A stretch of DNA of 64,000 nucleotides, from NCBI GenBank assembly GCA_963758635.1, contig CAVWWD010000007.1, positions 32,001-96,000 on the forward strand, in the 5' to 3' direction. This document shows positions 1 to 64,000 of this stretch, piece by piece. The DNA comes from an uncultured Candidatus Rokubacteria bacterium. Its GTDB lineage: Bacteria > Methylomirabilota > Methylomirabilia > Rokubacteriales > CSP1-6. The notes below the pieces were generated by a model. The model did no database searches. It saw only the letters and a list, made by a program, of their open reading frames with translations, and was not told the DNA's origin. Made by a program: the position numbers and the translations under genes. The number at the start of each line of letters is the position of its first letter. The first letter of the stretch is position 1.

Positions 1-685
1 CCAGGCGCGGGAAGTCGTCGGGGATGGGCTTCCACACGATGCGCTCGATCGCGGGCTTCTTGCCCTCCCAGCCCCACCACTCGCGGTTGACCTCCATGAC
101 GAGCCGCTCGTCCTTCACCCACTCGACGAACTTGTAGGCGCCCGTTCCCACCGGCCGGCGCGCGAGCTCCTTCACGCCGTCGTCGGTGGTGAGGCGCGCG
201 GGCAGGATCTGCGCGCCCATCTGGGCCACGCGGACCAGGAGCAGCGGGTCGGGCTTCTTCGAGGCGATCCGCACCGTGGTCGGGTTCAGGACCTGGACCG
301 ACTCGATGGTGGTGAACCCGGCGTTCACCACCGTCTTGCCCGGGGCGAGGTTCCGGTCGAGCGTGGCCTTCACGTCGTCGGCGGTGAGCGGCGTGCCGTC
401 GTGGAACTTCACGCCCTGGCGCAGGGTGAAGTCCCACGTGGTGTCGTTCACCTGCTTCCACGACGTGGCGAGCCCGGGCTGGAGCTTGAGCGCCCCGTCC
501 CACCGCGTCAGCGTGTCGTAGAGGTTGATGAAGTAGTTGACGGTGAGGACCTGGGTGCTGCGCCCCGGGTCCATCGTGGTGGCCTCGGCGGGCTGGCTGA
601 TGACGATCTGCGCCGGCGTCTGGGCCGGCGCCGGCCCGGGCAGGCCGAGGACGATGGCGAGGAGCGCGATGACGACGAGGGGCAT
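1..685 (-). CDS. ABC transporter substrate-binding protein, family 5 (peptide/nickel); 3' end runs off the window
   Basis: Manual translation MPLVVIALLAIVLG...EATTMDPG...LYDTLTRWDGALKLQPGLATSW...WDFTLRQGVKFHDGTPLTADDVKAT...PVGTGAYKFVEW; SD AAAGGAGA upstream of ATG at 685. Confidence 0.9.
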   Translation of the reverse strand, partial: MPLVVIALLAIVLGLPGPAPAQTPAQIVISQPAEATTMDPGRSTQVLTVNYFINLYDTLTRWDGALKLQPGLATSWKQVNDTTWDFTLRQGVKFHDGTPLTADDVKATLDRNLAPGKTVVNAGFTTIESVQVLNPTTVRIASKKPDPLLLVRVAQMGAQILPARLTTDDGVKELARRPVGTGAYKFVEWVKDERLVMEVNREWWGWEGKKPAIERIVWKPIPDDFPRL

Positions 686-771
686 GAGGTGATCTCCTTT
701 GGCGTGCCGCTCAGGAACGTCCACGAGGCTGAGACCCGAACCCGCCTTGACCATGACCGGTCCTCCCGCCG

Positions 772-1821
772 CTACGGCGTGATCCCGAGCAGCCGGGCCG
801 CCGTCTCGCCCAGCATCGCCACGCGGTCGGCGTCACTCAGCCCCGGCGTGGCGAGGATGTGATCCACCGACGTGCTGGTCCACGGGAACGGGTAGTCGGT
901 GCCCATCACGATCTGCCCCGGGCCCGTCTCCGCCGCCAGGTGCCGGAGCGCCTCGGGCGTGAACACGATCGAGTCGTAGTAGAGCTGCCGGAGGTACTCC
1001 GTGGGCTTCTTCGCGAGCGGCCGCGTGTAGCGGGCGGGGAAGGTCGTGATCAGCGCGTCCGACCGCGCTCCGTAGGACGGCAGGTAGCCGCCGCCGTGGG
1101 CCGCGCAGATCTTGAGCCCGGGGAAGCGGTCCAGCGTGCCCTCGAAGATCAGGTGCGAGAGCGCGATCGTCGTCTCGAGGGGGTTGCCGATCACGTTGTC
1201 GAGGCCCCCGCTGCCCCGAAGGCGCTGGGCCAGGGGCGCGGCGGCGCCGTCGGCCTGCGGATGGATGAAGACCAGCACGCCGAGCTGCTCCGCCCTGGCC
1301 CAGACCGGGTGGAACTTCGGGTCGGCCAGCTCCTCGCCGTTGACGCTGCACCCCGCGGAGAGCCCCCTGAGGCCGTATCGCTTGACGCCCGCCTCGAGCT
1401 GCTCCACGGCGAGGTCGGGGTGCTGGAGCGCGGCGGTGGCGAAGGCCACGAAGCGGTCCGGCGTGGCCGCGCAGATCGCGGCCAGCGCCTCGTTCTGCGC
1501 CCGGATCAGCTCGCGCGCAACGTCCCGGTCGGCCCCGTACCAGTACGGGTTGATGCTGAGCGCCTCCACGTCGATGCCCTGCGCGTCCATCGCGCGGATG
1601 CGCTCGGACACGTCGGACATGAGGAGCGTGTCCTGCTCGACCTTCCGCCCCATCAGGGCCATCGCGGCGGGTACCGAGCAGTGCGCGTGCACGTCCACCG
1701 TCTTCACGCGCCGGCCGGCGACGACCACCTCGCGGCGGCGCGCCCCCGTCTGCGTGGGATTCCCTCGCGTCGCATCACACCCTACGAACGCCACGTCACG
1801 CGTCGACTCTGGTCCGCTCAT
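772..1821 (-). CDS. Amidohydrolase family protein (Amidohydro_2, ACMSD-like)
   Basis: DVHAH metal motif, FIHP, AHGGG, MGTDYPF. Confidence 0.9.
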   Translation of the reverse strand: MSGPESTRDVAFVGCDATRGNPTQTGARRREVVVAGRRVKTVDVHAHCSVPAAMALMGRKVEQDTLLMSDVSERIRAMDAQGIDVEALSINPYWYGADRDVARELIRAQNEALAAICAATPDRFVAFATAALQHPDLAVEQLEAGVKRYGLRGLSAGCSVNGEELADPKFHPVWARAEQLGVLVFIHPQADGAAAPLAQRLRGSGGLDNVIGNPLETTIALSHLIFEGTLDRFPGLKICAAHGGGYLPSYGARSDALITTFPARYTRPLAKKPTEYLRQLYYDSIVFTPEALRHLAAETGPGQIVMGTDYPFPWTSTSVDHILATPGLSDADRVAMLGETAARLLGITP

Positions 1822-1830
1822 TGCGCTCCT

Positions 1831-1954
1831 CCCCCTCTCCCTTCCAGGGAGAGGGTTGGGGTGAGGATCCGTCGCACCATCTTACGGGTTGTCCGCCCTC
1901 GCGATTGTGCAACCGCCCCTCACCCCTCCCTCTCCCCAGCGGGGAGAGGGGGAG
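1831..1954. repeat. Two inverted copies of a REP-like palindromic repeat (CCTCACCCCnnCCCTCTCCC..GGGAGAGGG)
   Basis: ccctctcccttccagggagagggttggggtgagg (about 1833-1866) and cctcacccctccctctccccagcggggagaggg (about 1918-1950). Confidence 0.75.
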
Positions 1955-3584
1955 AGGCGTAGTCGCGGGCGGCGGCCGCGGGCGAGATGCGCCGCGCGGC
2001 CACGTCCGCCGCGACCTCGGCGGGGTCGCGCTCGGCGGGCGGGCCGAAGCCGCCGCCGCCCGGCGTGTGGAGCACCACGCGCTCGTCGGAGCGGAGCCAG
2101 TGCTGCGCCTTCGAGGCGAGGACGCGCCCCTGCGCCGTCTCCACCCGGCCGGGGGCGCCGGGGCGTCCGCCGAGGAGACCCTGGCAGGGGATCCGCGCGC
2201 GCTCGAACGACGCGGTGAAGAGCCAGTCCGCGTCGGTCTCCACGCCGAACTCGATCACCATCCCGAGCCCGCCACGATGCCGCCCTGGCCCGCCGCTGTC
2301 CGGGGCGAGGGCCCGGCGGTGGATCACGAGCGGCGACGTGGTCTCCACGATCTCCGCCGGCACGCCGCGGATGGTCGACGGGAACTGCGTGGCGTTGAGG
2401 CCGTCCTTGTCCGGCCGCGCGCCCATGCCGCCCCCGGTGGCCACGAACTCCTTGAAGTGGTGGCCCGTGCGATCGCGGCCCCGCACGTCGAGCGTCCAGA
2501 GGCACGAGGACGACTCCGCGATGACCCGGTCGGGCACGGCGCGGGCCAGCGCGCCCATGACGGCGTCGGGCAGGAACAGGCCGATGAGGTGCCGGCTCGC
2601 CACCGGAGCCGGCCGCGCCGCGTTCAGCAGCGAGCCCTCGGGCGCGGTGATCGTCACGGGCCGGAACGAGCCGGCGTTGTTCGGCACGTGCGGCGCGACC
2701 ACGCACTTCACGCCGTACGTCGTGTACGCCTTCGTGTAGTTCAGCACCACGTTGATCGCGCGCCGCGACGCCGGGGACGAGCCCGCGTAGTCCACGCGGA
2801 GCGTGTCGCCCGCCACGGCCACGCGCGTCTGGATCACCACGGGCTCCTCGAAGCCGTCCAGGCAGAGCGTGTGGTCGTAGGCGCCGTCGGGGATCTCCGC
2901 GATGGCCGCCCGCATCGCCGTCTCGCTGCGGTCGAGGATGGCCGCGGACAGGTCCTCGATGTCGTCGAGTCGGAACTCCTCGAGCATCTCGACCAGCCGG
3001 TGGGCGCCCACGGCGTTGCCGCTCACCTGGGCATGCACGTCGCCGAGCACGGCCTCGGGCGCGCGCACGTTGGCGGCGAGGAGGCCCAGCACCTGCTGGG
3101 GGCGGCCCGCCGCGTACAGGCGGCAGGGCGGCATGAGGAAGCCCTCCTCGTAGCAGTCGAGGGCCTCCACCGTGATGCCGCGCCCCCCGATGTCCATCGC
3201 GTGGCACGTGCTCGCCGTGTAGCCCACCAGCGTGCCGCGGTGGAACACCGGCGTCACGACCGAGATGTCGTTCAGGTGGCCGGAGGCGAGCCAGGGATCG
3301 TTGGTGGCGAGCACGTCGCCGGGGAGGAGCGTCTCCGGCGGGATGGCGCGGATCACGTGGGCCACGACCAGCGCCATGGTGTTGATGTGGCCGGGCGTGC
3401 CCGTGATGGCCTGCGCCACCATGCGGCCCTGCCGGTCGAACACGCCGGCCGAGAGGTCGCCGGACTCGCGCACGATGTTGGTGAAGGCGGTGCGCAGGAG
3501 CGCCTGCGCTTCCTGCTCGACCACCGAGATCAGCCGGCTCCACGCCACCTCGACGAAGACTGGATCGGCCGCGCGCGACGTCAT
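1920..3584 (-). CDS. Hydantoinase B/oxoprolinase family protein
   Basis: C-terminal 554 aa of ORF 1920..4721; TNDPWLASGHLND, HAMDIGG, TPGGGGFG; start overlaps the hyuA-like stop (ATGA). Confidence 0.9.
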   Translation of the reverse strand: MTSRAADPVFVEVAWSRLISVVEQEAQALLRTAFTNIVRESGDLSAGVFDRQGRMVAQAITGTPGHINTMALVVAHVIRAIPPETLLPGDVLATNDPWLASGHLNDISVVTPVFHRGTLVGYTASTCHAMDIGGRGITVEALDCYEEGFLMPPCRLYAAGRPQQVLGLLAANVRAPEAVLGDVHAQVSGNAVGAHRLVEMLEEFRLDDIEDLSAAILDRSETAMRAAIAEIPDGAYDHTLCLDGFEEPVVIQTRVAVAGDTLRVDYAGSSPASRRAINVVLNYTKAYTTYGVKCVVAPHVPNNAGSFRPVTITAPEGSLLNAARPAPVASRHLIGLFLPDAVMGALARAVPDRVIAESSSCLWTLDVRGRDRTGHHFKEFVATGGGMGARPDKDGLNATQFPSTIRGVPAEIVETTSPLVIHRRALAPDSGGPGRHRGGLGMVIEFGVETDADWLFTASFERARIPCQGLLGGRPGAPGRVETAQGRVLASKAQHWLRSDERVVLHTPGGGGFGPPAERDPAEVAADVAARRISPAAAARDYASPPLPAGEREG

Positions 3585-5665
3585 GACCGTCTCCGGGTGA
3601 GCACCAGGTTGAGGCTCTGGTCCACGGCCGCCTCGAAGCCCGGCGTCACGATCACGGTGGACTCGACCTCCTCGATGACGGCGGGTCCCTCCGTCCGCCA
3701 TCCGGGCGGGAGCGTGTAGCGATCCCAGACCGGTGCTCCGTGGAACCCGCCGCCGTGGCGCGCGAGCCAGATCGGCCGCTCGCCCTTGGGCGCGGGCGGG
3801 CCGCCGCGCGGGGCGGGCGGTGTGGGCAGGGCGGGCGCGGGCGACTGCGCGCGGAGCCGCCACGTCACCGCCTCCATCGGCAGGCCGGAGGGCACGTGGC
3901 GGTACCAGGCGCGGTACACGTCCTCGAAGGCGGCGACGAGGGCGGAGAGCCACGCGGCGTCCGGCCGGCCCAGCGGCGCCGGCACCTCGACCTCGTAGCC
4001 CTGGCCGCGATACCGCATCTCCACGAAGCGCCGGACCGTGACGTCTTCCGCCGGCACGCCGGCCAGCGCGAGGGGCGCGCGCGCCTCCGCCTCGAGCGCG
4101 TCGAGGAGGACGGCGAGGGCGTCGAGGTCGGGGGCTTCCAGGCGCATGCCGTGCGAGCGCGCGACCTCGAAGGCGAGCGGCGAGGCGAGGAATCCGAAGC
4201 ACGAGCGCACGCCCGCGCCCGGCGGCACCACCACGGTGCCCACGCCGAGGCGCTCGGCCAGCGTGGCCACGTGCATCGGCGCCGCGCCGCCGAAGGCGTA
4301 CAGGTCGTAGGCCGCGGTCTCCTTGCCGCGCTCCACCGCGTGCATGAGGGCGGCGTTCGCCATGTTCTCGGTGACGATCGCGTGGATGCCCCACGCCGCC
4401 TCGGTCAGCGAGAGGCCGAGCGGCTCGGCCACGTGACGGCGGATGGCCGCCTCCGCGGCGGCGCGATCGAGCGGCATCGCCCCGCCCAGGAAGTAGGCCT
4501 CGTCGAGGTAGCCCAGCACGAGGTTCGCGTCGGTCACCGTGGGCCGCTCGCCGCCGCGCCCGTAGCACGCCGGCCCGGGCTCGGACCCCGCGCTCTCCGG
4601 CCCCACCTTCGGCAGCCGCATGCGGTCCACGTGGGCGATCGATCCGCCGCCCGCGCCGATCTCGATCATCTCCACCACCGGCACCAGGAGCGGCAGCCCG
4701 CTGCCGCGCTTGAAGCGCCACACCCGCGCCACCTCGAACTCGCGCGTGATCTGGGGCTCACCGTCGTCGATCAGGCAGATCTTGGCCGTGGTGCCGCCCA
4801 TGTCGAACGCGAGCACGCGGCGGGCGCCGGTGGCCCGCGCGTGGTGCGCGGCGGCGGCGGCGCCGCCCGCCGGGCCGGACTCCACCAGGCGGATCGGCAC
4901 CTCGCACGCCGTCTGCGTCGTGCACGTGCCGCCGCTGGACAGCATCAGGAGGAGCTGGCCGCCGAAGCCCTCGGCGCGGAGCATCTCGACGAGGGCGCGC
5001 AGGTAGGCCTCGACCACGCCCAGGACGTAGGCGTTGGCCACCGTCGTCGACGCGCGCTCGTACTCGCGGATCTCGCCGGACACGACCGAGGACAGGGACA
5101 CGCGGAGGGTGGGCGCGCGCTCGGCCAGGTGCGCGGCCACCGCGCGCTCGTGGGCGGGATTGCGGTAGGCGTGGAGCAGGCACACCGCGACCGCGTCGAC
5201 GCCGGCGGCGCGCAGGCGGGCCACGAGCGCGTCCAGCTCGGCTCCGTCCACGGCCACGCGCTCGCGGCCGTCGGCCATCATCCGCGCGGACAGGCCCAGC
5301 CGGGAGGCCGGCGGCACGAGCGGCTCGGGCTTCTCGAGGGCGAGGTCGTACGAGTCGTAGCGCGTCTCCCGGCCGATCTCGAGCGCGTCCTCGTGGCCGG
5401 CGGTGGCGATCAGCGCCGTGCGCGCGCCCTTGCGCTCGATGAGGGCGTTGGTGACGAGCGTGGTGCCGTGGATGACGAAGCGCAGGTCGCGCGCGGCGAC
5501 CCCGGCCCGCGCGAGGGCGCGGCGCGCGCCGTCCATCACGCCCGCCGCCGGCTCCTTGGGGGTGGTGAGGACCTTCTCGACGACGGTGGTCGTCCCCGCC
5601 GCGTCCATCAGGACGACGTCGGTGAACGTGCCGCCGATGTCCACGGCGAGCTGCCAGTCGCTCAT
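3581..5665 (-). CDS. Hydantoinase A/oxoprolinase family protein
   Basis: VDIGGTFTD, HGTT, ESGPAGG, DMGGTT, IGAGGGS, SAGSEPGPACY. Confidence 0.92.
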   Translation of the reverse strand: MSDWQLAVDIGGTFTDVVLMDAAGTTTVVEKVLTTPKEPAAGVMDGARRALARAGVAARDLRFVIHGTTLVTNALIERKGARTALIATAGHEDALEIGRETRYDSYDLALEKPEPLVPPASRLGLSARMMADGRERVAVDGAELDALVARLRAAGVDAVAVCLLHAYRNPAHERAVAAHLAERAPTLRVSLSSVVSGEIREYERASTTVANAYVLGVVEAYLRALVEMLRAEGFGGQLLLMLSSGGTCTTQTACEVPIRLVESGPAGGAAAAAHHARATGARRVLAFDMGGTTAKICLIDDGEPQITREFEVARVWRFKRGSGLPLLVPVVEMIEIGAGGGSIAHVDRMRLPKVGPESAGSEPGPACYGRGGERPTVTDANLVLGYLDEAYFLGGAMPLDRAAAEAAIRRHVAEPLGLSLTEAAWGIHAIVTENMANAALMHAVERGKETAAYDLYAFGGAAPMHVATLAERLGVGTVVVPPGAGVRSCFGFLASPLAFEVARSHGMRLEAPDLDALAVLLDALEAEARAPLALAGVPAEDVTVRRFVEMRYRGQGYEVEVPAPLGRPDAAWLSALVAAFEDVYRAWYRHVPSGLPMEAVTWRLRAQSPAPALPTPPAPRGGPPAPKGERPIWLARHGGGFHGAPVWDRYTLPPGWRTEGPAVIEEVESTVIVTPGFEAAVDQSLNLVLTRRRS

Positions 5666-5671
5666 CCCGCG

Positions 5672-5700
5672 AGGCTAGCCCGAGCCTCCCGCCGCGTCAA
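5672..5700 (-). promoter_or_regulatory. sigma70 promoter of the hydantoinase operon, probably leaderless
   Basis: TTGACG-17bp-TAGCCT, then 6 nt, then ATG. Confidence 0.6.
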
Positions 5701-5719
5701 GGCGACGGCGCCGCGGTGA

Positions 5720-5738
5720 TGTACAATCCTCGTGTACA
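5720..5738 (+). promoter_or_regulatory. Probable TA operator (two TGTACA boxes) overlapping -10 TACAAT
   Basis: TGTACA at 5720-5725 and 5733-5738 upstream of a Phd/YefM antitoxin. Confidence 0.55.
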
Positions 5739-5752
5739 AGGAGGATCGTCCC

Positions 5753-5992
5753 ATGAAGAGAGTCAGCGTCGCCGAGGCCCGCCGGACGTTCCGGACGCTC
5801 CTGGACGAGGTGTCGTCCGGACACGAGGTGACGGTGGTGCGCCGAGGCCAGGACGTGGCGCGGCTCGTGCCGCCGAAGCCGTCCGGCCGCCGCCGGCTCC
5901 CCGCGCTCGCCTCCTTCCGTGCTTCGATCCGGGTGAAGGGCGCGCCGATCAGCCGGCTCGTCGCGCGCGCCCGCCGCGAGGCGCGGTACTGA
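5753..5992 (+). CDS. Phd/YefM family antitoxin
   Basis: MKRVSVAEARRTFRTLLDEVSSGHEVTVVRRGQDVARLVP; SD GGAGG. Confidence 0.88.
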   Translation: MKRVSVAEARRTFRTLLDEVSSGHEVTVVRRGQDVARLVPPKPSGRRRLPALASFRASIRVKGAPISRLVARARREARY

Positions 5993-6414
5993 TGTACCTC
6001 GATACCAGCGTCGTCGTCGCCTACTATTGCCCCGAGGCCTTCAGCCAGGCGACCGAGCGCGTCATCCGACGCGACCCCGAGCCGGCGATCAGCGACCTCG
6101 TCGAGGTCGAGTTCTTCTCCGCGGTGGCGCGAAAGGTCCGGGCCCGCGAGATGTCGGCGTCGGACGCCACCCGCAGCTGCGGCCAGCTCGTGGCGCATCT
6201 GCAGGCCGGCCTCTACGCGCGGGTGGCCATCCAGCGCCGACACTACGAGACGGCGCGCGACTGGCTGGCCGGCATGGCGCTGCCGCTTCGTGCGCTCGAT
6301 GCCCTTCATCTCGCCGTGGCCAGCGAGGAGAGGCTGCGTCTGGTCACGTCCGACCGCGACCTGTTCCGCTCGGCGCGAGCTCTCGAGGTTCCGGCGACTC
6401 TGGTCCAGGCCTGA
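5992..6414 (+). CDS. PIN-domain (VapC) toxin
   Basis: MYLDTS...EVE...LRALDALHLAVA...LVTSD; TGATG coupling to the antitoxin. Confidence 0.9.
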   Translation: MYLDTSVVVAYYCPEAFSQATERVIRRDPEPAISDLVEVEFFSAVARKVRAREMSASDATRSCGQLVAHLQAGLYARVAIQRRHYETARDWLAGMALPLRALDALHLAVASEERLRLVTSDRDLFRSARALEVPATLVQA

Positions 6415-6429
6415 CGGAGGCCTCGGCGG

Positions 6430-7131
6430 TCAGCGGGGCGGGGCGGCGACGAAGCGGATCGCGCCGATCAGGCCCTCGGCCACGGTGTGCGTGTCGTTGG
6501 TGTCGATCGACAGCGCCACCGCCGCCGGGCTGTCCGGCGCCTCGCCGTAGATGCGGCGGTAGTCGTCGATCACGTTCCGGCGCTCGGTGACCCACGAGCC
6601 GAGCCCGCGGCCGCCGGAGCGCACGGTCAGGAAGGACACCGTGCGCGTCTTGCGGCTCTGCTCGACGGCGCTGGCGGGCAACACGCCGTCCCAGGTGTAG
6701 CCGATGAGGCGCGAGCGGATCAGCGCCGGCGTCCGCGGCCACACGAGGAAGACGTGCGCGGTGAGGTCGGAGGTCGCCCGCTGCCGGACGTTGGCGCCGG
6801 CGGGCAGGCTCACGATCTTCCAGCTCCACTCGAGGACCGGCGTCCGCGCCAGGTCGACGGACAGATCCCGTGCGATCGTGGAGTGCTCGTCGCGGCTCCG
6901 GAGGCGGAGCGCCTTCATGCCGCCGTCCTGGACGATCGTGAAGTCGTACGCGGGCCGCCCACCGACGGTCTCGTACGTGCGCCAGCCGTCGGGCACGCCG
7001 CGGGCGCCGAGCGGCAGGCGCGCCCAGTCCTCCACGAGCACGGCATCGGCCCCGCGCGCGGGGGCGGCCGGCGCGGCGATCGCCGCGACGAGCAGCACGG
7101 CTCGTGCCCACCGGAGGAGATCGATGCCCAT
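6430..7131 (-). CDS. DUF3047 domain exported protein
   Basis: Signal peptide; TPVLEWSWKI, IGYTWD, WVTERRNVIDDY, SIDTNDT. Confidence 0.75.
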   Translation of the reverse strand: MGIDLLRWARAVLLVAAIAAPAAPARGADAVLVEDWARLPLGARGVPDGWRTYETVGGRPAYDFTIVQDGGMKALRLRSRDEHSTIARDLSVDLARTPVLEWSWKIVSLPAGANVRQRATSDLTAHVFLVWPRTPALIRSRLIGYTWDGVLPASAVEQSRKTRTVSFLTVRSGGRGLGSWVTERRNVIDDYRRIYGEAPDSPAAVALSIDTNDTHTVAEGLIGAIRFVAAPPR

Positions 7132-7146
7132 CGGCGCGTGGGCTCA

Positions 7147-7866
7147 TTATCCGCCCAGGTAGTGCTGGCGCACGTCCGGGTCGTCGAGCAGCTCCTGCCC
7201 GGTGCCCTCGAAGCGGTTCCGTCCCAGCTCGAGGACGAAGCCGCGGTGGGACACGGAGAGCGCCTTCTTCGCGTTCTGCTCGACCATCAGGATGGTGGTG
7301 CCCTCGCGATTGATCTCGAGGATGGTGTCGAACACCGCCTCGACCATGCGCGGGTCGAGCCCGAGGGACGGCTCGTCCACGAGGAGCAGCCGGGGCCGCA
7401 GCAGCAGCGCGATCGCCATCTCGAGGATCTGCTGCTGTCCGCCCGAGAGCGTGCCCGCGGCGTCGGCGCGCTTGTCGGCCAGGAGCGGGAACCGGCGAAA
7501 CAGCGCCTCGATGTCCGCGCGCACGCCGGCGTCGCGGCGGAGGTAGGCGCCCATCTCCAGGTTCTCCTCCACGCTCATCGCCGGGAAGTTGCAACGGCCC
7601 TGCGGCACGTAGCCGATGCCCCGGCGGAGCACGTCCAGGGAGGACCGGCCGCCGATCTCCTCGCCGCCCAGCCGGATCCGGCCCGCGCGCGGCCGCACCA
7701 TGCCGAAGACGGTGCGGAGCAGGGTGGACTTGCCGGCGCCGTTGGCGCCGATGATCGACACGATGTGCCCGGCCTCCACGGATAGCGACACGCCGCGGAG
7801 GACCTCGACTTCCTCGTAGCCGGCGGTCACCTCGTCCAGGCGGAGCAGCGGCTCGTCAGCGGCCAA
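7147..7866 (-). CDS. Branched-chain amino acid ABC ATP-binding protein (LivF-like)
   Basis: GANGAGKST, LSGGQQQ, DEPSLGL, VEQN; probable TTG start. Confidence 0.9.
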   Translation of the reverse strand: MAADEPLLRLDEVTAGYEEVEVLRGVSLSVEAGHIVSIIGANGAGKSTLLRTVFGMVRPRAGRIRLGGEEIGGRSSLDVLRRGIGYVPQGRCNFPAMSVEENLEMGAYLRRDAGVRADIEALFRRFPLLADKRADAAGTLSGGQQQILEMAIALLLRPRLLLVDEPSLGLDPRMVEAVFDTILEINREGTTILMVEQNAKKALSVSHRGFVLELGRNRFEGTGQELLDDPDVRQHYLGG

Positions 7867-8611
7867 AGTACGCCTCGATGACCCGGGGATCGCGCCGGAT
7901 GGCCTCGGGCGGCCCCTCGGCGAGCTTCTGCCCATGGTCGAGCACCACGACCCGTCGCGAGATGTCCATGACAACGTCCATGTTGTGCTCGACGAGGAGC
8001 ACGGTCTTGCCCTGGCGATTGAGCGCGAGGATGTGCTCCTTCATCTGGTTGATCATCGTCGGGTTGATGGCGGCGGCCGGCTCGTCGAGCAGCAGCATCT
8101 CCGGGTCGGGCATGAGCGTGGCCGCGAACGAGAGAAGCTTCCGCTGCCCGTACGAGAGGCGGCCCGCCGGCGTGTCGGCCCGCGCGCCCAGGCCCACGAG
8201 GTCCAGCAGCGTCCGCGCGCGCGCCACGGCCTCGCGCTCCAGCCCGCGGACGCGGCGGGTGCGGACGAGCCGGGCGAGCAGGCTCTCCTCCTGGTGCTGC
8301 TGGACGAACACGAGCAGGTTTTCCAGCACGCTGAGCCGCGCGAAGACGCTCACGTGCTGGAACGTGCGGCCAAGGCCGAGGCGCGCCACGCGGTGGGGTG
8401 GCGCCCCGGTCAGGTCCTGGCCGCGGAAGAGGACCCGTCCGCCGTCGGCGGGAAGATAGCCGGTCACGCAGTTGAAGATCGTCGTCTTGCCCGAGCCGTT
8501 CGGACCGATCAGGCTGACCAGCTCGCCGGCCTCGATGGTCAGGTCCACCGCGTCCACGGCGGTGACTCCCTGGAAGCGCTTGACCAGCCCGCGCACCTCG
8601 AGGAGCGGCAT
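7856..8611 (-). CDS. Branched-chain amino acid ABC ATP-binding protein (LivG-like)
   Basis: GPNGSGKTT, LSYGQRK, LDEPAA, VEHNM, VIEAYFG. Confidence 0.9.
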   Translation of the reverse strand: MPLLEVRGLVKRFQGVTAVDAVDLTIEAGELVSLIGPNGSGKTTIFNCVTGYLPADGGRVLFRGQDLTGAPPHRVARLGLGRTFQHVSVFARLSVLENLLVFVQQHQEESLLARLVRTRRVRGLEREAVARARTLLDLVGLGARADTPAGRLSYGQRKLLSFAATLMPDPEMLLLDEPAAAINPTMINQMKEHILALNRQGKTVLLVEHNMDVVMDISRRVVVLDHGQKLAEGPPEAIRRDPRVIEAYFGR

Positions 8612-9558
8612 CAGGCGCGGGACGGGCGGCGGACGAGGCCCGCGAGGCCCTCGGGCGACCGGACGACGATCACGAGCAGCAGCGCGCCGTAGATCACCAG
8701 GCGCCACGTGGGCGCCAGGCGCAGGATCTCGGGGAGCGCGGTGAACAGCACGGCGCCCACCAGCACGCCCCGCAGGCTGCCCACCCCGCCGAGGAACACG
8801 ATCACGAGCAGGTTCACGGTGAGCGCGATCGTCATCTCCTCGGGGCAGAACACCGAGAGGTAGTGCGCGTAGAGCGCGCCCACGCCCCCGGCGATCGCGC
8901 CGCCCGTGACGAAGGCGAGCATCCGGTACCGGAGGGGATCGATGCCCGCGGCCCCGGCCAGCGGCTCGTTGTCGCGGACGGCGTGCATGGCGCGGCCGAT
9001 CCGGAACGTCGTCATGCGTCGATACAGCAGCACGACCACGGCCAGCGCGGCGAGGGCGAGCCAGTAGTAGGCGGGCAGCGTGGTGACGGCAAGCGTGCCG
9101 ACGCCGGGCATCGCGATCGCGGGCTTGGGGATGCCGGTGATGCAGAGCGGTCCCCGCGTCACCTCCACCCAGTTCGTCGCCACGATGGAGGCGACGAGCG
9201 CGAAGCCGAGCGTACCCACCGCGAACGCGTGCTCGGCGAGGCGGAAGAGCGGCACGCCGGCCAGCGCGGCGACGACGCCGGCAAGGACCACCGCGGCCGC
9301 GAGGTCGGCGAGGAACGGCCACTGCGCGCGCGTGGCGAGGATGGCCGCGGTGTAGGCGCCCACGCCGAAGAACGCGGGGTGGGCGAGGGAGAGGCTCCCC
9401 ACGTGGCCCACGACCAGGTCGTAGGACAGCGCGAGGGCGGCGAAGAGCGCGGTGAAGATGAGGACGTGCACGATGTAGCGCTCGCGCCCGGGGGCCAGCG
9501 CGGCGACCAGCCAGGGCACGCTGACGGCGAGGACGGCGAGCGCGGCGCGCGCGATCAC
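8611..9558 (-). CDS. Branched-chain amino acid ABC permease (LivM-like)
   Basis: SLAHPAFFGVGAY, GRAMHAVRDNE, FLGGVGS; hydrophobic. Confidence 0.88.
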   Translation of the reverse strand: MIARAALAVLAVSVPWLVAALAPGRERYIVHVLIFTALFAALALSYDLVVGHVGSLSLAHPAFFGVGAYTAAILATRAQWPFLADLAAAVVLAGVVAALAGVPLFRLAEHAFAVGTLGFALVASIVATNWVEVTRGPLCITGIPKPAIAMPGVGTLAVTTLPAYYWLALAALAVVVLLYRRMTTFRIGRAMHAVRDNEPLAGAAGIDPLRYRMLAFVTGGAIAGGVGALYAHYLSVFCPEEMTIALTVNLLVIVFLGGVGSLRGVLVGAVLFTALPEILRLAPTWRLVIYGALLLVIVVRSPEGLAGLVRRPSRA

Positions 9559-11256
9559 GAGCGCGTCTTGCCGGGACCCCACAACGCGCGGCCGGGCCTG
9601 GCGCCGGTGTGCTCGCCGTCCCGGAGGACCTGCACGCCGTTGACGAAGACGTGCCGCATGCCGACCGCGTACCGGTGCGGGTGCTCGTAGGTGGCGCGGT
9701 CGGCGATGGTCGCGGGGTCGAACGCCACCACGTCGGCAAACATGCCCTCGGCGAGCCGCCCGCGGCCATCCAGGCCGAGGTTGGCGGCGGGCAGGGCGGA
9801 GAGCCGGCGGACGGCCTCGGGCAGCGTGACGATCTTCTCGTCGCGCACGTAGGTGCCGAGGAGGCGGGCGAAGTTCCCGTAGGCGCGGGGATGGGTCGAG
9901 GAGGCGAGGAAGACGCCCTCGGGCGCCATCGACGCGCCGTCGGACCCGAAGGACACCCACGGCAGCCGGAGGACCTTTCGCAGGCCTTCCTCGTTCATCG
10001 AGAAGAAGACGGCGCCGATCCGGGAGCGGTCCTCGAGCACGAGGTCGTAGCGTCGTGTCGACCTCGTCCTTCCCGCGCGCCCGCGCGACCTCCTCGAGGG
10101 TCTTGCCGATGAGGCCCCGCAACGCCTCGGTGCGGAAGCTGACGAAGAGCGTGCGGGACATGGGCCCGCGCGCGCGCATCTCGGCGGCGATCCGCGTCCG
10201 CGTCGCCGGGTCCCGCAGCCGGTCGTAGAGGGCGCTGGCGCCTCCGCCGTGGGCCCACGCCGGGATGGTCGCGCTCAGGCCCGTCGAGCTCGCGGTGTAG
10301 AGGTACATGTTCGCGGTGATCCGGAGGCCCTCCCGGCGCGCGCGCTCGACGGCGGCGATGGCCGCGTCGAGCTTGTCCCAGTTCTTCTGCCCCACCACCT
10401 TGAAGTGGTAGATCTCCGCGGGCAGGCCCGCCTCGCGGCTGATGCGGATCAGCTCCTCCACGCCCTCGAGCAGCTTGTCGCTCTCGCTGCGCATGTGGGA
10501 GATGTACGTGCCCTTGTAGCGGGCGGCGACCTTGCAGAGCTCGATCAGCTCCTCGGTGGTCGCGTAGGTGCCGGGCGCGTAGATCAGCGCGGTCCCGATG
10601 CCGAGCGCGCCCGCCTCCATCTCCCGGCGGACCAGCGTCGCGCATCTCGTCCATCTGGGCGGGCGTCGGCGTCACGTCGTCGAGGCCGAGGACGTGGCTG
10701 CGGATGGTGGCGGCGCCGATGAACGACGCGACGTTCGGCGACACGCCGCGCCGTCTCCAGGTGCCGCAGGTACTCGGCGAGCGTGGTCCAGGGGACCTCG
10801 TACTTGATGTCGGTCTGGCTCGCGATCATGCGGCGCCGCATGGCGTCGTTGATCGGGCCCATCGACGTGCCCTCGCCGAAGATCTCGGTCGTGACGCCCT
10901 GTCGGATGTCGCTCTGCGAGCGCCCGTCCTCGAGCAGCGTGACCGGCGCCCACGAGAGCATGTTGACGAAGCCGGGCGCCACGGCGAGGCCGTCGCGCGT
11001 CGACGACGGCGCGCGCGCCGCCCTCGATGCGGCCGACGGCGACGATGCGATCGCCGCGGATCCCCACGTCGGCCCGCCGGCCCGGACCCCCGCTGCCGTC
11101 GTACACGGTGCCGTCCTTGATCAGGACGTTGAGGAGCCCGGGGGCACGCGGGGGCGACGGCTCGATCCCGGCCGAGGGCGGATGCGCGCACGCGGCGAGG
11201 ACGAGCGCCAGCGCGGCGGCGCCCCCGCGGATCCACGCCCCCGTTCGTGGCCGCAT
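9555..11256 (-). CDS. N-acyl-D-amino-acid deacylase (D-aminoacylase), lipoprotein-type signal; about 4 frameshifts
   Basis: Consecutive pieces in different frames: lipobox LAAC, IKDGTVYDGSG, APGFVNMLSW, QGVTTEIFGEG, YISHMRSE, GSDG, HPRAYGNFAR. Confidence 0.82.
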
Positions 11257-12128
11257 CAGATGCCGAGCCGCCGGCCGAACAGGCCCTGCGGGCGCCAGAG
11301 GAGGACCGCGATCATGATCAGGAACGCGAAGGCGTCCTTGTACGCGTAGGAGAGGTAGCTGCCGGCGAGCGCCTCGGTGAGGCCGATGAGGAAGCTGGCG
11401 GCGATCGCGCCGTTGACGTAGCCGAAGCCGCCCGCCACCACCGCGGCGAAGGCCTTCAGGGTGAGCGCGGTGCCCATGTCCGGGAAGATGTTGAAGAGCG
11501 GCGACACGAGGACGGCGGCGGCGGTGGCGAGCGCGGCGGAGACCGCGAAGGTGATCATGGCGATGCGCTGCACGTCGACGCCGACCACCGCGCAGGCCTC
11601 GCGGTTCTGCGACATCGCGCGCATGGCCCGGCCGGTGCGGGTGGTCCGGACGAAGCGCTGGAGGCCCCAGAAGATCGTGAGGCTCGCGGCCAGGACGAGG
11701 AGCCGCTGCCAGGCGAGGCGGAGGCCGCCCACGTCGAGCACGGCGGCGGAGAGCCGCGTCGGCACCTCCTTGGGCTGGGTGCCGAACACGATGATGGCGA
11801 GGTTGGTGAGCACGATCGAGGTCGCGAGCGTGGCGATGAGCTGCACGTGCCACGAGCGCGGCAGCACGACGCGGATGACGGTGCGCTGGTAGGCGATGCC
11901 GAACACCACCATGACGGCGGGGGCGAGCAGGCCGGCCACCGCGTAGGGGAGCGAGAGCTCGCGGTACGCGAACCAGAAGGCGTACGCGCCCAGCATGAAG
12001 AACTCGCCGTGGGCGAAGTTGATGAGCCGCGCGACGCCGAGCATGAGCGCGAGCCCCGCCGCCACCATCGCGTACATCGACCCCAGCGTGAGGCCGTGCA
12101 CCACCTGCTCGACGACGTCCAGGATCAT
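11256..12128 (-). CDS. Branched-chain amino acid ABC permease (LivH-like)
   Basis: GLTLGSMYAMVAAGL, INFAHGEFFMLGAY, GRAMRAMSQN, RPQGLFG. Confidence 0.92.
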   Translation of the reverse strand: MILDVVEQVVHGLTLGSMYAMVAAGLALMLGVARLINFAHGEFFMLGAYAFWFAYRELSLPYAVAGLLAPAVMVVFGIAYQRTVIRVVLPRSWHVQLIATLATSIVLTNLAIIVFGTQPKEVPTRLSAAVLDVGGLRLAWQRLLVLAASLTIFWGLQRFVRTTRTGRAMRAMSQNREACAVVGVDVQRIAMITFAVSAALATAAAVLVSPLFNIFPDMGTALTLKAFAAVVAGGFGYVNGAIAASFLIGLTEALAGSYLSYAYKDAFAFLIMIAVLLWRPQGLFGRRLGI

Positions 12129-12279
12129 CGGCGCGCGTGTCCGCTCTTCGACGCTCGCGGAGCCGCTGGTCGCCGGGCCCCGGGGCACACGTCGCCCCGG
12201 CACCCCCGTGGCGCGGTGAGGGCCGACAGAGAGCGGGCGGGGCGAGCGCGCCCCCCCATCCCCTGTACGCTTGAGCAGG

Positions 12280-12445
12280 TCATCGGCCATCTCGGCGAGA
12301 GTGCCACCCCCATCCGGTGCCGGCACGCATGCGAGCACCACTCAGGGACTGCGCCTCGCCCGGGATGTCGTGGTGGACGTCCCGTGGGGAGTCGCGCTTT
12401 GAGCGCCAGTACAGGGGTGATCGCATACCACGACACGGCCGAGGG
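12280..12445 (+). ncRNA. IS110 bridge RNA (target-binding and donor-binding loops); ends approximate
   Basis: Two hairpins with internal loops whose strands match the target flanks and the IS ends (detailed in findings). Confidence 0.8.
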
Positions 12446-12470
12446 CGAATTGCGGGGAGAAAGGGGTGCG

Positions 12471-13706
12471 ATGCCGGACTACGAACTGTATGTCGGTGTG
12501 GATTGGGCGACGCAAACGCATCAGGTCTGCCACGTGAGCCCGACCGGACAGCGGCGGCGGGAGTACGCGGTGGCCCACTCCGGGGCTGGCCTGGCCGCGT
12601 TGGTGACGGCGTTGACCGAGGAGCACGTGGACCCGGCGCACATCGCGGTCGCCTTGGAGGTGCCCCGTGGCGCGATCGTGGACGCGCTGCTTGCCGCTGG
12701 GTGTCACGTCTACGCGGTCAATCCCAAACAGCTCGATCGCTTCCGCGATCGCCATAGCGTGGCCGGGGCCAAGGACGATCGGCGTGACGCCTTCGTCCTG
12801 GGCGATGCCGTGCGCACGGATCGGGCCGCCTTCCGGCGGGTCACGGCGGAGGATCCGCGGCTGCTCCAGTTGCGCGAGGTGTCGCGGCTGCACGCCGAGT
12901 TGGTCCAGGAGCGGCTGCAGCTCGGCAATCGCCTGCGTGAGCAGGTGCACCGCTACTTCCCCGCGCTGCTGGGCCTGTGCCCGGCGGCCGATGAACCGTG
13001 GCTGTGGAGCCTGCTCGAGACCTGGCCGACGCCCGCGCACGCGGCGCGCGCGGGCCGGCCGGCCCTGCGCCGGCTGCTGGCCCGCCATCGGATCCGCCGG
13101 CTGACGGCGGACGCCGTGCACAGCGCGTTGCAGGCGCCGCCGCTGCCGGTGGCGCCGGGGACCGTGGAAGCGGTCGTCGAGCATCTGGCGCTGCTGCTGC
13201 CCCGCCTCCGCTTGGCCCAGGCCCAGGAGCGGCACTGCGAGCAGCGGCTGGAGCAGTTGCTGGACGCGCTGACGGTGGCCGACCCCGCGCGGCCCGAGCG
13301 GCCAGAGCATCGTGACGTGACTATCCTCCGCTCCTTGCCCGGGGTCGGGAGAGTCGTCGCCGCCACGATGCTCGCCGAGGCGTGGACGCCGTTGGCGACC
13401 CGAGATTACCAGACGTTGCGCGCTCAGGCCGGCGTCGCGCCGGTCACCCGTCAGAGTGGGAAGAGTCGCGTGGTCACGCTCCGCCGAGGCTGCAACCACC
13501 GGCTGCGCAATGCGATGTTCCACTGGGCGCGCAACAGCATCCGGGACGATCCGCGCGCCCGGGCGCACTACGATCGCCTGCGTCTGCGTCATGGCCATGC
13601 GCGGGCGCTCCGCGGCGTCGCGGATCGTTTGCTCGGGGTGCTCATCGCCATGCTCACGAGCGGCACGCTCTACGATGCGACGCGCCGACAGAAAATTGCC
13701 GCTTGA
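12471..13706 (+). CDS. IS110 family transposase/recombinase
   Basis: RuvC-like DEDD motifs GVDWA, ALEVP, KDDRRDA; SLPGVG; TRQSGK with the conserved Ser. Confidence 0.95.
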   Translation: MPDYELYVGVDWATQTHQVCHVSPTGQRRREYAVAHSGAGLAALVTALTEEHVDPAHIAVALEVPRGAIVDALLAAGCHVYAVNPKQLDRFRDRHSVAGAKDDRRDAFVLGDAVRTDRAAFRRVTAEDPRLLQLREVSRLHAELVQERLQLGNRLREQVHRYFPALLGLCPAADEPWLWSLLETWPTPAHAARAGRPALRRLLARHRIRRLTADAVHSALQAPPLPVAPGTVEAVVEHLALLLPRLRLAQAQERHCEQRLEQLLDALTVADPARPERPEHRDVTILRSLPGVGRVVAATMLAEAWTPLATRDYQTLRAQAGVAPVTRQSGKSRVVTLRRGCNHRLRNAMFHWARNSIRDDPRARAHYDRLRLRHGHARALRGVADRLLGVLIAMLTSGTLYDATRRQKIAA

Positions 13707-13946
13707 CAACACGTGGGGAGTCCCAGAGGGGGCTGCGCGGGGGCTGTCGACCCGTTGCGGTGCGCTCGCCCCGCCCGTCGCGCGAGGCGGTGCGCCACAA
13801 GGGGGTACCGGGACGACGTGTGCCCCGGGGCCCGGCGGCGCGTGGTCCGTGCGGGTCCGGAGCCAGTGCTGTCCGCGTTGCTGCGGGCCCCGTTCGTGTC
13901 GCTGCCTGGTCCGTATGGTCGGTGGTTGTCACCCCGTCTCGACGCG

Positions 13947-15110
13947 TCAGTTCAGCAGCGCGGGGCTGGTCGGGAGCTTCTCGAGGATGCGGAGCTTCCC
14001 GTCCTGCATCTCGAGGAGGATCATGTTGATCCACGCCTGGTGGTTGTCGTCGAACTTGATAGGCCCGAGCGGGGAGTCCTTGACGTTGACCTCCTTCAGG
14101 GCGGCGCGGATGGTGGCGCGGTCGGCCTTGCCCGTCTTCTTCAGCGCGATCTCGATGGCGGGGACCACCGCCCACTTGAGCGTGATGGCGGCGAGGCTCC
14201 CGTGGACGCGGGGCGGGATGTTGTGCTTCTCCTGCCACTTCTTGTCCCAGTCGGGATCGAGGCCGGCGACCCAGTAGGTCGCTTCCACCACGCCGTCGCC
14301 CACCTTCGGGTTGTCGCGCACCTGGTGGAGGAACTCGGCGGAGGCCAGGCTGCCGCGCGAGAACACCTTCTGGGTGAGGCCCAGCTCGCGGAACTGGCGC
14401 ATGAAGGGCGCGCCGTCGCCGGCGAGGATGACCGCCAGGATCGTCTCGGCGCCCCCGCGCTTGAGCCGGGTGAGCACGGGCCGGTAGTCGGCCTGGCCGG
14501 GGTCGAAGAACTCGGTGGAGTGCAGCTTGATCCCCGCCTTCTTGAACGCGGCGTCGTAGGCGTTGGCGGCGCCGCGGCCGAAGTCGTTGTTCATGGCCAG
14601 GATCGACGAGCTCTTCACGCCCTGCTTGGCCATGTAGCGGGCGAACGTGTAGGCCATGATCTCGTCGTCCAGCGCCACGCGGAACGTCCACTCGTTGCCG
14701 CCCTTGCCGGACAGCGCGCGGATCTGGGGATGCGAGCACGCCTCGATCACCATCGGCACGCCGATCTCCTTCACCACCGGCATGGCCCCGAGGCAGGCCC
14801 CGCTGTGGGTCTGGCCGATGATGACGTTGACCTTGTCCACGTCGGCGAGCTTCCGCACCGCGCTCACCGCCTCGCCGGGTGTGGCCTTGTTGTCGGCGAA
14901 GAAGGCCTCGATCTTCCGGCCCATGATCCCGCCCTTGGCGTTGATCTCGTCCACGGCGAGGGTGGCGCCCCACTTGACGCCCTCGCCGGTGATCGCGGCC
15001 GGCCCGCTCATGGCCGAGGCGAACCCGATCCGGATGGGGGGCGGCGTCTGAGCCTCCGCGGCGGGCGCGAGGGCGAGGAGGGCGGCGGTCAACAGCAATG
15101 CGATGCGCAT
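13947..15110 (-). CDS. Branched-chain amino acid ABC substrate-binding protein
   Basis: Signal peptide; IRIG..MSGPAA, AVDEINAKGGIMGRKIE, NNDFGRG. Confidence 0.92.
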   Translation of the reverse strand: MRIALLLTAALLALAPAAEAQTPPPIRIGFASAMSGPAAITGEGVKWGATLAVDEINAKGGIMGRKIEAFFADNKATPGEAVSAVRKLADVDKVNVIIGQTHSGACLGAMPVVKEIGVPMVIEACSHPQIRALSGKGGNEWTFRVALDDEIMAYTFARYMAKQGVKSSSILAMNNDFGRGAANAYDAAFKKAGIKLHSTEFFDPGQADYRPVLTRLKRGGAETILAVILAGDGAPFMRQFRELGLTQKVFSRGSLASAEFLHQVRDNPKVGDGVVEATYWVAGLDPDWDKKWQEKHNIPPRVHGSLAAITLKWAVVPAIEIALKKTGKADRATIRAALKEVNVKDSPLGPIKFDDNHQAWINMILLEMQDGKLRILEKLPTSPALLN

Positions 15111-15126
15111 GGCGGTCTCCTTGGGG

Positions 15127-16137
15127 TCAGGGGCGGAAGTGGGGGATGACCTCGCGCCCGAAGAGCTCGATGGCCTCCTGCATCTCGGGCACGGTGTTCG
15201 CGACGAAGAGGAGCCCCGAGCAGGTGGTGACGCCGGCCCGCTCGTACGCGCGGATCCGCTCGCAGATCTCCTCGGGGCTGCCGATCAGGTTGCGCTGCTC
15301 GAAGCCGCCCGCCTGCTGGTCGCGCAGCGTCGAGCGCTTGAGCGACTCGAGGTGCTTGTAGAGCTGCGAGGCGTGGAAGCGGCGGACCGCCTCGTCGTGG
15401 GTGCGCCCGATCGAGCACGCGAACTGGGGCGCGATGTCGATGGCGGCGCCGTCACGCCCGGCCGCGGCCGCGGCGCGGCGGACGTCGTCCACCCCCCGCG
15501 CGATCTCCTCCGGGGAGAGCACGGCGGGCATCCAGCCCTCGCCGTAGGCGCCGGCCCGCCGCCGCACCTCGGGGTGGTTGCCCCCCGCGTACATGGGCAG
15601 CGGCGACTGCCGCGGCTTGGGGAAGCACTCCACGTCCTCGAAGCGCACGTGGCGGCCGCGGTAGCTCGCGCGGCGCTCGGTGAAGAGCAGGCGGAGCGCG
15701 CGCATGCCCTCGTCCACGATGTCGCCGCGCCGGGCGTCGCGCGCGTCGGGATGGAGCGCCTCGTACTCCTCGCGGTAGGCGCCGGTGCCCACGCCCAGGA
15801 TGACGCGCCCGCCGGAGAGCTGGTCGAGCGTGGCCACCTGCTTGGCGAGCACGGGCATGGTGCGCATCGGCAGCACGATGATGCCGGTGGCGAGACGGAT
15901 GCGCTCGGTGCGCGCGGCCACGTACGTGAACGTGATCAGCGGCTCGAAGAAGTTCGGCGGGTCGGGCCACTCGCGCTGGACGTAGCGCTGGGTGGTCATG
16001 TGGTCGTTGCCCCAGACGGAGTCGAACCCGACGCGCTCGGCGAGGAGCGCGGTGGGCAGGATGTCCTCCGGGCGGGCGAAGGGCACCGGGTACATCATGC
16101 CCTCGATGCACGTGGGGATGTGGACGCCGAACCTCAT
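15127..16137 (-). CDS. LLM-class flavin/F420-dependent oxidoreductase
   Basis: GFDSVWGNDH, AKQVATLDQLSGGRVILGVGTG, PKPRQSPLP. Confidence 0.9.
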   Translation of the reverse strand: MRFGVHIPTCIEGMMYPVPFARPEDILPTALLAERVGFDSVWGNDHMTTQRYVQREWPDPPNFFEPLITFTYVAARTERIRLATGIIVLPMRTMPVLAKQVATLDQLSGGRVILGVGTGAYREEYEALHPDARDARRGDIVDEGMRALRLLFTERRASYRGRHVRFEDVECFPKPRQSPLPMYAGGNHPEVRRRAGAYGEGWMPAVLSPEEIARGVDDVRRAAAAAGRDGAAIDIAPQFACSIGRTHDEAVRRFHASQLYKHLESLKRSTLRDQQAGGFEQRNLIGSPEEICERIRAYERAGVTTCSGLLFVANTVPEMQEAIELFGREVIPHFRP

Positions 16138-17151
16138 GCGCGGGTCGTGACCTCCTTCCAGATGGGGCCGAGCGTGCGGCCGATGCGGGCCACCTGCGCC
16201 GGCGCGGGCGGGCCGGGCGGCAGCACCGCGATGGGCGTGTCGAGGCCCGCCTCGGCGAGACGCGCGAGGGCGGCGCGACACTGGGCCGGCGTCCCCGCCA
16301 CCGCGAAGGCGTCGATCAGGTCGTCGGTGACGAGATCTCCCGCCGAAGAACCGGCACGCAGGGCCTCGCGGAACGGCGCGGAGCGGGCGGCGTCGACGCC
16401 GGCGTCGGCCAGGATCGACTGGCCGTGGAGCGCGGCGAGGTAGCGCGCGATGAGCGGGCGCACGCGCTCGCGCGCGGCCGGGCCGTCGTCGTCCACCGCC
16501 ATGGGGACGTACGCGGCCGTCACGAAGCGCCCGTTCGGGCGCGTGGCGGCCGCGGTGGCGGAGCGCACCCGGCGTACGTGGGCCGGTGACGTGAGGACCG
16601 AGCCGAGAACGCCGTCGCTCACCTCGGCGGCAAGCGCGAGCGCCCGAGGGCCTTTCACGCCCAGCAGGATGGGCACGGGCGCGGGCGGCAGGCGCCTCGA
16701 GCGCCGCGCCGGCGACCGAGAAGCACTCGCCGGCGTGGGTCACCCGCTCTCCCGCGAGAAGCCGGCGCGTGATCTCCACGCCGTCCCGCAGGCCGCGCAG
16801 CGGCGTCTTGAACGGAATCGACATCTGATCGTCGATCCAGCGGCGGTTGCTCGATCCCAGCCCGAGCGCCACGCGTCCGGGCGCGAGGCCGGCGAGCGCC
16901 GCCGTCTCCATGGCCACGAGCGCGGGGTGGCGCGTGTACGGGTTCACCACGCCGAGGCCGATCGTCACGCGCGAGGTGGCGGCGGCCGCGGCGCCGGCCA
17001 CCGCGTACGCGCCCGGGTGGAAGTAGTCCTCGATGATCCAGAGGCTGCCGAGCCCCGCGTCCTCCGCGGCGCGCGCCCACGCGACGGTGCTCCCCGGCAG
17101 GCCGTGGCCGAGGAGCGCCACGCCGAGGCTACCGGTCCAGCGCCAGTCCAT
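16134..17151 (-). CDS. LLM-class (Mer-like) oxidoreductase; one frameshift near 16690
   Basis: SLWIIEDY, GVVNPYTRHPALVAM, GRVALGLGSS; C-terminal part PILLGVKGPRAL in another frame. Confidence 0.8.
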
Positions 17152-18406
17152 AGTGCCGGTGGAGGGTGCGGAGGACCGCGTCGAGATCGTCGCCCGCGTC
17201 GGGCACGTCGGTGAGCCAGGCGCGGCTCGCCGCCGGGTCCTTGAGGCCGCCGGACGTGATGACAGCGACGACGGTCTCCGCGGGGTCCAGGGCCTTCCGC
17301 GCGGCGAGCTGCATGACGGAGGCGATGGCGGCGGCCGACGACGGCTCCACGAACAGGCCTTCCTCGCGGGCGAGCGCACGCTGAGCTTCGAGGATGCCCT
17401 CGTCGGTCAGCGGGGTCCCGAGCCCGCCGGACTCCCGCAGGGCGGCCAGCCCCTGCCAGGTGCCGTAACGCGAGCCGATGGAAAACGCCACCGACGGCGC
17501 GGGCGCGTCGACCATCTCCGGCGCCTCGAGCCCGTGCGCCATGGCGTGGGCGAGCGGGCCGAACGGCTCGGCCGCGACCATGCGCGGCGCCTGCTTGACG
17601 AGGCCGAGCGCGACCATCTCCGTGAAGCCCTTCCAGATACCCGAGAGCCCGTCGCTGTACGCGCTCGGCACGACCACGGCGGCCGGCGCGGTCCAGCCCA
17701 GGTCCTCGGCGATCTCGTAGGCGATGGTCTTGTAGCCCTCGACGCCCCACGGGTTCGAGCCGACCGGCGGCGAGACGAAGCCGCTGGTCGGGTACCAGCC
17801 GAGGCGCTCCACGCCCTCGCGCATGAGCCGCCACCGCGCCTCGGACGTGGGGCAGGCGACCACGGCGGCGCCGTAGGCCTGCATCAGCGTCTTCATCGTG
17901 TCGGGCACGCTGGCCAGCGTGAAGATCACGCAGGGCAGGCCGGCCCGCGCCGCGTAGGCGGCGGTGGACGCGCCGTGGTTGCCGGTCGACGAGATCGTGA
18001 CGACGCGCGCGCCCGTCTCCACCGCGTGCGCCACCGCCACCGCGCAGAGCCGGTCCTTGTAGGACCACGTGGGGTTCTGGCTCTCGTCCTTGGCGTAGAG
18101 CCGGGGCAGCCCGAGGCGCCGGCCGAGACGCGGCAGCGGCACGAGGGGCGTGGCGCCCTCGCCGAGCGAGACCGGATCGCGCGGTCGCACCGGCAGCACG
18201 CTCCGGAAGCGCCAGAGGCCACGCGGCGTGGGCGGGAACAGCGCGGGCGTCGCCGGGACCAGGGGCGACAGGTCGTGCTCGACCGTGAGGTTGACGGCCA
18301 CGCCCTCGGCGCGGCATCGCGGACAGCCCTCGAAGAGGCGATCGCCCTCGAAGCGGGTCCGACAGCGGAGACAGCGGAGCCCGAGCACGCGCGTCTCCGG
18401 TGGCAT
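17129..18406 (-). CDS. Threonine synthase-like PLP-dependent enzyme
   Basis: CxxC..CxxC N-terminus, SLGEGATPL, KDESQNPTWSYKDR, SSTGNHG, EGYKTIAYE, SGGLKD. Confidence 0.85.
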   Translation of the reverse strand: MPPETRVLGLRCLRCRTRFEGDRLFEGCPRCRAEGVAVNLTVEHDLSPLVPATPALFPPTPRGLWRFRSVLPVRPRDPVSLGEGATPLVPLPRLGRRLGLPRLYAKDESQNPTWSYKDRLCAVAVAHAVETGARVVTISSTGNHGASTAAYAARAGLPCVIFTLASVPDTMKTLMQAYGAAVVACPTSEARWRLMREGVERLGWYPTSGFVSPPVGSNPWGVEGYKTIAYEIAEDLGWTAPAAVVVPSAYSDGLSGIWKGFTEMVALGLVKQAPRMVAAEPFGPLAHAMAHGLEAPEMVDAPAPSVAFSIGSRYGTWQGLAALRESGGLGTPLTDEGILEAQRALAREEGLFVEPSSAAAIASVMQLAARKALDPAETVVAVITSGGLKDPAASRAWLTDVPDAGDDLDAVLRTLHRHYGLALDR

Positions 18407-18416
18407 GACGGGCCCT

Positions 18417-18445
18417 AGTGTAGGAACCGCCCCACAACGTGTCAA
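18417..18445 (-). promoter_or_regulatory. sigma70 promoter of the thrC-like/LLM/Liv operon
   Basis: TTGACA-17bp-TACACT, 10 nt before the ATG. Confidence 0.7.
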
Positions 18446-18501
18446 CGCGCGCGCCGAGCGAGAGCGAGGGAACCCGCCTACGCGCCTGCTATCGTGAGCG
18501 C

Positions 18502-18786
18502 ATGCCTGCGATGGATCTGGCCATCGGTGTGACGAGTCTCCGGGCGCGGTTGAGCCACTACCTGCATGCGGTCTCCGCCGGCGCCACCGTCACGATCAGC
18601 CGCCATCGTCGGCCCATCGCAAGGCTCGTTCCGATCGTGCGATCCCCGGGCCTGGACGTACTCGATCTACTGGCGAAGCGCGGAGTGCTGCAGCACGGTA
18701 CTGGTAAGCCCGGCAAGGCCCGGAGGGTGAGGCTCCGGAAGGGCAGCCGCCTCGTTTCCGGTCTCGTGATCGAGGATCGTGGCTGA
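18502..18786 (+). CDS. Phd/YefM family antitoxin with no cognate toxin downstream
   Basis: IGVTSLRARLSHYLHAVSAGATVTISRHRRPIARLVP. Confidence 0.8.
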   Translation: MPAMDLAIGVTSLRARLSHYLHAVSAGATVTISRHRRPIARLVPIVRSPGLDVLDLLAKRGVLQHGTGKPGKARRVRLRKGSRLVSGLVIEDRG

Positions 18787-18812
18787 TCCTCGCAGGGCCC
18801 TCTTCTGCGGCG

Positions 18813-19040
18813 TCAGCGGTTGCGGTCTTCGCGAATGAGGCGCACGCCGCGCGATTTGTGCAGCGGCTGACGCGCGCGGATCTCCGCGGCACGAGCGGCG
18901 ATCTCGGCGCGGGTTGGCCGTGTCCCCTCGGTCAGGATGCGGCGCACCTCCTCCTCCACCGAGACGCCGTGCAGCTGGGCCTGGAGTCTCAGTCGCTCTG
19001 CCACCTCGTCGTCCAGTTCGTGCACGATGATCGTCGCCAT
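18813..19040 (-). CDS. FitA-like ribbon-helix-helix antitoxin (copy 2)
   Basis: MATIIVHELDDEVAERLRLQAQLHGVSVEEEVRRIL. Confidence 0.85.
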   Translation of the reverse strand: MATIIVHELDDEVAERLRLQAQLHGVSVEEEVRRILTEGTRPTRAEIAARAAEIRARQPLHKSRGVRLIREDRNR

Positions 19041-19049
19041 GACCGGTAG

Positions 19050-19517
19050 CTATCCTTTCCAGATCTTGATGCCTAGGCGATCGGCCGCGCGTCGAAGCCG
19101 GTCGTCTGCGGTGGCCAGGCGCGCTGACCCCCTGATGGCGAGCATCAGGTAGAGGCAGTCATAGACTGGATGGTCGAGGTCTGCGGCAAGACGCGCCGCG
19201 GGTCGAAGTAGCGGCGTTGATGGGGTCCAGGCAATGCCGAGCGCGAGCAGGTGGGTGATGGCGCGCTCGACGTTGGACAGATCCATCTCGCCGCGTCGCT
19301 GTCGCTTCCACCACGCGTTGGTAACTTCCACGGCCATCAGGTCGGGCGCAAGCAATGGTATCTCGCTGGTCAGGAGCTCCTCTGAGTGCCACGGATCGCG
19401 CTCGTTCGCGAACCAGTGGAACGCGATCGAGGCGTCGACCACCACGGGCGCGACGGACGCGTCGTAGGTCGCGTGCCGTTCGCGAGCGTGCCGGCGTACC
19501 ACCCGGGGTGACCTCAT
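19050..19517 (-). CDS. PIN-domain (VapC/FitB-like) toxin
   Basis: VVVDASIAFHW, APDLMAVEVTNA, VYDCLYLMLA, LATAD. Confidence 0.88.
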   Translation of the reverse strand: MRSPRVVRRHARERHATYDASVAPVVVDASIAFHWFANERDPWHSEELLTSEIPLLAPDLMAVEVTNAWWKRQRRGEMDLSNVERAITHLLALGIAWTPSTPLLRPAARLAADLDHPVYDCLYLMLAIRGSARLATADDRLRRAADRLGIKIWKG

Positions 19518-19741
19518 CGGTTTCGGTCTTCGCGGATCATGTCCACGGCGGTCGATTGCGTGAGAGGCTGCCGCGCACGGATCGCCGCTGCCTGCGCAGC
19601 AATCGCCGCGCGGGTCAACCGGGTGCCATCGGCCAGAACACGCCGCGCCTCTTCCTCCACCGAGACACCGTGCAGGCGCGCCTGAAGCCGGAGCCGCTCT
19701 GCCACCTCGTCGTCCAGATTGCGCACGATGATCGTAGCCAT
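19514..19741 (-). CDS. FitA-like ribbon-helix-helix antitoxin (copy 1)
   Basis: MATIIVRNLDDEVAERLRLQARLHGVSVEEEARRVL; stop overlaps the toxin start. Confidence 0.88.
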   Translation of the reverse strand: MATIIVRNLDDEVAERLRLQARLHGVSVEEEARRVLADGTRLTRAAIAAQAAAIRARQPLTQSTAVDMIREDRNR

Positions 19742-19745
19742 GGAA

Positions 19746-19775
19746 GATAGCATATAGCGCTATCGTTGATAGCGC
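19746..19775 (-). promoter_or_regulatory. Probable FitA-type operator overlapping the -10 (TATGCT)
   Basis: GATAGC/GCTATC boxes at 19746, 19759 and 19768; inverted repeat GCGCTATC-gtt-GATAGCGC. Confidence 0.55.
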
Positions 19776-19817
19776 AACACGATATCAGCCAGCCCTGATG
19801 ATGGTAAGCTGACCGGC

Positions 19818-22600
19818 ATGCCCATTCCGCTCGGCGCGCCGTTCCGTCCCGGTCTCGATCCGCTCCCCGACACGCAGCACGCGTGGGCCGTCGTGAAGGA
19901 CCAGTGGGGGCGGCCCGCGCACGCCGATCCGCGCGACGGGCTCCGGCAGATCGAGATACCGGTGCCCGAGATCGGCCCCAACGAGGCGCTCGGCTACGTG
20001 CTGCACGCCGGCCTCACGTACAACACGATCTTCGCCGCGCGCGGCGTGCCCATCTCCGTGTTCGACCTGCACGACCGCGACCTGCACGTGCCGGGCAGCG
20101 GGGCGGTGGTGCTGCTCGCCGCGATCGGGCGCGAGGTGGCGCGCGAGGGCCGGCTGCGCGTGGGCGAGCTCTACGTGCTCTACCCGGGCGTGTCGAACCT
20201 GCTCTCGCCGCGGGCCGGCGAGGATCCGATGCACGCCGACTTCAAGATCCAGGGTTACGAGACGCCCGACGGCTCCTTCTGCCAGTTCGTGCGGGGCCAG
20301 GCGCCGCAGCTCCTGGCGCACTCACGGCGGCTGACCCTCGCCGAGGGCTCGTCGTACATGCTCGACCTGGAGACGGTGTACAAGGCGCTCTACGACGTGG
20401 CGCAGCTCGAGACCGACGAGCGCGTGTTCGTGGAGGGCGCGGCGGGGGGCACCGGGATCTACGCGGTGGCGTGCGCCGCCCTCCGCGGCGCCCACGTGAC
20501 GGGCCTCGTCTCGACCGAGGAGAAGGGGCGGCTGGTCCTCTCGCGCGGCGGCCACACGTACGTCAACCGCAAGGCCGCGGACATGACGGGCGTGTTCACC
20601 CCGGTGCCGGCCGGCTCCGCTTCGCGCGCGGCGTGGAGCGCGGCGGGCGCCGCCTTCAAGGCCATGGTGCGTGAGCGGAACCAGGGGGCGCTCATGAACG
20701 TGGTGGTGTCCTCGGTCGGCCGCGACCTCTTCGGCCGCATGGTCGATCTGCTCGTGCCGGGCGGGCGCCTGGTGTTCTACGGCGCCACCACCGGCTACAC
20801 CCTGGCCTTCCTCGGCAAGCCCGGCGCCGCGCCGGCGCGGGAGATGCTGCGTCGCGCGCGTCTCAGGCCCAACGAGGGCGTGCTCGTCCACTACGGGCTC
20901 GGCGACGGGCTCGAGGACGAGGCGGGCGCCGAGGCGATCGAGGCCGCGCTGCGGGCGGGCGCGCGGGTCGTGGTGGCCGCGCGGCTGGACGCCCAGGCGA
21001 CGCACGTGCAGTCCACGCACCGCGTGCACGGCGTGGTGAGCCTCGAGACGCTCGACCGGGCCGGCGGCTTTCGCTGGCCCGAGGCCATGCCCGACTACGA
21101 CACCGATCGCGCGGGCTACCGCGAGTACCAGGACCTCACGCTCAAGCCGTTCGGCCAGGCGGTGGGCCGGCTCCTCGCCACGGCCGACAACCCCCGCGGC
21201 AACCCCGACGTGGTCGTCGAGCGGGCGGGCCGGGACACGCTCGGCGTCAGCACGTTCCTGGCGCGGCCGTTCACCGGCCGCGTGGTCTACGTCGAGGTGA
21301 CGCGCGACCGGCGCTTCTCGTTCTACGCGCCCAACGTGTGGATGCACGAGAAGCGCGTCCTGTTCCCGACGTTCTCGATCCTCGGCTCCCACCTGTCCAA
21401 CGCCCATCAGGCCGAGGAGGTCGTGCGGCTGATCGACGCGGGCGCGCTCGCCATCCATCCGCCCGTCGTGCGCGGCTGGGACGACCTCGCGGAGCAGCAT
21501 CAGCTCATGCACGAGAACCGCCACGCCGGCACCACCACCATCCGCGTGGGGGCCGGCCCCGCCCTCGACGGCGCGCGCACGCGCGCGCGAAGTCTACGAG
21601 GCGTGGGGCTCGCGCTTCGCCGACGGCCGCGACCGTCCGCCTGCGGCTGGATCCGGTGGCGCCGGGGCGGGAGGAGCGGGTCGCGCTCGTCACGATCGAC
21701 TCGCCTCCGGCCAACGCCATCGGCCTCACGGTGCTCGAAGAGCTCGAGCGGGTGGTCGAGACCCTGGAGAGCGACACGACGGTGCGCGCGGCGGTGCTCA
21801 CCGGCGGCGGCACGATGTTCGTGGCCGGCGCCGACATCCGCCAGCTGCGCGCCTTCGCGACGCCGGACGACGTCGAGGCCTTCACCAGCTCGCGTGCAGC
21901 GTCTCTTCACGCGCGTCGGTCGACTGCGGGCGCCCGTGATCGCCGCCGTGGACGGCTATGCGCTGGGCGGCGGCAACGAGCTCCAGATGGCCTGCGCGTA
22001 TCGCGTGGCAGGGGAGCGCGCGGAGCTTGGTCAGCCCGAGATCAACCTTCACGTGCTGCCCGGCTTCGGCGGCACCCAGATGCTGCCCCGGCTCGTGCTG
22101 CGCAGGAATGTGCGGTGAGCGGTCGGGCGGGCGAGACGGGCTGGTCGAGGCGCTCGCGATGCTCCTGGACGGGCGGCGTCGCACGGCATCGGCCGCGCTC
22201 GCCCTCGGGCTGGTCGACGAGGTGGCCCCGGCCGATGCCCTGTCACACGCCTTGTCAATCGCGCGCCGTGTCGCGCTGGGAGAGTTTCAGGGTACCCTGT
22301 GGTCGCCGCTGGCGGCCGGCGCGGAGATGGACACCGGGGCCGGGCGGGAGGGGTGGGAGGCGGCTCAGACTTACCCGCGCATCGGACGGATCCTGCGCCC
22401 ACCATGGCACCATCGACCGGCTGGCTCCAGCCGGGGCCACGCTGGAGGCGGTCCGGACTGGCTTGTTCGAGGGGGTCGGGGCTGGCCTCGCCCGGGAGGC
22501 TCGCCTCTTCGGCGCGATGGTGGCCTCCGCGGAGGGTAGGGAGGGGATCGACCGCTTCCTGTCCCGCCAGTCCTGGGCGCTACCCCTCCGCGAGGGCTGA
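19818..22600 (+). CDS. Enoyl-CoA reductase (MDR, Pcs/Ccr-like) fused to an enoyl-CoA hydratase; about 5 frameshifts in the 3' third
   Basis: [33 protein letters not shown]; then [36 protein letters not shown]. Confidence 0.78.
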
Positions 22601-22676
22601 CGGTCGTCGTCGGGGATCTTTACGATTCCTGGCCGGGAGCCGGGCTGATCAAGGGTAAGTAGTTGAAAAAGCGTCC

Positions 22677-22692
22677 TGGCATGCGTCGTGCT
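22677..22692 (+). promoter_or_regulatory. sigma54 (-24/-12) promoter with an upstream IHF-like site
   Basis: TGGCATGCGTCGTGCT (GG-N10-GC); TAAGTAGTTGAAA at about 22656-22668. Confidence 0.55.
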
Positions 22693-22785
22693 CTAGTGGG
22701 AAATGCCGCTGCACGAGGCCAGTATTCGTGTGATACTCACTAGCGGTCTATATCTCCGTGGTTTCGGTCTAGGCAAGGAGCCTGT

Positions 22786-23013
22786 ATGAGCGAGAACCGG
22801 CCTGACGAAGTTCAGTCGCCTCTGGAGCACAGCGATCCGATCGAGCAGGCCCCGGAGCAGCTCCAGCGGGAGATGAATCGACGCAAGCTGCTGAAGGTGG
22901 CCCTTGCGGCGCCGCCCGTGATGTGGACTCTTCGCGCGCGGCCCGCGTCGGCCGATCACGCCCTGGGCACTCCAAGCGGAGCACTTTCGGGGAACCTGTC
23001 GAACCATCCGTAG
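22786..23013 (+). CDS. Small peptide, candidate precursor of the HprK-related kinase cassette
   Basis: SD AAGGAG; RRKLLK...AAPPVMWTLRARPASA, then a Ser/Gly-rich tail DHALGTPSGALSGNLSNHP. Confidence 0.6.
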   Translation: MSENRPDEVQSPLEHSDPIEQAPEQLQREMNRRKLLKVALAAPPVMWTLRARPASADHALGTPSGALSGNLSNHP

Positions 23014-23049
23014 GCTCTGGAGGGCCCCGCGTCTCACGCCTCCCGCTGA

Positions 23050-23346
23050 ATGGACACCCCTCCGAGCGCCGTATGGCAGGTCTCGGAGGGGTGTCAGTTC
23101 GTCTGGCAACTGTGGGATGATGAATACGTCGTGTTCGACCACGGCTCCGGCAGCACGCACTTCCTCGATCTGATCGCAGGCGAGGCCCTTCAGACCCTCG
23201 TCCAGTCCCCTTCGGACGTTCCCGGGCTCACCTACCGTATGGCGTCACGGATGGGTATCGAGTCCGACTCCGCCCTCGAGCAACGCATCCGAGACACGCT
23301 GGACCGCTTTCGCGAGGCCGGGCTGGTCGAGCCGTCTCTGACGTGA
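23050..23346 (+). CDS. PqqD-family peptide chaperone/RRE (HPr-rel-A system type)
   Basis: WDDEYVVFDHGSGSTHFLDLIA...LDRFREAGLVE. Confidence 0.85.
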   Translation: MDTPPSAVWQVSEGCQFVWQLWDDEYVVFDHGSGSTHFLDLIAGEALQTLVQSPSDVPGLTYRMASRMGIESDSALEQRIRDTLDRFREAGLVEPSLT

Positions 23347-24279
23347 CGGCCGGCGAGATCTCCGCCGCCGAGTTCACCGAGCGGCTGGCGCACCCCGGGA
23401 TCACCCTCGACACCGGGGCCTTCTCGATCCAGCTTCAGGCCTCCGCCATCGATGGGCTCGGCCAGGATCTCCACTTCCTGTACGCCGACTGCCCGATCGT
23501 CCCCGATGGCGAGATCGTGGATTTCCGTGTTGCCCTCCGGCGGCCGTCGGGCCTTCGCCGGTGGTGGCGGCCCCAGGTCCGGATCCTCTTCGACGGGGCG
23601 AGCCTGGTCGAGCCGATGCCGCTGGCCGTGGCGCTCCCGGCGCTCGAGTGGGGCCTGAACTGGGCCATCGCCGCCCATGCCCACCACCACGTGATGATCC
23701 ACGCCGCCGTGCTCGAGCGGGACGGCCGCGCGGTGGTGCTGCCCGGCACTCCGGGGGCGGGCAAGAGCACGCTCTGCGCCGGGGCTCGCCCACCGGGGCT
23801 GGCGGCTCCTCTCCGACGAGTTCGCGCTGCTGCGCCCGGCCGACGGTCTTCTCGTGCCCTGGCCCCGGCCGATCAGCCTCAAGAACGTCTCGATCGACGT
23901 CATCAGGGCGTTCGCCCCCGACGCCCGCCTGGGGCGGAGCGTCCCCGACACCTCCAAGGGCACCGTCGCGCTTCTCCGGCCGCCGCCCGAGAGCCGCCGG
24001 CGCATGCGGGAGACCGCCGAGCCGGCGTGGCTCGTGTTCCCCGGCTATCGTGCGGGTGAGCCCGCCCGGCTCACCGCGTTGCCGCGCGCGCGCGCGTTCC
24101 ACCGTCTCGCGGAGATGTCGTTCAACTACGCCATGCTCGGCGCGCCTGGGTTCGAGACGTTGCGCCGCATGGTCGGCGCCTGCGACACCTTCGAGTTCAC
24201 CTACGGAGAGCTCAAGGAAGCGGTGGAGCTCTTCGGGGCGCTGGCGCCGCCGCGCTCGACGCGTGTCGAGGGAGCCTAG
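23343..24279 (+). CDS. HprK-related kinase A; one frameshift near 23785
   Basis: LEWGLNWAI, HAAVLERDG, PGTPGAGKSTLCA; then GWRLLSDEF, PRPISLKN, PDTSKGTV, SFNY. Confidence 0.85.
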
Positions 24280-25339
24280 CGCGCCGCTGCTCTTCCAGGC
24301 GCTCGGTGACCCCGGGCGTCTGCCCCGCCTGTCCGTCCCGGAGTGGGACCGTCTCCTCCGCGAGGCTCGCCGCGCCAATGCCCTGGCGCGCATCGAGGCC
24401 CTGGTCGCGGACCGCGGCGCGAGTGACCGCATCCCCGAGCGGGCGCGCCAGGCGCTCGAAGGGGCCCGCCTCGTCGTGGATCAGCAACACCGCCTCGTGC
24501 GCTGGGAGGTGACGCGGATCCGACGCGCGCTGGATGGGCTCGACGTGCGGCTCGTGCTGCTCAAGGGCGCGGCCTACGTCCACGCCGGCCTGCCGCCCGC
24601 CCGCGGCCGCACGTTCAACGATGTGGACGTCATGGTGCCGGAGGATCGGCTGCCCCTGGTGGAGGCCCGCCTCCGCGCCGCGGGCTGGACCACGCTGACC
24701 CTGGACCCGTACGACGACCGCTACTACCGCGCGTGGTCCCACGAGCTGCCGCCGATGCACCATCCGGCGCGGGGGATCGTGGTGGACGTGCACCACAACA
24801 TCCTGCCGCCGGTGGGCCGCGTGAACGCGGACGCGCGCCCGCTCCTGGAGGCGGCCGCGACGATCGCGCCCGGCCTCGCCGTGCTGGCGCCCGCGGACAT
24901 GGTGCTTCACACCGCGGTGCACCTGTTCCAGTCCGGCGAGCTCCATTCCGCGGTGCGGGATCTCACCGACCTGGACGCGCTGCTGCGCCACTTCGGCCGC
25001 GACCCGGGCTTCCCGGACGCCGTGGTGGCTCGCGGGCGCGCGCTCGGCCTGGGCCGGCCGCTCTACTACTCGCTGCGGCTCGCGCGGCGGCTCCTGGGCA
25101 CGCCCCTTCCGGCGGGGATCGAGGAGCGGGCGGGAGCGCCGTCGGCCCCGGTGCGCGCGGTCATGGACGGTCTGGTGGCGCGGGCCCTCGTGCCGCGGCT
25201 GCACGGCGAGACTCCGCGGGGCGCGGGACTGTCGCGGTGGCTCCTCTACACCCGATACCACTGGCAGCGCATGCCGGCGTGGATGCTGGCACGGCACCTC
25301 ATGCACAAGGCCATGCCGCGCCCGCGGCCGGTCAAGTGA
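24263..25339 (+). CDS. Nucleotidyltransferase family protein (NTP_transf_5-like)
   Basis: VLLKGAAY, GRTFNDVDVMVP, HELPPMHHP, VDVHHNI. Confidence 0.85.
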   Translation: MSREPSAPLLFQALGDPGRLPRLSVPEWDRLLREARRANALARIEALVADRGASDRIPERARQALEGARLVVDQQHRLVRWEVTRIRRALDGLDVRLVLLKGAAYVHAGLPPARGRTFNDVDVMVPEDRLPLVEARLRAAGWTTLTLDPYDDRYYRAWSHELPPMHHPARGIVVDVHHNILPPVGRVNADARPLLEAAATIAPGLAVLAPADMVLHTAVHLFQSGELHSAVRDLTDLDALLRHFGRDPGFPDAVVARGRALGLGRPLYYSLRLARRLLGTPLPAGIEERAGAPSAPVRAVMDGLVARALVPRLHGETPRGAGLSRWLLYTRYHWQRMPAWMLARHLMHKAMPRPRPVK

Positions 25340-25345
25340 CGTCGC

Positions 25346-26596
25346 TCACGCCAGTGACGGTCGGCCCGGCTGGCGTGGCAGCAGCCACGTGAGCAGCCCC
25401 AGCAAGAGCAGGAACGGCGTCACGCGATAGACGGTGGCGATGCTGGTGAGGTCGGCCAGCCAGCCCAGCCCCGCCGCGCCGAGACCGCCGAGCCCGAACG
25501 AGAGCCCATAGAACACGCCGGCGGCGAGACCGACGCGGCCGGGCAGGAGCTCCTGCGCGTACACCAGGATGGCGGAGAACGCCGAGGCCATGATCATGGC
25601 GATGAGCACCGCGAGCACGCCCGTCCAGAACAGGTTCGCGTGGGGAAGGATGAGCGCGAAGGGGAGCGGGCCCAGGATGGAGAACCACATGACGGGAATG
25701 CGACCGACGCGGTCGCCGACGGCCCCGCCGGCAATGGTGCCCGCCACGATCCCCACGAGGAACGCGAACAGGTAGAGCTGCGCCGTCTGCACGGACAGGT
25801 GGAACTTGTCGATCAGGTAGAGGGTGAAGTATGAGCCCAGGCTGGCGCTGTACACGTTCTTGGAGAAGAGCAGCGCGATGAGGATGGCCATGGCCATGAC
25901 CACCTTGCCGCGGGGCAGGTCGCCGTCGCGCGGAGCGCGGCGTGCCGCCCGGCTCGAGGGGGCGGGGGCCGGATGGCGCGCGTACCAGCCGCCGACCTGC
26001 ACCAGGACCACGGCGGCCACGAGGGCGGCGGCGGCGAACCAGCCGATGGTCGACTGGCCGTGCGGCACCACCACGAAGGCGGCGAGCAGCGGGCCGGATG
26101 CGGAGCCGATGTTGCCGCCGGCCTGGAACAGCGACTGGGCGAGGCCGTAGCGCCCCCCCGCCGCCATGCGGGCCACGCGCGAGGCCTCGGGATGGAACAC
26201 CGCCGAACCTACGCCGAGCAGCGCCGCGGCGACGAGGATCGCGGGATACGACGAGGCGCCGGCCATGAGGAGCAGGCCCGCGAGCGTGAAGCCGACGCCC
26301 GCGGTGAGGGAATACGGCTGCGGGTGGCGGTCGGTGTAGATACCGACCACGGGCTGGAGCATGGAGGCCGTGCAGTGCACGGTGAGGCTGATCAGCCCGA
26401 TCTGCGTGAAGCTGAGGTCGTAGGACGCCTTGAGGATGGGATACAGCGCGGGCACGAGCGACTGCATCATGTCGTTCAGCAGGTGGCAGAAGCTCAGCGA
26501 CAGGATGACGGAGAAGGTCGTGACCTGGACGCCGGCGCGGGCCGCGCCGGCGCCGGTGTGGGTCGCGGAAGGGGACGCCAGCGTCCCGTTGCTCAT
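25346..26596 (-). CDS. MFS transporter (Fsr/fosmidomycin-resistance-like)
   Basis: CHLLNDMMQSL, LQPVVGIYTD, VFHPEASRVARMAAGGRYGLAQSLFQ. Confidence 0.88.
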   Translation of the reverse strand: MSNGTLASPSATHTGAGAARAGVQVTTFSVILSLSFCHLLNDMMQSLVPALYPILKASYDLSFTQIGLISLTVHCTASMLQPVVGIYTDRHPQPYSLTAGVGFTLAGLLLMAGASSYPAILVAAALLGVGSAVFHPEASRVARMAAGGRYGLAQSLFQAGGNIGSASGPLLAAFVVVPHGQSTIGWFAAAALVAAVVLVQVGGWYARHPAPAPSSRAARRAPRDGDLPRGKVVMAMAILIALLFSKNVYSASLGSYFTLYLIDKFHLSVQTAQLYLFAFLVGIVAGTIAGGAVGDRVGRIPVMWFSILGPLPFALILPHANLFWTGVLAVLIAMIMASAFSAILVYAQELLPGRVGLAAGVFYGLSFGLGGLGAAGLGWLADLTSIATVYRVTPFLLLLGLLTWLLPRQPGRPSLA

Positions 26597-27510
26597 CGGA
26601 GGGCCTCTCGCGAGAGGTCGAGCGCGCGCTCGGCCAGGGTGACCAGCATGCGCCACGCGGCTTCGTGGTTCTTCGTGGCCTCGGCGTCGTCGGTGTAGGT
26701 GTCGAGCAGCACGTAGCGGGCGCCCAGGCCTTCCAGGTCGGCCAGGTCGCGCCGGACCTGGTCGAGCGTGCCCTCGCCGGCGATCCGCTGATCGTCGGGC
26801 ATCGGCGACTCGGTGAGCCGCAGGCGGATGCGCGGGCACAGCGCGGGAACGGGTCGGGCCTCGCGCTCGGCCATGGCGGAGAGGCGCGGCAGCCCCTCGT
26901 CGCGCAGCCAGCCGATGCGGATCCGGATGGGATGCCAGGCGTCGCCGTGGCGCACCGCGCGGCGGAGCGCGGCATCGCTCGCGCCGCCGACCCACACGGG
27001 CGGATGCGGCGATCGGAGCGGCCGCGGCCCGCCCCGTACGTCCTTGAACGCGACGAAGTGCCCGTCGTGCGAGGCCACGTCCTGCGTCCACAGGGTCTTG
27101 ATGGCGTCGAGGTAGTCGTCGGTGATGGCGCCGCGCCGCTCGAACGGCACGCCGAGCGCGGCGAACTCCTGGCGGGCCCAGCCCACGCCCACGCCGAAGA
27201 TGAAGCGCCCGCCCGACAGGCGGTCCACGTTCGCCGCCATCCGGGCGGTCTCGACCGGATGCCGGTACGGCAGCACGATGACGGTGGTGCCGATCTCCAC
27301 GCGCCTGGTGATGCCGGCCAGCCAGCCCAGCGTGGTGAACGGGTCGTAGACGGGCGCGGGGTAGCGGGCGTGCACGTCCGGCGTGACGGCCACGTGGTCC
27401 GAGATCATCAGGAAGTGGTAGCCGAGCGTCTCGGACAGCGCGGCCCAGCGGGCGAGCGCCTCAGGACTCACGCCGGGCCCGAAGTTGAGCAGGTTGACAC
27501 CGATCTTCAT
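26593..27510 (-). CDS. LLM-class (probably F420-dependent) oxidoreductase
   Basis: ISDHV, DPFTTLGWLAG, LPYRHP, DRLSGGRFIFGVGVGWARQEF. Confidence 0.88.
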   Translation of the reverse strand: MKIGVNLLNFGPGVSPEALARWAALSETLGYHFLMISDHVAVTPDVHARYPAPVYDPFTTLGWLAGITRRVEIGTTVIVLPYRHPVETARMAANVDRLSGGRFIFGVGVGWARQEFAALGVPFERRGAITDDYLDAIKTLWTQDVASHDGHFVAFKDVRGGPRPLRSPHPPVWVGGASDAALRRAVRHGDAWHPIRIRIGWLRDEGLPRLSAMAEREARPVPALCPRIRLRLTESPMPDDQRIAGEGTLDQVRRDLADLEGLGARYVLLDTYTDDAEATKNHEAAWRMLVTLAERALDLSREALR

Positions 27511-27558
27511 CGCCCGCCCATTCTGACACGATCGCGACGCGCCGGGCGGACTCCGGAT

Positions 27559-27940
27559 CTCGGGATCCCCCCGCTCGAGGCTCTCCGGCGCCTCGCCGCC
27601 TCCGAGCGCGTGTCGTCTCTGGTGGTGATGCTGGCCGCTCTCGACGTGGTGCTGCTCCGGCTGACCGGAGGGGACAACGTCATCGTCGGGTCGCTGGCCG
27701 CTGACGTCGGGGCAGGGGAAGAGGGCCGGGCCGTCGGCGTCGTCGGCGCTCCGCACCGACGCGGGGGGAGATCCGGACCTCAGGAGCTTCCTGGCGCGGG
27801 TGGCCGAGAGCGTGGCGGACGCAAGCGCCAACCGCGGCCTGCCCTTCCTGCACGTGGACGTGTGGGGGCGCGTCTGCCTCGCCGGCGCGCCGGCGGAGGA
27901 AGAGACGGGGCGCTTGCGGACGCACGTCACGCTCGCGTGA
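27559..27940 (+). pseudogene. Remnant of an NRPS condensation domain
   Basis: EALRRLAASERVSSLVVMLAALDVVLLRLTGGDNVIVGS, then after a frameshift LRTDAGGDPDLRSFLARVAESVADASANRGLPF. Confidence 0.6.
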
Positions 27941-28010
27941 CGGCGGGAAGGGAGGCATCCGATTGCGCGCGAAGTTGCCCGCGACGGGCCGACCCCGGAG
28001 TTGAACGGCG

Positions 28011-28457
28011 TCACGACCGTTCGACGGGCTCGACGACCACCAGACCAGGCAGATGACCGGCGATCCGGTGGAACTCGTCGCTGTTCCCCGTGACGACAGC
28101 GGCCCCAATTCGCCAGGCCGTGAGAGCAATGAGCAGATCGTTCAGTGGACCCAGGCGGTCGTGGATCGCGAGACGCGTCGAGTACAGCTCCCGGAAGAGA
28201 GCGCCGGCGCGCTCGAACAGAGCGGCCGTCGGGGGCACGACGCGCTCCGCGGGAAAGGCGGCCTTGAGGCGGTCCACGGCACGTCGGCGTCGAAGGGTAT
28301 CCGCGCCGACGCGGAGCTCCATCAGGACCACGGCCGAGAGGAACCGGATTCTCGATTCGCGGCCACCCCACACCCACGCCTCGTGACGACCCGAGCGCAG
28401 GTAGTCGATGAACACGTTGGTGTCGAGAAGGATCCGCCCTGTCACGAGTAGGGCCAC
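28011..28457 (-). CDS. PIN-domain (VapC) toxin
   Basis: ILLDTNVFIDY, VVLMEL, NDLLIALTA, VVTGN. Confidence 0.88.
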   Translation of the reverse strand: MALLVTGRILLDTNVFIDYLRSGRHEAWVWGGRESRIRFLSAVVLMELRVGADTLRRRRAVDRLKAAFPAERVVPPTAALFERAGALFRELYSTRLAIHDRLGPLNDLLIALTAWRIGAAVVTGNSDEFHRIAGHLPGLVVVEPVERS

Positions 28458-28648
28458 GGGCGATCGTCTCCGCGGAGCGCCGCCCGAAGCCCCTTGAGTC
28501 GGCGAACGATGCGCGTCTCCTGCATGAGGAGTCCCAGGGCTCGATCGATCGCGTCCTGCTCCGAGGTGACGCCGAAATATCGCTTGGCAAAGTCGATCTT
28601 CTGCTGATCGAGCTTCAAGTGCTTGTGCCGCCTCATGGGCGCACCCAT
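28442..28648 (-). CDS. VapB-like antitoxin
   Basis: KHLKLDQQKIDFAKRYFGVTSEQDAIDRAL; SD AGGAG; directly upstream of the PIN gene. Confidence 0.78.
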   Translation of the reverse strand: MGAPMRRHKHLKLDQQKIDFAKRYFGVTSEQDAIDRALGLLMQETRIVRRLKGLRAALRGDDRPWPYS

Positions 28649-28661
28649 GGCACGTCTCCTC

Positions 28662-28686
28662 TCCATGTACACGGCGTGTACATGGA
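28662..28686. promoter_or_regulatory. Perfect 11-bp inverted repeat, probable TA operator
   Basis: TCCATGTACAC-ggc-GTGTACATGGA. Confidence 0.6.
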
Positions 28687-28960
28687 CGCTAGCAACAGTC
28701 TGGCCGCCGGGTCAAGTGTCGACAGGAGGATACGTAGCCGCACGAGATCGGCCCGGGGGTTCGCATGCCCCTCGTGCCTACGTCGTGATCCGCGACAACG
28801 CCACCGGCAGCATCCCCTTCGCCGGCCGGCTGGCGGATCGGCGGAGCAGATGAACCCCTTGATGCGACCGGTCCATTGATACCGACCCTGCGCGGATACT
28901 CGTTACCCACCCGTGGACCGCCCCGCGACAGATCCACGAGTGATCCCGCGCGGCACGGCG

Positions 28961-28976
28961 TGGCACTGACATTGCA
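28961..28976 (+). promoter_or_regulatory. sigma54 promoter of the DUF748 gene
   Basis: Consensus TGGCAC-N5-TTGCA. Confidence 0.7.
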
Positions 28977-29003
28977 CCCTTCGGGTGCAGCCAAGGTGTC
29001 ATC

Positions 29004-30634
29004 ATGGCCATCCCGCACGGACTCATCGGACGCACCGGGCCACGGTGGACGCCGCCCCACATCGGCCGACGCACGAGCTGGCTCCTCGCGAGCCTCGTCG
29101 CCCTGATCGCGCTGATCGTGATCGGCGCGTTCTTCGTGGACGAGCCGCTCCGCCGCTACGTGGAGCGACGGATGAACGAGAGCCTCGACGGCTACACCGT
29201 CAGCATCCGCCGGCTGAGCTTCCATCCCATCGGCGCGTCGCTGACGCTCTACGACGTTGTGTTCGTCCAGAGCGCGCATCCGGACCCGCCCGTGATATTC
29301 ATCCCGCGGCTCGACGCGAGCACGCAGTGGCGCGAGGTGATCCGGCTCAGGGCGGTCGCCAACTTCCGCCTGCAATGGCCGGAGCTGTGGTTGAACTTCA
29401 AGCAGCTGCGCGAGGAGGTCAAGAAGGACACGTCGGTGTCCGACCGCGGGTGGCAGGAGGCGTTCCAGGCGATCTTCCCGCTCAAGATCAACAAGTTCAC
29501 GATCGTCGACGGGAAGGTGACCTACATCGACGAGGGTCCGTTCGCGCCGCTCACGCTCTACAGCGTGAACATCGACGCCGACAACATCCGCAACGTGCAG
29601 TCGGCGGAGCGCACGTATCCCTCGGAGCTTCACGCCGAGGCGCTCGTGTTCGACAAGGGTAAGCTGGTGATCGACGGCAACGCGGACTTCCTGGCCGCGC
29701 CACACCCGAGCGTGAAGGCGCAGGTGAAGCTCGACGACATCGCGCTGAGCTACTTCGAGCCGGTGGCGCGGCGCTACGACGCCGTGCTCAAGGGCGGGCG
29801 CCTGTCGCTGGAGGGCGCCGTGGAGTATGCGCCGACGTTCCGCCAGGTGGATCTCGCCCTGGTCAGGATCGACAACGTGCGGCTCGACTGGGTGCACAAG
29901 CGCGCCGACAAGAGCCCGACGGCCACGGCCGGCACGATGGTCCAGAAGACCACCGAGCAGGTGGCCGACCGGCCCGACATGGTGCTCCGCCTGCGCGAGC
30001 TGCGGATCACGCGCAGCGACCTCGGAGTGATCGACCGGGGCGCGAGCCCCGAGTACCGCGTGTTCCTGACCGGCACCGACGCCAGCATCACGAACCTGGG
30101 CAACCAGCCGGCCGAGGGCCGCTCGGAGGTGAAGATCCGCGGCAAGTTCATGGGGAGCGGCGACGCGTCGTGACGGGATCGTTCCTGGCGAACCCGAAGG
30201 GCCCCGACTTCGACGTGGACATCCGGATCGAGAACACCGACATGACGAGGATGAACGACCTGCTGCGCGCGCACGGGGGCTTCAACGTCGTGTCGGGCAC
30301 CTTCAACTTCTACTCGGAGATCAAGGTCAAGGACGGGCGCATCGCCGGCTACGTGAAGCCGCTGTTCAAGGACCTGGTGGCCTACAACCCGTCCCAGGAC
30401 CGCGAGAAGGGGTTCGTGCAGAAGCTCAAGGAGCGGGTGGTCAACGTGGTCGGCAAGGTGATGAAGAACGTGCCGCGCAAGGAGGTGGCCACCAAGGTCG
30501 ACATCTCCGGGCCGCTGGAGAACCCGGAATACAGCACGCTCCAGGTGATCCTCCGCATCGTCCAGAACGCCTTCTTCAAGGCCATCCTGCCCGGATTCGA
30601 GAGCGCGCCGCGGACGGCGCCGGCGAAAACCTAG
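29004..30634 (+). CDS. DUF748 (AsmA-like) domain protein; one frameshift near 30170
   Basis: N-terminal membrane anchor, beta-rich repeats; C-terminal GYVKPLFKD...ATKVDISG...NAFFKAILPG. Confidence 0.75.
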
Positions 30635-30656
30635 GGCAGGGCGTGGACCGTGCGGG

Positions 30657-31172
30657 TCAGCGTCGGCGCGGCGGGCGGCGCCTGCCTCGGCCCTCGAGCG
30701 CCGTGACGCGGAGCTCGAGGACGTCCAGGCGCTGCCTCGTGATGGGGCTGTCCTCTTCGAGGGATCGTACCCGCCGACCGAGATCGGCCAGCGGCTCGGT
30801 TGCGATGCGGAAGTCGGCGCGAAGCGCTTCCACGAGGACCGTCATGTGCCGCCGTGTTTCCTGATCGCCGGCGGTGATGATCTCTCGCATTCTCCCCTCG
30901 GAGGCCTGAATCTCGGTGGCGAGCCGTTCGCCCATGCGCGCCTCGGAGGCCTGAATCTCGATGGCGAGCCGTTCGCCCATGCGCGCCTCGGAGGCCTGAA
31001 TCTCGATGGCGAGCCGTGTCTCCATCCGTTCCTCGGCGCCCCGGACCTCGTGAGCGATGCGCGTCTCCACGCGGGTCAGGATCCTCGATTCCGTGGCCTG
31101 AAGCTCCCCGGCGATGCGATCGACCAGCCTCTCCTCGAGGGCGACCATGGCGTGGCTCACCTCCGGATCCAT
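30657..31172 (-). CDS. Hypothetical coiled-coil protein with 15-aa tandem repeats
   Basis: RLAIEIQASEARMGE repeats; ETRRHMTVLVEALR. Confidence 0.6.
   Translation of the reverse strand: MDPEVSHAMVALEERLVDRIAGELQATESRILTRVETRIAHEVRGAEERMETRLAIEIQASEARMGERLAIEIQASEARMGERLATEIQASEGRMREIITAGDQETRRHMTVLVEALRADFRIATEPLADLGRRVRSLEEDSPITRQRLDVLELRVTALEGRGRRRPPRRR
30896..31017. repeat. 45-bp tandem repeat (about 2.7 copies), coding
   Basis: cctcggaggcctgaatctcg at 30896, 30941 and 30986. Confidence 0.9.
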
Positions 31173-31383
31173 GCGTCCACTTTGAGGACGGTGGCCGGCG
31201 CTGTCAACTGTGGACGTTCTGATACACCCGCCGGGGGGGGCCTCTGGGGCCGCGACGAGCGCGGCTCGGGAAGCCCGGACATGTGCACGCCGCGCTCGAT
31301 CTTCCTGGCGTTTCGGCGGCTCCTGGCGTAACGTTCCAGGCACAAGCGCGGGAACCCGGCGCGAACCCGGAGAGGAGGACGGC

Positions 31384-31818
31384 ATGCCGAAGATCAAGCA
31401 CATCGCGCTCTCGACCCAGGACGTGGACGGCACCGCGAAGTTCTACATCGACGTGTTCGGGATGAAGGAGATCGCCAAGATCGACAGCCCGGGCGCGCGC
31501 GGCTACTACCTGAGCGACGGCGACATCAACCTGGCCATCCTCAACTTCAAGAACGACGCGGTGGCCGGGGTGGAGCGCGGGAAGGGCTGGAGCGGCATCC
31601 ACCACATCGGCTTTCAGGTGGAGAGCCTGGAAGACATCACCGCGCGCCTCGCCGCCGCTGGCTCGAACCCGCGGGACGACATCAACCAGGCCCTCGGGGT
31701 CGGGCAGGGCAACCGCTACGCGAACGTCGAGATCAAGTACACCGCTCCCGACGGCGTCACGGTGGACGTGTCGGAGCACGGCTGGGTCGGCACCAGCGCC
31801 TTCAGCGCCGGGAGCTAG
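31384..31818 (+). CDS. VOC/glyoxalase family protein
   Basis: KIKHIAL..DVDGTAKFY..VFGM, GIHHIGFQVE, APDG; SD GAGGAG. Confidence 0.88.
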   Translation: MPKIKHIALSTQDVDGTAKFYIDVFGMKEIAKIDSPGARGYYLSDGDINLAILNFKNDAVAGVERGKGWSGIHHIGFQVESLEDITARLAAAGSNPRDDINQALGVGQGNRYANVEIKYTAPDGVTVDVSEHGWVGTSAFSAGS

Positions 31819-31860
31819 GACCGATCGAGGCCGGAGCGCGCGCCGGGCGCGCTCCGGTCG

Positions 31861-32739
31861 TCACACCCGCCACCACCTGGCGATCTCTGCGTCGAGGGTC
31901 GCGCGATCCGGGTAGCGCCGCTCGACCTCCTCGACGAATCGATTCGCCTCGGCCTGCGTCGGCGCCACGTCCTCCGCGTACGCGGAGAAGTCGTAGACCG
32001 ACAGCCGTCCCGTGGGCAGCACCGTGTCCAGCGCCACCACCTCCACGTGCCGATGCCGGAGGACGCTCTCGTAGACGCTCCGGTAGGCCGGCGGATCGTA
32101 GGGCACGCCGGCGTCGGCGGTGGGCGGCGGCGTCGCGATCCCGAGCTGCGCGGCGAGCCGCGCCAGGTCCTGCCACAAGGCGCGCAGCACCTGGGGCGGC
32201 GCGTCCTCGCGCTCTCGCGGGTGGAGGGGACGGGCCGCGCGGCGCTCGCGCTCCGCTTCGAGGAACTCCCTCACGGCTGCTGAAGGCACCGCGATGGCGA
32301 AGCGGCACCCATCGTCGGCCAGGAGCGCCTCCGCGGCGTCGCCGTGCTGCTGCGCCAGCTCCACGAAGCGGTTGCCCACGAACGGTGTCTCGCCCAGGAG
32401 CAGCTCGCGCGGGTCCGCATGGCTCGCGTTCCACGCGGCGACGGCGCTCCGGATCCAGAGCCCCGCGGCCTTGCGGATCACGGCATGCGTGACGCCATCA
32501 CCGATCGGGTAGCGCTGACCGGCCGGGCTCGCCTCGAACACGGGTCGCGCCACGTCCCACTGGAGCAGATGCACGCGCCGGCCGTGGGCCGTGGCGAGGT
32601 GCGTGACCTGGTGGACGACCAGGCTCTTGCCCGTGCCGGGTAGCCCGGCCAGGAACACCATGCGCCTCGCGGCGAGGCCGCGGAGCTGGGTTTCGAGGAC
32701 GGGATCGGCGCGGACGACGAGGGACGACGAGAGGGCCAT
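31861..32739 (-). CDS. Hypothetical P-loop protein
   Basis: FLAGLPGTGKS Walker A; no further family recognised. Confidence 0.65.
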   Translation of the reverse strand: MALSSSLVVRADPVLETQLRGLAARRMVFLAGLPGTGKSLVVHQVTHLATAHGRRVHLLQWDVARPVFEASPAGQRYPIGDGVTHAVIRKAAGLWIRSAVAAWNASHADPRELLLGETPFVGNRFVELAQQHGDAAEALLADDGCRFAIAVPSAAVREFLEAERERRAARPLHPREREDAPPQVLRALWQDLARLAAQLGIATPPPTADAGVPYDPPAYRSVYESVLRHRHVEVVALDTVLPTGRLSVYDFSAYAEDVAPTQAEANRFVEEVERRYPDRATLDAEIARWWRV

Positions 32740-32792
32740 CGCTCAACCGCCGGCCCCCCGCGGCTCGATGAGACGGGGGGCAGGAACGAGGT

Positions 32793-34058
32793 TCAGGGGT
32801 AGAGGCCGCGGACGCGATAGCCCTCGGCCACGCGCCGGACCCCTTCCATGAGGGCCGCGGTCCGCAGGTCCACGCCGTTCTTCTGACCCGCGGCCCACAC
32901 GCGGTTGAAGGCGCGCGTCATGATCTCCTGCAGCCGCGCGGTGATCTCGCTCTCCTTCCAGAACCAGGACTGCAGCCCCTGCACCCACTCGAAGTAGGAC
33001 ACGACCACGCCGCCCGCGTTGGCGAGGATGTCGGGGATCACCGTGATGCCGCGCTCGCGCAGGATGACGTCGGCCTCGGGCGTGGTCGGGCCGTTGGCCC
33101 CCTCGGCGACGATCGCCGCCTTGATCCGGTCGGCGTTGCCCTGGTGGAGCACCGAGCCGACCGCGGCGGGGATCAGCACGTCGCAGGGCTGCTCCAGCAG
33201 CTGCTCGTTGGTGAGCGGCTCCGAGCCCGGGAAGTCCACGACGCTGCCCGTCTCCTTCACGTGCGCCTCGACCTGCCGGATGTCGAGCCCGGCGGGGTTC
33301 CAGATGCCGCCCTTGTAATCGCTCACACCGACGATCATGGCGTTGTCGCGCCAGAGGAGCCGGGCGGCCACGCTGCCCACGTTGCCGAAGCCCTGGACGA
33401 CGATCTTCTGCTTCTTGAGGTCGTGCCCCAGGTGGCTCATCGCCTGGTAGAGGGTATAGACGATGCCACGGCCGGTGGCCTCGCGACGTCCCGCCGACCC
33501 GCCCACGATGAGCGGCTTGCCCGTCACGACGCCGGGCACGCTCTTGCCCTGGGTCATGGAGTACGTGTCCATCATCCAGGCCATCGTCTGCTCGTCGGTG
33601 CCGAGGTCGGGCGCGGGGATGTCGATGTCGGGGCCGATGAACAGGATGATCTCGGCGGTGTAGCGGCGGGTCAGGCTCTCGAGCTCGGCGCGCGACATCG
33701 ACCGCGGCGCGCAGCGCACGCCGCCCTTGGCGCCGCCGTAGGGCAGCTCCATGAGCGCGCACTTCCAGCTCATGAACATCGCCAGCGCCGAGACCTCGCC
33801 CAGGCTCACGTCGTCGGCGTAGCGCAGCCCGCCCTTCGTGGGGCCGAGCACGGTGTTGTGGTGGACGCGGTAGCCGGTGAACACCTGGGTGTGGCCGTCG
33901 TCCATCCGGACGGGCACGGCGACGACGAGCGCGCGGCGCGGATGGCGGAGGCGCTCGTGCACGTCGGGATCGAGCTCGAGCTTCGCGGCCACGCGGTCGA
34001 GCTGGGCGAGGGCGGTGCGATGCAGCTCGGAGTCGAATTCGCCGCCGGTCGAGCTCAT
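32793..34058 (-). CDS. gdhA: Glu/Leu/Phe/Val dehydrogenase (glutamate dehydrogenase)
   Basis: [58 protein letters not shown]. Confidence 0.9.
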
Positions 34059-36231
34059 GGGGTCCCTCCTGCCGAGGATACTCCGCGCGTCGCGCCGGGC
34101 GCGAGCCGGAGCACGGCCAGGGATCGCGCATCGAGGGGATAGGCGCCGCCGGGCTCGAAGGCCGGCGCCTCGCCGACGGCCCAGTCGCGCGTGTCGAGGA
34201 CCAGGTGCCAGCGCGCGCCTCGGCGGCCGGCGGGCAGCAGGAACGGCACGGGCGCGGGCCCCGTGTTCAGGAGCACGAGGAAGGAGTCGCCAGTGATGGG
34301 CTCGCCGGCCTCGTCCACGTCGGGGATGGCGTCGCCGGCCAGGCGGAGGCCGAGACAGCGCGTGTCCGCGTCGTGCCACTCCTCCGCCGTGAGCTCCCCG
34401 CCGCCGGGCGCGAGCCACGACGAGGTCCTTGAGCTCGGCGCCCCCGACGTTCTTTCCGCGGAAGAAGCTCCGCCGATGGAACACCGGATGGGCGAGCCGG
34501 AGCGCGATCAGCCGGCGCACGTAGTCGAGGCGCCCGGCCGCGGCGGGGGAGAGCGGCCACGGGAACCAGGAGAGCTCGCCGTCCTGGCAGTACGCGTTGT
34601 TGTTCCCGCGCTGGGTGCGGCCGACCTCGTCGCCCGCGGTCAGCATCGGCGTGCCCTGTGACAGGAGGAGCGTGGCGAGGAAGTTGCGCGCCTGCCGGTC
34701 GCGGAGGGCCAGCACGTCGGGATCGTCGGTGGGGCCCTCCACGCCGCCGTTCCACGAGAGGTTGTGATCGGAGCCGTCGCGGTTGTCCTCGCCGTTGGCC
34801 TCGTTGCGCTTCGTCTCGTAGCTGACCAGGTCGGCGAGCGTGAAGCCGTCGTGGCAGGTGACGAAGTTCACGCTGGCGTGGGGCCGGCGGCCGCTCCACT
34901 CGTAGAGGTCGCTCGACCCGGTGAGCCGGTAGCCGAGCTCGGCGGCCTGGCCGGGGTCGCCCCGCCACACCCGACGGATCGTGTCGCGGTAGCGGCCGTT
35001 CCACTCCGCCCATCCCGCGGGGAAGTTGCCGACCTGGTAGCCGGCCTCGCCCAGGTCCCACGGCTCGGCGATGAGCTTCACCCGCGAGATGACGGGGTCC
35101 TGCCGGATCGAGGTGAAGAACGCCGACAGCCGGTCCACCCCGTGCGCGCCGCGGGCGAGGGCGGCCGCGAGGTCGAAGCGGAAGCCGTCCACGTGCATCT
35201 CCTCGATCCAGTAGCGCAGGCTGTCCATGACGAGCTGGAGCGCGGCGGGGTGGCGGGTGTCGAGCGTGTTGCCGCAGCCGGTGTAGTCCAGGTACTCGCG
35301 GCGGTTCTCGGGCCGGAGGCGGTAGTAGGAGGCGTTGTCGATGCCACGCAAGGACAGCGTGGGGCCGCGATGGGTGCTCTCCGCGGTGTGGTTGTAGACC
35401 ACGTCGAGGAGCACCTCGAGGCCCGCGCGGTGCAGCTCGCGCACCATGGCCTTGAACTCCGTCGACCTGGGCGCCCGGCGCTCCCGGCGCGGCCAGGCGC
35501 GCGTCCGGCGCGAAGTAGCCGATGGAGTTGTAGCCCCAGTAGTTGGCGAGCCCGCGGGCCACGAGGGGCCGCTCGCTCACGCTCGCGTGCACGGGCATCA
35601 GCTCGACCGCGCTCACGCCGAGCCGTGTGAGGTGCTCGATGGCGGAAGGCGACGCGAGGCCGGCGAACGTGCCGCGCCGGGCCGGCGCCACGTCGGGATG
35701 ACGCGCCGTGAAGCCCTTCACGTGCGCCTCGTAGATCACCGTGCGGTGCCACGGCGTGCGCGGGGGGCGGTCGCCCTGCCAGGCGAACGCGGGGTCGACC
35801 ACGACGCTCCGGAGCGTGTAGGGCGCGCTGTCGCGCGCGTCCGGCACGTCGCCGTCGGGATCGTCCGGGCGATAGCCGCAGAGCGCGTCGTGCCAGCGGA
35901 TCTCCCCGTCGATGGCGCGCGCGTACGGATCGAGGAGGAGCTTGGCGGGGTTGAAGCGATGTCCCTCGGCGGGCGCGTAGCGACCCTGGACGCGATAGCC
36001 GTAGAGGAGGCCGGGGCCCGCGCCCTCCAGGTACACGTGCCACACCTGGTCGGTCCGCTCGCGGATGCGCAGCCGGCCGCGCTCGCGACCGCCGGGCCCC
36101 GGCTCGAACAGGCACAGGTCCACGGCCGTCGCGTTCTCGCTCCAGAGCGCGAAGTTGACGCCGGCGCCGTCCCACGTCGCGCCGAGCGGGGAGGGAGAGC
36201 CCGGGCGCGTCCGGAAGGGCGGGCGGCTCAC
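34055..36231 (-). CDS. glgX: Glycogen debranching enzyme; frameshifts near 35460 and 34420
   Basis: [55 protein letters not shown]. Confidence 0.9.
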
Positions 36232-38450
36232 GCGGGGTCGTGGCGCAGGAGGAGCGCGCCGAGCGGCGGCAGGGTGAGCGTCACCGAGCACGGCTGCCCG
36301 TGCCACGGGACGGGCTCGGCCACGACGCCGCCCGCGTTGCCCACGTCGCCGCCTCCGTAGCGGCGGCCGTCGGTGTTCAGGACCTCGCTCCACGCGCCGC
36401 CGCGGGGCACGCCCACGCGATAGCCGTGGCGCGGGACGGGGGTGAAGTTCGCCACGCAGAGAACGGGCGCCGCCGCCGCCGCGGCGCCGAAGCGGCAGAA
36501 CGCCACCACGCTCTGCTCGGTGTCGGAGCAGTCCATCCACGCGAAGCCGCCGGGCTCGTGGTCGGCCTCGTGGAGCGCGGGCTCGGCGCGGTAGAGGCGG
36601 TTCAGATCCTCCACCAGCGCCTGCACGCCGCGGTGGTACGGCCCCGCCTCGAGGAGGTGCCAGTCGAGGCTCTCGTCGTGGTTCCACTCGCGCGGCTGCC
36701 CGAGCTCGCCGCCCATGAAGAGGAGCTTCTTGCCCGGGTACGCCCACATGAACCCGTAGAGCAGGCGGAGGTTCGCGAAGCGCTGCCACTCGTCGCCCGG
36801 CATCTTGCCGATGAGCGAGCCCTTGCCGTGCACGACCTCGTCGTGGGACAGCGGCAGGACGAAGTTCTCGCTCCACGCGTAGAGGAGGCCGAACGTGAGC
36901 CGGTTGTGGTGGTACTTCCGGTGCACCGGCTCGTTGCGCACGTAGTCGAGCACGTCGTGCATCCAGCCCATGTTCCACTTGAGCCCGAAGCCGAGCCCGC
37001 CGAGATACGTGGGCCGCGACACCTGCGGCCACGCCGTCGACTCCTCGGCGACCATGAGCACGTCGGGATGGGCGCCGTACACCGCCTCGTTCAGGCGGCG
37101 GACGAACGCGATGGCCTCGAGGTTCTCCCGTCCGCCATGGACGTTCGGCACCCACTCCCCGGGTCGCCGCGAGTAGTCGCGGTAGAGCATGGAGGCCACC
37201 GCGTCGACGCGGAGGCCGTCCAGGTGGTAGCGCTCGAGCCAGAAGAGGGCGTTGCCGATCAGGAAGTTCGCCACCTCGCGGCGGCCGTAGTTGAAGACGC
37301 GCGTGCCCCAGTCCGGGTGCTCGCGCTGCCGCGGATCGTCATGCTCGTAGAGGTGCGTGCCGTCGAAGTAGACGAGCCCGTGGGGATCCTGGGGGAAGTG
37401 CGCGGGCACCCAGTCGAGGAGCACGCCGACGCCGCGGCGGTGCAGCTCGTCCACGAAGGCCATGAAGTCCTTCGGCTCCCCGTACCGGCGCGTCGGCGCG
37501 TGATACCCGATCGTCTGGTATCCCCACGAGCCGTAGAACGGGTGCTCCATCACGGGCAGGAGCTCGACGTGGGTGAAGCCCATCCCGACGACGTAGTCAC
37601 CGAGCTGCCGGCCCAGCTCGCGGTAGTCGAGGAAGCGGTGGCCCTGCTCGGGCACGCGCCGCCACGAGCCCAGGTGCACCTCGTACACGCTCATGGGAGC
37701 GCGGAGCGCGTGCCGGGCGCCGCGGCCGGCCATCCACTCGCCGTCGTGCCAGCGGTATCCGTCGAGGTCGTAGACGACGGCGGCGGTGCGGGGCGTCTCG
37801 GGCTCGAGGGCGAAGGCGTACGGGTCGGTCTTGGCGGCGAGCGGCCCGCCCGAGGCGGGGAGGATCTCGTACTTGTACCGCGCGCCCGGCTGGACGCCGG
37901 GGAGGAAGATCTCCCAGATCCCGTTGCCCGGGTGCAGGCGCATCGGATGCACGCGCCCGTCCCAGCCGTTCCAGTCGCCCACCACGCTGACCCGGCGGGC
38001 GTTGGGCGCCCACACCGCGAAGCTGATGCCGTCCACGTCGAGGATGCGCTCCGGGTGGGCCCCCAGCTTGTCGAAGATCCGCTGATGCGTCCCCTCGCCG
38101 AGCAGGTGGAGGTCGAAGGCCGAGAGCCTGGAGGGAAAGCGGTACGGGTCCTCGATCTCCCGCGTGCGGCCGTCGGCCTCGGTGACGCAGAGGCGGTACG
38201 ACGGGAACGCGCCGGCGGGCGCGCTGCGCGCCGGCACGGACGCTTCCCACAGGCCGGCGGGATGCATGGCCCGCATCGGGCGGGGCTGGCTCGCGCCGTC
38301 CGGGCCCCGGACGGCCACCGCGCGGGCGCCGGGCAGGAACGCGCGGATGGTGAGGACGCCGCCCGCCTCGCGATGCGGGCCGAGCACGGCGAACGGGTCT
38401 CCGTGCTCGCCGATGCTCAACGCGTGGACGATGGGCGCGGGCAGGGTCAC
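36228..38450 (-). CDS. glgB: 1,4-alpha-glucan branching enzyme
   Basis: [59 protein letters not shown] start 6 nt after TACAAT. Confidence 0.95.
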
Positions 38451-38499
38451 ACGTCCATTGTACGTGTGGTCCCTGGATGCCCTGCGCGGATCCAGAAGC

Positions 38500-39112
38500 T
38501 CACGACGCCCGAGTCCTGCTGGCTCCGCGGGAGACGCGGTCATGGCGTCCTGCCTCGCTTTCCTCGACCTGGGACCGGCGAACGGTTTCGCGGATCAGCG
38601 CATGCGGCGAGGTGTCCGTCGTCACGGTCAGCACCGGGCACGACGCCAGGCGCCACCACCTTCTCGGCCACGCTGCCGATGAGCGCGTGCTGGAGGCCCG
38701 TGCGCCCGTGGGTGCCCATGACGATGAGGTCGGCGCCCTGCTCCTGCGCGATGCGGACGATCGTCTCCGCGGGCGGGCCCACGGCCAGCTCGGCGCCCCA
38801 GCGATGCCGGAACGCGTGCGGAATCATGTCGTGCAGCCGCGTGAGCACGACATCGCCCTGGTCGTGCCGGACGACCGTCGTCGGGGGCGCCGGCCAGGGC
38901 GCGCCGAGGCGGGCGCTCGCGCCCGGATCGAACGCGCCGGGATGCCCCGCCGCCGTCCCGACGTAGTACACGTCCGTCTGTGTCCCCGACGGCACGACGT
39001 GCAGCAGCGTCACCCTGGCGTCGTGGGCGCGCGCCTCGTCGAAGGCGTACTCAAGGGCATGCGCGGCGGTGTCGGAGAAGTCCGTCGGGACGAGGACATG
39101 GGTGACTGGCAT
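38500..39112 (-). CDS. Universal stress protein; one frameshift near 38655
   Basis: [34 protein letters not shown]([10 protein letters not shown]). Confidence 0.85.
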
Positions 39113-39198
39113 GACCGCTCCCCTTGCGCGGGGCCGCCGCGCCCGGCCGTGGTGCGGCGGATCGGCCCCGACCGAACAGTGTGAGCGCACGCATGGCG

Positions 39199-39591
39199 TC
39201 AGCGGTACTCGCGGAGGATCCGTCGCGCGACGACCATCCGGTGCACCTCGTCGGGGCCGTCGTAGATCCGCGCCGCGCGGGCCTCGCGGTAGAAGCTCTC
39301 GAGCGGGACCTCGTCCGAGATCCCCATGGCGCCGTGGGCCTGCACGGCGCGGTCGATGACGTCGTGCAGGACCTTGGCGCCGAAGAACTTGATGAGCGAG
39401 ACATCGGTGCGCCAGTCGAGCTTCTGGTCCATCTTCCAGGCGGCCTGGAGCGTCAGTAGCCGCGCCGCTTCCATCTCGGCCCGCGAGTTGGCGACCCAGT
39501 CCTGCACGGCGGGATAGACGTCGCGCTCCATGATCTGGGTCGTCACGCGCCTGAGCTGTTCCTGCTCGGGGGTGGGGCTGAAGTCGATCAT
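39199..39591 (-). pseudogene. Acyl-CoA dehydrogenase with a large in-frame internal deletion
   Basis: ACAD N-terminus MIDFSPTPEQEQLR joined to the C-terminal helices (AVQAHGAMG, RIYDGPDEVHR); only 130 aa. Confidence 0.7.
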
Positions 39592-39755
39592 GGTGGCTCC
39601 TCCGGCCGTTTCCGACGGACGGTGACGCGGGCCTCGCGCTGTCCCAGGCGCCGCTCACGCTCGCCGGCGCCTTGGTTGGAGTGGCCGGTGCAACGGCCGT
39701 GCCCCGACGGTCACGTGCGCATCGCGAGCGGAGAAACGCCGAGCCCGAGTGTACT

Positions 39756-41227
39756 TCACGGGACTCGTGCGTGCCGCGGCCCCCGGGAGCCCATGGGCCG
39801 CGTGGCGAGACGGCGCATCTCAGCGGGGCGGCCGCGCCTCAGCCGGGCCCCGCGTGGGGCGCTGGAGCACCACCGCCGAGCCGCGGTGCGGATTCGAGGG
39901 GCGGCGTTCGAGCGGGCCAACGACATGAAGGTGCTGGGCTCGTACGTCGTTCCGCGCGACGCCGCCGGGCGCGGCCCCGCGGTGGGACGGTGAGTCCGCT
40001 CGCCCCGGCCGCGCCCTATCGTTCCCGCGCGCCCGCCGCCGGGGACGGGAATTCGATAGAGCCGCGCGCAGTTGTCCCAGAGGATCTTGCGGCGAACCTC
40101 GTCGCGGAAGGGCAATCCGAAGAACTGCGCCATGGCCTCCGGGAAGGCGCCATCGGAGTGCGGGTAGTCGGTCGAGACCACGAAGTAGTCCGCGCCCATC
40201 TTGTCGACCACGTCCACCGCGGGCTCCTCGTCCACGTCGAGCGCGATGTAGCACTGCCGCTTGAAGTACTCGCTCGGCGTCATCGAGAGCTGGTGTTCGC
40301 AGCCCGGGCCGAACTTCTCCCACTGGTCGTCGAGCCGCCACAGCCACCAGTGGAGCCACCCGGCCGTCCCTTCGAGGAAGGCGCAGCGGAGCCCGGGTGA
40401 CGCTCGAGGATCCCGCCCGTGGTCATGCTGGCGATCGCCCCCATCAGCTCCACCGGGTTGCGGATGGCATGGGCGATCGGCTGGAAGTTGGCGTGGCCCA
40501 CGTAGCGCCGCCCCGCGTCGTCCTTCAGCGAGGTGTTGCCGGTCGGATGGAACCCGATCGGCACGTCGAGATCCTCGAGCGCGCTCCACAGCGGGTCGCA
40601 GGCCTCGTCGTGCAGGTGCTGACCGTTGACCGGGTTCGGGGTGCCGATGACGGCGACGGCGCCGAGCTCCTTGACGCAGCGGCGGGCCTCCTCGATCGCG
40701 GCGGAGATGCTGTGCATCGCGACCTGGGCGGCGAACTTGAGCCGCGCGGGATGGCGCCGGCAGTAGTCGGACGCCCAGTTGTTGTAGGCGCGGGCGAGGG
40801 CGGCGGCGTAGTCGGGAGCGAGGTCGTCGTGCATCAGGATCTGGCGCCCGCGGGTGCCGTACATCACGGCGACGTCGACGCCTTCGATGTCCATCGCGGT
40901 CAGGGTGGAGTCGGGGTCGAACCCACGCCCGCGCGCCACCTGGAAGTGCGGGTGCCGCGCGCGGCTCCGGCGCCGCAGCTCGCGGCTCGACGCGGTGGCG
41001 CCGCTGGCGGTGGCGTGCGCGGGGATGGCCAGGCCCTGCACCTCCATCCCCATGATGGTGTCGGCGTTTCCCTTGTCGTCACCGCTGGCGCTCAGGCTCT
41101 GCCGCTGGCCCCCGAAGAACCGCGGCAGGTTGGCGCGGTGGGGGCCTTCGAGGTAACGGCTCCACAGGTCGTCCGGCTCCATCATGTGCAGGTCGCTGTC
41201 GAGGATCAGGTATCCGTCACGTGCCAT
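39756..41227 (-). CDS. Amidohydrolase family protein; frameshift near 40395; true 3' end uncertain (about 40020)
   Basis: LDSDLHMMEP, GFHP, FLEG, STDYPHSD, ILWDNCARLY. Confidence 0.8.
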
Positions 41228-41305
41228 GTCACACCTCCAGGGTTCTGGGGTTCTCGGACGCCCGGGGCGCTCGCGCGGCCACCCGCCGACCTGCCGCCCG
41301 ACCGA

Positions 41306-41389
41306 TCAGACGGCCGTCATCGGGCGCATGGTCCGCACGGCCTGGATCGCCATGGGGCCGACTCTAGGGGCGGGGATACCTTCTGTCAA
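41306..41389 (-). promoter_or_regulatory. sigma70 promoter followed by a leaderless 15-aa uORF
   Basis: TTGACA-17bp-TAGAGT, 7 nt, then ATG of MAIQAVRTMRPMTAV* (41353-41306). Confidence 0.5.
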
Positions 41390-41483
41390 CGCGGGCCGGC
41401 CGGCGGCCGCCGGTGTCACCGGCACGGGACCGGTCAGGTCCGGGATCGGCCGGCTGCGGAGAGGGCGCGGCGAGAAGCCGAGC

Positions 41484-42841
41484 CTAGAAGCTGCGGATGA
41501 GGCGCTCGACCCGCTCGTCGTGGCTCTGGAACGGATCCTTGCAGAGGATGGTCTCGCGCTCCGGGTCGTTGAGCTTCAGGTAGACCCAGTCCACGCGGTA
41601 GTCCTTCCCCTTCAGGTTGGCCTGGCGGATGAACTCGCCGCGCAGGCGCGCCCGGGTGGTCTGGGGCGGCGCGTGCTTGGCCCGCTCGATGGCCTCGTCG
41701 GTGGTGACGCGGTCGACCATGCCGCGGCCCACGAGCCTGAAGTAGAGGCCGCGGTCCGGCCGGATGTCGTGGTACTGCAGGTCGATCAGCGAGACCTTGG
41801 GGTCCCGCCACGACAGCCGGTTCTTGGTCATGAAGTTCTCGATCAGCTCCTTCTTGATGACCCAGTCGACCTCGCGGGACAGCTGCATGGGGTCCTGGGT
41901 GAGCTGCTCGATCACGTACGTCCACTTGGCGAGCACGTCCTTGGTGACGGGATCGGCGTCGATGGTCTGGACGTAGCGCGTGGCGTGCTCGAGGTACTCC
42001 GTCTGGAGCTCGAGCGCGGACATCGACGCGGCCGTCCTTGAGCCGCACCGTCTCGCGGAGCGTCGGGTCGTGGCTGATGTCCCGGATGGCCTGCACCGGC
42101 GACTGGAGGCTGTAGTCGCGGTCGAAGTGGCCGTCCTCGATCATGTCGAGGATCAGCGCGGTGGTGCCCACCTTGAGGTAGGTGGCCATCTCGGACATGT
42201 TCGAGTCGCCCACGATCACGTGCAGCCGGCGGTAGCGCTCGGCGTCGGCGTGGGGCTCGTCGCGCGTGTTGATGATCGACCGCGACGACGTGGTGGCGCC
42301 CGAGATCTCCTGGCAGATGTGCTGCGCCCGCTGGGACAGGCAGTAGTGGAAGCCCCGCGGCGTCTGCAGCACCTTGCCCGCGCCCGCGAAGATCTGCCGC
42401 GTCACGAAGAAGGGGATGAGCCCCTCGGCGAGACGCTGGAACGAGAACGTCACGGCTGACCAGGTAGTTCTCGTGGCAGCCGTAGGAGTTCCCCGCGGAG
42501 TCGGTGTTGTTCTTGAAGAGGAGGATGTTGCCGGAGATGCCGTCCTCGCGCAGGCGCTTCTCCGCCTGATGGAGGAGGTCCTCGACGATACGCTCGCCCG
42601 CCTTGTCGTGCGTGACGAGCTCGGTGACGTCGTCGCACTCGGGCGTGGCGTACTCGGGGTGGAAGCCCGTGTCGAGATAGAGCCGGGCGCCGTTCTCCAG
42701 GAAGACGTTCGCGTTCCGGGCGCCGGGGATGACCTTCTCGAAGAGGTAGCGGGCGACGTTGTCCGGCGAGAGGCGCCGCTGGCCGTTCAGCGTGCACGTC
42801 AGGCCGTACTCGTTCTCCATGCCGAAGATGCGCCGCTTCAT
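41484..42841 (-). CDS. pafA: Pup--protein ligase; frameshifts near 42450 and 42025
   Basis: [78 protein letters not shown]. Confidence 0.9.
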
Positions 42842-42904
42842 GTGGGCCTCAGGGTAGCAGGGGCTCGGACCCTCCGCAAGAATTCCTGCGTGTGGGAGCG
42901 GGCG

Positions 42905-43598
42905 TTACGTGGTCGCGGGGAGGAGCTGGTGCAGCACCTCGGACGGGATCCGGCGGAACTTCCGCCGCTCCTTCGTCCGATCGAGCACCGCCACCTCGAG
43001 GTCGCGCTCGGTGAGCGTCTTGTTCTGCGTGACCATGAGGGCCCGGACGCCCAGGTGCAGCGCGGCCTCGAGGTCGAGGCTGTCCTGGAAGTTGTCCTTC
43101 AGGTAGCGCCGGATCTCGTCGGACTGGCCGCCCATGGCCGCGTAGTTCTTCTCGTCCTCGATGGTTCCGTCGTAGAGGATGTGGTAGATCTCGTTCTTCG
43201 CGCCGTTGTCGACGCCGACCTCGACCACCAGCACCTCCACCTCGAAGGGCTTGATGTCCTGGGTGAAGATGTTCCCGAGGCCCTGGGAGTAGGCGTTGGC
43301 GAGGGCCTTGGCGCGTCACGTCGCCCCGGCTGTAGGAGTAGCCACGGAGGTCGGCGTGCCGGACCCCGGCCACCCGCAGGTTCTCGAACTCGTTGTACTT
43401 GCCCACGCCGGCGAACGCGATGCGGTCGTAGATCTCCGAGATCTTGTGGAGCAGGGTCGAGGGGTTCTCGGCCACCAGGAGCACGCCGTCGCGGTACTCG
43501 ATGGCCACGATGGCCTTGCCGCGGGAGATGCCCTTGCGGGCATACTCCGCCTTGTCCTTCATCATCTGCTCGGGCGACACGTAGTAGGGCAGCGGCAT
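42905..43598 (-). CDS. prcA: 20S proteasome alpha subunit; frameshift near 43315
   Basis: [56 protein letters not shown]. Confidence 0.92.
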
Positions 43599-44395
43599 CA
43601 GAGACGCCCTCGGTCGCCGAGGATGGCCTCGCAGTGCCGGCGGATCTCGTCGTCCGGCACCTGGCTGAGCCCCGAGCGGGTGATGGTGGTCACGGTGGGG
43701 AAGATGCCCCGGTTGAGGTCGGGGCCGCCGGTGCCCAGGTCCTCGTCCGCGGCGTCCATGATGGCCTCGATGGCCACGCGGAGCGCCTCGTCCTTGGGGA
43801 GGTCGCGGCGGAACCGCTTCTTCAGCGAGTCGCGCGCGTCCTTGCCGCCCGAGCCCTGGGCGAAGTAGTCGGTCTCCTCGTACCGGCCACCCGTCACGTC
43901 GTACTTGAAGAGCCGCCCCACCCCCGCGCGCTCGTCGAAGCCCGCGAAGATCGGCACGACCACCAGCCCCTGCATCGCCATGGGCAGGTTCATCCGGATC
44001 ATCTGGCCGAGCCGGTTGGCCTTGCCGTCCAGCGAGAGGTTCTCGCCCTCGACCTTTTCGTAGTGCTCGAGCTCGGTCTGGAAGAGCCGCGCCATCTCCA
44101 TGGCCGGACCCGCCGCGCCCGCGATGCCCACCGCGGAGAGGTCGTCGGCCTTGAAGATCTTCTCGATGCGTCGGTGGGCGACCTGGTAGCCCTCGCTCGC
44201 CTGGCGATCGCCGGCCATGACGATGCCGTCGCGGTAGCGCATGGCGAGGACGGTGGTGCCGTGGGGGACTCCGGGCGTGCCCGCGTCCTCGTGTCCCGGC
44301 GGCCTGGCGGAGGGCAGGAGATGCGGCGCGCTCTGACGGACGAACTCGGTGAAGCTCGAGCTCAGGGAGCCCGACCGGGGCTGGGCCTCGAACAT
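43598..44395 (-). CDS. prcB: 20S proteasome beta subunit
   Basis: Propeptide SSSFTEF..PHLLP; processing site PHG/TT; AGDR, GSG. Confidence 0.95.
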
Positions 44396-44402
44396 TGGAG
44401 TC

Positions 44403-45902
44403 TCAGAAGTCCCCGGCGGGCTTGCCCAGGTTCCGCAGGAGGTCGGCCGCGGTCGGCGAATCGGCGAAGAGCTGCCGCACGTGCGCCTCCGTGCCGCGCA
44501 GCGGCTCCATCATGAAGATCTTCTTGAGCGGTCCTTCCTTGAGGTCGAAGATGACGGAGTCCCACGAGGCGGAGACCACCTCGTCCGAGTACTTCTGCAG
44601 GCACATCCCCCGGAAGTAGGCCCGCGTGTCCTTGGGCGGATCGAAGATGGCCTTGGAGACCTCGTCCTCGGTGACGAGGCGCTCGACGGCGTCGGACTCC
44701 TCCAGCTTGTAGAAGAGGCCCTTCCCGGGACGGATGTCGTGGTACTGCAGGTCGATCATGGCCACCCGCGAGTCCGACCACGAGAGCCCGTGCTTGTCGC
44801 GGTAGCTCTCGATGAGCCGGCGCTTGATGACCCAGTCGAGCTCACGCTCCAGGCTCTCGGGATCGCGCGCGAGGCGGTCGAGCACCGACGTCCACCGCGC
44901 GAGGACGTCGTGCACCCACGGCTCGGGGGGGCGGCTCTCGTAGTACCGGCGGGCCCGGTCGAGGTACTCGCGTTGCAGGTCGATCGCGGTCAGCGCGCGC
45001 CCGTCCTTCAGGCGCACGGTCTCCCGGCAGGCGAGGTCACGCGAGATCGTCCGGTGCGCGATGACCGGGCCGTCCAGCGAGAGGTCGCGCTCGATGAAGT
45101 CGTCCTCGATCATGCTGAGGACGATGGCCATGGTCCCCATCTTGAGGTAGTTGGACACGTCGGCCATGTTCGCGTCCCCCACGATCACGTGGAGGCGGCG
45201 GTACTTCTCGGGGTCGGCGTGGGGCTCGTCGCGGGTGTTGATGATGGGACGGCTGTGCATCGTCTCGAGTCCCACCTCGGTCTCGAGGAAGTCCGCGCGC
45301 TGCGCCATCTGGTAGTCGCAGTGCTCGGTGTTGTTCTCCGCCCCCACCTTGCCCGCGCCCGTGAAGATCTGGCGCGAGGCGAAGAAGGGCATGAGGTGCT
45401 GGACGATCCGTGCGAAGGGCACCTTCCGGTCCATGAGGTAGTTCTCGTGGGTCCCGTAGGAGTTGCCCTTGCGGTCCGTGTTGTCCTTGTAGATCAGGAT
45501 CCGCTGCTCGGGCGGCGACACTGCTTCCGCCCGCGAGCGTGAGAGGTTCAGGATGCGCTCGCCCGCCTTGTCCCAGATGACGCAGTCGCGGGGGTTGGTG
45601 GTCTCGGGCGAGGAGTACTCGGGATGCGCGTGGTCCACGTAGAAGCGCGCCCCGTTCGACAGGATCAGGTTGATGAGGCGCGACTCCTCCTTCGAGGGCA
45701 CGTCCTTGTCCTCGGCGTACTCGAAGCCGCGGGCGTCCTTGAGCGGGCTCTCCGCCTCGTAGTCCCAGCGGATGCGCGAGGAGCGGTACGTCTCGTAGGA
45801 GTTGATCAGCAGCAGCGACGAGAGGATCGGGTTGAAGTCGGGCTGGTTTCGGACGGTGATGCCATACTCGGTCTCGATCCCCATCACCTTCGGAATGGCC
45901 AT
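44403..45902 (-). CDS. dop: Depupylase/deamidase Dop
   Basis: GIETEYG, NGARFYVDHAHPEYS (Dop-type), SYGTHENY, TRAYFRG, ASWDS, EPLRGT. Confidence 0.92.
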   Translation of the reverse strand: MAIPKVMGIETEYGITVRNQPDFNPILSSLLLINSYETYRSSRIRWDYEAESPLKDARGFEYAEDKDVPSKEESRLINLILSNGARFYVDHAHPEYSSPETTNPRDCVIWDKAGERILNLSRSRAEAVSPPEQRILIYKDNTDRKGNSYGTHENYLMDRKVPFARIVQHLMPFFASRQIFTGAGKVGAENNTEHCDYQMAQRADFLETEVGLETMHSRPIINTRDEPHADPEKYRRLHVIVGDANMADVSNYLKMGTMAIVLSMIEDDFIERDLSLDGPVIAHRTISRDLACRETVRLKDGRALTAIDLQREYLDRARRYYESRPPEPWVHDVLARWTSVLDRLARDPESLERELDWVIKRRLIESYRDKHGLSWSDSRVAMIDLQYHDIRPGKGLFYKLEESDAVERLVTEDEVSKAIFDPPKDTRAYFRGMCLQKYSDEVVSASWDSVIFDLKEGPLKKIFMMEPLRGTEAHVRQLFADSPTAADLLRNLGKPAGDF

Positions 45903-45923
45903 GCGTCCCCCGCTGGTGGGTCG

Positions 45924-45969
45924 AAAAGAAAAGTCGGGCGGGGAGACGCCGGCGTCCCCCGCCCGACTT
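45924..45969 (-). terminator. Intrinsic terminator-like hairpin between arc and dop
   Basis: Inverted repeat aagtcgggcgggga..ccccgcccgactt followed by TTCTTTT on the minus strand. Confidence 0.7.
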
Positions 45970-45971
45970 GC

Positions 45972-47804
45972 TTACAGGTACTGACCGGTGTTGATGACCC
46001 GCTCGACGGCCCGCTGCTTTTCCTTGGTCTCGCCCATGAGCGGCTTCACGTAGACGATCCGCTCGCCCTTCTTGCCGGCGATCTTGGCCCAGTCGTCGGG
46101 GTTCGTCGTGTTCGGGAGGTCCTCGTTCTCCTTGAACTCCTCCCGGACCGCGTTGAGCATGTCGTCCAGCGAGATGCCCTTCTCGCTCGTCTGGATGTAG
46201 CGCTTGAGCGCGAGCTTCTTGGCCCGCCGCACGATCGACTCGATCATCGCCCCCGAGGAGAAGTCCTTGAAGAACAGGACCTCCTTGTCGCCGTTGGCGT
46301 AGGTGACCTCGAGGAACCGGTTCTCGTCGTCGAGCTTGTACATCTCCTCGACGGTGGCGGCGATCATGCGGTCGAGGGTGGGCTGGATCTCGCCGCCGTG
46401 CGCGCTCGTCTCCGCGGGGTGGATCGGCAGGTCGGTCAGCATGTACTTGTTGAAGATGTCGACCGCTGCCGTCTGGTCCGGCCGCTCGATCTTGATCTTC
46501 ACGTCGAGCCGACCCGGCCGCAGGATGGCGGGGTCGATGAGATCCTGGCGGTTCGAGGCGCCGATCACGATGACGTTCTTCAGGTGCTCGACGCCGTCGA
46601 TCTCCGCGAGGAGCTGCGGCACGATCGTGGTCTCCACGTCCGACGAGATCCCGGATCCGCGCGTGCGGAAGAGGGCGTCCATCTCGTCGAAGAACACCAC
46701 CACCGGCACGTCCTCGGCGGCCTTCTCGCGGGCCTTGATGAAGATCTCGCGGATCTTCCGCTCCGTCTCGCCCACGTACTTGTTCAGGAGCTCGGGGCCC
46801 TTGATGTTCAGGAACCAGCCCTTGACCTTCTCGCCGCGCTTCTCCGAGATGCGGGCGGCGAGGTTGTTGGCGACCGCCTTGGCGATCATGGTCTTGCCGC
46901 AGCCCGGAGGCCCGTAGAGGAGCACGCCCTTGGGCGGCGCGAGCTGGTGCTCGCGGTAGTAGTCCGCGTACAGGTACGGCAGCTCGACGGCGTCCTTGAT
47001 GGTCTCGATCTGCGTGACGAGGCCGCCGATGTCCTCGTAGCTGATGTCCGGCACTTCCTCGAGCGTGAGGTCCTCGACCTCGCTCTTGGGCAGCTTCTCG
47101 AGCAGGTAGCCGCTCTTGCCGTCCATGAGGATGTGGTCGCCGACCTTCAGCTTCTCGAGCCGCAGCGGGTCGGCGATGATGCCGACCTTGTCCTCGTCGG
47201 CGCGGAGGGTGACGATCGCGCGGGCCGTGTCCAGGACTTCCTTGAGGATGACGACCTCGCCCTGGATCTCGTACCCGGCGGCCTCCACCACGTTCAGGCC
47301 CTCGTTCAGGATCAGCTCCTGGCCCGGCTTGAGGTCGCCCGCCTTGAGGGAGGGGTGGAGGTTCACCTTCACCTTGCGGCCCTGCGAGAGGATGTTGACG
47401 GTGCCGTCTTCATTGTCCGAGAGGAAGACGCCGTAGGTCGAGGGCGGGGCGCAGAGCTTGTCGACCTCCTCGCGGAGGGACGTGATCTGCTCCCGGGCCT
47501 CGTAGAGCGCGTTGACGAGCTTCTCGTTCTGGTTGAAGGACTGCACGAGCTGCCGGTTCGCCTCGCGCAGCTTGTTCTCGAGGACCATCGCCTCCTTGGG
47601 CGCGTCCTCGGTCTTCTTGCGGAGGCGGACGGTCTCCGCCTCCAGGGAACGGACATAGGTCTGGAGGTCCTGCACCTGGACCTCGTACTCCGTGAGACGT
47701 CGCCGATAGTTCGAGTCGGTCATCGGGAGGAACTTGGAGAGACCCTTCATCCCTTCGGCGGAGGGGTCTCGGTTGGGCGTCGGCTTCTTCTCGAACTCCT
47801 TCAT
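45972..47804 (-). CDS. arc: Proteasome ATPase ARC/Mpa
   Basis: Coiled coil, [35 protein letters not shown]-terminal GQYL; SD upstream of 47804. Confidence 0.95.
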
Positions 47805-47879
47805 CTCGGCCCGTTCCTTTCTCGGTGAGCCAGCAAGCGCTGCCTCGACTCCGGCCGCGTCCGGTTGCGCGGCGCCCTC

Positions 47880-47909
47880 AGTATAGGTGGGCGCTTTCGG
47901 TACAGTCAA
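47880..47909 (-). promoter_or_regulatory. sigma70 promoter of arc
   Basis: TTGACT-18bp-TATACT. Confidence 0.65.
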
Positions 47910-48277
47910 GGCAAATGCCCCTTCCGAGCCATTGAATTCATTCAAATTTTCCCGATTCCCCCCATGGGGTCGGACCAATGGCTCTCACCGTCTCAAACAC
48001 CCCTCCCGCAGACCCGGTTCCATCCGGTTCCGCCGCGGGGCCCCGCTGGCCCGGCCCCCTGCCGGCACCTTCGCAGTGTGCGGGAAGCAAGATGAGTGCC
48101 GCGGTGACGCGCAAAACGCGACGTCCACCATATCGAGGACATGACACGGGCTTGGACGAGCCGCGTGGATCGCGCCGACCCTCGTAGATTGCTGCGCGCG
48201 CGGTCAGGCTGCCCAAGCGTGTCGCTCGTACCCGTCGATCGTCGCGGGCCCGGGTCGTTTGGTCGTATAACTGGGGC

Positions 48278-49816
48278 ATGGCGTCCCGCTGCATGCGACT
48301 CGCTCTCGCGCTCGTGGCGCTGGCGGCGTGGACGGGTGCGGCGCGCGCGCAAGGAGAGGTCGCGGCGCTCCGCGTGGGCCTCCCCGCGGTTCCCGCCTCG
48401 CTCGATCCCGCGACCGCTCGCGACGCGTCCACCGCGATGATCGCGCGCCAGGTCTACGACACCCTCGTGCAGTACCGCGAAGGCGGCAGCGACATCGAGC
48501 CGGGCCTCGCCACGCAGTGGTCGGTGTCGAAGGACGGCCTGGCCTGGACCTTCAGGCTGCGCGAGGGCGTGCGCTTCCACGACGGGACGGCCCTCGCGGT
48601 GGGCCACGTCGTGACGAGCCTCGAGCGCCAGCTCGTGCCGGGGCATCCGCTCGCGCCCGCGACACCGGCCGTCGGGCCGCGCCTGCTGCGCGGCGCGCCC
48701 GGGGTGGTGCGCGAGATCACCGCGACCGACGCCAGCACGATCCGGATCAAGCTCAACCTGCCGTACGCGGCGCTGCCGACCGTGCTGGGCCATCCGGGGC
48801 TGGCGATCGTGCTCCCCGCGGCCACCGACGGGGCGACACGATGGCTGGGCACGGGGCCGTTCGCGGTGACGGAGATCGGCGGGGGCCAGATCGTCCTGGA
48901 CGCGCATCCCGGCTACTGGGGGGCCCGGCCCCGCCCGAGCCGCGTGGTGTTCGCCGCCGAGCCCGATCCCGCGCGCGCGATCGCCGCCCTCGACGCGCGC
49001 ACGCTCCACATCTGGCTTCCCGCCGGAGCGCCTCCGCGTGGGGCGACCGGTGTCTCGGTCCCGGGCTGGCGCCTGGGCTATCTTGCCCTCCAGACCGAGA
49101 AGGAGCCGTTCTCGCGGCGGAAGGCGCGGCACGCGGTCGCCGCCGCCATCGACCCGGCGGCCATCGGCGCCGCGGTGGAGCCCCAGTCGGTCGTCGCGCA
49201 GTCGTTCCTGCCTCCGGGCGTGTGGGGGCGTCGCGCCGGCCCGCCCATCACGCTCGGCGCCCCGGACGTCGCGCGGCGGCTCCTCGGCGAGGCGGGGCTG
49301 GGGCGAGGCGCGTCGGCCACGCTCCTGGTCGCCGCCGACGTCGAGGAGCAGCGCCGGCTCGCCGAGGCGCTCCGCGTCGGCCTCGATCGGGCGGGCATGG
49401 CGCTCCGGTTGCAGCCGGCGCCGGCGACGAACGTCATGGCGCTGGCGCAGAACGGCGAGCACCAGATGGTGCTGATGGAAGCGGAGGCGGAGGGCGGCGA
49501 CCCGCACATCCTCCTCTACCCGCTGTCGACCAGCGAAGGGGCGACGCGCGGTCCCTCGGCGTGGAACCTGTCCTTCTTCCGGAACGCCCGCCTCGACGAC
49601 CTCCTGATCCGCGCGAGCCAGCTCTCGTTCCGGCCGGAGCGTGAGCGTGTCTACGCGCGCGCGCAGGCGCTGCTCGGCGAGGAGCTGCCGTGGATCCCAC
49701 TCTACGTGCGTCGCCACTGGGCGGTGGTGCGGCCGGAGGTGAAGGGCCTTCGCCTGCACCCGAGCGGACAGCACCGATTGGACCGGGTCAGCCTCGACTT
49801 CCCCAGGTCACCGTGA
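48278..49816 (+). CDS. ABC transporter substrate-binding protein, family 5
   Basis: SLDPA, VYDTLV, EPGLATQW, FRLREGVRFHDGT, GTGPF. Confidence 0.88.
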   Translation: MASRCMRLALALVALAAWTGAARAQGEVAALRVGLPAVPASLDPATARDASTAMIARQVYDTLVQYREGGSDIEPGLATQWSVSKDGLAWTFRLREGVRFHDGTALAVGHVVTSLERQLVPGHPLAPATPAVGPRLLRGAPGVVREITATDASTIRIKLNLPYAALPTVLGHPGLAIVLPAATDGATRWLGTGPFAVTEIGGGQIVLDAHPGYWGARPRPSRVVFAAEPDPARAIAALDARTLHIWLPAGAPPRGATGVSVPGWRLGYLALQTEKEPFSRRKARHAVAAAIDPAAIGAAVEPQSVVAQSFLPPGVWGRRAGPPITLGAPDVARRLLGEAGLGRGASATLLVAADVEEQRRLAEALRVGLDRAGMALRLQPAPATNVMALAQNGEHQMVLMEAEAEGGDPHILLYPLSTSEGATRGPSAWNLSFFRNARLDDLLIRASQLSFRPERERVYARAQALLGEELPWIPLYVRRHWAVVRPEVKGLRLHPSGQHRLDRVSLDFPRSP

Positions 49817-49830
49817 TAGACCTCTCCCCG

Positions 49831-50811
49831 ATGCCATCGATCGCCGACACCGCCACCGAGATGGTCCAGTGGGTGTTCCCCGAGCACGCGGGCGCTCCCG
49901 GGCAGATCCACGGCGGCCGGATGATGCAGTGGATCGCCACGGTCGGGACCATGGCCGCGGCGCGGGTGGCGCGGGGCACCGTGGTGCTGGGCGCCATGGA
50001 CGACATCGACTTCCTGCACCCGGTGAAGGTGGGCGAGCTCGCCGTGCTGCGCGCCCAGGTCGAGGCCGTGGGCCGGTCGTCGCTCGAGGTCGGGGTGCGC
50101 GTGTTCGCGGAGAACGTCACGACGGGCCGCCGCGCCGTGACCCTCAGCTCCCACCTCGTGCTCATCAAGGTCGACGAGGACGTGAAGCCCCAGCCCGTCC
50201 CGCAGGCCATCGAGCCGCGCGGCGCGGAGGAGGAGGCGCTTCACGCCGCCGCGCTGGAGCGCCGGCAGCAGCGCCGGGCCCGCCTCGTCCGCCGCGCCGA
50301 GCGCGCCCGCGAGGTGTCGGACGAGGACGCCGCCGACGTACGCTGGCGCTTCGAGTCGGCCCGGTCGGTCCTGCCCGAGGACACGCTCTTCGGCCACCTG
50401 ATGTTTCCCGGCAAGCTCCTCATGGACATCGACGAGGCGGGTGGCATCCTGTCCATGCGCTATTGCCGGGGTCACGTGATGACGGCGTGCCTGGACGCGC
50501 TCGACTTCCACGCGCCGATCTCCACGCACGAGGTGGTGACGTTCAAGGCCGCCCTCAACCACGTGGGGTCGTCGTCGCTCGAGGTGGGGGTCAAGGTGCT
50601 CACCGAGGTGCCCACGACGGGCGACACGCGGCACGCGTGCACGGCATACCTCACGTTCGTGCACCTCGGGCCGGACCTCCGGCCCCGGCCGTGTCCGCCC
50701 CTGGTGCCGGACACGCCGGCCGAGCAGCGACGCTGGGCGGAAGCGGTGGAGCGGCGGGCACGGAGGCTCGAGCGGGTCAAGCGTCTGAAGGCGTCACTGG
50801 ATCGGGGATGA
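49831..50811 (+). CDS. Acyl-CoA thioesterase, tandem hotdog domains
   Basis: IHGGRMMQWI, FLHPVKVG, VGRSSLEVGV, with the motif repeated in a second domain. Confidence 0.85.
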   Translation: MPSIADTATEMVQWVFPEHAGAPGQIHGGRMMQWIATVGTMAAARVARGTVVLGAMDDIDFLHPVKVGELAVLRAQVEAVGRSSLEVGVRVFAENVTTGRRAVTLSSHLVLIKVDEDVKPQPVPQAIEPRGAEEEALHAAALERRQQRRARLVRRAERAREVSDEDAADVRWRFESARSVLPEDTLFGHLMFPGKLLMDIDEAGGILSMRYCRGHVMTACLDALDFHAPISTHEVVTFKAALNHVGSSSLEVGVKVLTEVPTTGDTRHACTAYLTFVHLGPDLRPRPCPPLVPDTPAEQRRWAEAVERRARRLERVKRLKASLDRG

Positions 50812-50863
50812 GCGGGGCAGGGCGGACCGGCCGCGGCTGATCACCCAGGAAGGCGAGGGCATC

Positions 50864-51616
50864 ATGTCGGGACACTCACGGTGGTCGCAGATCAAGCGGA
50901 AGAAGGGCAAGACCGACGTGCAGCGGGGGAAGCTGTTCTCGAAGATCCTCCGCGAAATCACGGTGGCCGCGCGGGCGGGCGGGGGCGATCCGAAGGGCAA
51001 CATGCGCCTCAAGGCCGCCATCGAGTCGGCCCGCGGCGCCAACATGCCCGCCGAGAACGTCAAGCGCGCCGTCCAGAAGGGCACGGGCGAGCTGCCCGGC
51101 GAGCAGTACGAGGAGGTGACGTACGAGGGGTACGCGCCCGGCGGCGTGGCCGTCCTCCTCAACACGCTCACCGACAACAAGAACCGCACCGGCCCCGAGA
51201 TCCGGCACATCTTCGAGAAGCAGGGCGGCCGCATGGGCACGCCGGGGTCGGTGGCGTGGATGTTCGACCGGCGGGGCGTGATCCAGGTCGACGCCGAGCG
51301 GATCAAGGAGGATGACCTCCTCGAGATCGCGCTCGACGCCGGCGCCGTCGACGTGAAGCAGGTCGAAAAGGCCTTCGAGATCACCACGGCTCCTGATGAA
51401 ATCGAGCGCGTCCGGCTGGGGCTCGAGCAGAAGGGCGTGCCCGTGCTGGAGGCCTCCGCGGCCTTTCTGCCCCAGAACACCGTGCGCGTGGAGGGCAAGG
51501 ACGCCGCGGCCGTCCTGCGGCTCATCGAGGCCCTCGAGGAGCAGGACGACGTCCAGTCCGTGCATTCCAACTACGACATCCCCGACGAGGTGCTCGACGC
51601 CATCTCCGCGGCCTAG
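50864..51616 (+). CDS. yebC: YebC/PmpR family protein
   Basis: MSGHSRWSQIKRKKG, YEGYAPGGV, TDNKNRT, DDVQSVHSN. Confidence 0.95.
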   Translation: MSGHSRWSQIKRKKGKTDVQRGKLFSKILREITVAARAGGGDPKGNMRLKAAIESARGANMPAENVKRAVQKGTGELPGEQYEEVTYEGYAPGGVAVLLNTLTDNKNRTGPEIRHIFEKQGGRMGTPGSVAWMFDRRGVIQVDAERIKEDDLLEIALDAGAVDVKQVEKAFEITTAPDEIERVRLGLEQKGVPVLEASAAFLPQNTVRVEGKDAAAVLRLIEALEEQDDVQSVHSNYDIPDEVLDAISAA

Positions 51617-51683
51617 GACCGGCGATCGGGACCCGGCGCCGCGGCCCGACGGTCGCCACGAGAGCCTCGAGCGCCTGCGGCCG

Positions 51684-52214
51684 ATGCGGACCGGGACCCT
51701 GCGCGTCATGGGGGTGGACCCGGGCCTGACCGACACCGGCTTCGGCGTGGTGGAGGCCGGGCCCGACGGCGTCGGCGTCGTCGACGCCGGCGTCATCCGG
51801 ACCGCTCCCGGCCAGCTGCTCGAAGCGCGGCTCAACGCCATCCACGGAGCGGTCGCGCGCCTGGTCGGCGCCTGTCATCCCAGCCTCGTCGTGGTGGAGG
51901 ACCTCTACGCGGAGTACCGGTTTCCGCGGACCGCGCTGCTCATGGCCCATGCCCGGGGCGTCATCTACCTCGCGGCCCGTCAGCTCGACGTGCCGGTCCT
52001 CGCGCTGTCGCCCTCGGAGGTGAAGCGGGCGGTGACCGGCAACGGAGCGGCGGGGAAGGGCCAGGTCCAGCGCGGCGTCCAGACCGTGCTCGGGCTGGCC
52101 GTTCCGCCCCGCCCGAGCCACGTGGCCGACGCCCTCGCCCTCGCCGTGACGGGCATGGCGCGCGTGATGGGCCGGCTGCCGACGGGCCGCGCGCGGGTCC
52201 AGGCCCGACCGTGA
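51684..52214 (+). CDS. ruvC: Holliday junction resolvase RuvC
   Basis: [40 protein letters not shown]. Confidence 0.92.
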
Positions 52215-52865
52215 TCGCCTCGCTCCGCGGGCGCCTGCGCGCCAAGCTCGAGGACCGCGTCATCCTGGAGGCGGCCGGGGTGGGCTACGAGGTGTTCCTG
52301 CCCCCCGTCACCCAGCGCGCGCTCGCCGGCGCCAGCGCCGGCGACGGCGACGGCGCCCGAGGTCGAGCTGGCGATCCACTATCATGCGACGCAGAACCAG
52401 CCGCGCCCGGTCCTGATCGGCTTCAGCACCGAGCTCGACAAGGAGTTCTTCGAGAAGCTCATCACGGTGAAGGACGTGGGGCCGCTCGTGGCGGCCCGGG
52501 CCCTCGCCGCGCCGGTGGCGGAGATCGCGTCGGCCATCGCCCGCCAGGACGAGCCGTACCTGCGCCGCCTGCCCGGCATCGGCCCCCAGAAGGCGAAGAA
52601 CATCGTGGCGCAGCTCCAGGGGAAGGTCGCGAAGTTCGCGCTCGTGACGACGGGGGCGCCCGGCGAGCGCGCCCCCGTCGCCGCCGCCCCGCCGCCGCCC
52701 GACGAGGACGGCGTCCGCGGCATGGTGTTCGAGGTGCTGGTGAAGCAGCTCGGCCACCGTCCGAGCGAGGCGGCCCAGCTCATCGACAGCGCGCTCAAGC
52801 GCCGGCCCGGCCTCGCCACGCCCGAAGAGCTGTTCGACGAGATCTACCGCGGGCGCGACCGATGA
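52211..52865 (+). CDS. ruvA: RuvA; frameshift near 52355
   Basis: [31 protein letters not shown]. Confidence 0.88.
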
Positions 52866-53923
52866 GCGACGCCACGCCCGCCCGCGACATCGCCCAGGTC
52901 ACGAGCCGGCTCGTGCTCCCGGAGGAAGTCCAGGTCGAGCGCCAGCTCCGGCCGCAGCGCCTCGAAGAGTACGTGGGCCAGCGCGCCGCGGTCGAGAGCC
53001 TTCGCATCTCGGTGGCCGCGGCCCGCCAGCGCGGTGAGCCGCTCGACCACGTGCTCCTGTCCGGCCCGCCCGGGCTCGGGAAGACCACGCTGGCCACGAT
53101 CATGGCCAACGAGATGGGCGCGTCGCTCGTGAGCACCGCCGGCCCGTCGCTCGAGCGCGGCGCCGACCTGATGGGGATCGTCGACCGAACCTCGGCGAGC
53201 GCGACGTGCTGTTCATCGACGAGATCCATCGCCTGCCGCGGATCGTCGAGGAGCTGCTCTATCCCGCGATGGAGGACTTCTCCATCAACTTCGTGATGGA
53301 CAAGGGTCTCAACGCGCGGAGCATGAAGATCCCCCTCCGCCCGTTCACGCTCGTCGCGGCCACCACCCGGCCCGGCCTGCTCACGTCGCCGCTGCGCGAG
53401 CGCTTCGGGATCTTCCACCACCTGGACTTCTACTCGGTCGACGAGCTGATCCAGATCGTGGTGCGCTCCGCGTCGATCCTCGGCGCGGAGGTCGCGCCCG
53501 ACGGCGCGGGAGACGGTGGCGCGCCGGGCGCGGGGCACCCCGCGCATCGCGAACCGGCTGCTCCGCCGCGTGCGGGACTACGCGCAGGTGAAGGGCGATG
53601 GCATCGTGACGGCGGCGGTGGCGCGGGCCGCGCTCGACCAGGAAGGCGTGGACGAGGCCGGCCTCGACCGTCTGGACCGGCGCTTCCTCGTCGCGATCGT
53701 CGAGCACTACGGCGGCGGTCCGGTGGGGCTCGAGGCGATCGCCGCCACCATCAACGACGAGGCGGAGACGCTGGCCGAGGTCGTCGAGCCGTTCCTGCTG
53801 AAGATCGGCTATCTCGTGCGGACGCCCACCGGGCGCAAGGCCACGCCCGCCGCGTACGCGCACCTGAACCGACCGCGGCCGCCCGCGCCGAGCGGGCAGA
53901 GCGAGCTGCCGCTGTCGTCGTGA
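52862..53923 (+). CDS. ruvB: RuvB; frameshifts near 53190 and 53510
   Basis: [54 protein letters not shown]. Confidence 0.92.
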
Positions 53924-54156
53924 CGAGCCTCGTGGAGCTGGGCAAAATCCTCGTGGCTTTCGGCATCGTCATGGTACTCGTGGGGGTGGTTCTGCTCCTG
54001 TCGGGAACCCTCTCGGACAAGGTGCCATGGCTCGGACGACTGCCCGGCGACATCCACGTCAAGCGCGACGGCTGGAGCGTGTACGTCCCGCTCGGCACCT
54101 CGCTCCTGCTCTCGATCGTCCTCACGCTGGTCGTCGCCTTCTTCAGCCGGCGCTGA
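53920..54156 (+). CDS. DUF2905 membrane protein
   Basis: [20 protein letters not shown]. Confidence 0.82.
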
Positions 54157-55265
54157 TCGTCGCGCTCGTCCTGCTCGCCGTGGCGCCGGCGGCCGCGCAG
54201 CCGGCCACGCCGGTGCGCGAGATCCGCGTGGCCGTGCTCGACGGCGTGCCCACCCTGGAGATCGGCGGCGGCCCGCTCGAGCTGCGCGACCTTGAGGGAC
54301 GGCCGCTCTCCGGCAGCGGCGCGACGTGGCTTCGGCTGGTGTTCCGGGGCAACGGCGTGGAGGTGCGGCCGAGCCGGTTCCCCGTGCAGCCGGGGCTCCG
54401 CATCACGTCGGCGCGCGGCGCGGTGCGGGTGAACGCTCGCGACTACCCGGGGACGATCGAGGTCTCGGCGACCGGCGATGGACTGCTCGTCGTCAATCAG
54501 CTCCCGTTCGAGGACTATCTCGCGGGGACGGTCCTGGCGGAGGCGGGAGAGCGGGCGCCGCTCGAGATGCTGAAGGCCCAGGCCATCGTGGCGCGCACCT
54601 ACGCGGCGTACCACTGGCGGCTCAACGCGGCCCGGCCGTTCCACATCCTGTCGAGCACGGCGAACCAGCAGTACCTCGGCACGGTGGCGCCCGCGTCGCC
54701 GGTGCGGGTGGCGGTGCGCGAGACGACGGGCCGCGTCCTCCTGTGGGACGGCGACGTGTTCCCGGCCTTCTATCACACGGACAGCGGGGGCCACACGGAG
54801 GATCCGCGGGTGGTCTTCGGCACCGGCGCGATGCCCGCGCTGGTGCCGGTCCGCGTGGAGTTCGCCACCGACTCGCCCCATCGCCTCTGGAACCTCGACC
54901 TGCCCCTCGCTGACATCTCGGCCTCGCTCCGGCGCGGCGGGGTTGCCGTCGGGCGGATCCTCGCCCTCGAGGTGCTCGAGCGGAGCGTCTCGCTGCGCGC
55001 GGCCCGCATCCTGGTCCGTGGCACGCAGGGCAGCGCCTCCCTCCGCGGCAACGAGTTCCGGCGGCTGGTGGGCTACGACACGCTCAAGAGCACGCTGTTC
55101 GCGGTGGCCATCGACGGGGACGTCGCGCGGTTCGCCGGGCGTGGCTACGGTCACGGCGTGGGCATGGACCAGGCGGCGGCCCGGGCCATGGCGCAGCAGG
55201 GCTACACGTGGGAGCAGATCCTCGCCTATTACTACCCGGGCGCGGCATTCGGCGCCATCCGCTGA
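54153..55265 (+). CDS. SpoIID/LytB domain protein (start uncertain)
   Basis: EDYLAG...[38 protein letters not shown]. Confidence 0.88.
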
Positions 55266-55278
55266 CCACGGCCCCGCG

Positions 55279-56349
55279 ATGGCCCTGACCTGGGACGAGT
55301 TCCAGCGTGTGGACATGCGGGTGGGCGTGATCGACTACGAGCTGCCGCCTTCGTCGATCGCCCAGGAGCCGGCCACACCCCGAGACGCCTCGCGCCTGCT
55401 CGCGCTCGACCGCACGGCGGGTCGCTGGGAAGATCGGCGGTTCGTCGATCTGCCGGAGCTGCTCCGCCCCGGTGACTGCCTCGTCCTGAACACCACTCGC
55501 GTGATTCCCGCGCGGCTCCTGGGCGACAGCGTGCCCGGTGGCCGGCCGGTGGAGCTGCTGCTCCTGCGCGCGCTCTCGCCCGTGCGGTGGGAGGCCCTGG
55601 TCCGCCCCGGGCGCCGCTGCCGGGCCGGCGCGCGCGTCGCGCTCGCCGGTGGCGCGGCCGTCGCGACGATCGTGGCCGAGCGGCCGGGCGGCGCCCGCGA
55701 GGTGGAGCTGGAGGCGCCGTGGCCGGTGGCCGAGCTGCTCGCGCGTCACGGGCTCCCGCCGCTGCCGCCCTACATCGAGCGCCATCGCGCGCCGAAGCCG
55801 GACGACGCCGAGCGGTACCAGACCGTGTACGCGCGCGAGGGTGTGTCGGTGGCCGCGCCCACGGCGGGGCTCCACTTCACGCCCGAGCTTCTGGCCCGGC
55901 TGGCCGCGCGCGGGGTGGAGACGCACGACCTCCGCCTGGACGTGGGACCGGGCACCTTCCGGCCCATCGTCGCCTCCGCCCCCGAGCAGCACGCGATGGA
56001 GGCCGAGCCCGCGTGGATCCCTGCCGGCACCGCCGAGGCCATCGCGCGCGCGAAGACCCAGGGCCGGCGCGTCGTCGCGGTGGGCACCACCACCACGCGG
56101 GCGCTGGAGTCCGCGGCGGTGGACGGCGGCGTGCGCGCGGGAGCGGGGGAGGCCGGGCTCTTCATCCGACCGCCGCATCACTTCCGGGTCGTGGACGCGC
56201 TCCTCACCAACTTCCACCTGCCGCGGACCACGCTGCTCCTGCTCGTCTGCGCCTTCGCGGGACGCGAGCTCGTCCTCGACGCGTACACGCACGCGGTGGC
56301 CGCGGGCTATCGCTTCTACTCGTTCGGCGACGCGATGCTCCTGACCTGA
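55279..56349 (+). CDS. queA: S-adenosylmethionine:tRNA ribosyltransferase-isomerase with an atypical N-terminus
   Basis: DYELP..IAQEP, RDASRLL, PLPPYI, YQTVYA, AAPTAGLHFT, TNFHLPRTTL, YRFYSFGDAM. Confidence 0.93.
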   Translation: MALTWDEFQRVDMRVGVIDYELPPSSIAQEPATPRDASRLLALDRTAGRWEDRRFVDLPELLRPGDCLVLNTTRVIPARLLGDSVPGGRPVELLLLRALSPVRWEALVRPGRRCRAGARVALAGGAAVATIVAERPGGAREVELEAPWPVAELLARHGLPPLPPYIERHRAPKPDDAERYQTVYAREGVSVAAPTAGLHFTPELLARLAARGVETHDLRLDVGPGTFRPIVASAPEQHAMEAEPAWIPAGTAEAIARAKTQGRRVVAVGTTTTRALESAAVDGGVRAGAGEAGLFIRPPHHFRVVDALLTNFHLPRTTLLLLVCAFAGRELVLDAYTHAVAAGYRFYSFGDAMLLT

Positions 56350-56508
56350 TGACCCCCGCAGAATGCGGTAACCGCCACGGGCCGCTACCGTCCCACCGCT
56401 CGGCGCTAATGACCCGCGCAGAATACAGTAACCGCCACGGGCCTCTACAATCCCACCGCTCGGCATTCGTCTGATGCGCGGGGCTCGGTAGTCTGATGCG
56501 CGGGGCTC
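56349..56508 (+). repeat. Intergenic direct repeats: 2 x 60 bp then 2 x 18 bp (period 22)
   Basis: 56349-56408 matches 56409-56464; gtctgatgcgcggggctc at 56469 and 56491. Confidence 0.9.
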
Positions 56509-56513
56509 ACTAG

Positions 56514-57653
56514 ATGGCGATCTGGTTCGAGCTCGACGCCACGGACGGGACGGCGCGCCGGGGACGCATCGTCACCGCGCGCGGGGTGGTGGACACGCCC
56601 GCCTTCATGCCCGTCGCCACGCAGGGCACCGTCAAGAGCCTCGTGCCCGCGGACCTGCGCGCGGCGGGGGCCCAGATCGTGCTCGCCAACAGCTACCACC
56701 TCTATCTCCGGCCGGGCCACGAGCTGGTGCGCGAGCTGGGGGGCCTGCACCGCTTCATGGCGTGGGACGGGCCGATCCTGACCGACTCGGGAGGCTTCCA
56801 GGTGTGGAGCCTGTCCAAGCTCCGCACCGTGCGCGAGGAAGGCGTGGAGTTTCGCTCGCACGTGGACGGCTCGCTCCACTTCCTGTCCCCGGAGTCCTCG
56901 GTCGAGATCCAGCGGGCCCTCGGCGTGGACATCATGCATCCGCTCGACGAGTGCCTGGAGCACCCCGCCACCGAGGCCGCCACGGAACGCTCGCTCGCCC
57001 TGACCCTCCGGTGGCTGGCGCGGGCGCGGAAGGCCCAGGGCGAGAGCCCGGACGGCCCGGCGCTGTTCGGCATCGTGCAGGGCGGGGTCCACGAGCGGCT
57101 ACGCCGGCGGGCCGCGGAGGAGACGGTGGCGCTCGGCTGCGCCGGCTACTCCATCGGCGGCCTCGCGGTCGGGGAGTCGCGCGCGCTCATGTACGAGACG
57201 GCCGAGCTGGTTGCCGGCCTCCTGCCCGCCGCTCAGCCGCGCTACCTGATGGGCGTGGGCAAGCCCGGCGACCTCGTGGAGGCGGTGGCGCGCGGCGTCG
57301 ACATGTTCGACTGCGCCATGCCCACGCGGAACGCGCGCAACGGGCAGGTCTTCACGCCCGACGGTCCGCTCACGATCAGCCAGGCGCGATTCCGGCGCGA
57401 CCCCGGACCGATCGACCCGGCGTGCCCCTGCGAGGCGTGTCGCCTCTTCTCGCGGGCGTACCTCCGGCACCTGTTCACGTCGCGCGAGCTCACCGCGTAC
57501 CGGCTCCTCACCGTCCACAACGTCACCTTCTACCTGGGGCTCATGGCGCAGATGCGCGCGGCCATCGCGGGCGGCGCGTTCGGCGTGTTCCGGGCGCGCT
57601 TCCGGGATCGCTACGGCGCCGGCGCCGAGCCCGAGCCGCCCGCGGCCGAGTAG
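56514..57653 (+). CDS. tgt: tRNA-guanine transglycosylase
   Basis: TPAFMPVAT, TDSGGFQV, GIVQGG, RYLMGVG, DMFDC, CPCEAC, HN. Confidence 0.95.
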   Translation: MAIWFELDATDGTARRGRIVTARGVVDTPAFMPVATQGTVKSLVPADLRAAGAQIVLANSYHLYLRPGHELVRELGGLHRFMAWDGPILTDSGGFQVWSLSKLRTVREEGVEFRSHVDGSLHFLSPESSVEIQRALGVDIMHPLDECLEHPATEAATERSLALTLRWLARARKAQGESPDGPALFGIVQGGVHERLRRRAAEETVALGCAGYSIGGLAVGESRALMYETAELVAGLLPAAQPRYLMGVGKPGDLVEAVARGVDMFDCAMPTRNARNGQVFTPDGPLTISQARFRRDPGPIDPACPCEACRLFSRAYLRHLFTSRELTAYRLLTVHNVTFYLGLMAQMRAAIAGGAFGVFRARFRDRYGAGAEPEPPAAE

Positions 57654-57777
57654 CGCGTAGCGCGCCGGCTCGGGCCGGCGGAACGAGGTCTGATCGTCGT
57701 TGGTCCCCCGAAGCACGTGGGGTACAATGCGACCCCGATGCCGCACCGACGAAGGCTCGAAATGCGCGTGACGATCC

Positions 57778-58113
57778 ATGGTTGAGCTCGCTTACGCGGC
57801 CGCGCAGTCCCCCGGCGGCTCGGGGTCCGGGCTCTCGCAGCAGCTCTCGTTCCTGCCGTTCCTCGCCGCGATGATCGCGATCTTCTATTTCCTCGTCATC
57901 CGTCCGCAGCAGAAGCAGCGGCGGGAGCGCGAGGCGCTGCTGCGCGCGGTGAAGCGCGGGGATCGTGTCGTCACCACGGGCGGCCTCCACGGGACGGTGG
58001 CGGGCCTCGACGAGCACACGGTGACGCTCCGGGTGGGGGACCAGTCCAAGCTCGTGTTCGACCGCGGGGCCATCGGGCGCATCGTCCCCGCGGCGGGGGA
58101 GAAGGATACCTGA
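57778..58113 (+). CDS. yajC: Preprotein translocase subunit YajC
   Basis: FYFLVIRPQQKQ, GDRVVTTGGLHG. Confidence 0.95.
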   Translation: MVELAYAAAQSPGGSGSGLSQQLSFLPFLAAMIAIFYFLVIRPQQKQRREREALLRAVKRGDRVVTTGGLHGTVAGLDEHTVTLRVGDQSKLVFDRGAIGRIVPAAGEKDT

Positions 58114-59726
58114 TGCGCCAGAACCTGCCCCTGCGCATCGCGGTCGTGGCCGTGGTGATCATCGCGTCCCTCGTGTACCTCTACCCGCCCCCCGGCGTGC
58201 GTGAGCTCCTGTATCCGCAGCGTGGCGCGCCCGCGGTGCCCGGCATCCTGCCGCGGACGCTCAACCTGGGCCTGGACCTGCAGGGCGGCATCCATCTGGT
58301 GCTCGGCGTGGACCTGGACAAGGCCCTCGAGGCGCAGGTGGAGCGCGCGGCGACCACCGTCCGGGCCGCCCTGGACAAGAAGGGCATCGCCGCGGCGAAG
58401 ATCGAGCGCCGTGGCAGCACGGAGCTGGTCGTCACGCTCGCCTCGCCCCAGACGTGGAGCGCGGCCCAGACCGTGTTCGCCGAGGTCGCCCAGTTCGAGG
58501 TCAAGGAGGCGGACCAGGCGGCGGGGCGAGCCGTCCTCGCCCTCCGCCCGCGCGAGGCGTCGACGCTGCGCGAGCTGGCGGTCCGGCAGGCGCTGGAGAC
58601 GATCAGGAACCGCATCGACCAGTTCGGCGTCGCCGAGCCGTCGATCCAGCAACAGGGGGACAACCGCATCCTGGTGCAGCTGCCCGGCGTCCAGGATCCC
58701 GACCGCGCCAAGGCCCTCATCGGCAAGACCGCGCTCCTCGAGTTCAAGCTCGTGGTCGAGGGCGCGGACATCGATCGCGCGGTCGCCCAGGGCGCGCCGG
58801 AGGGCCAGGAGGTCCTCAACCAGCGCCGGATCGACAAGCAGACCCGGCAGGAGACGCGTGTCCCGTTCGTGGTCGACAAGAAGACGCGCCTCACCGGCGC
58901 CGACCTCGCGACGGCCCGCGTGTCGATCGACCAGAACACCAGCGAGCCCTACGTGTCGGTGGAGCTGAACGCCGCCGGCGCCAAGGCCTTCGCGGAGCTG
59001 TCCGAGGCCAACGTCGGGCGGCGGCTCGCCATCGTCCTGGACGGCAACATCCACTCCGCGCCGGTGATCCGGGAGCGCATCCCGTCGGGCCAGGCGCAGA
59101 TCACCGGCGGCTTCACGAGCGAGGAAGCCACCGACCTCGCCATCGTGTTGCGCGCGGGCGCGCTCCCCGCGCCGGTGCAGGTGCTGGAGGAGCGCACGGT
59201 GGGCCCGTCGCTCGGCCGCGACTCGATCCGCCAGGGCGTCGTCGCCATCCTGGCCTCGACCGCCCTCGTCGCGTTGTTCATGCTGGTCTACTATCGGCTC
59301 TCCGGCCTCATCGCCAACGTCGCGCTGGGCCTGAACCTGCTCATCCTGCTCGCGGTGATGGCCGCGTTTTCCGCGACGTTGACGCTGCCGGGGATCGCGG
59401 GCATCGCGCTCACCGTGGGCATGGCGGTGGACACCAACATTCTCATCTTCGAGCGCATCCGCGAGGAATTGCGGAGCGGCAAGACGGTGCGGGTGGCCAT
59501 CGGCGCGGGGTTCTCGCGCGCGTTCAAGACCGTCGTCGACACCCACGTCACCGTGCTCGTCTCGGGGCTCATCCTCTTCCAGTTCGGCACCGGGCCGGTC
59601 AAGGGCTTCGCCGTCTCCCTCATGATCGGCATCGCGGCGAGCCTGTTCACCGCGGTCTTCTTCACCCGGCTCCTCTTCGACCTCGTGTACTTGGGGTCGC
59701 GGCGGGTCGAGTCGATCTCCATCTAA
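58113..59726 (+). CDS. secD: Protein translocase subunit SecD
   Basis: LGLDLQGG, RIDQFGVAEP, VGPSLG, TLPGIAG, VDTNILIFERIREE. Confidence 0.96.
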   Translation: MRQNLPLRIAVVAVVIIASLVYLYPPPGVRELLYPQRGAPAVPGILPRTLNLGLDLQGGIHLVLGVDLDKALEAQVERAATTVRAALDKKGIAAAKIERRGSTELVVTLASPQTWSAAQTVFAEVAQFEVKEADQAAGRAVLALRPREASTLRELAVRQALETIRNRIDQFGVAEPSIQQQGDNRILVQLPGVQDPDRAKALIGKTALLEFKLVVEGADIDRAVAQGAPEGQEVLNQRRIDKQTRQETRVPFVVDKKTRLTGADLATARVSIDQNTSEPYVSVELNAAGAKAFAELSEANVGRRLAIVLDGNIHSAPVIRERIPSGQAQITGGFTSEEATDLAIVLRAGALPAPVQVLEERTVGPSLGRDSIRQGVVAILASTALVALFMLVYYRLSGLIANVALGLNLLILLAVMAAFSATLTLPGIAGIALTVGMAVDTNILIFERIREELRSGKTVRVAIGAGFSRAFKTVVDTHVTVLVSGLILFQFGTGPVKGFAVSLMIGIAASLFTAVFFTRLLFDLVYLGSRRVESISI

Positions 59727-59733
59727 GGCTCCC

Positions 59734-60669
59734 ATGCTCCAGGTCTTCCGCGATCCCCAGTACGACTTCATCGGGCGCCGCCGCTGGGCGTATCTGCTGT
59801 CCATCGCCTTCATCTTGCTGGGCGTGGGGTCGATGGTGGCCAAGGGCGGGCTCCGCTACGGCATCGACTTCTCCGGGGGCACGCTCATCCAGATCCGTTT
59901 CGAGCAGCCGGTGCCGGTGGACCGCATCCGCGCGAGCCTCGAGCGGATCAAGATGGGCGAGAGCGTCATCCAGGAGTTCGGTGACCCGCGGGAGTTCATC
60001 CTCCGGCTGCCGCTGCTGGAGACCTCGGCGGAGGCGGTCACGCGGCAGGTGCAGGGGGCGCTGGCCCAGGCCGGGCTCGGCAACGCGGAGATCCGACGGG
60101 TCGAGTTCGTGGGCCCGCAAGTGGGCCGGGACCTCCAGGTCCAGGCCATCTACGCCACGCTCTGGAGCATGATCGGCATCCTCATCTACATCGCCATCCG
60201 CTTCGACCTGAAGGGCGGGCTGGCGTCGCTCGCCGCCATCGTCCACGACGTCCTCGTCTGCCTGAGCGCCATGTCGCTCACGAACCGCGAGATGTCGCTC
60301 CCCGTCCTCGCCGCGCTCTTGACCATCATCGGGTACTCGGTCAACGACACCATCGTGGCCTACGACCGGGTGCGGGAGAACCGCGGGAAGGGGGCCCGGA
60401 GGGGACAGACCTTCGAGAACCAGATCAACACCGCGATCAACCAGACCCTGTCCCGGACCGTCCTCACCGCGTTGACGGTCTTCTTCTCCACCGCCGTGCT
60501 GTACCTGTTCGGCGGCAAGGTGCTGGAAGACCTGGCGTTCGTCCTCACGGTGGGGGTGATCACGGGCACGTTCTCGACCATCTACATCGCCGGGTCCCTC
60601 ATCGTGGAGTGGACCAACTGGATGGAGCGCCGGACCGGCCGCGCCAAGAAAGTGATGGCTAAGGCCTGA
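59734..60669 (+). CDS. secF: Protein translocase subunit SecF
   Basis: GIDFSGG, VGPQVG, HDV, GYSVNDTIV.DRVREN, QTLSRT. Confidence 0.96.
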   Translation: MLQVFRDPQYDFIGRRRWAYLLSIAFILLGVGSMVAKGGLRYGIDFSGGTLIQIRFEQPVPVDRIRASLERIKMGESVIQEFGDPREFILRLPLLETSAEAVTRQVQGALAQAGLGNAEIRRVEFVGPQVGRDLQVQAIYATLWSMIGILIYIAIRFDLKGGLASLAAIVHDVLVCLSAMSLTNREMSLPVLAALLTIIGYSVNDTIVAYDRVRENRGKGARRGQTFENQINTAINQTLSRTVLTALTVFFSTAVLYLFGGKVLEDLAFVLTVGVITGTFSTIYIAGSLIVEWTNWMERRTGRAKKVMAKA

Positions 60670-60713
60670 CCCGGGTGGCAGAATCAGAGGTCAACCCATA
60701 GAGGACGAGAGGG

Positions 60714-62861
60714 TTGACCCAGCTCCAGACCCTGATCGACGAGATCCCGAAGTACCAGCCGGGCGCGGACCTGGTCGTGCTGGAGCGCGCCTACCGCTAC
60801 TCCGAGCGCTCCCACCAGGGCCAGCAGCGCGCCTCCGGCGAGCCGTACCTGTCGCATCCCCTCGAAGTGGCCGGGCTCCTCGTGGACTTCAAGATGGACG
60901 TCACCACCGTGACCGCCGGGCTCCTGCACGACGTGCTCGAGGACACCAGCGCGACGAAGGCGGACCTGGAGCAGGAGTTCGGGCGCGAGATCGCCGAGCT
61001 CGTGGACGGGGTCACGAAGATCGGCAAGCTCGCCTTCTCCTCCCGCGAGGAGCGGCAGGCCGAGAACTTCCGCAAGATGGTGGTGGCCATGGCCCGCGAC
61101 CTGCGGGTCCTGATGATCAAGCTCGCCGACCGTCTCCACAACATGCGGACGCTCGACTACCTGCCGCCGGACAAGGCGAAGAAGATCTCCACGGAGACGC
61201 TCGAGATCTACGCGCCGCTCGCGCATCGCCTGGGCATGGCCAAGGTCAAGGCCGAGCTCGAGGACCTCGCGCTGCGCACGCTCAGCCCGGAGGACTACCA
61301 GACGCTGATGCGGCGGGTGGCCAAGCGGCGTCTCGAGCGCGAGAACGAGATCAACCAGCTCATCGCGATGCTGCACGGCAAGCTCGCGGAGGTGGGCATC
61401 GAGGCGCGCACGAGCGGGCGGCCCAAGCACTTCTACTCCATCTGGAAGAAGATGCACGAGGGCGGCCGCGAGTTCGACGAGATCTACGACCTCACCGCGG
61501 TGCGGGTGATCGTCAAGACCGTCCGCGACTGCTACGGCGCCCTCGGCGTCATCCACTCCCTGTGGAAGCCCGTGCCCGGCCGCTTCAAGGACTTCATCGC
61601 GATGCCGAAGGTGAACATGTACCAGTCCCTGCACACCACGGTGATCGGCCCCAAGGGCGACCCCGTCGAGGTGCAGATCCGGACCATGGACATGCATCGC
61701 ATCGCCGAGGACGGCATCGCCGCCCACTGGCTCTACAAGGAGCGCAAGAGCGACCGCGACCGGTTCGACGACGCCTTCACGTGGCTCCGCCAGCTCATGG
61801 AGTCGCAGAACGAGGTGAAGGACCCGCAGGAGTTCCTGGACTCCGTCCGCGTGGACCTGTTCCCCGACGAGGTGTACGTGTTCACCCCCAAGGGCGACGT
61901 GAAGTCGCTCCCCGAGGGCGCGACGCCGATCGACTTCGCGTACACCGTGCACACCGACGTGGGCCACCACTGCGTGGGCGCCAAGGTGAACGGCAAGCTC
62001 GTGCCGCTGCGCTACACGCTCCAGCAGGGCGACATCGTCGAGGTCGTCACGTCGCCGGCCCAGCACCCGAGCCGGGACTGGCTCAAGATCGTCAAGTCCA
62101 ATCGCTCCCGCGCCAAGATCAACCAGTGGCTCAAGGTCGAGGAGCGGGCGCGCTCCCTCACCCTCGGCCAGGAGCTGTTCGAGCGCGAGGCGAAGAAGTA
62201 CCGGCTGTCGCCGGGCACGCTGCTCGCCTCGGACGAGATGAAGCGCGTGGTCACGGACCTGGGCTTCCCGTCCACCGACGACCTGCTCGCCTCGATGGGC
62301 TACGGCAAGACCTCGGTGCAGCAGGTGCTCGGCAAGCTCGCCCCCGCCGCCGTCCACGACGTGGACCGGGACGCCCGGGTGGCCAGGCCGGCGCCCCGCC
62401 GCCCCGAGGGCGCGGTGCGGATCCGCGGCGTGGACGACCTCCTCGTGCGCTTCGGCAAGTGCTGCGCGCCCGTGCCCGGCGACGGCATCGTGGGCTTCAT
62501 CACCCGGGGTCGCGGCCTCACCGTGCACGCGCGCGACTGCCTGACCGTGGCCAAGGGCGTGCTCGAGAAGGAGCGCCTGGTCGCGGTGGAGTGGGACGGC
62601 GCCGAGGAGCCGGCCAAGCGGCCGGTCAGGATCGCCGTGTACATCGGCCGGGACCGGCCCGGGCTCCTCGCCGAGATCACCACCGCGATCTCCTCGCGGC
62701 AGGGCAACATCACGAAGGCCGACATCACGGTGACCGAGGACCGGAAGGGCATCAACCACTTCGTGGTGGAGGTGGGCGACCTCCGGCAGCTGCAGGACAT
62801 CATGCAGGCCATCCGCGAGGTCCGCGACGTCATCAACGTCGAGCGCGTCCGCGGCCTCTGA
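60714..62861 (+). CDS. rel: Bifunctional (p)ppGpp synthetase/hydrolase (long RSH)
   Basis: LLHDVLED, KLADRLHNMRTL, RPKHFYSI, YQSLHT, TGS and ACT domains. Confidence 0.95.
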   Translation: MTQLQTLIDEIPKYQPGADLVVLERAYRYSERSHQGQQRASGEPYLSHPLEVAGLLVDFKMDVTTVTAGLLHDVLEDTSATKADLEQEFGREIAELVDGVTKIGKLAFSSREERQAENFRKMVVAMARDLRVLMIKLADRLHNMRTLDYLPPDKAKKISTETLEIYAPLAHRLGMAKVKAELEDLALRTLSPEDYQTLMRRVAKRRLERENEINQLIAMLHGKLAEVGIEARTSGRPKHFYSIWKKMHEGGREFDEIYDLTAVRVIVKTVRDCYGALGVIHSLWKPVPGRFKDFIAMPKVNMYQSLHTTVIGPKGDPVEVQIRTMDMHRIAEDGIAAHWLYKERKSDRDRFDDAFTWLRQLMESQNEVKDPQEFLDSVRVDLFPDEVYVFTPKGDVKSLPEGATPIDFAYTVHTDVGHHCVGAKVNGKLVPLRYTLQQGDIVEVVTSPAQHPSRDWLKIVKSNRSRAKINQWLKVEERARSLTLGQELFEREAKKYRLSPGTLLASDEMKRVVTDLGFPSTDDLLASMGYGKTSVQQVLGKLAPAAVHDVDRDARVARPAPRRPEGAVRIRGVDDLLVRFGKCCAPVPGDGIVGFITRGRGLTVHARDCLTVAKGVLEKERLVAVEWDGAEEPAKRPVRIAVYIGRDRPGLLAEITTAISSRQGNITKADITVTEDRKGINHFVVEVGDLRQLQDIMQAIREVRDVINVERVRGL

Positions 62862-62881
62862 CCGGGGCGGCCGCGCGCCCC

Positions 62882-63253
62882 ATGAATCGCGACGCGTTCG
62901 AGGCTCTGGTCGAATCAGCCCTGCGGCAGCTTCCGCGGCGCTTCAAGGACAGGCTCGCCAACGTCGCGGTGGTCGTCGAGGAGTGGCCCGACGACAACAC
63001 GCTGCAGGAGATGGGGATCGAGCCTCCGGACACGCTCTACGGCCTCTACCGTGGCGTCGATCTCACCCACCGGGACTCCGGGTACGGCAACGTCCTGCCC
63101 GACACGATCCACATCTACCAGGGCCCGATCGAGGAAGACTGCGAGGACGTCGAGGAGATGGCGGACCTGGTGCGGGACGTGGTCATCCACGAGATCGGGC
63201 ACTACTTCGGGCTGGACGACGAGACGATGGAGCAGATCGAGGAGGAGGAGTAG
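62882..63253 (+). CDS. Zincin-like metallopeptidase family protein
   Basis: LYGLYRGV, LPDTIHIYQ, VVIHEIGHYFG. Confidence 0.85.
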   Translation: MNRDAFEALVESALRQLPRRFKDRLANVAVVVEEWPDDNTLQEMGIEPPDTLYGLYRGVDLTHRDSGYGNVLPDTIHIYQGPIEEDCEDVEEMADLVRDVVIHEIGHYFGLDDETMEQIEEEE

Positions 63254-63301
63254 CCTCTTCCGCGCTGGCCCGGGCAGGGCCGGCCCCGGGGGAGGAAGGC
63301 G

Positions 63302-63469
63302 GTGGCGCATCGGGCGAGGGGGGGAGGGCGGAGGCGTGCGCGCGTCGTCGTGCCGCTGGTAGCTCTGTCGCTGGCCCTGCTGTCGAGCCCTCTCGCGGCG
63401 GGCGCGGCACAGCTGGAGCTGAGCTGGGCCGACAACTCGGATAACGAGGCGGCCTTCTCCAGCGGGTGA
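63302..63469 (+). pseudogene. Truncated secreted FN3-like protein remnant (55 aa)
   Basis: SD GGAGG; signal peptide ..LALLSSPLAAGA, then AQLELSWADNSDNEAAF and an early stop. Confidence 0.45.
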
Positions 63470-63557
63470 GCACCGGGAGCGCGCCGGCGCCTTCGCCGAC
63501 GACTCGCCATCGCAGCCGGGCCAGGCGCACGACCAACATCGACAGGGAGGTCTCGTC

Positions 63558-64000
63558 ATGAGCAAGAGGCTCGCAGTGGGCTTGATGGCCGTGGCCGTGC
63601 TATCACTGCTCGCCACGGTGGCCGGAGCCGCAGACCTTGGCCTCATCACGGGCGGAGAGCGGGGCACCTACTACCAGTTCGGCTTGAACCTCCAGCAGCT
63701 GGTGAAGCCGGGCGGCACGAACCTCAGCGTGTATCAATTCGAAGGGCTCCATCGAGAACATCTACGCCGTCTACCAGCGACCCAACACGCAGATGGGCAT
63801 CGTGCAGTCGGACGTCCTCGCCTTCGTGAGCCGGGTCCAGGCGGACCCGGTGCTGACCCGCATCGCGCGGAAGACGCGCATGGTGTTCCCGCTCTACAAC
63901 GAGGAGATCCACGTGCTCGGCCGTCGCGGGATCACCGACTTCGACGATCTGGCGGATCGGCGCGTGGCCATCGGCCGGGAGGGCAGCGGGACCTACCTCA
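63558..64000 (+). CDS. TAXI-family TRAP solute-binding protein; partial, frameshift near 63738
   Basis: TGGERGTYYQFG, GSIENI, GIVQSDV, PLYNEEIHV, VAIGREGSGT. Confidence 0.85.
   Translation, partial: MSKRLAVGLMAVAVLSLLATVAGAADLGLITGGERGTYYQFGLNLQQLVKPGGTNLSVYQFEGLHREHLRRLPATQHADGHRAVGRPRLREPGPGGPGADPHRAEDAHGVPALQRGDPRARPSRDHRLRRSGGSARGHRPGGQRDLP

Follow-up and report, generated by a model that had tools for sequence, protein, structure and literature searches.

Bridge RNA of a rokubacterial IS110-family element with left guides that appear to end just before the core

Bridge RNAs have been known since 2024 and are reported to be predicted in most IS110 elements. For the IS110-family insertion sequence described here, found in a 64,000-nucleotide stretch of DNA from an uncultured Candidatus Rokubacteria bacterium (the window, in whose coordinates all positions are given), the question is where the two core bases lie and how the four guides of its RNA are placed relative to them. 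Because both junctions of the element share TCCC, leaving seven C to divide between target and donor, the core is not placeable from the window alone. We placed it by comparison with relatives and with empty target sites.

The element and its predicted bridge RNA

The insertion sequence spans positions 12262–13721 on the plus strand (1460 bp, including one CC core), and blastn and tblastn searches found no other copy of it in its own genome (6.2 Mb, 87 per cent complete). Its recombinase gene (12471–13706, plus strand) encodes a DEDD enzyme of 411 amino acids, as identified by profile matches, an alignment of relatives, and the predicted fold. The product contains both PF01548 and PF02371 (E-values of 8e-33 for the DEDD part and 3.8e-17 for PF02371) and scores above the cut-off of the NCBIfam IS110 model NF033542. 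The catalytic residues D11, E63, D103, and D106 and the C-terminal S329 are invariant in all 27 aligned relatives. The predicted fold has a mean pLDDT of 87.8, and its best structural matches are IS621 (TM-score of 0.76, by target) and ISCro4. The non-coding ends measure 207 bp on the left and 15 bp on the right, and the RNA lies in the left (upstream) end. The element therefore lacks the trait of the IS1111 group, an RNA in a long right end, and has those of the IS110 group, a two-loop RNA with guides that match target and donor. A CC core is present at both junctions (12262 and 13722), without target duplication, as judged from empty sites. As read from its sequence, the element is an intact IS110-family member of the long-recombinase branch, with a bridge RNA. 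Its closest named relative, 70 per cent identical, comes from a Candidatus Rokubacteria assembly. It is flanked by genes for a periplasmic binding protein and a permease, on the other strand. Between positions 8600 and 11300, amidohydrolase-like and ABC-transporter genes seem split across frames, probably by long-read indels.

The predicted bridge RNA extends from 12278 to 12445 on the plus strand, its ends following from the promoter and the closing stem, and covariation together with guide matches delimits its two loops on the same strand. In the target-binding loop (12290–12364), a scaffold motif (12300–12305) is followed by the left guide (12307–12315), the inner stem (12317–12320/12335–12338), the right guide (12341–12345, matching at four of five positions, with one mismatch), a core-pairing GG (12346–12347), and a handshake dinucleotide (12348–12349). 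The donor-binding loop (12366–12435) has the scaffold motif at 12377–12382, the left guide at 12384–12392, the inner stem at 12394–12397/12403–12406, the right guide at 12409–12413, the core-pairing GG at 12414–12415, and the handshake at 12416–12417. A conserved unpaired A precedes each guide, and a C occupies the position of the syn-G, which in IS621 lies five bases from the flipped A. All motifs listed in a preliminary description of this DNA (the outer and inner stems and the segments 12307–12315, 12341–12348, 12383–12393, 12409–12417, 12260–12268, and 13712–13722) are present at these positions.

When the four guide words were sought in 3000 random 202-nt stretches of the genome, the observed match levels were reached 0, 744, 1, and 23 times, and all four words were jointly matched in none of the 3000. 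The earlier description was right that this is an intact-looking IS110 element and that the four guides of its bridge RNA fit the element's own target and donor. The two-hairpin fold, for which a covariation check across relatives had been proposed, is supported. Specifically, among 72 distinct relatives 96.5 per cent of cells are paired and 21 of 29 pairs show two-sided changes; the covariation score is 0.383, compared with 0.187 in shuffles and at most 0.104 when slid, the helices scored being those found by RNAalifold on the same alignment, which favours the slide control. In single-sequence folding, stability was no better than in shuffles (z = −0.82), and a search of Rfam gave no match at E-values up to 1. 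Both handshakes are fully matched in the window, at positions 6–7 of the partner DNA. Among the relatives, 70 of 73 have a donor-loop handshake that fits target position 7, and 50 of 73 one that fits position 6, the latter versus 29.9 (maximum 42) after permutation. Handshake pairing with positions 6–7 of the partner DNA has been reported to favour insertion (PMC11208158; PMC13626964).

A −35 hexamer of perfect consensus (13703–13708, plus strand), which overlaps the stop codon, would face a −10 hexamer (12266–12271, plus strand) across the circle junction, with a spacer of 17 bp in the register adopted here and 19 bp in that of the preliminary description; the distance of the −35 was fixed by the locus parser, and the promoter is known from sequence only. 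A promoter and terminator scan of the linear locus found none, and a sigma-70-type promoter would probably form only across the circle junction. No circle joint was found among the contigs of four sequencing runs, which yielded fragments only. A single contig, of low depth, links 12263 to half of a related repeat, too weak a signal to count.

Placement of the core and the junctions

We compared 113 loci of at least 45 per cent identity, taken from genome and metagenome contigs and from related genomes. Bridge RNAs were parsed in 87 of them; 26 loci, truncated or divergent, did not parse and were dropped, and merging of seven duplicates left 80 distinct rows, which are not independent of each other. 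The right target guide was read as five nucleotides plus two core-pairing bases at a fixed distance from the scaffold motif. In 68 relatives it matches the right flank at a mean of 4.69 of five positions (52 matches are perfect). Shifts of one or two bases lower this to 1.54–2.31, and permutation to 2.07 (maximum 2.5). The right donor guide lies equally far from its own motif and is complementary, in 76 of 78 relatives, to the five bases that the left junction has behind the core; four variant pairs of guide and junction are matched. In the window, these five bases, the right donor, open the left end of the element (12264–12268, plus strand).

The core reads CC in 79 of the 80 distinct rows; the remaining one has CT, at either junction, with AG in its two right guides. 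A 34 per cent identical element, present in four copies in another genome (G060), likewise has a CT core and AG in both right guides. Some rows have no more than two C at their left junction. From the right guides, the CT row, and the two-C rows, it follows that the core is CC and that the left end begins directly after it. By this sequence comparison, the core is the CC at 12262–12263 and, as its donor copy at the right junction, at 13722–13723 (plus strand, from the junctions of relatives), two bases from the register of the preliminary description. The left donor comprises the nine nucleotides 13713–13721 (plus strand) and is identical to the left donor guide.

Two relatives have unusual junctions. 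The left junction of L150, read by eye, has TC as its target-side and CC as its donor-side core, as would be expected of a cut on the 3′ side of the core, with no need for the two cores to agree. In L033 (positions 408–440, genome G011), the right end of a 77 per cent identical recombinase fragment continues through the core into donor-like sequence. This locus looked like a circle junction, but there is no bridge RNA downstream, and we did not count it as proof; it may be a remnant, or may have arisen by insertion into a donor-like site.

The target is a dispersed palindromic repeat, whose left part (12152–12263, plus strand) ends with the target copy of the core and whose right part (13724–13846, plus strand) begins with the right target (13724–13728). 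The left target (12253–12261, plus strand) has nine nucleotides, is identical to the left target guide, and stops immediately before the core. Five intact, empty copies of the repeat lie elsewhere in the same genome, with 5, 5, 5, 6, and 4 C after a central A-T or A-A. Rebuilt in the corrected register, the empty site of the element has five C, like three of these paralogues; the other two have four or six. Empty sites in the genomes of relatives give the same register in eight of ten matches in G061 and eight of eight distinct loci in G062; no empty repeat with the pattern used was found in G001 and G011. For a third target, 94 of 111 listed rows, counted by hand with two unpublished genomes omitted and a further 62 rows outside the listing, agree with the corrected register, and none of those listed has the length needed by IS621 geometry. 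The empty sites also rule out target-site duplication as a cause of the left-guide shift described below.

The insertion point falls in the apical loop of the folded repeat, which may be likened to the help that a target stem-loop gives ISPpu10. The empty allele of one element's target recurs beyond an N gap (L006/L030), in agreement with the corrected register. Seven relatives (L001, L027, L080, L083, L084, L086, and L139) entered the same repeat family six bases upstream of the window's site, with left guides read one or two bases farther back than in IS621, an instance of natural retargeting along one repeat. Elements of the L096 type target a second short dispersed repeat, with up to about 50 copies per genome, in many genomes of the phylum (e.g. 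G171, G176, G165, and G222).

The preliminary description had read the junctions as a TC (or shifted CC) core in an element ending at 12259–13720, with a three-C target, a four-C donor, long donor guides, and the IS621 overlap of left target guide and core. Its appeal is that the left target guide includes the core and that the window alone yields matches of 9/9 and 7/8. We give this register hardly any credence: none of the five empty paralogues has three C, relatives with two C or a CT core force the right donor to begin right behind the core, the promoter spacer would be 19 bp, the right donor guide would mismatch the core T, and the predicted 14-bp word has no site in the genome within one mismatch. 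Empty sites, relatives, and promoter spacing place the core two bases away and the ends at 12262–13721, and neither the three-C target nor the four-C donor is borne out. As a core, TC is lost; CC, the second choice, survives in its letters, yet at a different place. The 11-nt left donor match comes down to a guide of nine nucleotides with two further bases from the linker; only 13 of 67 relatives have, just 5′ of this guide, a base equal to that of the donor. As to the supposed nine-nucleotide right donor guide, its last two G are handshake bases pairing with the target side, and the guide is five nucleotides plus the core pair. Nor are the donor guides unusually long in the sense described. 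The shift of the left guides was missed because IS621 geometry had been assumed.

Distance of the left guides from the core

In IS621 (Durrant et al. 2024, PMC11208160; Hiraizumi et al. 2024, PMC11208158; Hiraizumi et al. 2026, PMC13626964), the core is described as included in each pairing. Its left target guide, nine nucleotides long, begins seven bases past a flipped A, stops one base short of the inner stem, and takes in both core bases, and its left donor guide extends as far as the first of these (PMC11208158); the scaffold spacing can also be seen in the oligonucleotides of PMC11208160. We define the offset as the number of bases by which a left guide is read farther back from the core than in IS621, measured from scaffold positions aligned to IS621 by analogy and not by structure. 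Right guides never shift, and left guides do. In the window, the left target guide matches at 9/9 positions at offset 2 versus 5/9 at offset 0. Within its own genome, the 16-bp offset-2 word occurs within one mismatch at one site only, an empty repeat copy; the 15-bp offset-1 word has one unrelated site, and the 14-bp offset-0 word, that of IS621 geometry, has none.

Among relatives, the left donor guide stands at offset 2 in 58 of 66 cases and never uniquely at 0 or 1. Seven further donor loops scored as offset 3, six of them through one-base anchoring slips of the parser with the usual 9-mer, and one gave no clear offset. The last two letters of this guide are GT or AT, never those of a core, and all nine of its positions covary. 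The left target guide matches its own target at 7.82 positions at best, compared with 5.28 after permutation; its best offset in 73 rows is 0 in 20, 1 in 22, 2 in 18, 3 in 1, and unclear in 12, per-class figures that are partly circular, since offsets were picked by best match. With IS621 scaffold spacing, both left guides therefore appear to end just before the core rather than to cover it. In 57 of 66 relatives a C or T follows the left donor guide; such a base could pair with the first position of the core, as in IS621, and the donor loop may thus retain a one-base overlap. The two outermost guide positions are matched in 9 and 13 of 18 rows at offset 2, versus 14 and 19 of 20 at offset 0, so that the full 16 bp may not be read.

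On a quick tree, offset 2 is found in 14 of the 21 rows of the window's clade (SH-aLRT of 95), compared with 4 of 51 rows outside it. The offset changes at least 26 times on this tree (L020 omitted), though the changes are clustered; strict linkage of offset to phylogeny was not found. In 15 of 18 offset-2 rows a single linker base follows the handshake, against two such bases in 38 of the 42 rows with offsets of 0 or 1, an association confounded with descent. Farther away, the 34 per cent identical CT-core element of G060 has donor offset 2 and target offset 1, with a G linker that is unable to pair, and two 31 per cent identical loci have, by eye, the same donor layout. A multi-copy IS110 element of 38 per cent identity in G060 (L171–L175) has a longer and differently built left end.

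An alternative is that the element is an old inactive copy whose target loop was programmed for a different site, the shifted match being a coincidence in a C-rich repeat or a homopolymer error of assembly. Such a reading would account for the single copy and the mismatch in the right target guide, and the frameshifted appearance of nearby genes suggests long-read errors. It is nevertheless very unlikely, given the open 411-amino-acid frame with all catalytic residues, the two fitting handshakes, and the offset of 2 common to most of the clade. Moreover, an independent contig from another run covers 12105–12442 with four substitutions, no gap at the left junction, and the same run length, which rules out a homopolymer or assembly error in the C run.

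A different concern is that most targets end in C runs, nearly all with at least three C, which blurs single cases. The offset might then be only apparent: IS621 geometry would hold, the DNA slipping or bulging in the C run or the guide extending into the linker, and both strands would be exchanged via a Holliday junction. Two loci with identical enzyme and guides (L133 and L135) indeed have best left-guide offsets of 1 and 2 at two different sites, near relatives enter the same base with offsets 1 and 2, and a linker able to pair with the following base is present in 12 of 22 offset-1 and 8 of 18 offset-2 cases. In the remaining 10 of 18 offset-2 cases, the window included, the linker is unable to pair; the CT-core element with its non-pairing G linker has the same offsets, and the left donor guide keeps its GT or AT ending and its covariation at all nine positions. 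In addition, the left guides of L096, L099, L100, L011, and L018 have no CC ending, with TC (as in the L096 type) or GC endings among them. Slippage in the C run is excluded as the cause of the offset by these non-CC guides and by the CT-core elements, and we regard an apparent offset, taken as a whole, as improbable.

Some expectations of the preliminary description bear on these relatives. It had looked to the flanks of other copies for agreement with the target guides; there are no other copies in the genome, and it is the guides of relatives that track their junctions. Its inference that the system is reprogrammable finds support only in natural retargeting among relatives.

Proposed mechanism and comparison with known systems

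We think it probable, overall, that a long-recombinase IS110 element with a CC-core register uses its right guides to set the cut and has left guides that read two bases back. Joining of the ends in a circle would create the sigma-70-type promoter across the junction, from which, as in IS621, the two-loop bridge RNA would be transcribed. The recombinase would bind each loop, and the right guides (five nucleotides plus GG) would pair with the top strand across the CC core. By analogy with IS621 chemistry, this pairing would fix the cut 3′ of the core through a serine intermediate, and the handshake dinucleotides would pair with the partner DNA after top-strand exchange. The element would have landed in this way at the tip of a dispersed palindromic repeat without duplication, in the register given by the comparison of sites. 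The left guides, nine nucleotides long and at the IS621 scaffold position, would pair with the nine bases before the core and would not overlap with the right guides; the sequence matches amount to about 16 bp, versus up to 14, and would reflect pairing in the complex.

Right guides that are fixed and left guides that shift suggest that the top strand sets the joint and that the left guides mainly open and identify the DNA. We lean slightly towards the view that the top strand alone sets the crossover, with left guides as anchors of drifting register and the bottom strand completed by host replication or repair. The fixed right guides fit a joining set by the top strand, and top-strand-dominant insertion has been described for CazIS110-1 (10.1101/2025.10.25.684509) and single-strand copy-out for IS621 (10.64898/2026.08.31.748434). 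Cryo-EM of IS621, in which bottom-strand cleavage is reported in the complex (PMC11208158), is at odds with simple top-strand-only joining. A staggered cut around the core in offset-2 loops is a possible alternative. More tentatively, and with somewhat less than even confidence, we extend the preferred reading to a large long-recombinase branch in which left guides would be uncoupled from the crossover: the donor loop would read the nine bases before the core, the target loop would read zero to two bases back, tuned by the RNA loop, and only the right guides would set the cut.

The element shares with IS621, as described in the sources above, DEDD and serine domains, a bridge RNA in a long left end, loops ordered as left guide, stem, and right guide, and the spacing to the guide from the A that is flipped in IS621 (a nine-nucleotide left guide that starts at A+7, and a right guide that ends in two core bases followed by the handshake), as well as a junction promoter and insertion into a palindromic repeat without duplication. 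Unlike IS621, to which it is about 21 per cent identical, it has a recombinase of 411 rather than 326 amino acids, a CC rather than a CT core, a C in place of the syn-G, and an unbulged right donor guide of five nucleotides. Neither of its left guides reaches the core: the one for the target is followed by a G linker, and the one for the donor by a linker that at most pairs with the first core base.

Other described systems resemble it in part. CazIS110-1 (Sun et al., 10.1101/2025.10.25.684509) is also an IS110 element with a left-end bridge RNA; its catalytic serine 312 lies near S329 here, a position from which its enzyme, too, is probably of the long type. Its top-strand-dominant insertion serves as the model adopted above, and the text consulted states no guide-to-core register for it. 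The Pseudomonas putida elements ISPpu10 and ISPpu9 (10.64898/2026.03.19.712850; PMC12288879) likewise insert in repetitive palindromic sequences; the same sources report that a target stem-loop helps ISPpu10 and that left guides tolerate more than right guides. These two elements differ in their CT and AG cores, their guides are mapped by IS621 logic, and the text consulted mentions no shifted register. The ISEc21 seekRNA system (Siddiquee et al. 2024, PMC11187229) resembles the element in belonging to the IS110 group, in its upstream non-coding RNA, junction promoter, and natural retargeting, and in a bottom-strand match that precedes the top-strand match; it differs in its 358-amino-acid enzyme and belongs to another subgroup. 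Enzymes of 395–455 amino acids are placed by the same authors in a subgroup that includes IS110 itself, which the element here fits by length only.

The system itself is thus of a known kind, and its apparent novelty lies in the shifted, variable register of its left guides. A non-overlapping or variable left-guide register was not found stated in searches of openly accessible papers, in passages of the text of PMC11208160 and its preprint, PMC11187229, PMC12288879, PMC13604230, 10.1101/2025.05.14.653916, and 10.64898/2026.08.14.744561, or in readable supplements. Extended Data Fig. 10c of PMC11208160, in which six diverse elements have their guides aligned with the cores, may already contain the shift. 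The donor motif of this family, as such, was not found in the readable supplements of that paper.

Bridge recombinases are under development for genome editing. Papers of 2024–2026 disagree on whether these enzymes exchange both strands or pass on the top strand alone. Right guides that stay fixed while left guides drift by up to two bases make the strand question directly testable. If there were no shift, this locus would simply add another instance of a system already known. With it, a guide designed for such an enzyme on IS621 rules would miss the register, and the longer read-out of 16 bp could mean higher specificity. If true, the branch-wide reading proposed here would amount to natural, family-wide evidence for top-strand-only joining; it would also allow recognition sites as long as 16 bp and supply a new rule by which to program these recombinases.

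Follow-up and report, generated by a model that had tools for sequence, protein, structure and literature searches.

Propionyl-CoA synthase (Pcs) is the textbook single-protein reaction chamber that conceals a toxic intermediate. The canonical enzyme takes in free 3-hydroxypropionate through its own N-terminal ligase domain, which is followed by a dehydratase and then a reductase domain, and it is essentially a reductase; its reductase domain has become a template for converting reductases into CO2-fixing enzymes. We take structure 6EQO (1,850 aa; database title ‘Acetyl-coenzyme A synthetase’) to be the Pcs of Erythrobacter sp. NAP1, in which Asp1302 is presumably the residue that was mutated to awaken carboxylation and position 1753, equivalent to Met509 of the protein described here, a second engineered site. 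Two reviews describe Pcs as carboxylating weakly on the side and report that a ‘single point mutant’ raised this activity (PMC8252502, PMC10176493), and an engineered Pcs has reached 97% carboxylation (PMC10266731). For the carboxylating Ccr/ECR enzymes, a study of the K. setae Ccr (KsCcr) assigns the CO2 pocket to N81, F170, E171 and H365, with T82 and S119 orienting Asn81 (PMC6628652). A third system, in Thermoproteota, pairs a 3-hydroxypropionyl-CoA dehydratase (5zai) with an acrylyl-CoA reductase (family NF041172) as two separate, unfused proteins with no built-in ligase.

The window, a stretch of 64,000 nucleotides from an uncultured Candidatus Rokubacteria bacterium, carries a gene in which the two catalytic domains of Pcs are permuted, with the reductase (R) preceding the dehydratase (D), and in which the ligase (L) is absent. 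This R-D gene belongs to a widespread, unnamed Rokubacteria clade. Our literature searches, to which the primary Pcs papers were external, returned no paper describing an R-D or L-R-D variant of Pcs. Judging from sequence comparison, we give a probability of about 0.5 to the reading that the Pcs-type domains of the R-D protein would carry out a dehydration followed by a plain reduction with NADPH. The architecture and the pairing of a dehydratase with a reductase, taken alone, are highly probable. Such a protein would perform the same two reactions as the Thermoproteota pair, but as a fusion.

The N-terminal part of the gene matches the Pfam families ADH_zinc_N and ADH_zinc_N_2, and ECH_1 is matched further downstream in two pieces that lie in two different frames (60.7 and 49.2 bits; cut-off 27). 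In an intact homologue that is 92% identical (P0003), ECH_1 scores 125.1 bits against the same gathering cut-off of 27. The window gene gave no Pfam match to an AMP-binding domain. The reductase motifs quoted in the first-pass annotation (50 letters of protein sequence, QAPQLL, TYNT, GYET and GSH among them) all fall within a stop-free translation of 589 residues, and the crotonase part does contain both of the catalytic glutamates claimed for it, in GGGNE and QPE. These two residues, like the catalytic residues as a whole, are invariant in 18/18 aligned family members. As a separate observation, the share of sampled words present in two metatranscriptome runs is 0.26 in one and 0.18 in the other.

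Table 1. Positions in the window of the R-D gene, its domains, its diagnostic codons and the five extra bases.
Feature	Positions	Strand	Basis or remark
Whole R-D (reductase-dehydratase) gene	19818..22600	+	About 925 codons plus stop after subtracting five extra bases; ORFs, frameshift-aware alignment, tblastn
Pcs-type MDR enoyl-CoA reductase domain	19818..21584	+	589 residues, one open frame
Codons Asn69-Thr70 (Pcs Asn1301-Asp1302; KsCcr Asn81-Thr82)	20022..20027	+	Structure-sequence alignment, clade counts
Codons Tyr147-Glu148 (KsCcr Phe170-Glu171)	20256..20261	+	Alignment, clade counts
Codon His525 (KsCcr His365; Pcs position 1769 by alignment)	21390..21392	+	Alignment, clade counts
Pcs-type crotonase (3-hydroxyacyl-CoA dehydratase) domain with C-terminal helical extension	21636..22597	+	Three frames in this assembly
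Crotonase catalytic Glu codons (GGGNE Glu 21978-21980; QPE Glu 22038-22040)	21978..22040	+	
Extra base 1 (alignment to P0003: about 21582)	21579..21582	+	One X2 contig one base shorter at 21579
Extra base 2 (alignment: about 21631)	21630..21631	+	One contig each of X2 and X4 one base shorter
Extra base 3 (alignment: about 21890)	21888..21890	+	One contig each of X1 and X4 one base shorter at 21888
Extra base 4 (alignment: about 22107)	22107..22107	+	One contig each of X1 and X4 one base shorter at 22107
Extra base 5 (alignment: about 22399)	22395..22399	+	One X1 contig one base shorter at 22395

The likeness to Pcs, which the first-pass annotation had put forward, holds for both catalytic domains, each of which is distinctly Pcs-like. 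The reductase part matches residues 1234–1827 of 6EQO in a single stretch that covers query residues 3–583 (E = 2.8e-149) and is 46–51% identical to canonical Pcs, whereas the best Ccr structure, 4gi2, aligns in two stretches only, to residues 11–263 and 459–575 of the query (E = 2.6e-45). The long segment that has no counterpart in Ccr, about 195 residues to which Ccr structures do not align, is contained in the reductase domain of the window protein and is common to it and Pcs. Although the MDR fold is shared with Ccr, the window protein scores 208.8 bits against the Ccr family model TIGR01751, below the curated cut-off of 378.55, and differs from Ccr further in the extra segment and in its fusion to a dehydratase. 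The match to the acrylyl-CoA reductase family NF041172 is weak (E = 2.4e-10). For the dehydratase part we used the equivalent portion of P0003, which aligns to residues 894–1210 of 6EQO over its whole length of 317 residues (E = 7.2e-51), including a C-terminal extension common to Pcs and the window protein. Ordinary crotonases align to only the first 160–230 residues or so of this part, and the Metallosphaera-type 3-hydroxypropionyl-CoA dehydratase 5zai matches it with E = 1.3e-32. The pair of crotonase glutamates and the Asn, Tyr-Glu and His set of the reductase are also the same in Pcs and the window protein.

The indels suspected in the crotonase region are real features of this assembly, and frameshift-aware alignment to P0003 (826/926 residues identical) resolves them into five single-base (+1) insertions. 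None lies in the first 1,767 nt and all five are confined to the final 1,000 nt or so, the roughly 320 codons of the dehydratase, a distribution that would suit a crotonase half decaying as a pseudogene beside a reductase half that alone is functional in this organism. P0004, from another assembly and 98% identical, is likewise broken in its crotonase part. However, P0004 is in frame across the first four sites and its own break lies elsewhere, the breaks in the window gene are all single-base insertions, and the broken region, whose similarity to P0003 is close to that of the rest of the gene, has neither in-frame stops nor accumulated substitutions. Moreover, independent contigs from public soil-metagenome runs of two studies (X1, X2 and X4, one of which may be the window’s own sample) lack one base at, or at most 4 bases from, each of the five sites. 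At 21579 the missing base is seen in only a single X2 contig with a depth of 3.04 of the 19.5 found there. At 21630/21631, X3 contigs (depth 61.6) overlie the site without revealing a missing base, but they match only in part, with one end loose at 21617, and are not readily interpreted. The isoamylase, Pup ligase and proteasome subunit genes in the window are split over two to three frames relative to their orthologues. Because contigs without the extra bases exist and these housekeeping genes suffer the same kind of frame disruption, the five breaks are most likely assembly errors, and we regard decay of the crotonase half as very unlikely.

The R-D order is not peculiar to the window. By Pfam, P0003 has an MDR followed by an ECH domain; P0129 and P0123 have AMP-binding, MDR and ECH domains in that order (L-R-D); and P0181 has AMP-binding, ECH and MDR domains, the canonical order (L-D-R). 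Among 278 relatives we counted 153 R-D, 19 L-R-D and 103 L-D-R proteins, the R-D forms being about 930 aa long and the fused L-R-D forms about 1,595 aa. This census, with the Pfam and 6EQO matches, bears out the proposal of a Pcs homologue with reversed domain order and no ligase. The homologues are single fused genes rather than pairs of separate genes, and they group with Pcs: in a tree with a Ccr outgroup, R-D and L-R-D proteins form one clade (support 99) that is sister to, and separate from, the canonical L-D-R clade (support 100). Within the former, L-R-D forms are interleaved with R-D forms; their R-D module is 70–77% identical to that of the window gene and has the same domain order and the same Asn-Thr pair, but they carry an N-terminal ligase of the acetyl-CoA-synthetase type (ACAS_N and AMP-binding by Pfam) for which no equivalent was found in the window gene or its genome. 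The R-D gene is present in 41 of the 201 genomes of our phylum sample, all from one Rokubacteria family, in which it constitutes a large, single-copy clade. The ESM Atlas holds one 72-member cluster with ECH and ADH_zinc_N domains. R-D genes are named ‘propionyl-CoA synthase’ at JGI, and L-R-D proteins such as P0129 are named ‘AMP-binding protein’ at NCBI.

Given the homology to Pcs, we infer that the R-D protein would remove water from 3-hydroxypropionyl-CoA, or from another short 3-hydroxyacyl-CoA like it, and that its N-terminal domain would reduce the resulting enoyl-CoA with NADPH. The reactive enoyl-CoA is probably passed from domain to domain, as in Pcs. The main product would be propionyl-CoA by plain reduction, with reductive carboxylation as the chief rival. 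For the geometry of the domains we discarded an AlphaFold2 model of P0003 built from an 18-sequence alignment (mean pLDDT 62, pTM 0.45, catalytic lobe below 50).

Our searches of R-D genomes turned up no cognate ligase, so the substrate would have to arrive as a CoA ester. In the window’s own genome, which is 87% complete, the best matches to the ligase part of the L-R-D proteins are only 42% and 40% identical; cognate ligase domains are 76–84% identical to each other. The DNA upstream of the window gene holds toxin–antitoxin genes. Canonical pcs has an adjacent Mcr-like gene, whereas the R-D gene has none, and the search of R-D genomes yielded no gene of this type. A double-SDR gene of about 1,235 aa follows canonical pcs at two loci (L073 and L078) but had no full-length match in 61/61 family genomes searched. 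The 3-hydroxypropionate-forming context of Pcs is therefore missing. This, together with a reductase only 46–51% identical to its canonical counterpart, would fit a protein of the same fold that acts on longer or branched 3-hydroxyacyl- or enoyl-CoA, such as crotonyl-CoA from fatty-acid or polyhydroxyalkanoate turnover, in place of a C3 substrate. We consider such a shift improbable; the L-R-D relatives keep an acetyl-CoA-synthetase-type ligase, which is consistent with a short acid.

Gene neighbourhood was rejected as a functional clue. The 42 related loci examined show two conserved synteny types, in which the flanking genes serve unrelated housekeeping or transport functions (Meth_synt_2, metallo-beta-lactamase, NTP_transf_5, radical SAM, ABC transporters, glutamate dehydrogenase, isoamylase, Pup ligase and proteasome). 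That no neighbour linked to propionate or 3-hydroxypropionate metabolism was found at the examined loci counts, like the failure to find a cognate ligase, against our preferred reading of dehydration and plain reduction.

A further point, against plain reduction in particular, comes from the CO2 pocket, where the Asn-Thr pair resembles that of a true carboxylase and not that of Pcs. The first-pass annotation had read TYNT, GYET and GSH as CO2-pocket motifs; they are present, and alignment places N69, Y147-E148 and H525 on the four KsCcr pocket residues. All four are found in 65/65 R-D and L-R-D proteins. The earlier observation that the pocket Asn is followed by Thr rather than Asp also extends to the clade, with Thr in 64/65 members, including the window protein, and Asp in 45/45 canonical Pcs. 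In the aligned solved structures of the Ccr family this position is Gly, Asn or Ser, never Asp. The clade matches the second shell of Ccr as well, with T70 in 64/65 and S94 in 65/65 members; S94 is equated with KsCcr S119 on the basis of residue spacing when aligned with 3hzz and of the numbering in PMC6628652.

These residues suggest that the reductase may trap the enolate with CO2, giving (2S)-methylmalonyl-CoA from 3-hydroxypropionyl-CoA or acrylyl-CoA without ATP, or ethylmalonyl-CoA from crotonyl-CoA, in which case this clade would represent a naturally occurring equivalent of the carboxylating Pcs obtained by engineering. The Tyr in place of Phe170 would be no obstacle, as KsCcr F170Y retains 100% carboxylation according to PMC6628652, and the side activity of Pcs can be raised by mutation, as described above. 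A natural carboxylating Pcs, which would turn 3-hydroxypropionyl-CoA into methylmalonyl-CoA with NADPH and CO2, nevertheless seems to us a tentative reading. The four pocket residues do not discriminate, because canonical Pcs also has all of them and yet is essentially a reductase. Nor is the position after the Asn a simple switch: in the same KsCcr study, T82D still carboxylates almost fully, at a rate more than 50-fold lower. Across the 52 positions that separate the clades, the Ccr outgroup shares the R-D state in 13 cases and the Pcs state in 9, a neutral result with no overall carboxylase-like shift. Met509 was rejected as a discriminator, being Met in 65/65 clade members but also in 24/45 canonical Pcs. 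At the examined loci, the R-D gene is not flanked by an epimerase, a mutase or any other gene of methylmalonyl-CoA metabolism. Clear replacement of Ccr by R-D is not seen either: Ccr occurs in 2/8 genomes with R-D and in 9/17 without it, and, the genomes being related, we found this complementarity within the family unconvincing. On balance we keep to plain reduction as the preferred reading. Should carboxylation apply, the fused L-R-D form might convert free 3-hydroxypropionate directly to methylmalonyl-CoA, a possibility that we hold just as tentatively.

In metagenome surveys, ‘propionyl-CoA synthase’ labels on these genes may over-call the 3-hydroxypropionate bi-cycle for soil Rokubacteria, in which our search found no gene resembling Mcr. 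In this clade the same two domains are rearranged, the ligase is often lost and the Asp beside the CO2-anchoring Asn is absent. The clade is thus a natural test of how far the reaction chamber tolerates permutation and the loss of a wall, and it offers ready candidates for ATP-free carboxylation of acrylyl-CoA. If the carboxylase reading were true, the R-D and L-R-D proteins would constitute a natural CO2-fixing enzyme that is abundant in soil, has so far escaped notice and needs no ATP-dependent propionyl-CoA carboxylase, and evolution would have anticipated the alteration engineered into Pcs.

The propionyl-CoA synthase (Pcs)-like gene at 19818–22600 lies in a region of about 74% G+C and is split among overlapping open reading frames (Table). 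Its first 589 codons (19818–21584) translate without a stop, contain every motif quoted in the first-pass annotation and carry the MDR nucleotide-binding domains ADH_zinc_N and ADH_zinc_N_2 (Pfam); the crotonase model ECH_1 is matched in two non-overlapping pieces in two different frames. The best NCBIfam model for the N-terminal part is TIGR01751 (crotonyl-CoA carboxylase/reductase, Ccr), at 208.8 bits and thus below its cut-off of 378.55. Frameshift-aware alignment to P0003, an intact 926-aa homolog with a 92%-identical reductase part, required exactly five one-base skips, at about 21582, 21631, 21890, 22107 and 22399, bearing out the indels suspected earlier. The first 1,767 nt needed no skip, 826 of 926 residues were identical and no internal stop remained.

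Contigs from four public sequencing runs (X1–X4; X1 and X2 from one study, X4 from another) were placed on 19700–22700, and the only indels that they reported there were left-out single bases, 0–4 bases from the five sites predicted with P0003. One of these runs may be the window's own sample. At 21579 the contig with the missing base accounts for 3.04 of a depth of 19.5, and at 21630/21631 X3 contigs (depth 61.6) cover the site without the omission; these contigs match only in part, with a loose end at 21617. Another assembly encodes a 98%-identical protein, P0004, which is in frame across the first four sites and has its own break at a different place. The whole of the present assembly (12 contigs, 87% completeness) seems prone to single-base indel errors: intact orthologs of the isoamylase, Pup ligase and proteasome subunit match the window in two to three frames each. 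The breaks in the Pcs-like gene are most likely assembly errors. Because the skips are five and all +1, public contigs lack those bases, P0004 is in frame across four of the sites and other genes in the window are broken alike, we put the probability that the organism has an intact gene of about 925 codons at roughly 0.85.

Table. Reading frames, left-out bases and neighbouring genes of the Pcs-like gene
Feature	Position	Strand	Remark
Phd/YefM-like antitoxin match	18439–18786	+	below Pfam cut-off
FitA-like RHH antitoxin	18813–19040	-	
PIN-domain toxin	19050–19517	-	
FitA-like RHH antitoxin	19514–19753	-	
ORF, 766 aa	19818–22118	+	ORF listing; overlaps two other frames
ORF, 420 aa	21338–22600	+	ORF listing; overlaps two other frames
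ORF, 193 aa	21958–22539	+	ORF listing; overlaps two other frames
Base left out	21579		1 X2 contig
Base left out	21630/21631		1 X2 and 1 X4 contig
Base left out	21888		1 X1 and 1 X4 contig
Base left out	22107		1 X1 and 1 X4 contig
Base left out	22395		1 X1 contig
PqqD-family match, frame-broken ORF, NTP_transf_5 nucleotidyltransferase, in that order	23050–25339		PqqD weak, just under Pfam cut-off; ORF without Pfam hit
Isoamylase	34103–36231		
Pup ligase	~41487–42900		
Proteasome subunit	42908–43598		

The reductase part matches residues 1234–1827 of PDB 6EQO in one stretch (E = 2.8e-149). Among Ccr structures, 4gi2 scores best (E = 2.6e-45) and aligns to residues 11–263 and 459–575 only, so the stretch between 263 and 459 is common to Pcs but not to Ccr. 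In P0003, the last 336 residues align over their whole length with 6EQO 894–1210 (E = 7.2e-51); with ordinary crotonases the alignment is mostly confined to the first 160–230 of them. We take 6EQO, listed as ‘Acetyl-coenzyme A synthetase’ (1,850 aa), to be the Pcs of Erythrobacter sp. NAP1. Its dehydratase precedes the reductase, whereas in the window gene the dehydratase follows. The Pcs resemblance with reversed order proposed in the first-pass annotation holds for both halves, and the gene represents a novel Pcs architecture in which the domains are permuted and, in this case, the ligase domain is absent. Judged from sequence, its product would most likely be a dehydratase–reductase pair acting on short 3-hydroxyacyl-CoA.

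A near-length protein search gave 354 relatives at E ≤ 1e-10 from 7,987 scored candidates. The best 120 are nearly all 920–960 aa long and 74–92% identical, with the MDR and ECH Pfam set in single proteins rather than two separate genes; source names are ‘enoyl-CoA hydratase-related protein’ or a KEGG-style trifunctional Pcs name. Longer relatives are of two kinds: proteins of about 1,590–1,600 aa (70–77% identical) in the order ligase–reductase–dehydratase (L-R-D), and proteins of 1,790–1,856 aa (46–51% identical) in the canonical order (L-D-R). Among 278 collected relatives, 153 were R-D, 19 L-R-D, 103 L-D-R, two R and one L-R. Of 41 species-genome loci with 67–74% identity, 33 lie in records whose titles read Rokubacteria, Rokuibacteriota or Methylomirabilota, and the other eight in differently named soil MAG bins; canonical Pcs occurred in Gemmatimonadota, Gammaproteobacteria and Chlorobi-type MAGs. 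R-D or L-R-D genes of the Rokubacteria type also turn up, nearly identical, at seven loci in soil MAG bins assigned to Myxococcales, Verrucomicrobiia, Acidoferrum, the archaeon Nitrosocosmicus, Binatia or Deltaproteobacteria, which looks more like mis-binning than gene transfer. Within a sample of the phylum the gene was present in 41 of 201 genomes, all of them members of the window's family (the window's own genome and 40 of the other 125), and absent from all 75 genomes of 11 other families.

A FastTree phylogeny of 116 reductase domains, of the kind suggested in the first-pass annotation, drew 45 of 150 R-D and 45 of 103 L-D-R rows at random and was rooted on six Rokubacteria Ccr-like proteins, a join that the tool flags as a long-branch meeting. 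The R-D and L-R-D proteins form one clade (support 99), apart from canonical Pcs (support 100). Within it the two orders interleave, well-supported branches requiring the ligase to have been gained or lost two or more times, and the window gene falls inside an R-D-only subclade. The clade as a whole is unnamed and widespread among Rokubacteria.

The gene really does lack the ligase, as had been claimed, and the search of its genome (87% complete) found no cognate ligase. At eight L-R-D loci the ligase part (76–84% identity) is fused directly upstream of the reductase, and it was found at none of the other R-D loci. The closest matches to it in the window's genome, at 42% and 40% identity, are located away from the gene, whose upstream flank is occupied by PIN and antitoxin genes; four other R-D-only genomes (88–100% complete) gave matches of only 41–43%, paralogs also present in G015, a genome with a fused L-R-D gene. 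The toxin–antitoxin cluster adjoins the window gene directly and is absent from this position in syntenic relatives. The PqqD-family match, frame-broken ORF and NTP_transf_5 gene at 23050–25339 follow the window gene; in relatives a PqqD, unnamed protein, radical-SAM-SPASM and NTP_transf_5 set stands upstream of the R-D gene instead. The window shares the relatives' downstream arrangement of glutamate dehydrogenase, isoamylase, Pup ligase and proteasome genes. This conservation is chromosomal synteny only, and no linked carboxylase, mutase, epimerase or CoA-transferase gene was found at the loci examined.

The first-pass annotation had proposed natural carboxylation. For the K. setae enzyme (KsCcr), one study names N81, F170, E171 and H365 as CO2-binding, with N81 oriented by T82 and S119; F170Y kept carboxylation at 100%, and T82D carboxylated almost fully, >50-fold slower (PMC6628652). 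The window equivalents in alignments are N69-T70, S94, Y147-E148 and H525. All four pocket residues are present in 65 of 65 sampled R-D/L-R-D proteins, and also in sampled canonical Pcs (Asn, Tyr and His in 45/45, Glu in 42/45). The argument from Asn-Thr versus Asn-Asp is correct at the sequence level for the whole clade, because Thr comes next to the pocket Asn in 64 of the 65 sampled R-D/L-R-D proteins, and Asp in all 45 sampled canonical Pcs; aligned solved Ccr-family members have Gly, Asn or Ser. Asp1302 is reportedly the residue mutated in carboxylating Pcs. Reviews describe a weak carboxylation side activity of Pcs, raised by a single point mutant (PMC8252502, PMC10176493), and engineered Pcs reached 97% carboxylation (PMC10266731). 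Met509 does not discriminate the two clades, and the clade-specific positions, taken together, are neutral on the question. The residue pattern is suggestive, not decisive, and natural carboxylation by the window enzyme is plausible but less likely than not. The six Rokubacteria Ccr-like genes examined score 527–550 bits, above the TIGR01751 cut-off, and have Gln (5/6) or Arg (1/6) at the position of the CO2-pocket residue KsCcr Glu171, and a second Asn next to the pocket Asn. These genes may not encode typical carboxylases.

Two MAGs, one gammaproteobacterial and one from Gemmatimonas, have a 1,234–1,239-aa double-SDR gene (L073:12823-16542, L078:12874-16578) immediately behind canonical pcs (1,825 aa); NCBIfam gives this gene generic SDR names only. 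We presume from its architecture that it is probably malonyl-CoA reductase (Mcr)-like, and the pair would then be a two-gene 3-hydroxypropionate module. None of the 61 genomes searched from the window's family had a full-length match to it, which places the R-D clade outside the Mcr–Pcs module of the 3-hydroxypropionate bi-cycle.

Follow-up and report, generated by a model that had tools for sequence, protein, structure and literature searches.

The window, by which we mean the whole stretch of 64,000 nucleotides analysed here, holds at 22656-25339 a sigma-54-type promoter, the gene of a 75-aa peptide, and genes for a PqqD-family protein, an HprK-related kinase A and a PF14907 nucleotidyltransferase. 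The sequence features that a preliminary description gave for this interval are confirmed, and are listed below.

22656..22670, + strand: IHF-like A/T-rich site 5′ of the promoter, conserved in aligned relatives
22677..22692, + strand: sigma-54-type −24/−12 element TGGCAT-N5-GTGCT, found by pattern scan, 109 nt 5′ of the ATG
22775..22780, + strand: Shine-Dalgarno AAGGAG of the peptide gene, read from the sequence
22786..23013, + strand: precursor peptide gene, 75 aa plus stop, recognised by its ORF, homologues and leader profile
22879..22953, + strand: leader core R32-A56 with twin arginine, K37, P44, T48-L49, basic c-region R50/R52 and A54-S55-A56, from column statistics over 35 precursors
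22954..23010, + strand: predicted core or mature peptide D57-P75, with Ser64, Ser68 and Ser72 within the motif SGxLSGNLS; cut site and modified residue are inferred
23050..23346, + strand: HPr-rel-A PqqD-family peptide chaperone (RRE), 98 aa, TIGR04353 at 65.3 bits
23343..24279, + strand: HprK-related kinase A, in two frames in the assembly, Walker-A GTPGAGKST kept, matched by TIGR04352 in halves
23779..23784, + strand: C/G run with one base too many, which puts the kinase out of frame; the extra base is missing from bridging contigs
24263..25339, + strand: PF14907 (NTP_transf_5) nucleotidyltransferase, 358 aa, 176.5 bits

Gene organisation, kinase frame and transcription

The cassette is as compact as first described, the kinase GTG start (23343) overlapping the PqqD gene by 4 nt and the nucleotidyltransferase GTG start (24263) overlapping the kinase end by 17 nt. 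Profile searches with TIGR04353, TIGR04352 and PF14907 also uphold the earlier assignment of the enzymes to the HPr-rel-A kinase/PqqD/nucleotidyltransferase trio. PqqD exceeds the NCBIfam HPr-rel-A cut-off of 35 bits in TIGR04353 and matches PF05402 at E 1.4e-4, and the nucleotidyltransferase lies far over the PF14907 gathering score of 31.2, with K101-G102, D120-x-D122 and D175-x-H177-H178 invariant in all eight aligned orthologues and the Pol-beta-type G and D-x-D present. The kinase matches positions 2-127 of TIGR04352 at 161.8 bits in one frame, and positions 152-279 at 154.3 bits or 114-279 at 198.6 bits in the other; because of the frame break each half falls below the cut-off of 200 bits, which applies to the full length, and the halves jointly cover positions 2-279. 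An intact kinase orthologue (L003) scores 367 bits in TIGR04352 and also matches HPr(Ser) kinase weakly (E 2.2e-4).

The extra base that breaks the frame is absent from all three short-read contigs bridging the site (X2 DNA, X4 DNA and the X12 RNA library), which come from three studies, a fourth run (X1) not bridging it; the frameshift is therefore probably an assembly error. Splits of this kind affect many other genes in the assembly, and the kinase, which the preliminary description thought in need of repair, is in frame in the natural population as far as these contigs represent it. The runs that carry the cassette, four of which were compared here, are labelled as soil, bog and rhizosphere metagenomes. 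Contigs of the X12 RNA library span all four genes, a hint of expression that may also reflect DNA carry-over.

A −24/−12 promoter with an IHF-like site had been proposed, and its sigma-54-like character is borne out. The pattern TGGCAYNNNNNKTGCW has two matches in 64 kb against 0.17 expected, a count reached in none of 100 shuffles, and at 22677-22692 GG and GC lie 12 nt apart, as the sigma-54 pattern TGGCAC-N5-TTGCW asks. Across the family, 22 of the 35 precursor genes have a comparable GG-N10-GC element within 250 nt 5′, where shuffles would give 1.1; for one genus of the phylum, represented by six genomes, the promoter position reads AGCACGGAACGTGCA and lacks the −24 GG. The IHF-like site is conserved in 8/8 aligned upstream regions of relatives from the same phylum, with the columns TAA-T-(4)-GAA invariant, and the Shine-Dalgarno GAGC is invariant across the eight-sequence upstream alignment. 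We likened 22656-22670 by eye to the IHF consensus, and binding of IHF is putative. Neither a sigma-70-like site nor an intrinsic terminator was found in 22400-25600. A hairpin between the peptide gene and PqqD was considered and rejected, being no better than shuffles (z 0.29). The genome to which the window belongs encodes PrsR (592.5 bits against a cut-off of 502.6), adjoining an exosortase.

The scan of 31 ORFs between 11247 and 38963 found no lasso cyclase, macrolactam synthetase, transglutaminase-like B2 peptidase or radical SAM gene, in agreement with the preliminary description, which had reported the lack of cyclase, peptidase and radical SAM genes. A convergent MFS transporter gene (25346-27091) lies directly 3′ of the cassette. 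The neighbours are otherwise unrelated housekeeping genes with no polysaccharide locus, and the cassette has surroundings of the same kind in a second genus of this phylum.

The precursor family and its twin-arginine-like leader

A library of 5.8 billion proteins yielded seven further homologues of the peptide, 67-93% identical to it, and among these close homologues the leader and SGALSG[NT]LS are invariant while the N-region and the linker vary. Conservation of an RR...SGxxSGNxS peptide upstream of homologous cassettes had been named beforehand as one of the points on which the reading should stand or fall, and the peptide came through it. A counterpart lies 5′ of PqqD in all eight other cassettes of the phylum, and a precursor homologue directly 5′ of PqqD in 35/40 orthologous loci (15 of them outside the profile seed), the precursor genes being picked by the leader profile in loci taken from family searches of genome sets. 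The five misses comprise two divergent precursors, two cuts at contig ends and one locus without any; L025 is an orthologous locus with no precursor within 14.9 kb. Run against the whole genome, the leader profile has the peptide ORF as its sole match (E 1e-15; next E 0.19). A word-indexed search for the precursor family returned 25 matches at E ≤ 1e-3, all unnamed or ‘hypothetical’, and NCBIfam and Pfam gave no family above threshold for the window peptide or its relatives of about 200 aa, and hold no substrate model. Of 401 genomes sampled from one proteobacterial class, 31 have the trio, as do 9 of 251 from the window's own phylum; the literature searched described no substrate or product for it and did not use the HPr-rel-A family names.

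Partners elsewhere are mostly larger. In Gammaproteobacteria the partner is mostly a protein of about 200 aa with the same SGxLSGNLS motif just past the leader, and 25 of the 35 precursors exceed 100 aa. These long partners are predicted to be secreted proteins, and the window peptide is the minimal form of the precursor family. Past the leader, the long family members have several cysteines and a folded domain; in a structure model of one of them (L044) the first 74 residues are disordered and are followed by a confident helical domain, for which the best Foldseek match in pdb had E 5.2 and the best VIA match Z 4.7, to designed helical proteins, neither of which assigns a fold. Fused PqqD-precursor forms were absent at E ≤ 1e-3 among 7997 longer candidates, which is weak evidence. 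The RiPP class proposed in the preliminary description is supported in that the peptide is conserved together with the cassette, and fits less well in that most other partners are proteins of about 200 aa; with 25/35 precursors above 100 aa, the system may be as much a protein modification system as a RiPP pathway.

A peptide about one third of the usual precursor length beside a kinase that is out of frame in the assembly could suggest a decaying remnant, in which a truncated substrate gene and a frameshifted kinase no longer have any current function. We give this explanation very little credence, since the frameshift is missing from every bridging contig of the other runs and the assembly has many such splits, since short precursors occur in all nine cassettes of the phylum, the window included, with the serine motif retained in six (L004, L030 and L031 differ), and since leader and core stay invariant among close homologues as the flanks drift.

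The leader keeps a fixed spacing throughout, from RR through K and P-x-[VI]-x-[TS]-[LV] to a c-region that is basic and closes with A/V-x-A/G. Over the 35 precursors, RR is present in 34-35, K/R in 32, P in 32 and T/S in 34, followed by a basic c-region residue in 26, A/V at −3 in 32 and A/G at −1 in all 35. A twin-arginine (Tat) signal of textbook layout consists of RR-x-[LF]-[LI]-K, an uncharged stretch of 12-14 residues, a basic residue in the c-region and A/V-x-A/G at −3/−1; the window peptide shows the motif and layout looked for (S/T-R-R-x-F-L-K, an uncharged h-region and an A-x-A c-region), and its genome encodes TatC (192.7 bits against 132.7). The Tat-like leader seen in the preliminary description stands as a family-wide column pattern and falls short in the search models, as the window peptide matches neither PF10518 (TAT_signal) nor TIGR01409. 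PF10518 is the commonest weak match in the family (8 of 20 members, best E 0.002), with all matches below threshold.

The same features leave room for another explanation, in which the enzymes and their substrate are as we suppose, and the leader serves solely as a handle for the RRE, the peptide leaving by another route or staying inside and being trimmed by an unlinked protease. This would account for the missing TAT_signal match and for a leader whose spacing varies much less than that of ordinary signal peptides, which is what a recognition sequence should show, and the convergent MFS gene just downstream could offer the other route. We consider it unlikely. The features combined amount to the textbook Tat layout described above, the long members with their cysteines and folded domain past the leader look like secreted proteins, and the MFS gene is not retained at the three scanned loci of a related genus (L070-L072). 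Moreover, the leader peptidase of the related LPP pathway is a signal-peptidase-I homologue (PMC13381572).

Past the leader, 23 of the 35 precursors carry the core motif [LMIFA]S[GHADC]N[LMIPTVA]S, which can be aligned between the short peptides and the gammaproteobacterial proteins of about 200 aa; an SGNLS-type core is absent from the other 12, so the modified residue is not universal.

Relation to LPP and lasso peptide pathways

The closest characterised system is the LPP family, first described in 2026, whose example is the Paenibacillus alginolyticus cluster lppA-K-B-S-D-N (Popov et al., Nat Commun 2026; PMC13381572). In Bacillota, a cassette of an RRE, an HprK-like kinase and an NTP transferase without a cyclase gives linear polyphosphorylated peptides, with LppK polyphosphorylating core Ser3; the precursors have 35-200 aa, a conserved N-terminus and a variable C-terminus, the clusters often lie in polysaccharide loci, and the SipW-like leader peptidase LppS is the family's search handle (PMC13381572). 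In that report, the only study of a cyclase-less cassette, LppN showed no activity and LPP is called restricted to Bacillota (PMC13381572). The class that the preliminary description called uncharacterised is no longer wholly so.

The likenesses to LPP are a cyclase-less gene set in which a precursor and a discrete RRE accompany an HprK-like kinase and an NTP transferase that is uncharacterised (a likeness in gene content to LppK, LppB and LppN), a precursor whose N-terminus is conserved and whose C-terminus varies, P-x-V within the leader, a modified serine just past the leader cut and a signal-peptidase-I-type cut, the last two being predicted here, and frequent placement in polysaccharide loci, which applies to the cassette family whereas the window cassette lies outside one. 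There are also differences. A SipW-like peptidase gene is missing from the 31 ORFs at 11247-38963 and from three related loci, and in place of a gene for an MsbA-like ABC exporter (LppD) there is just the convergent MFS gene, with none in the related genus. The promoter here is of sigma-54 type, the hosts are Gram-negative lineages, the core motif is SGxLSGNLS, and the leader resembles a twin-arginine signal and lacks the Tyr, so that the LPP motif YxxPxVLxHQxIxFETxxS is not matched. The Tyr position of the LPP-type leader is A, L or V in the precursors, which share with it P-x-[VI] and the following T-L and nothing more; because the Tyr/Trp of LPP and lasso leaders is absent and P-x-[VI] alone is retained, the mode of RRE binding may differ.

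Lasso peptide systems provide the second comparison. Among solved structures, the lasso RREs TbiB1 (E 0.0012) and TfuB1 (E 0.0049) come out as the best relatives of the PqqD family profile, which places the RRE with the lasso B1 kind. A complex prediction of PqqD (19-row alignment) with the peptide (15 rows) scored 0.19 and 0.18 against a mark of 0.32, which speaks neither for nor against the pairing. The kinase resembles PadeK of paeninodin and PsmK of pseudomycoidin, HprK-like kinases for a precursor serine in which several phosphates are possible (PMC6993621). The nucleotidyltransferase resembles PsmN, an uncharacterised NTP transferase with a D-x-D that is required for the hexose on the phospho-Ser of pseudomycoidin (PMC6993621). 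Unlike lasso systems, the locus has neither a macrolactam synthetase nor a B2 peptidase, and its product would be linear; lasso peptides have their modified serine at the C-terminus, and the conserved serines are internal here.

These precedents bear on whether the small protein is a substrate at all. The kinase and nucleotidyltransferase could instead act on a sugar, a lipid carrier or an XrtA/PEP-CTERM polysaccharide, the Tat-signal protein being secreted as a matrix factor under the same regulation, with PqqD serving it purely as a chaperone. Three cassettes (L066, L068 and L069) indeed lie inside XrtA/PEP-CTERM polysaccharide loci, with PrsR, PrsK, PrsT and XrtA-system transferases adjoining, and a fourth (L004) lies beside a TIGR03013 transferase; the serine motif is missing from 12/35 precursors, and PF14907 enzymes are not known to carry out peptide chemistry by themselves, LppN being inactive (PMC13381572, PMC6993621). 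We nevertheless regard this explanation as distinctly improbable. The four genes stand alone among housekeeping genes in the window and in the second genus, so their function needs no nearby polysaccharide genes, and the HprK-like kinases of the two studied relatives phosphorylate peptide serines (PMC13381572, PMC6993621) and PqqD-family RREs present peptides to enzymes (PMC13381572).

Proposed pathway and its meaning

On balance we hold it somewhat probable that the locus is an HPr-rel-A cassette whose likely substrate is the product of the conserved 75-aa gene upstream, and that it represents a Gram-negative variant of the LPP pathway. An enhancer-binding protein would activate sigma-54 transcription, and PrsR is a candidate because the genome has an orthologue beside its exosortase. 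In the cytoplasm, PqqD would recognise the leader at about P44-x-V, in the way that the RREs of lasso and LPP systems bind [Y/W]xxPx[LVI], and the kinase would place one or several phosphates onto a tail serine (Ser64, Ser68 or Ser72). The nucleotidyltransferase may add a further group onto the phosphate, either a hexose, as in the case of PsmN, or a nucleotide. The modified peptide would then be exported by the Tat system and cut by signal peptidase I after Ala56 to give a 19-residue phospho(glyco)peptide, with general export machinery in the role that a dedicated SipW-like peptidase and an ABC exporter have in LPP clusters.

A more specific proposal, which we put forward tentatively and hold to be possible though short of probable, is that the leader is both a twin-arginine export signal and an RRE handle, which would make this the first RiPP-like pathway whose product is exported by the cell's Tat translocase and whose leader is removed by its signal peptidase I. 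PqqD would be a proofreading chaperone that holds the signal until kinase and nucleotidyltransferase are done, and the product, a phospho(glyco)peptide or the decorated N-terminus of a protein of about 200 aa, would be part of a sigma-54/PrsR matrix programme. TorD and DmsD are cytoplasmic Tat proofreading chaperones that bind the twin-arginine leader until maturation, there the insertion of a cofactor, is complete; PqqD would play a like role with an unrelated fold, and the maturation would here be a covalent modification of the peptide.

For biochemistry, this self-contained operon of four genes offers the easiest way in: its candidate substrate of 75 aa is conserved and minimal, and the work comes down to a single small peptide, three enzymes and three serines to be probed. 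If the dual-role reading of the leader is true, the widespread HPr-rel-A cassette would gain its long-missing substrate, and if the Tat reading holds, RiPP-type maturation would reach the general secretion machinery. The LPP chemistry of 2026 would then not be limited to Bacillota, and phospho-modification of peptides and proteins would be tied to sigma-54-controlled exopolysaccharide and floc programmes.

Cassette layout and the kinase reading frame

The genes form a compact operon on the + strand of the window, and both the coordinates and the gene set (peptide, RRE, kinase and nucleotidyltransferase) proposed in the preliminary description are confirmed, the three enzyme genes matching TIGR04353, TIGR04352 and PF14907.

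Features of the cassette
22656-22692, +, TAAGTAGTTGAAAAAGCGTCCTGGCATGCGTCGTGCT, spanning the IHF-like site plus the -24/-12 element
22656-22670, +, IHF-like, A/T-rich site
22677-22692, +, -24/-12 element
22775-22780, +, ribosome-binding site AAGGAG
22786-23013, +, 75-codon peptide ORF, product MSENRPDEVQSPLEHSDPIEQAPEQLQREMNRRKLLKVALAAPPVMWTLRARPASADHALGTPSGALSGNLSNHP
23050-23346, +, PqqD (TIGR04353, 65.3 bits vs cut-off 35)
23343-24279, +, kinase (TIGR04352 match split over two frames)
24263 (GTG start)-25339, +, nucleotidyltransferase (PF14907, 176.5 bits)

The PqqD and kinase genes share 4 nt, the kinase and nucleotidyltransferase genes 17 nt. As that description had held, no lasso cyclase, peptidase or radical SAM gene accompanies them among the 31 ORFs scanned (11247-38963), and no exosortase gene was found there. 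Upstream lies a reductase/enoyl-CoA hydratase fusion gene, and downstream a convergent MFS gene followed by luciferase-like and PIN-domain genes. Since the four genes stand amid unrelated genes both here and in a related genus of the phylum, the module is self-contained. The window also holds an IS110-family transposase gene (11247-13706, +) and two PIN-domain (VapC-like) genes (19050-19517, -; 28011-28672, -), the second with a small antitoxin-like ORF upstream.

Within a C/G run (23779-23784) the reading frame of the kinase gene shifts. Contigs from four public runs were aligned on the region, the fourth of which does not span the site; the spanning records, from two DNA runs and one RNA library of three separate studies, have one base fewer in 3/3 cases at 98-99% identity. 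Splits of the same type affect many other genes of the source assembly (12 contigs, 87% complete): in the window, the hydratase fusion ahead of the cassette and a gene of the DUF748 family, and in other parts of the genome several genes for sigma-54 activators. Because all three spanning records lack the extra base and similar splits are many, we take the break for an error of the assembly (a strain variant at most) and the cassette for intact and functional. All four genes are covered by RNA-library contigs, which hints at expression, DNA carry-over into that library being a possible alternative source of this coverage. The zinc-ADH/crotonyl-CoA-reductase-like and enoyl-CoA hydratase fusion (19818-22600, +) reads in two overlapping frames, with ECH profile positions 76-146 in one and 2-63 in the other, likely a further assembly indel error. 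Short-read contigs of two of the public runs, X4 and X12, have an extra G after 23018, and that of X4 lacks one base at 25344; both positions are intergenic, just past the stop codons of the peptide and nucleotidyltransferase, respectively.

The precursor family and its leader

A search of 5.8 billion proteins found seven further homologues of the peptide (71-75 aa, 67-93% identity), in which residues 30-56 and the tail SGALSG[NT]LS are nearly invariant, whereas sequence and length differ in the acidic N-region and in the linker that follows Ala56. Few genomes of the window's phylum carry the kinase family (9/251 at E<=1e-40, the window's own genome counted), and a small ORF matching the peptide profile lies directly upstream of PqqD in 8/8 other cassettes of the phylum (E 8e-20 to 1e-5). 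In a second sample, 401 genomes of the class containing a Competibacter match, the kinase scored above cut-off in 31, with PqqD ahead of it in nearly all. Seeded with 20 loci, a profile of the leader matches an ORF ahead of PqqD in 35/40 loci, 15 of these being outside the seed. A search for forms of this subfamily with PqqD fused to the precursor found none at E<=1e-3 among 7997 candidates. The five misses include two divergent precursors recognised by eye (loci L042 and L046) and two loci truncated at contig ends (L058 and L059); L025 has no precursor candidate within 14.9 kb. The window peptide is the sole ORF of its genome matching this profile. Conservation of the peptide beside homologous cassettes, one of the points on which the preliminary description had staked its reading, thus holds, and the peptide is likely the substrate of the cassette enzymes.

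Leader spacing is fixed across the 35 precursors.

Conserved leader positions among 35 precursors
RR: 34-35 of 35
K or R, four residues further: 32/35
Pro past six small/hydrophobic residues: 32/35
T/S of the [VI]-x-[ML]-[TS]-[LV] stretch: 34/35
Basic c-region residue: 26/35
A/V at -3: 32/35
A/G at -1: 35/35

This layout fits that of a twin-arginine signal peptide ending in a cleavage site for signal peptidase I, in which the basic c-region residue would be a "Sec-avoidance" feature. In a Pfam scan of 20 family members TAT_signal was the commonest weak match (8/20, best E 0.002, all under threshold), the window peptide having none; tatC was found in the window's genome. Within the same order, loci of distant HprK-like paralogues also contain small ORFs (L016 923-1183, L008 887-1222); these have an RR/KR motif and Y-x-x-P-x-V-L-T-L, nearer the lasso/LPP YxxPxL leader motif than is the window's leader.

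Ten of the 35 precursors are at most 100 aa long, nine from the window's phylum and one gammaproteobacterial; gammaproteobacterial partners are mostly ~200 aa. Right after the leader the long gammaproteobacterial forms carry C-x-x-SG-x-[LM]-SGNLS, a second Cys with PG[YF]W and a ~120-residue domain, and an SGNLS-type core occurs in 23/35 precursors including the window's. Reduced to leader plus motif, the window peptide is the minimal form of the family. In an AlphaFold model of a long member (L044 2736-3380, -) residues 1-74 are disordered and 75-190 form a confident helical domain to which no solved structure is clearly related; none of the precursors, short or long, is covered by a Pfam or NCBIfam model. 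The C-terminal domain of the long precursors has conserved PG[YF]W and H-A-V-A-A-L-L-N stretches.

A second precursor group keeps the leader with a different Cys-containing sequence behind it; in L051, L052, L053, L055, L061 and L063 the leader ends T-L-H-S-G-x-A-x-A and the SGNLS motif is absent. The Competibacter locus (L023) differs in having its nucleotidyltransferase gene on the opposite strand. In the low-contig, probably long-read assemblies of L030 (862-1080) and L031 (2586-2813), peptide tails are wholly unlike those of genus relatives after the A-F-A site, and may be further indel errors, not true variants.

Promoter type and genomic neighbourhoods

The sigma-54-type promoter first proposed for the window, at 22677-22692, recurs widely in the family. 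Scoring GG-N10-GC with at least 5/7 further consensus positions within 250 nt upstream of the precursor gene, we found such an element ahead of 22/35 genes against 1.1 expected from shuffles, and at 6/7 positions eight against 0.14. The exception is one genus of the phylum (six genomes, L026-L031), where the conserved, palindrome-like AGCACGGAACGTGCA occupies the corresponding position and lacks the -24 GG; it could be a degenerate version of the sigma-54 element or the operator of a different regulator. A second, near-perfect sigma-54-type element in the window, TGGCAC-N5-TTGCA (28961-28976, +), lies ~30 nt before the DUF748 gene (29004-30631), which is split into two frames near 30170.

Three of the six annotated gammaproteobacterial neighbourhoods (L066, L068, L069) lie in XrtA/PEP-CTERM polysaccharide clusters: L066 and L069 with PrsR (~730 bits), PrsK (~800 bits), PrsT and a TIGR03013 transferase, L068 with an XrtA-system amidotransferase directly upstream. 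In the window's order, L004 has a TIGR03013-family transferase upstream, and the window's genome encodes a PrsR orthologue (592.5 bits vs 502.6) adjoining an exosortase, on another contig than the cassette. A Trypsin_2 serine peptidase gene near the cassette in L066 (6338-7120) and L069 (15228-16091), with no NCBIfam match at E<=1e-20, could encode a processing enzyme in these loci.

Relation to characterised systems

In the literature searched we found no paper that mentions the NCBIfam HPr-rel-A system names, links twin-arginine leaders with RREs, or links PrsK/PrsR with the HPr-rel-A trio. The nearest solved structures to the window's PqqD family are the lasso RREs TbiB1 and TfuB1. In pseudomycoidin, the homologous NTP transferase PsmN is needed for the hexose on phosphoserine, with D134/D136 essential (PMC6993621); the window nucleotidyltransferase keeps an invariant D-x-D.

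The closest characterised system is the LPP family, the linear polyphosphorylated peptides of Bacillota. There the kinase LppK is reported to place up to four phosphates on core Ser3, LppS cuts the leader, no activity was seen for LppN, clusters frequently lie within capsule loci, and the authors call the family restricted to Bacillota (Popov et al., 2026; PMC13381572). The cassette shares the LPP logic but lacks a dedicated peptidase and an exporter, and its leader motif has no Tyr; as these three defining features are missing, we file it as an LPP-like variant, not a member of the LPP family.

To the observed gene set, conservation, leader layout, promoter type and intact kinase frame may be added a putative series of steps. 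The RRE would bind the leader at P-x-V, the kinase would phosphorylate Ser64, Ser68 or Ser72 and the nucleotidyltransferase would extend the phosphate; the product would then be exported by the Tat system, with signal peptidase I cutting after Ala56. The cassette is thus a variant of a type whose first characterisation dates from 2026. It is of interest mainly for its Tat-type leader, its predicted reliance on the cell's general export machinery and its connection with sigma-54 and PEP-CTERM systems.
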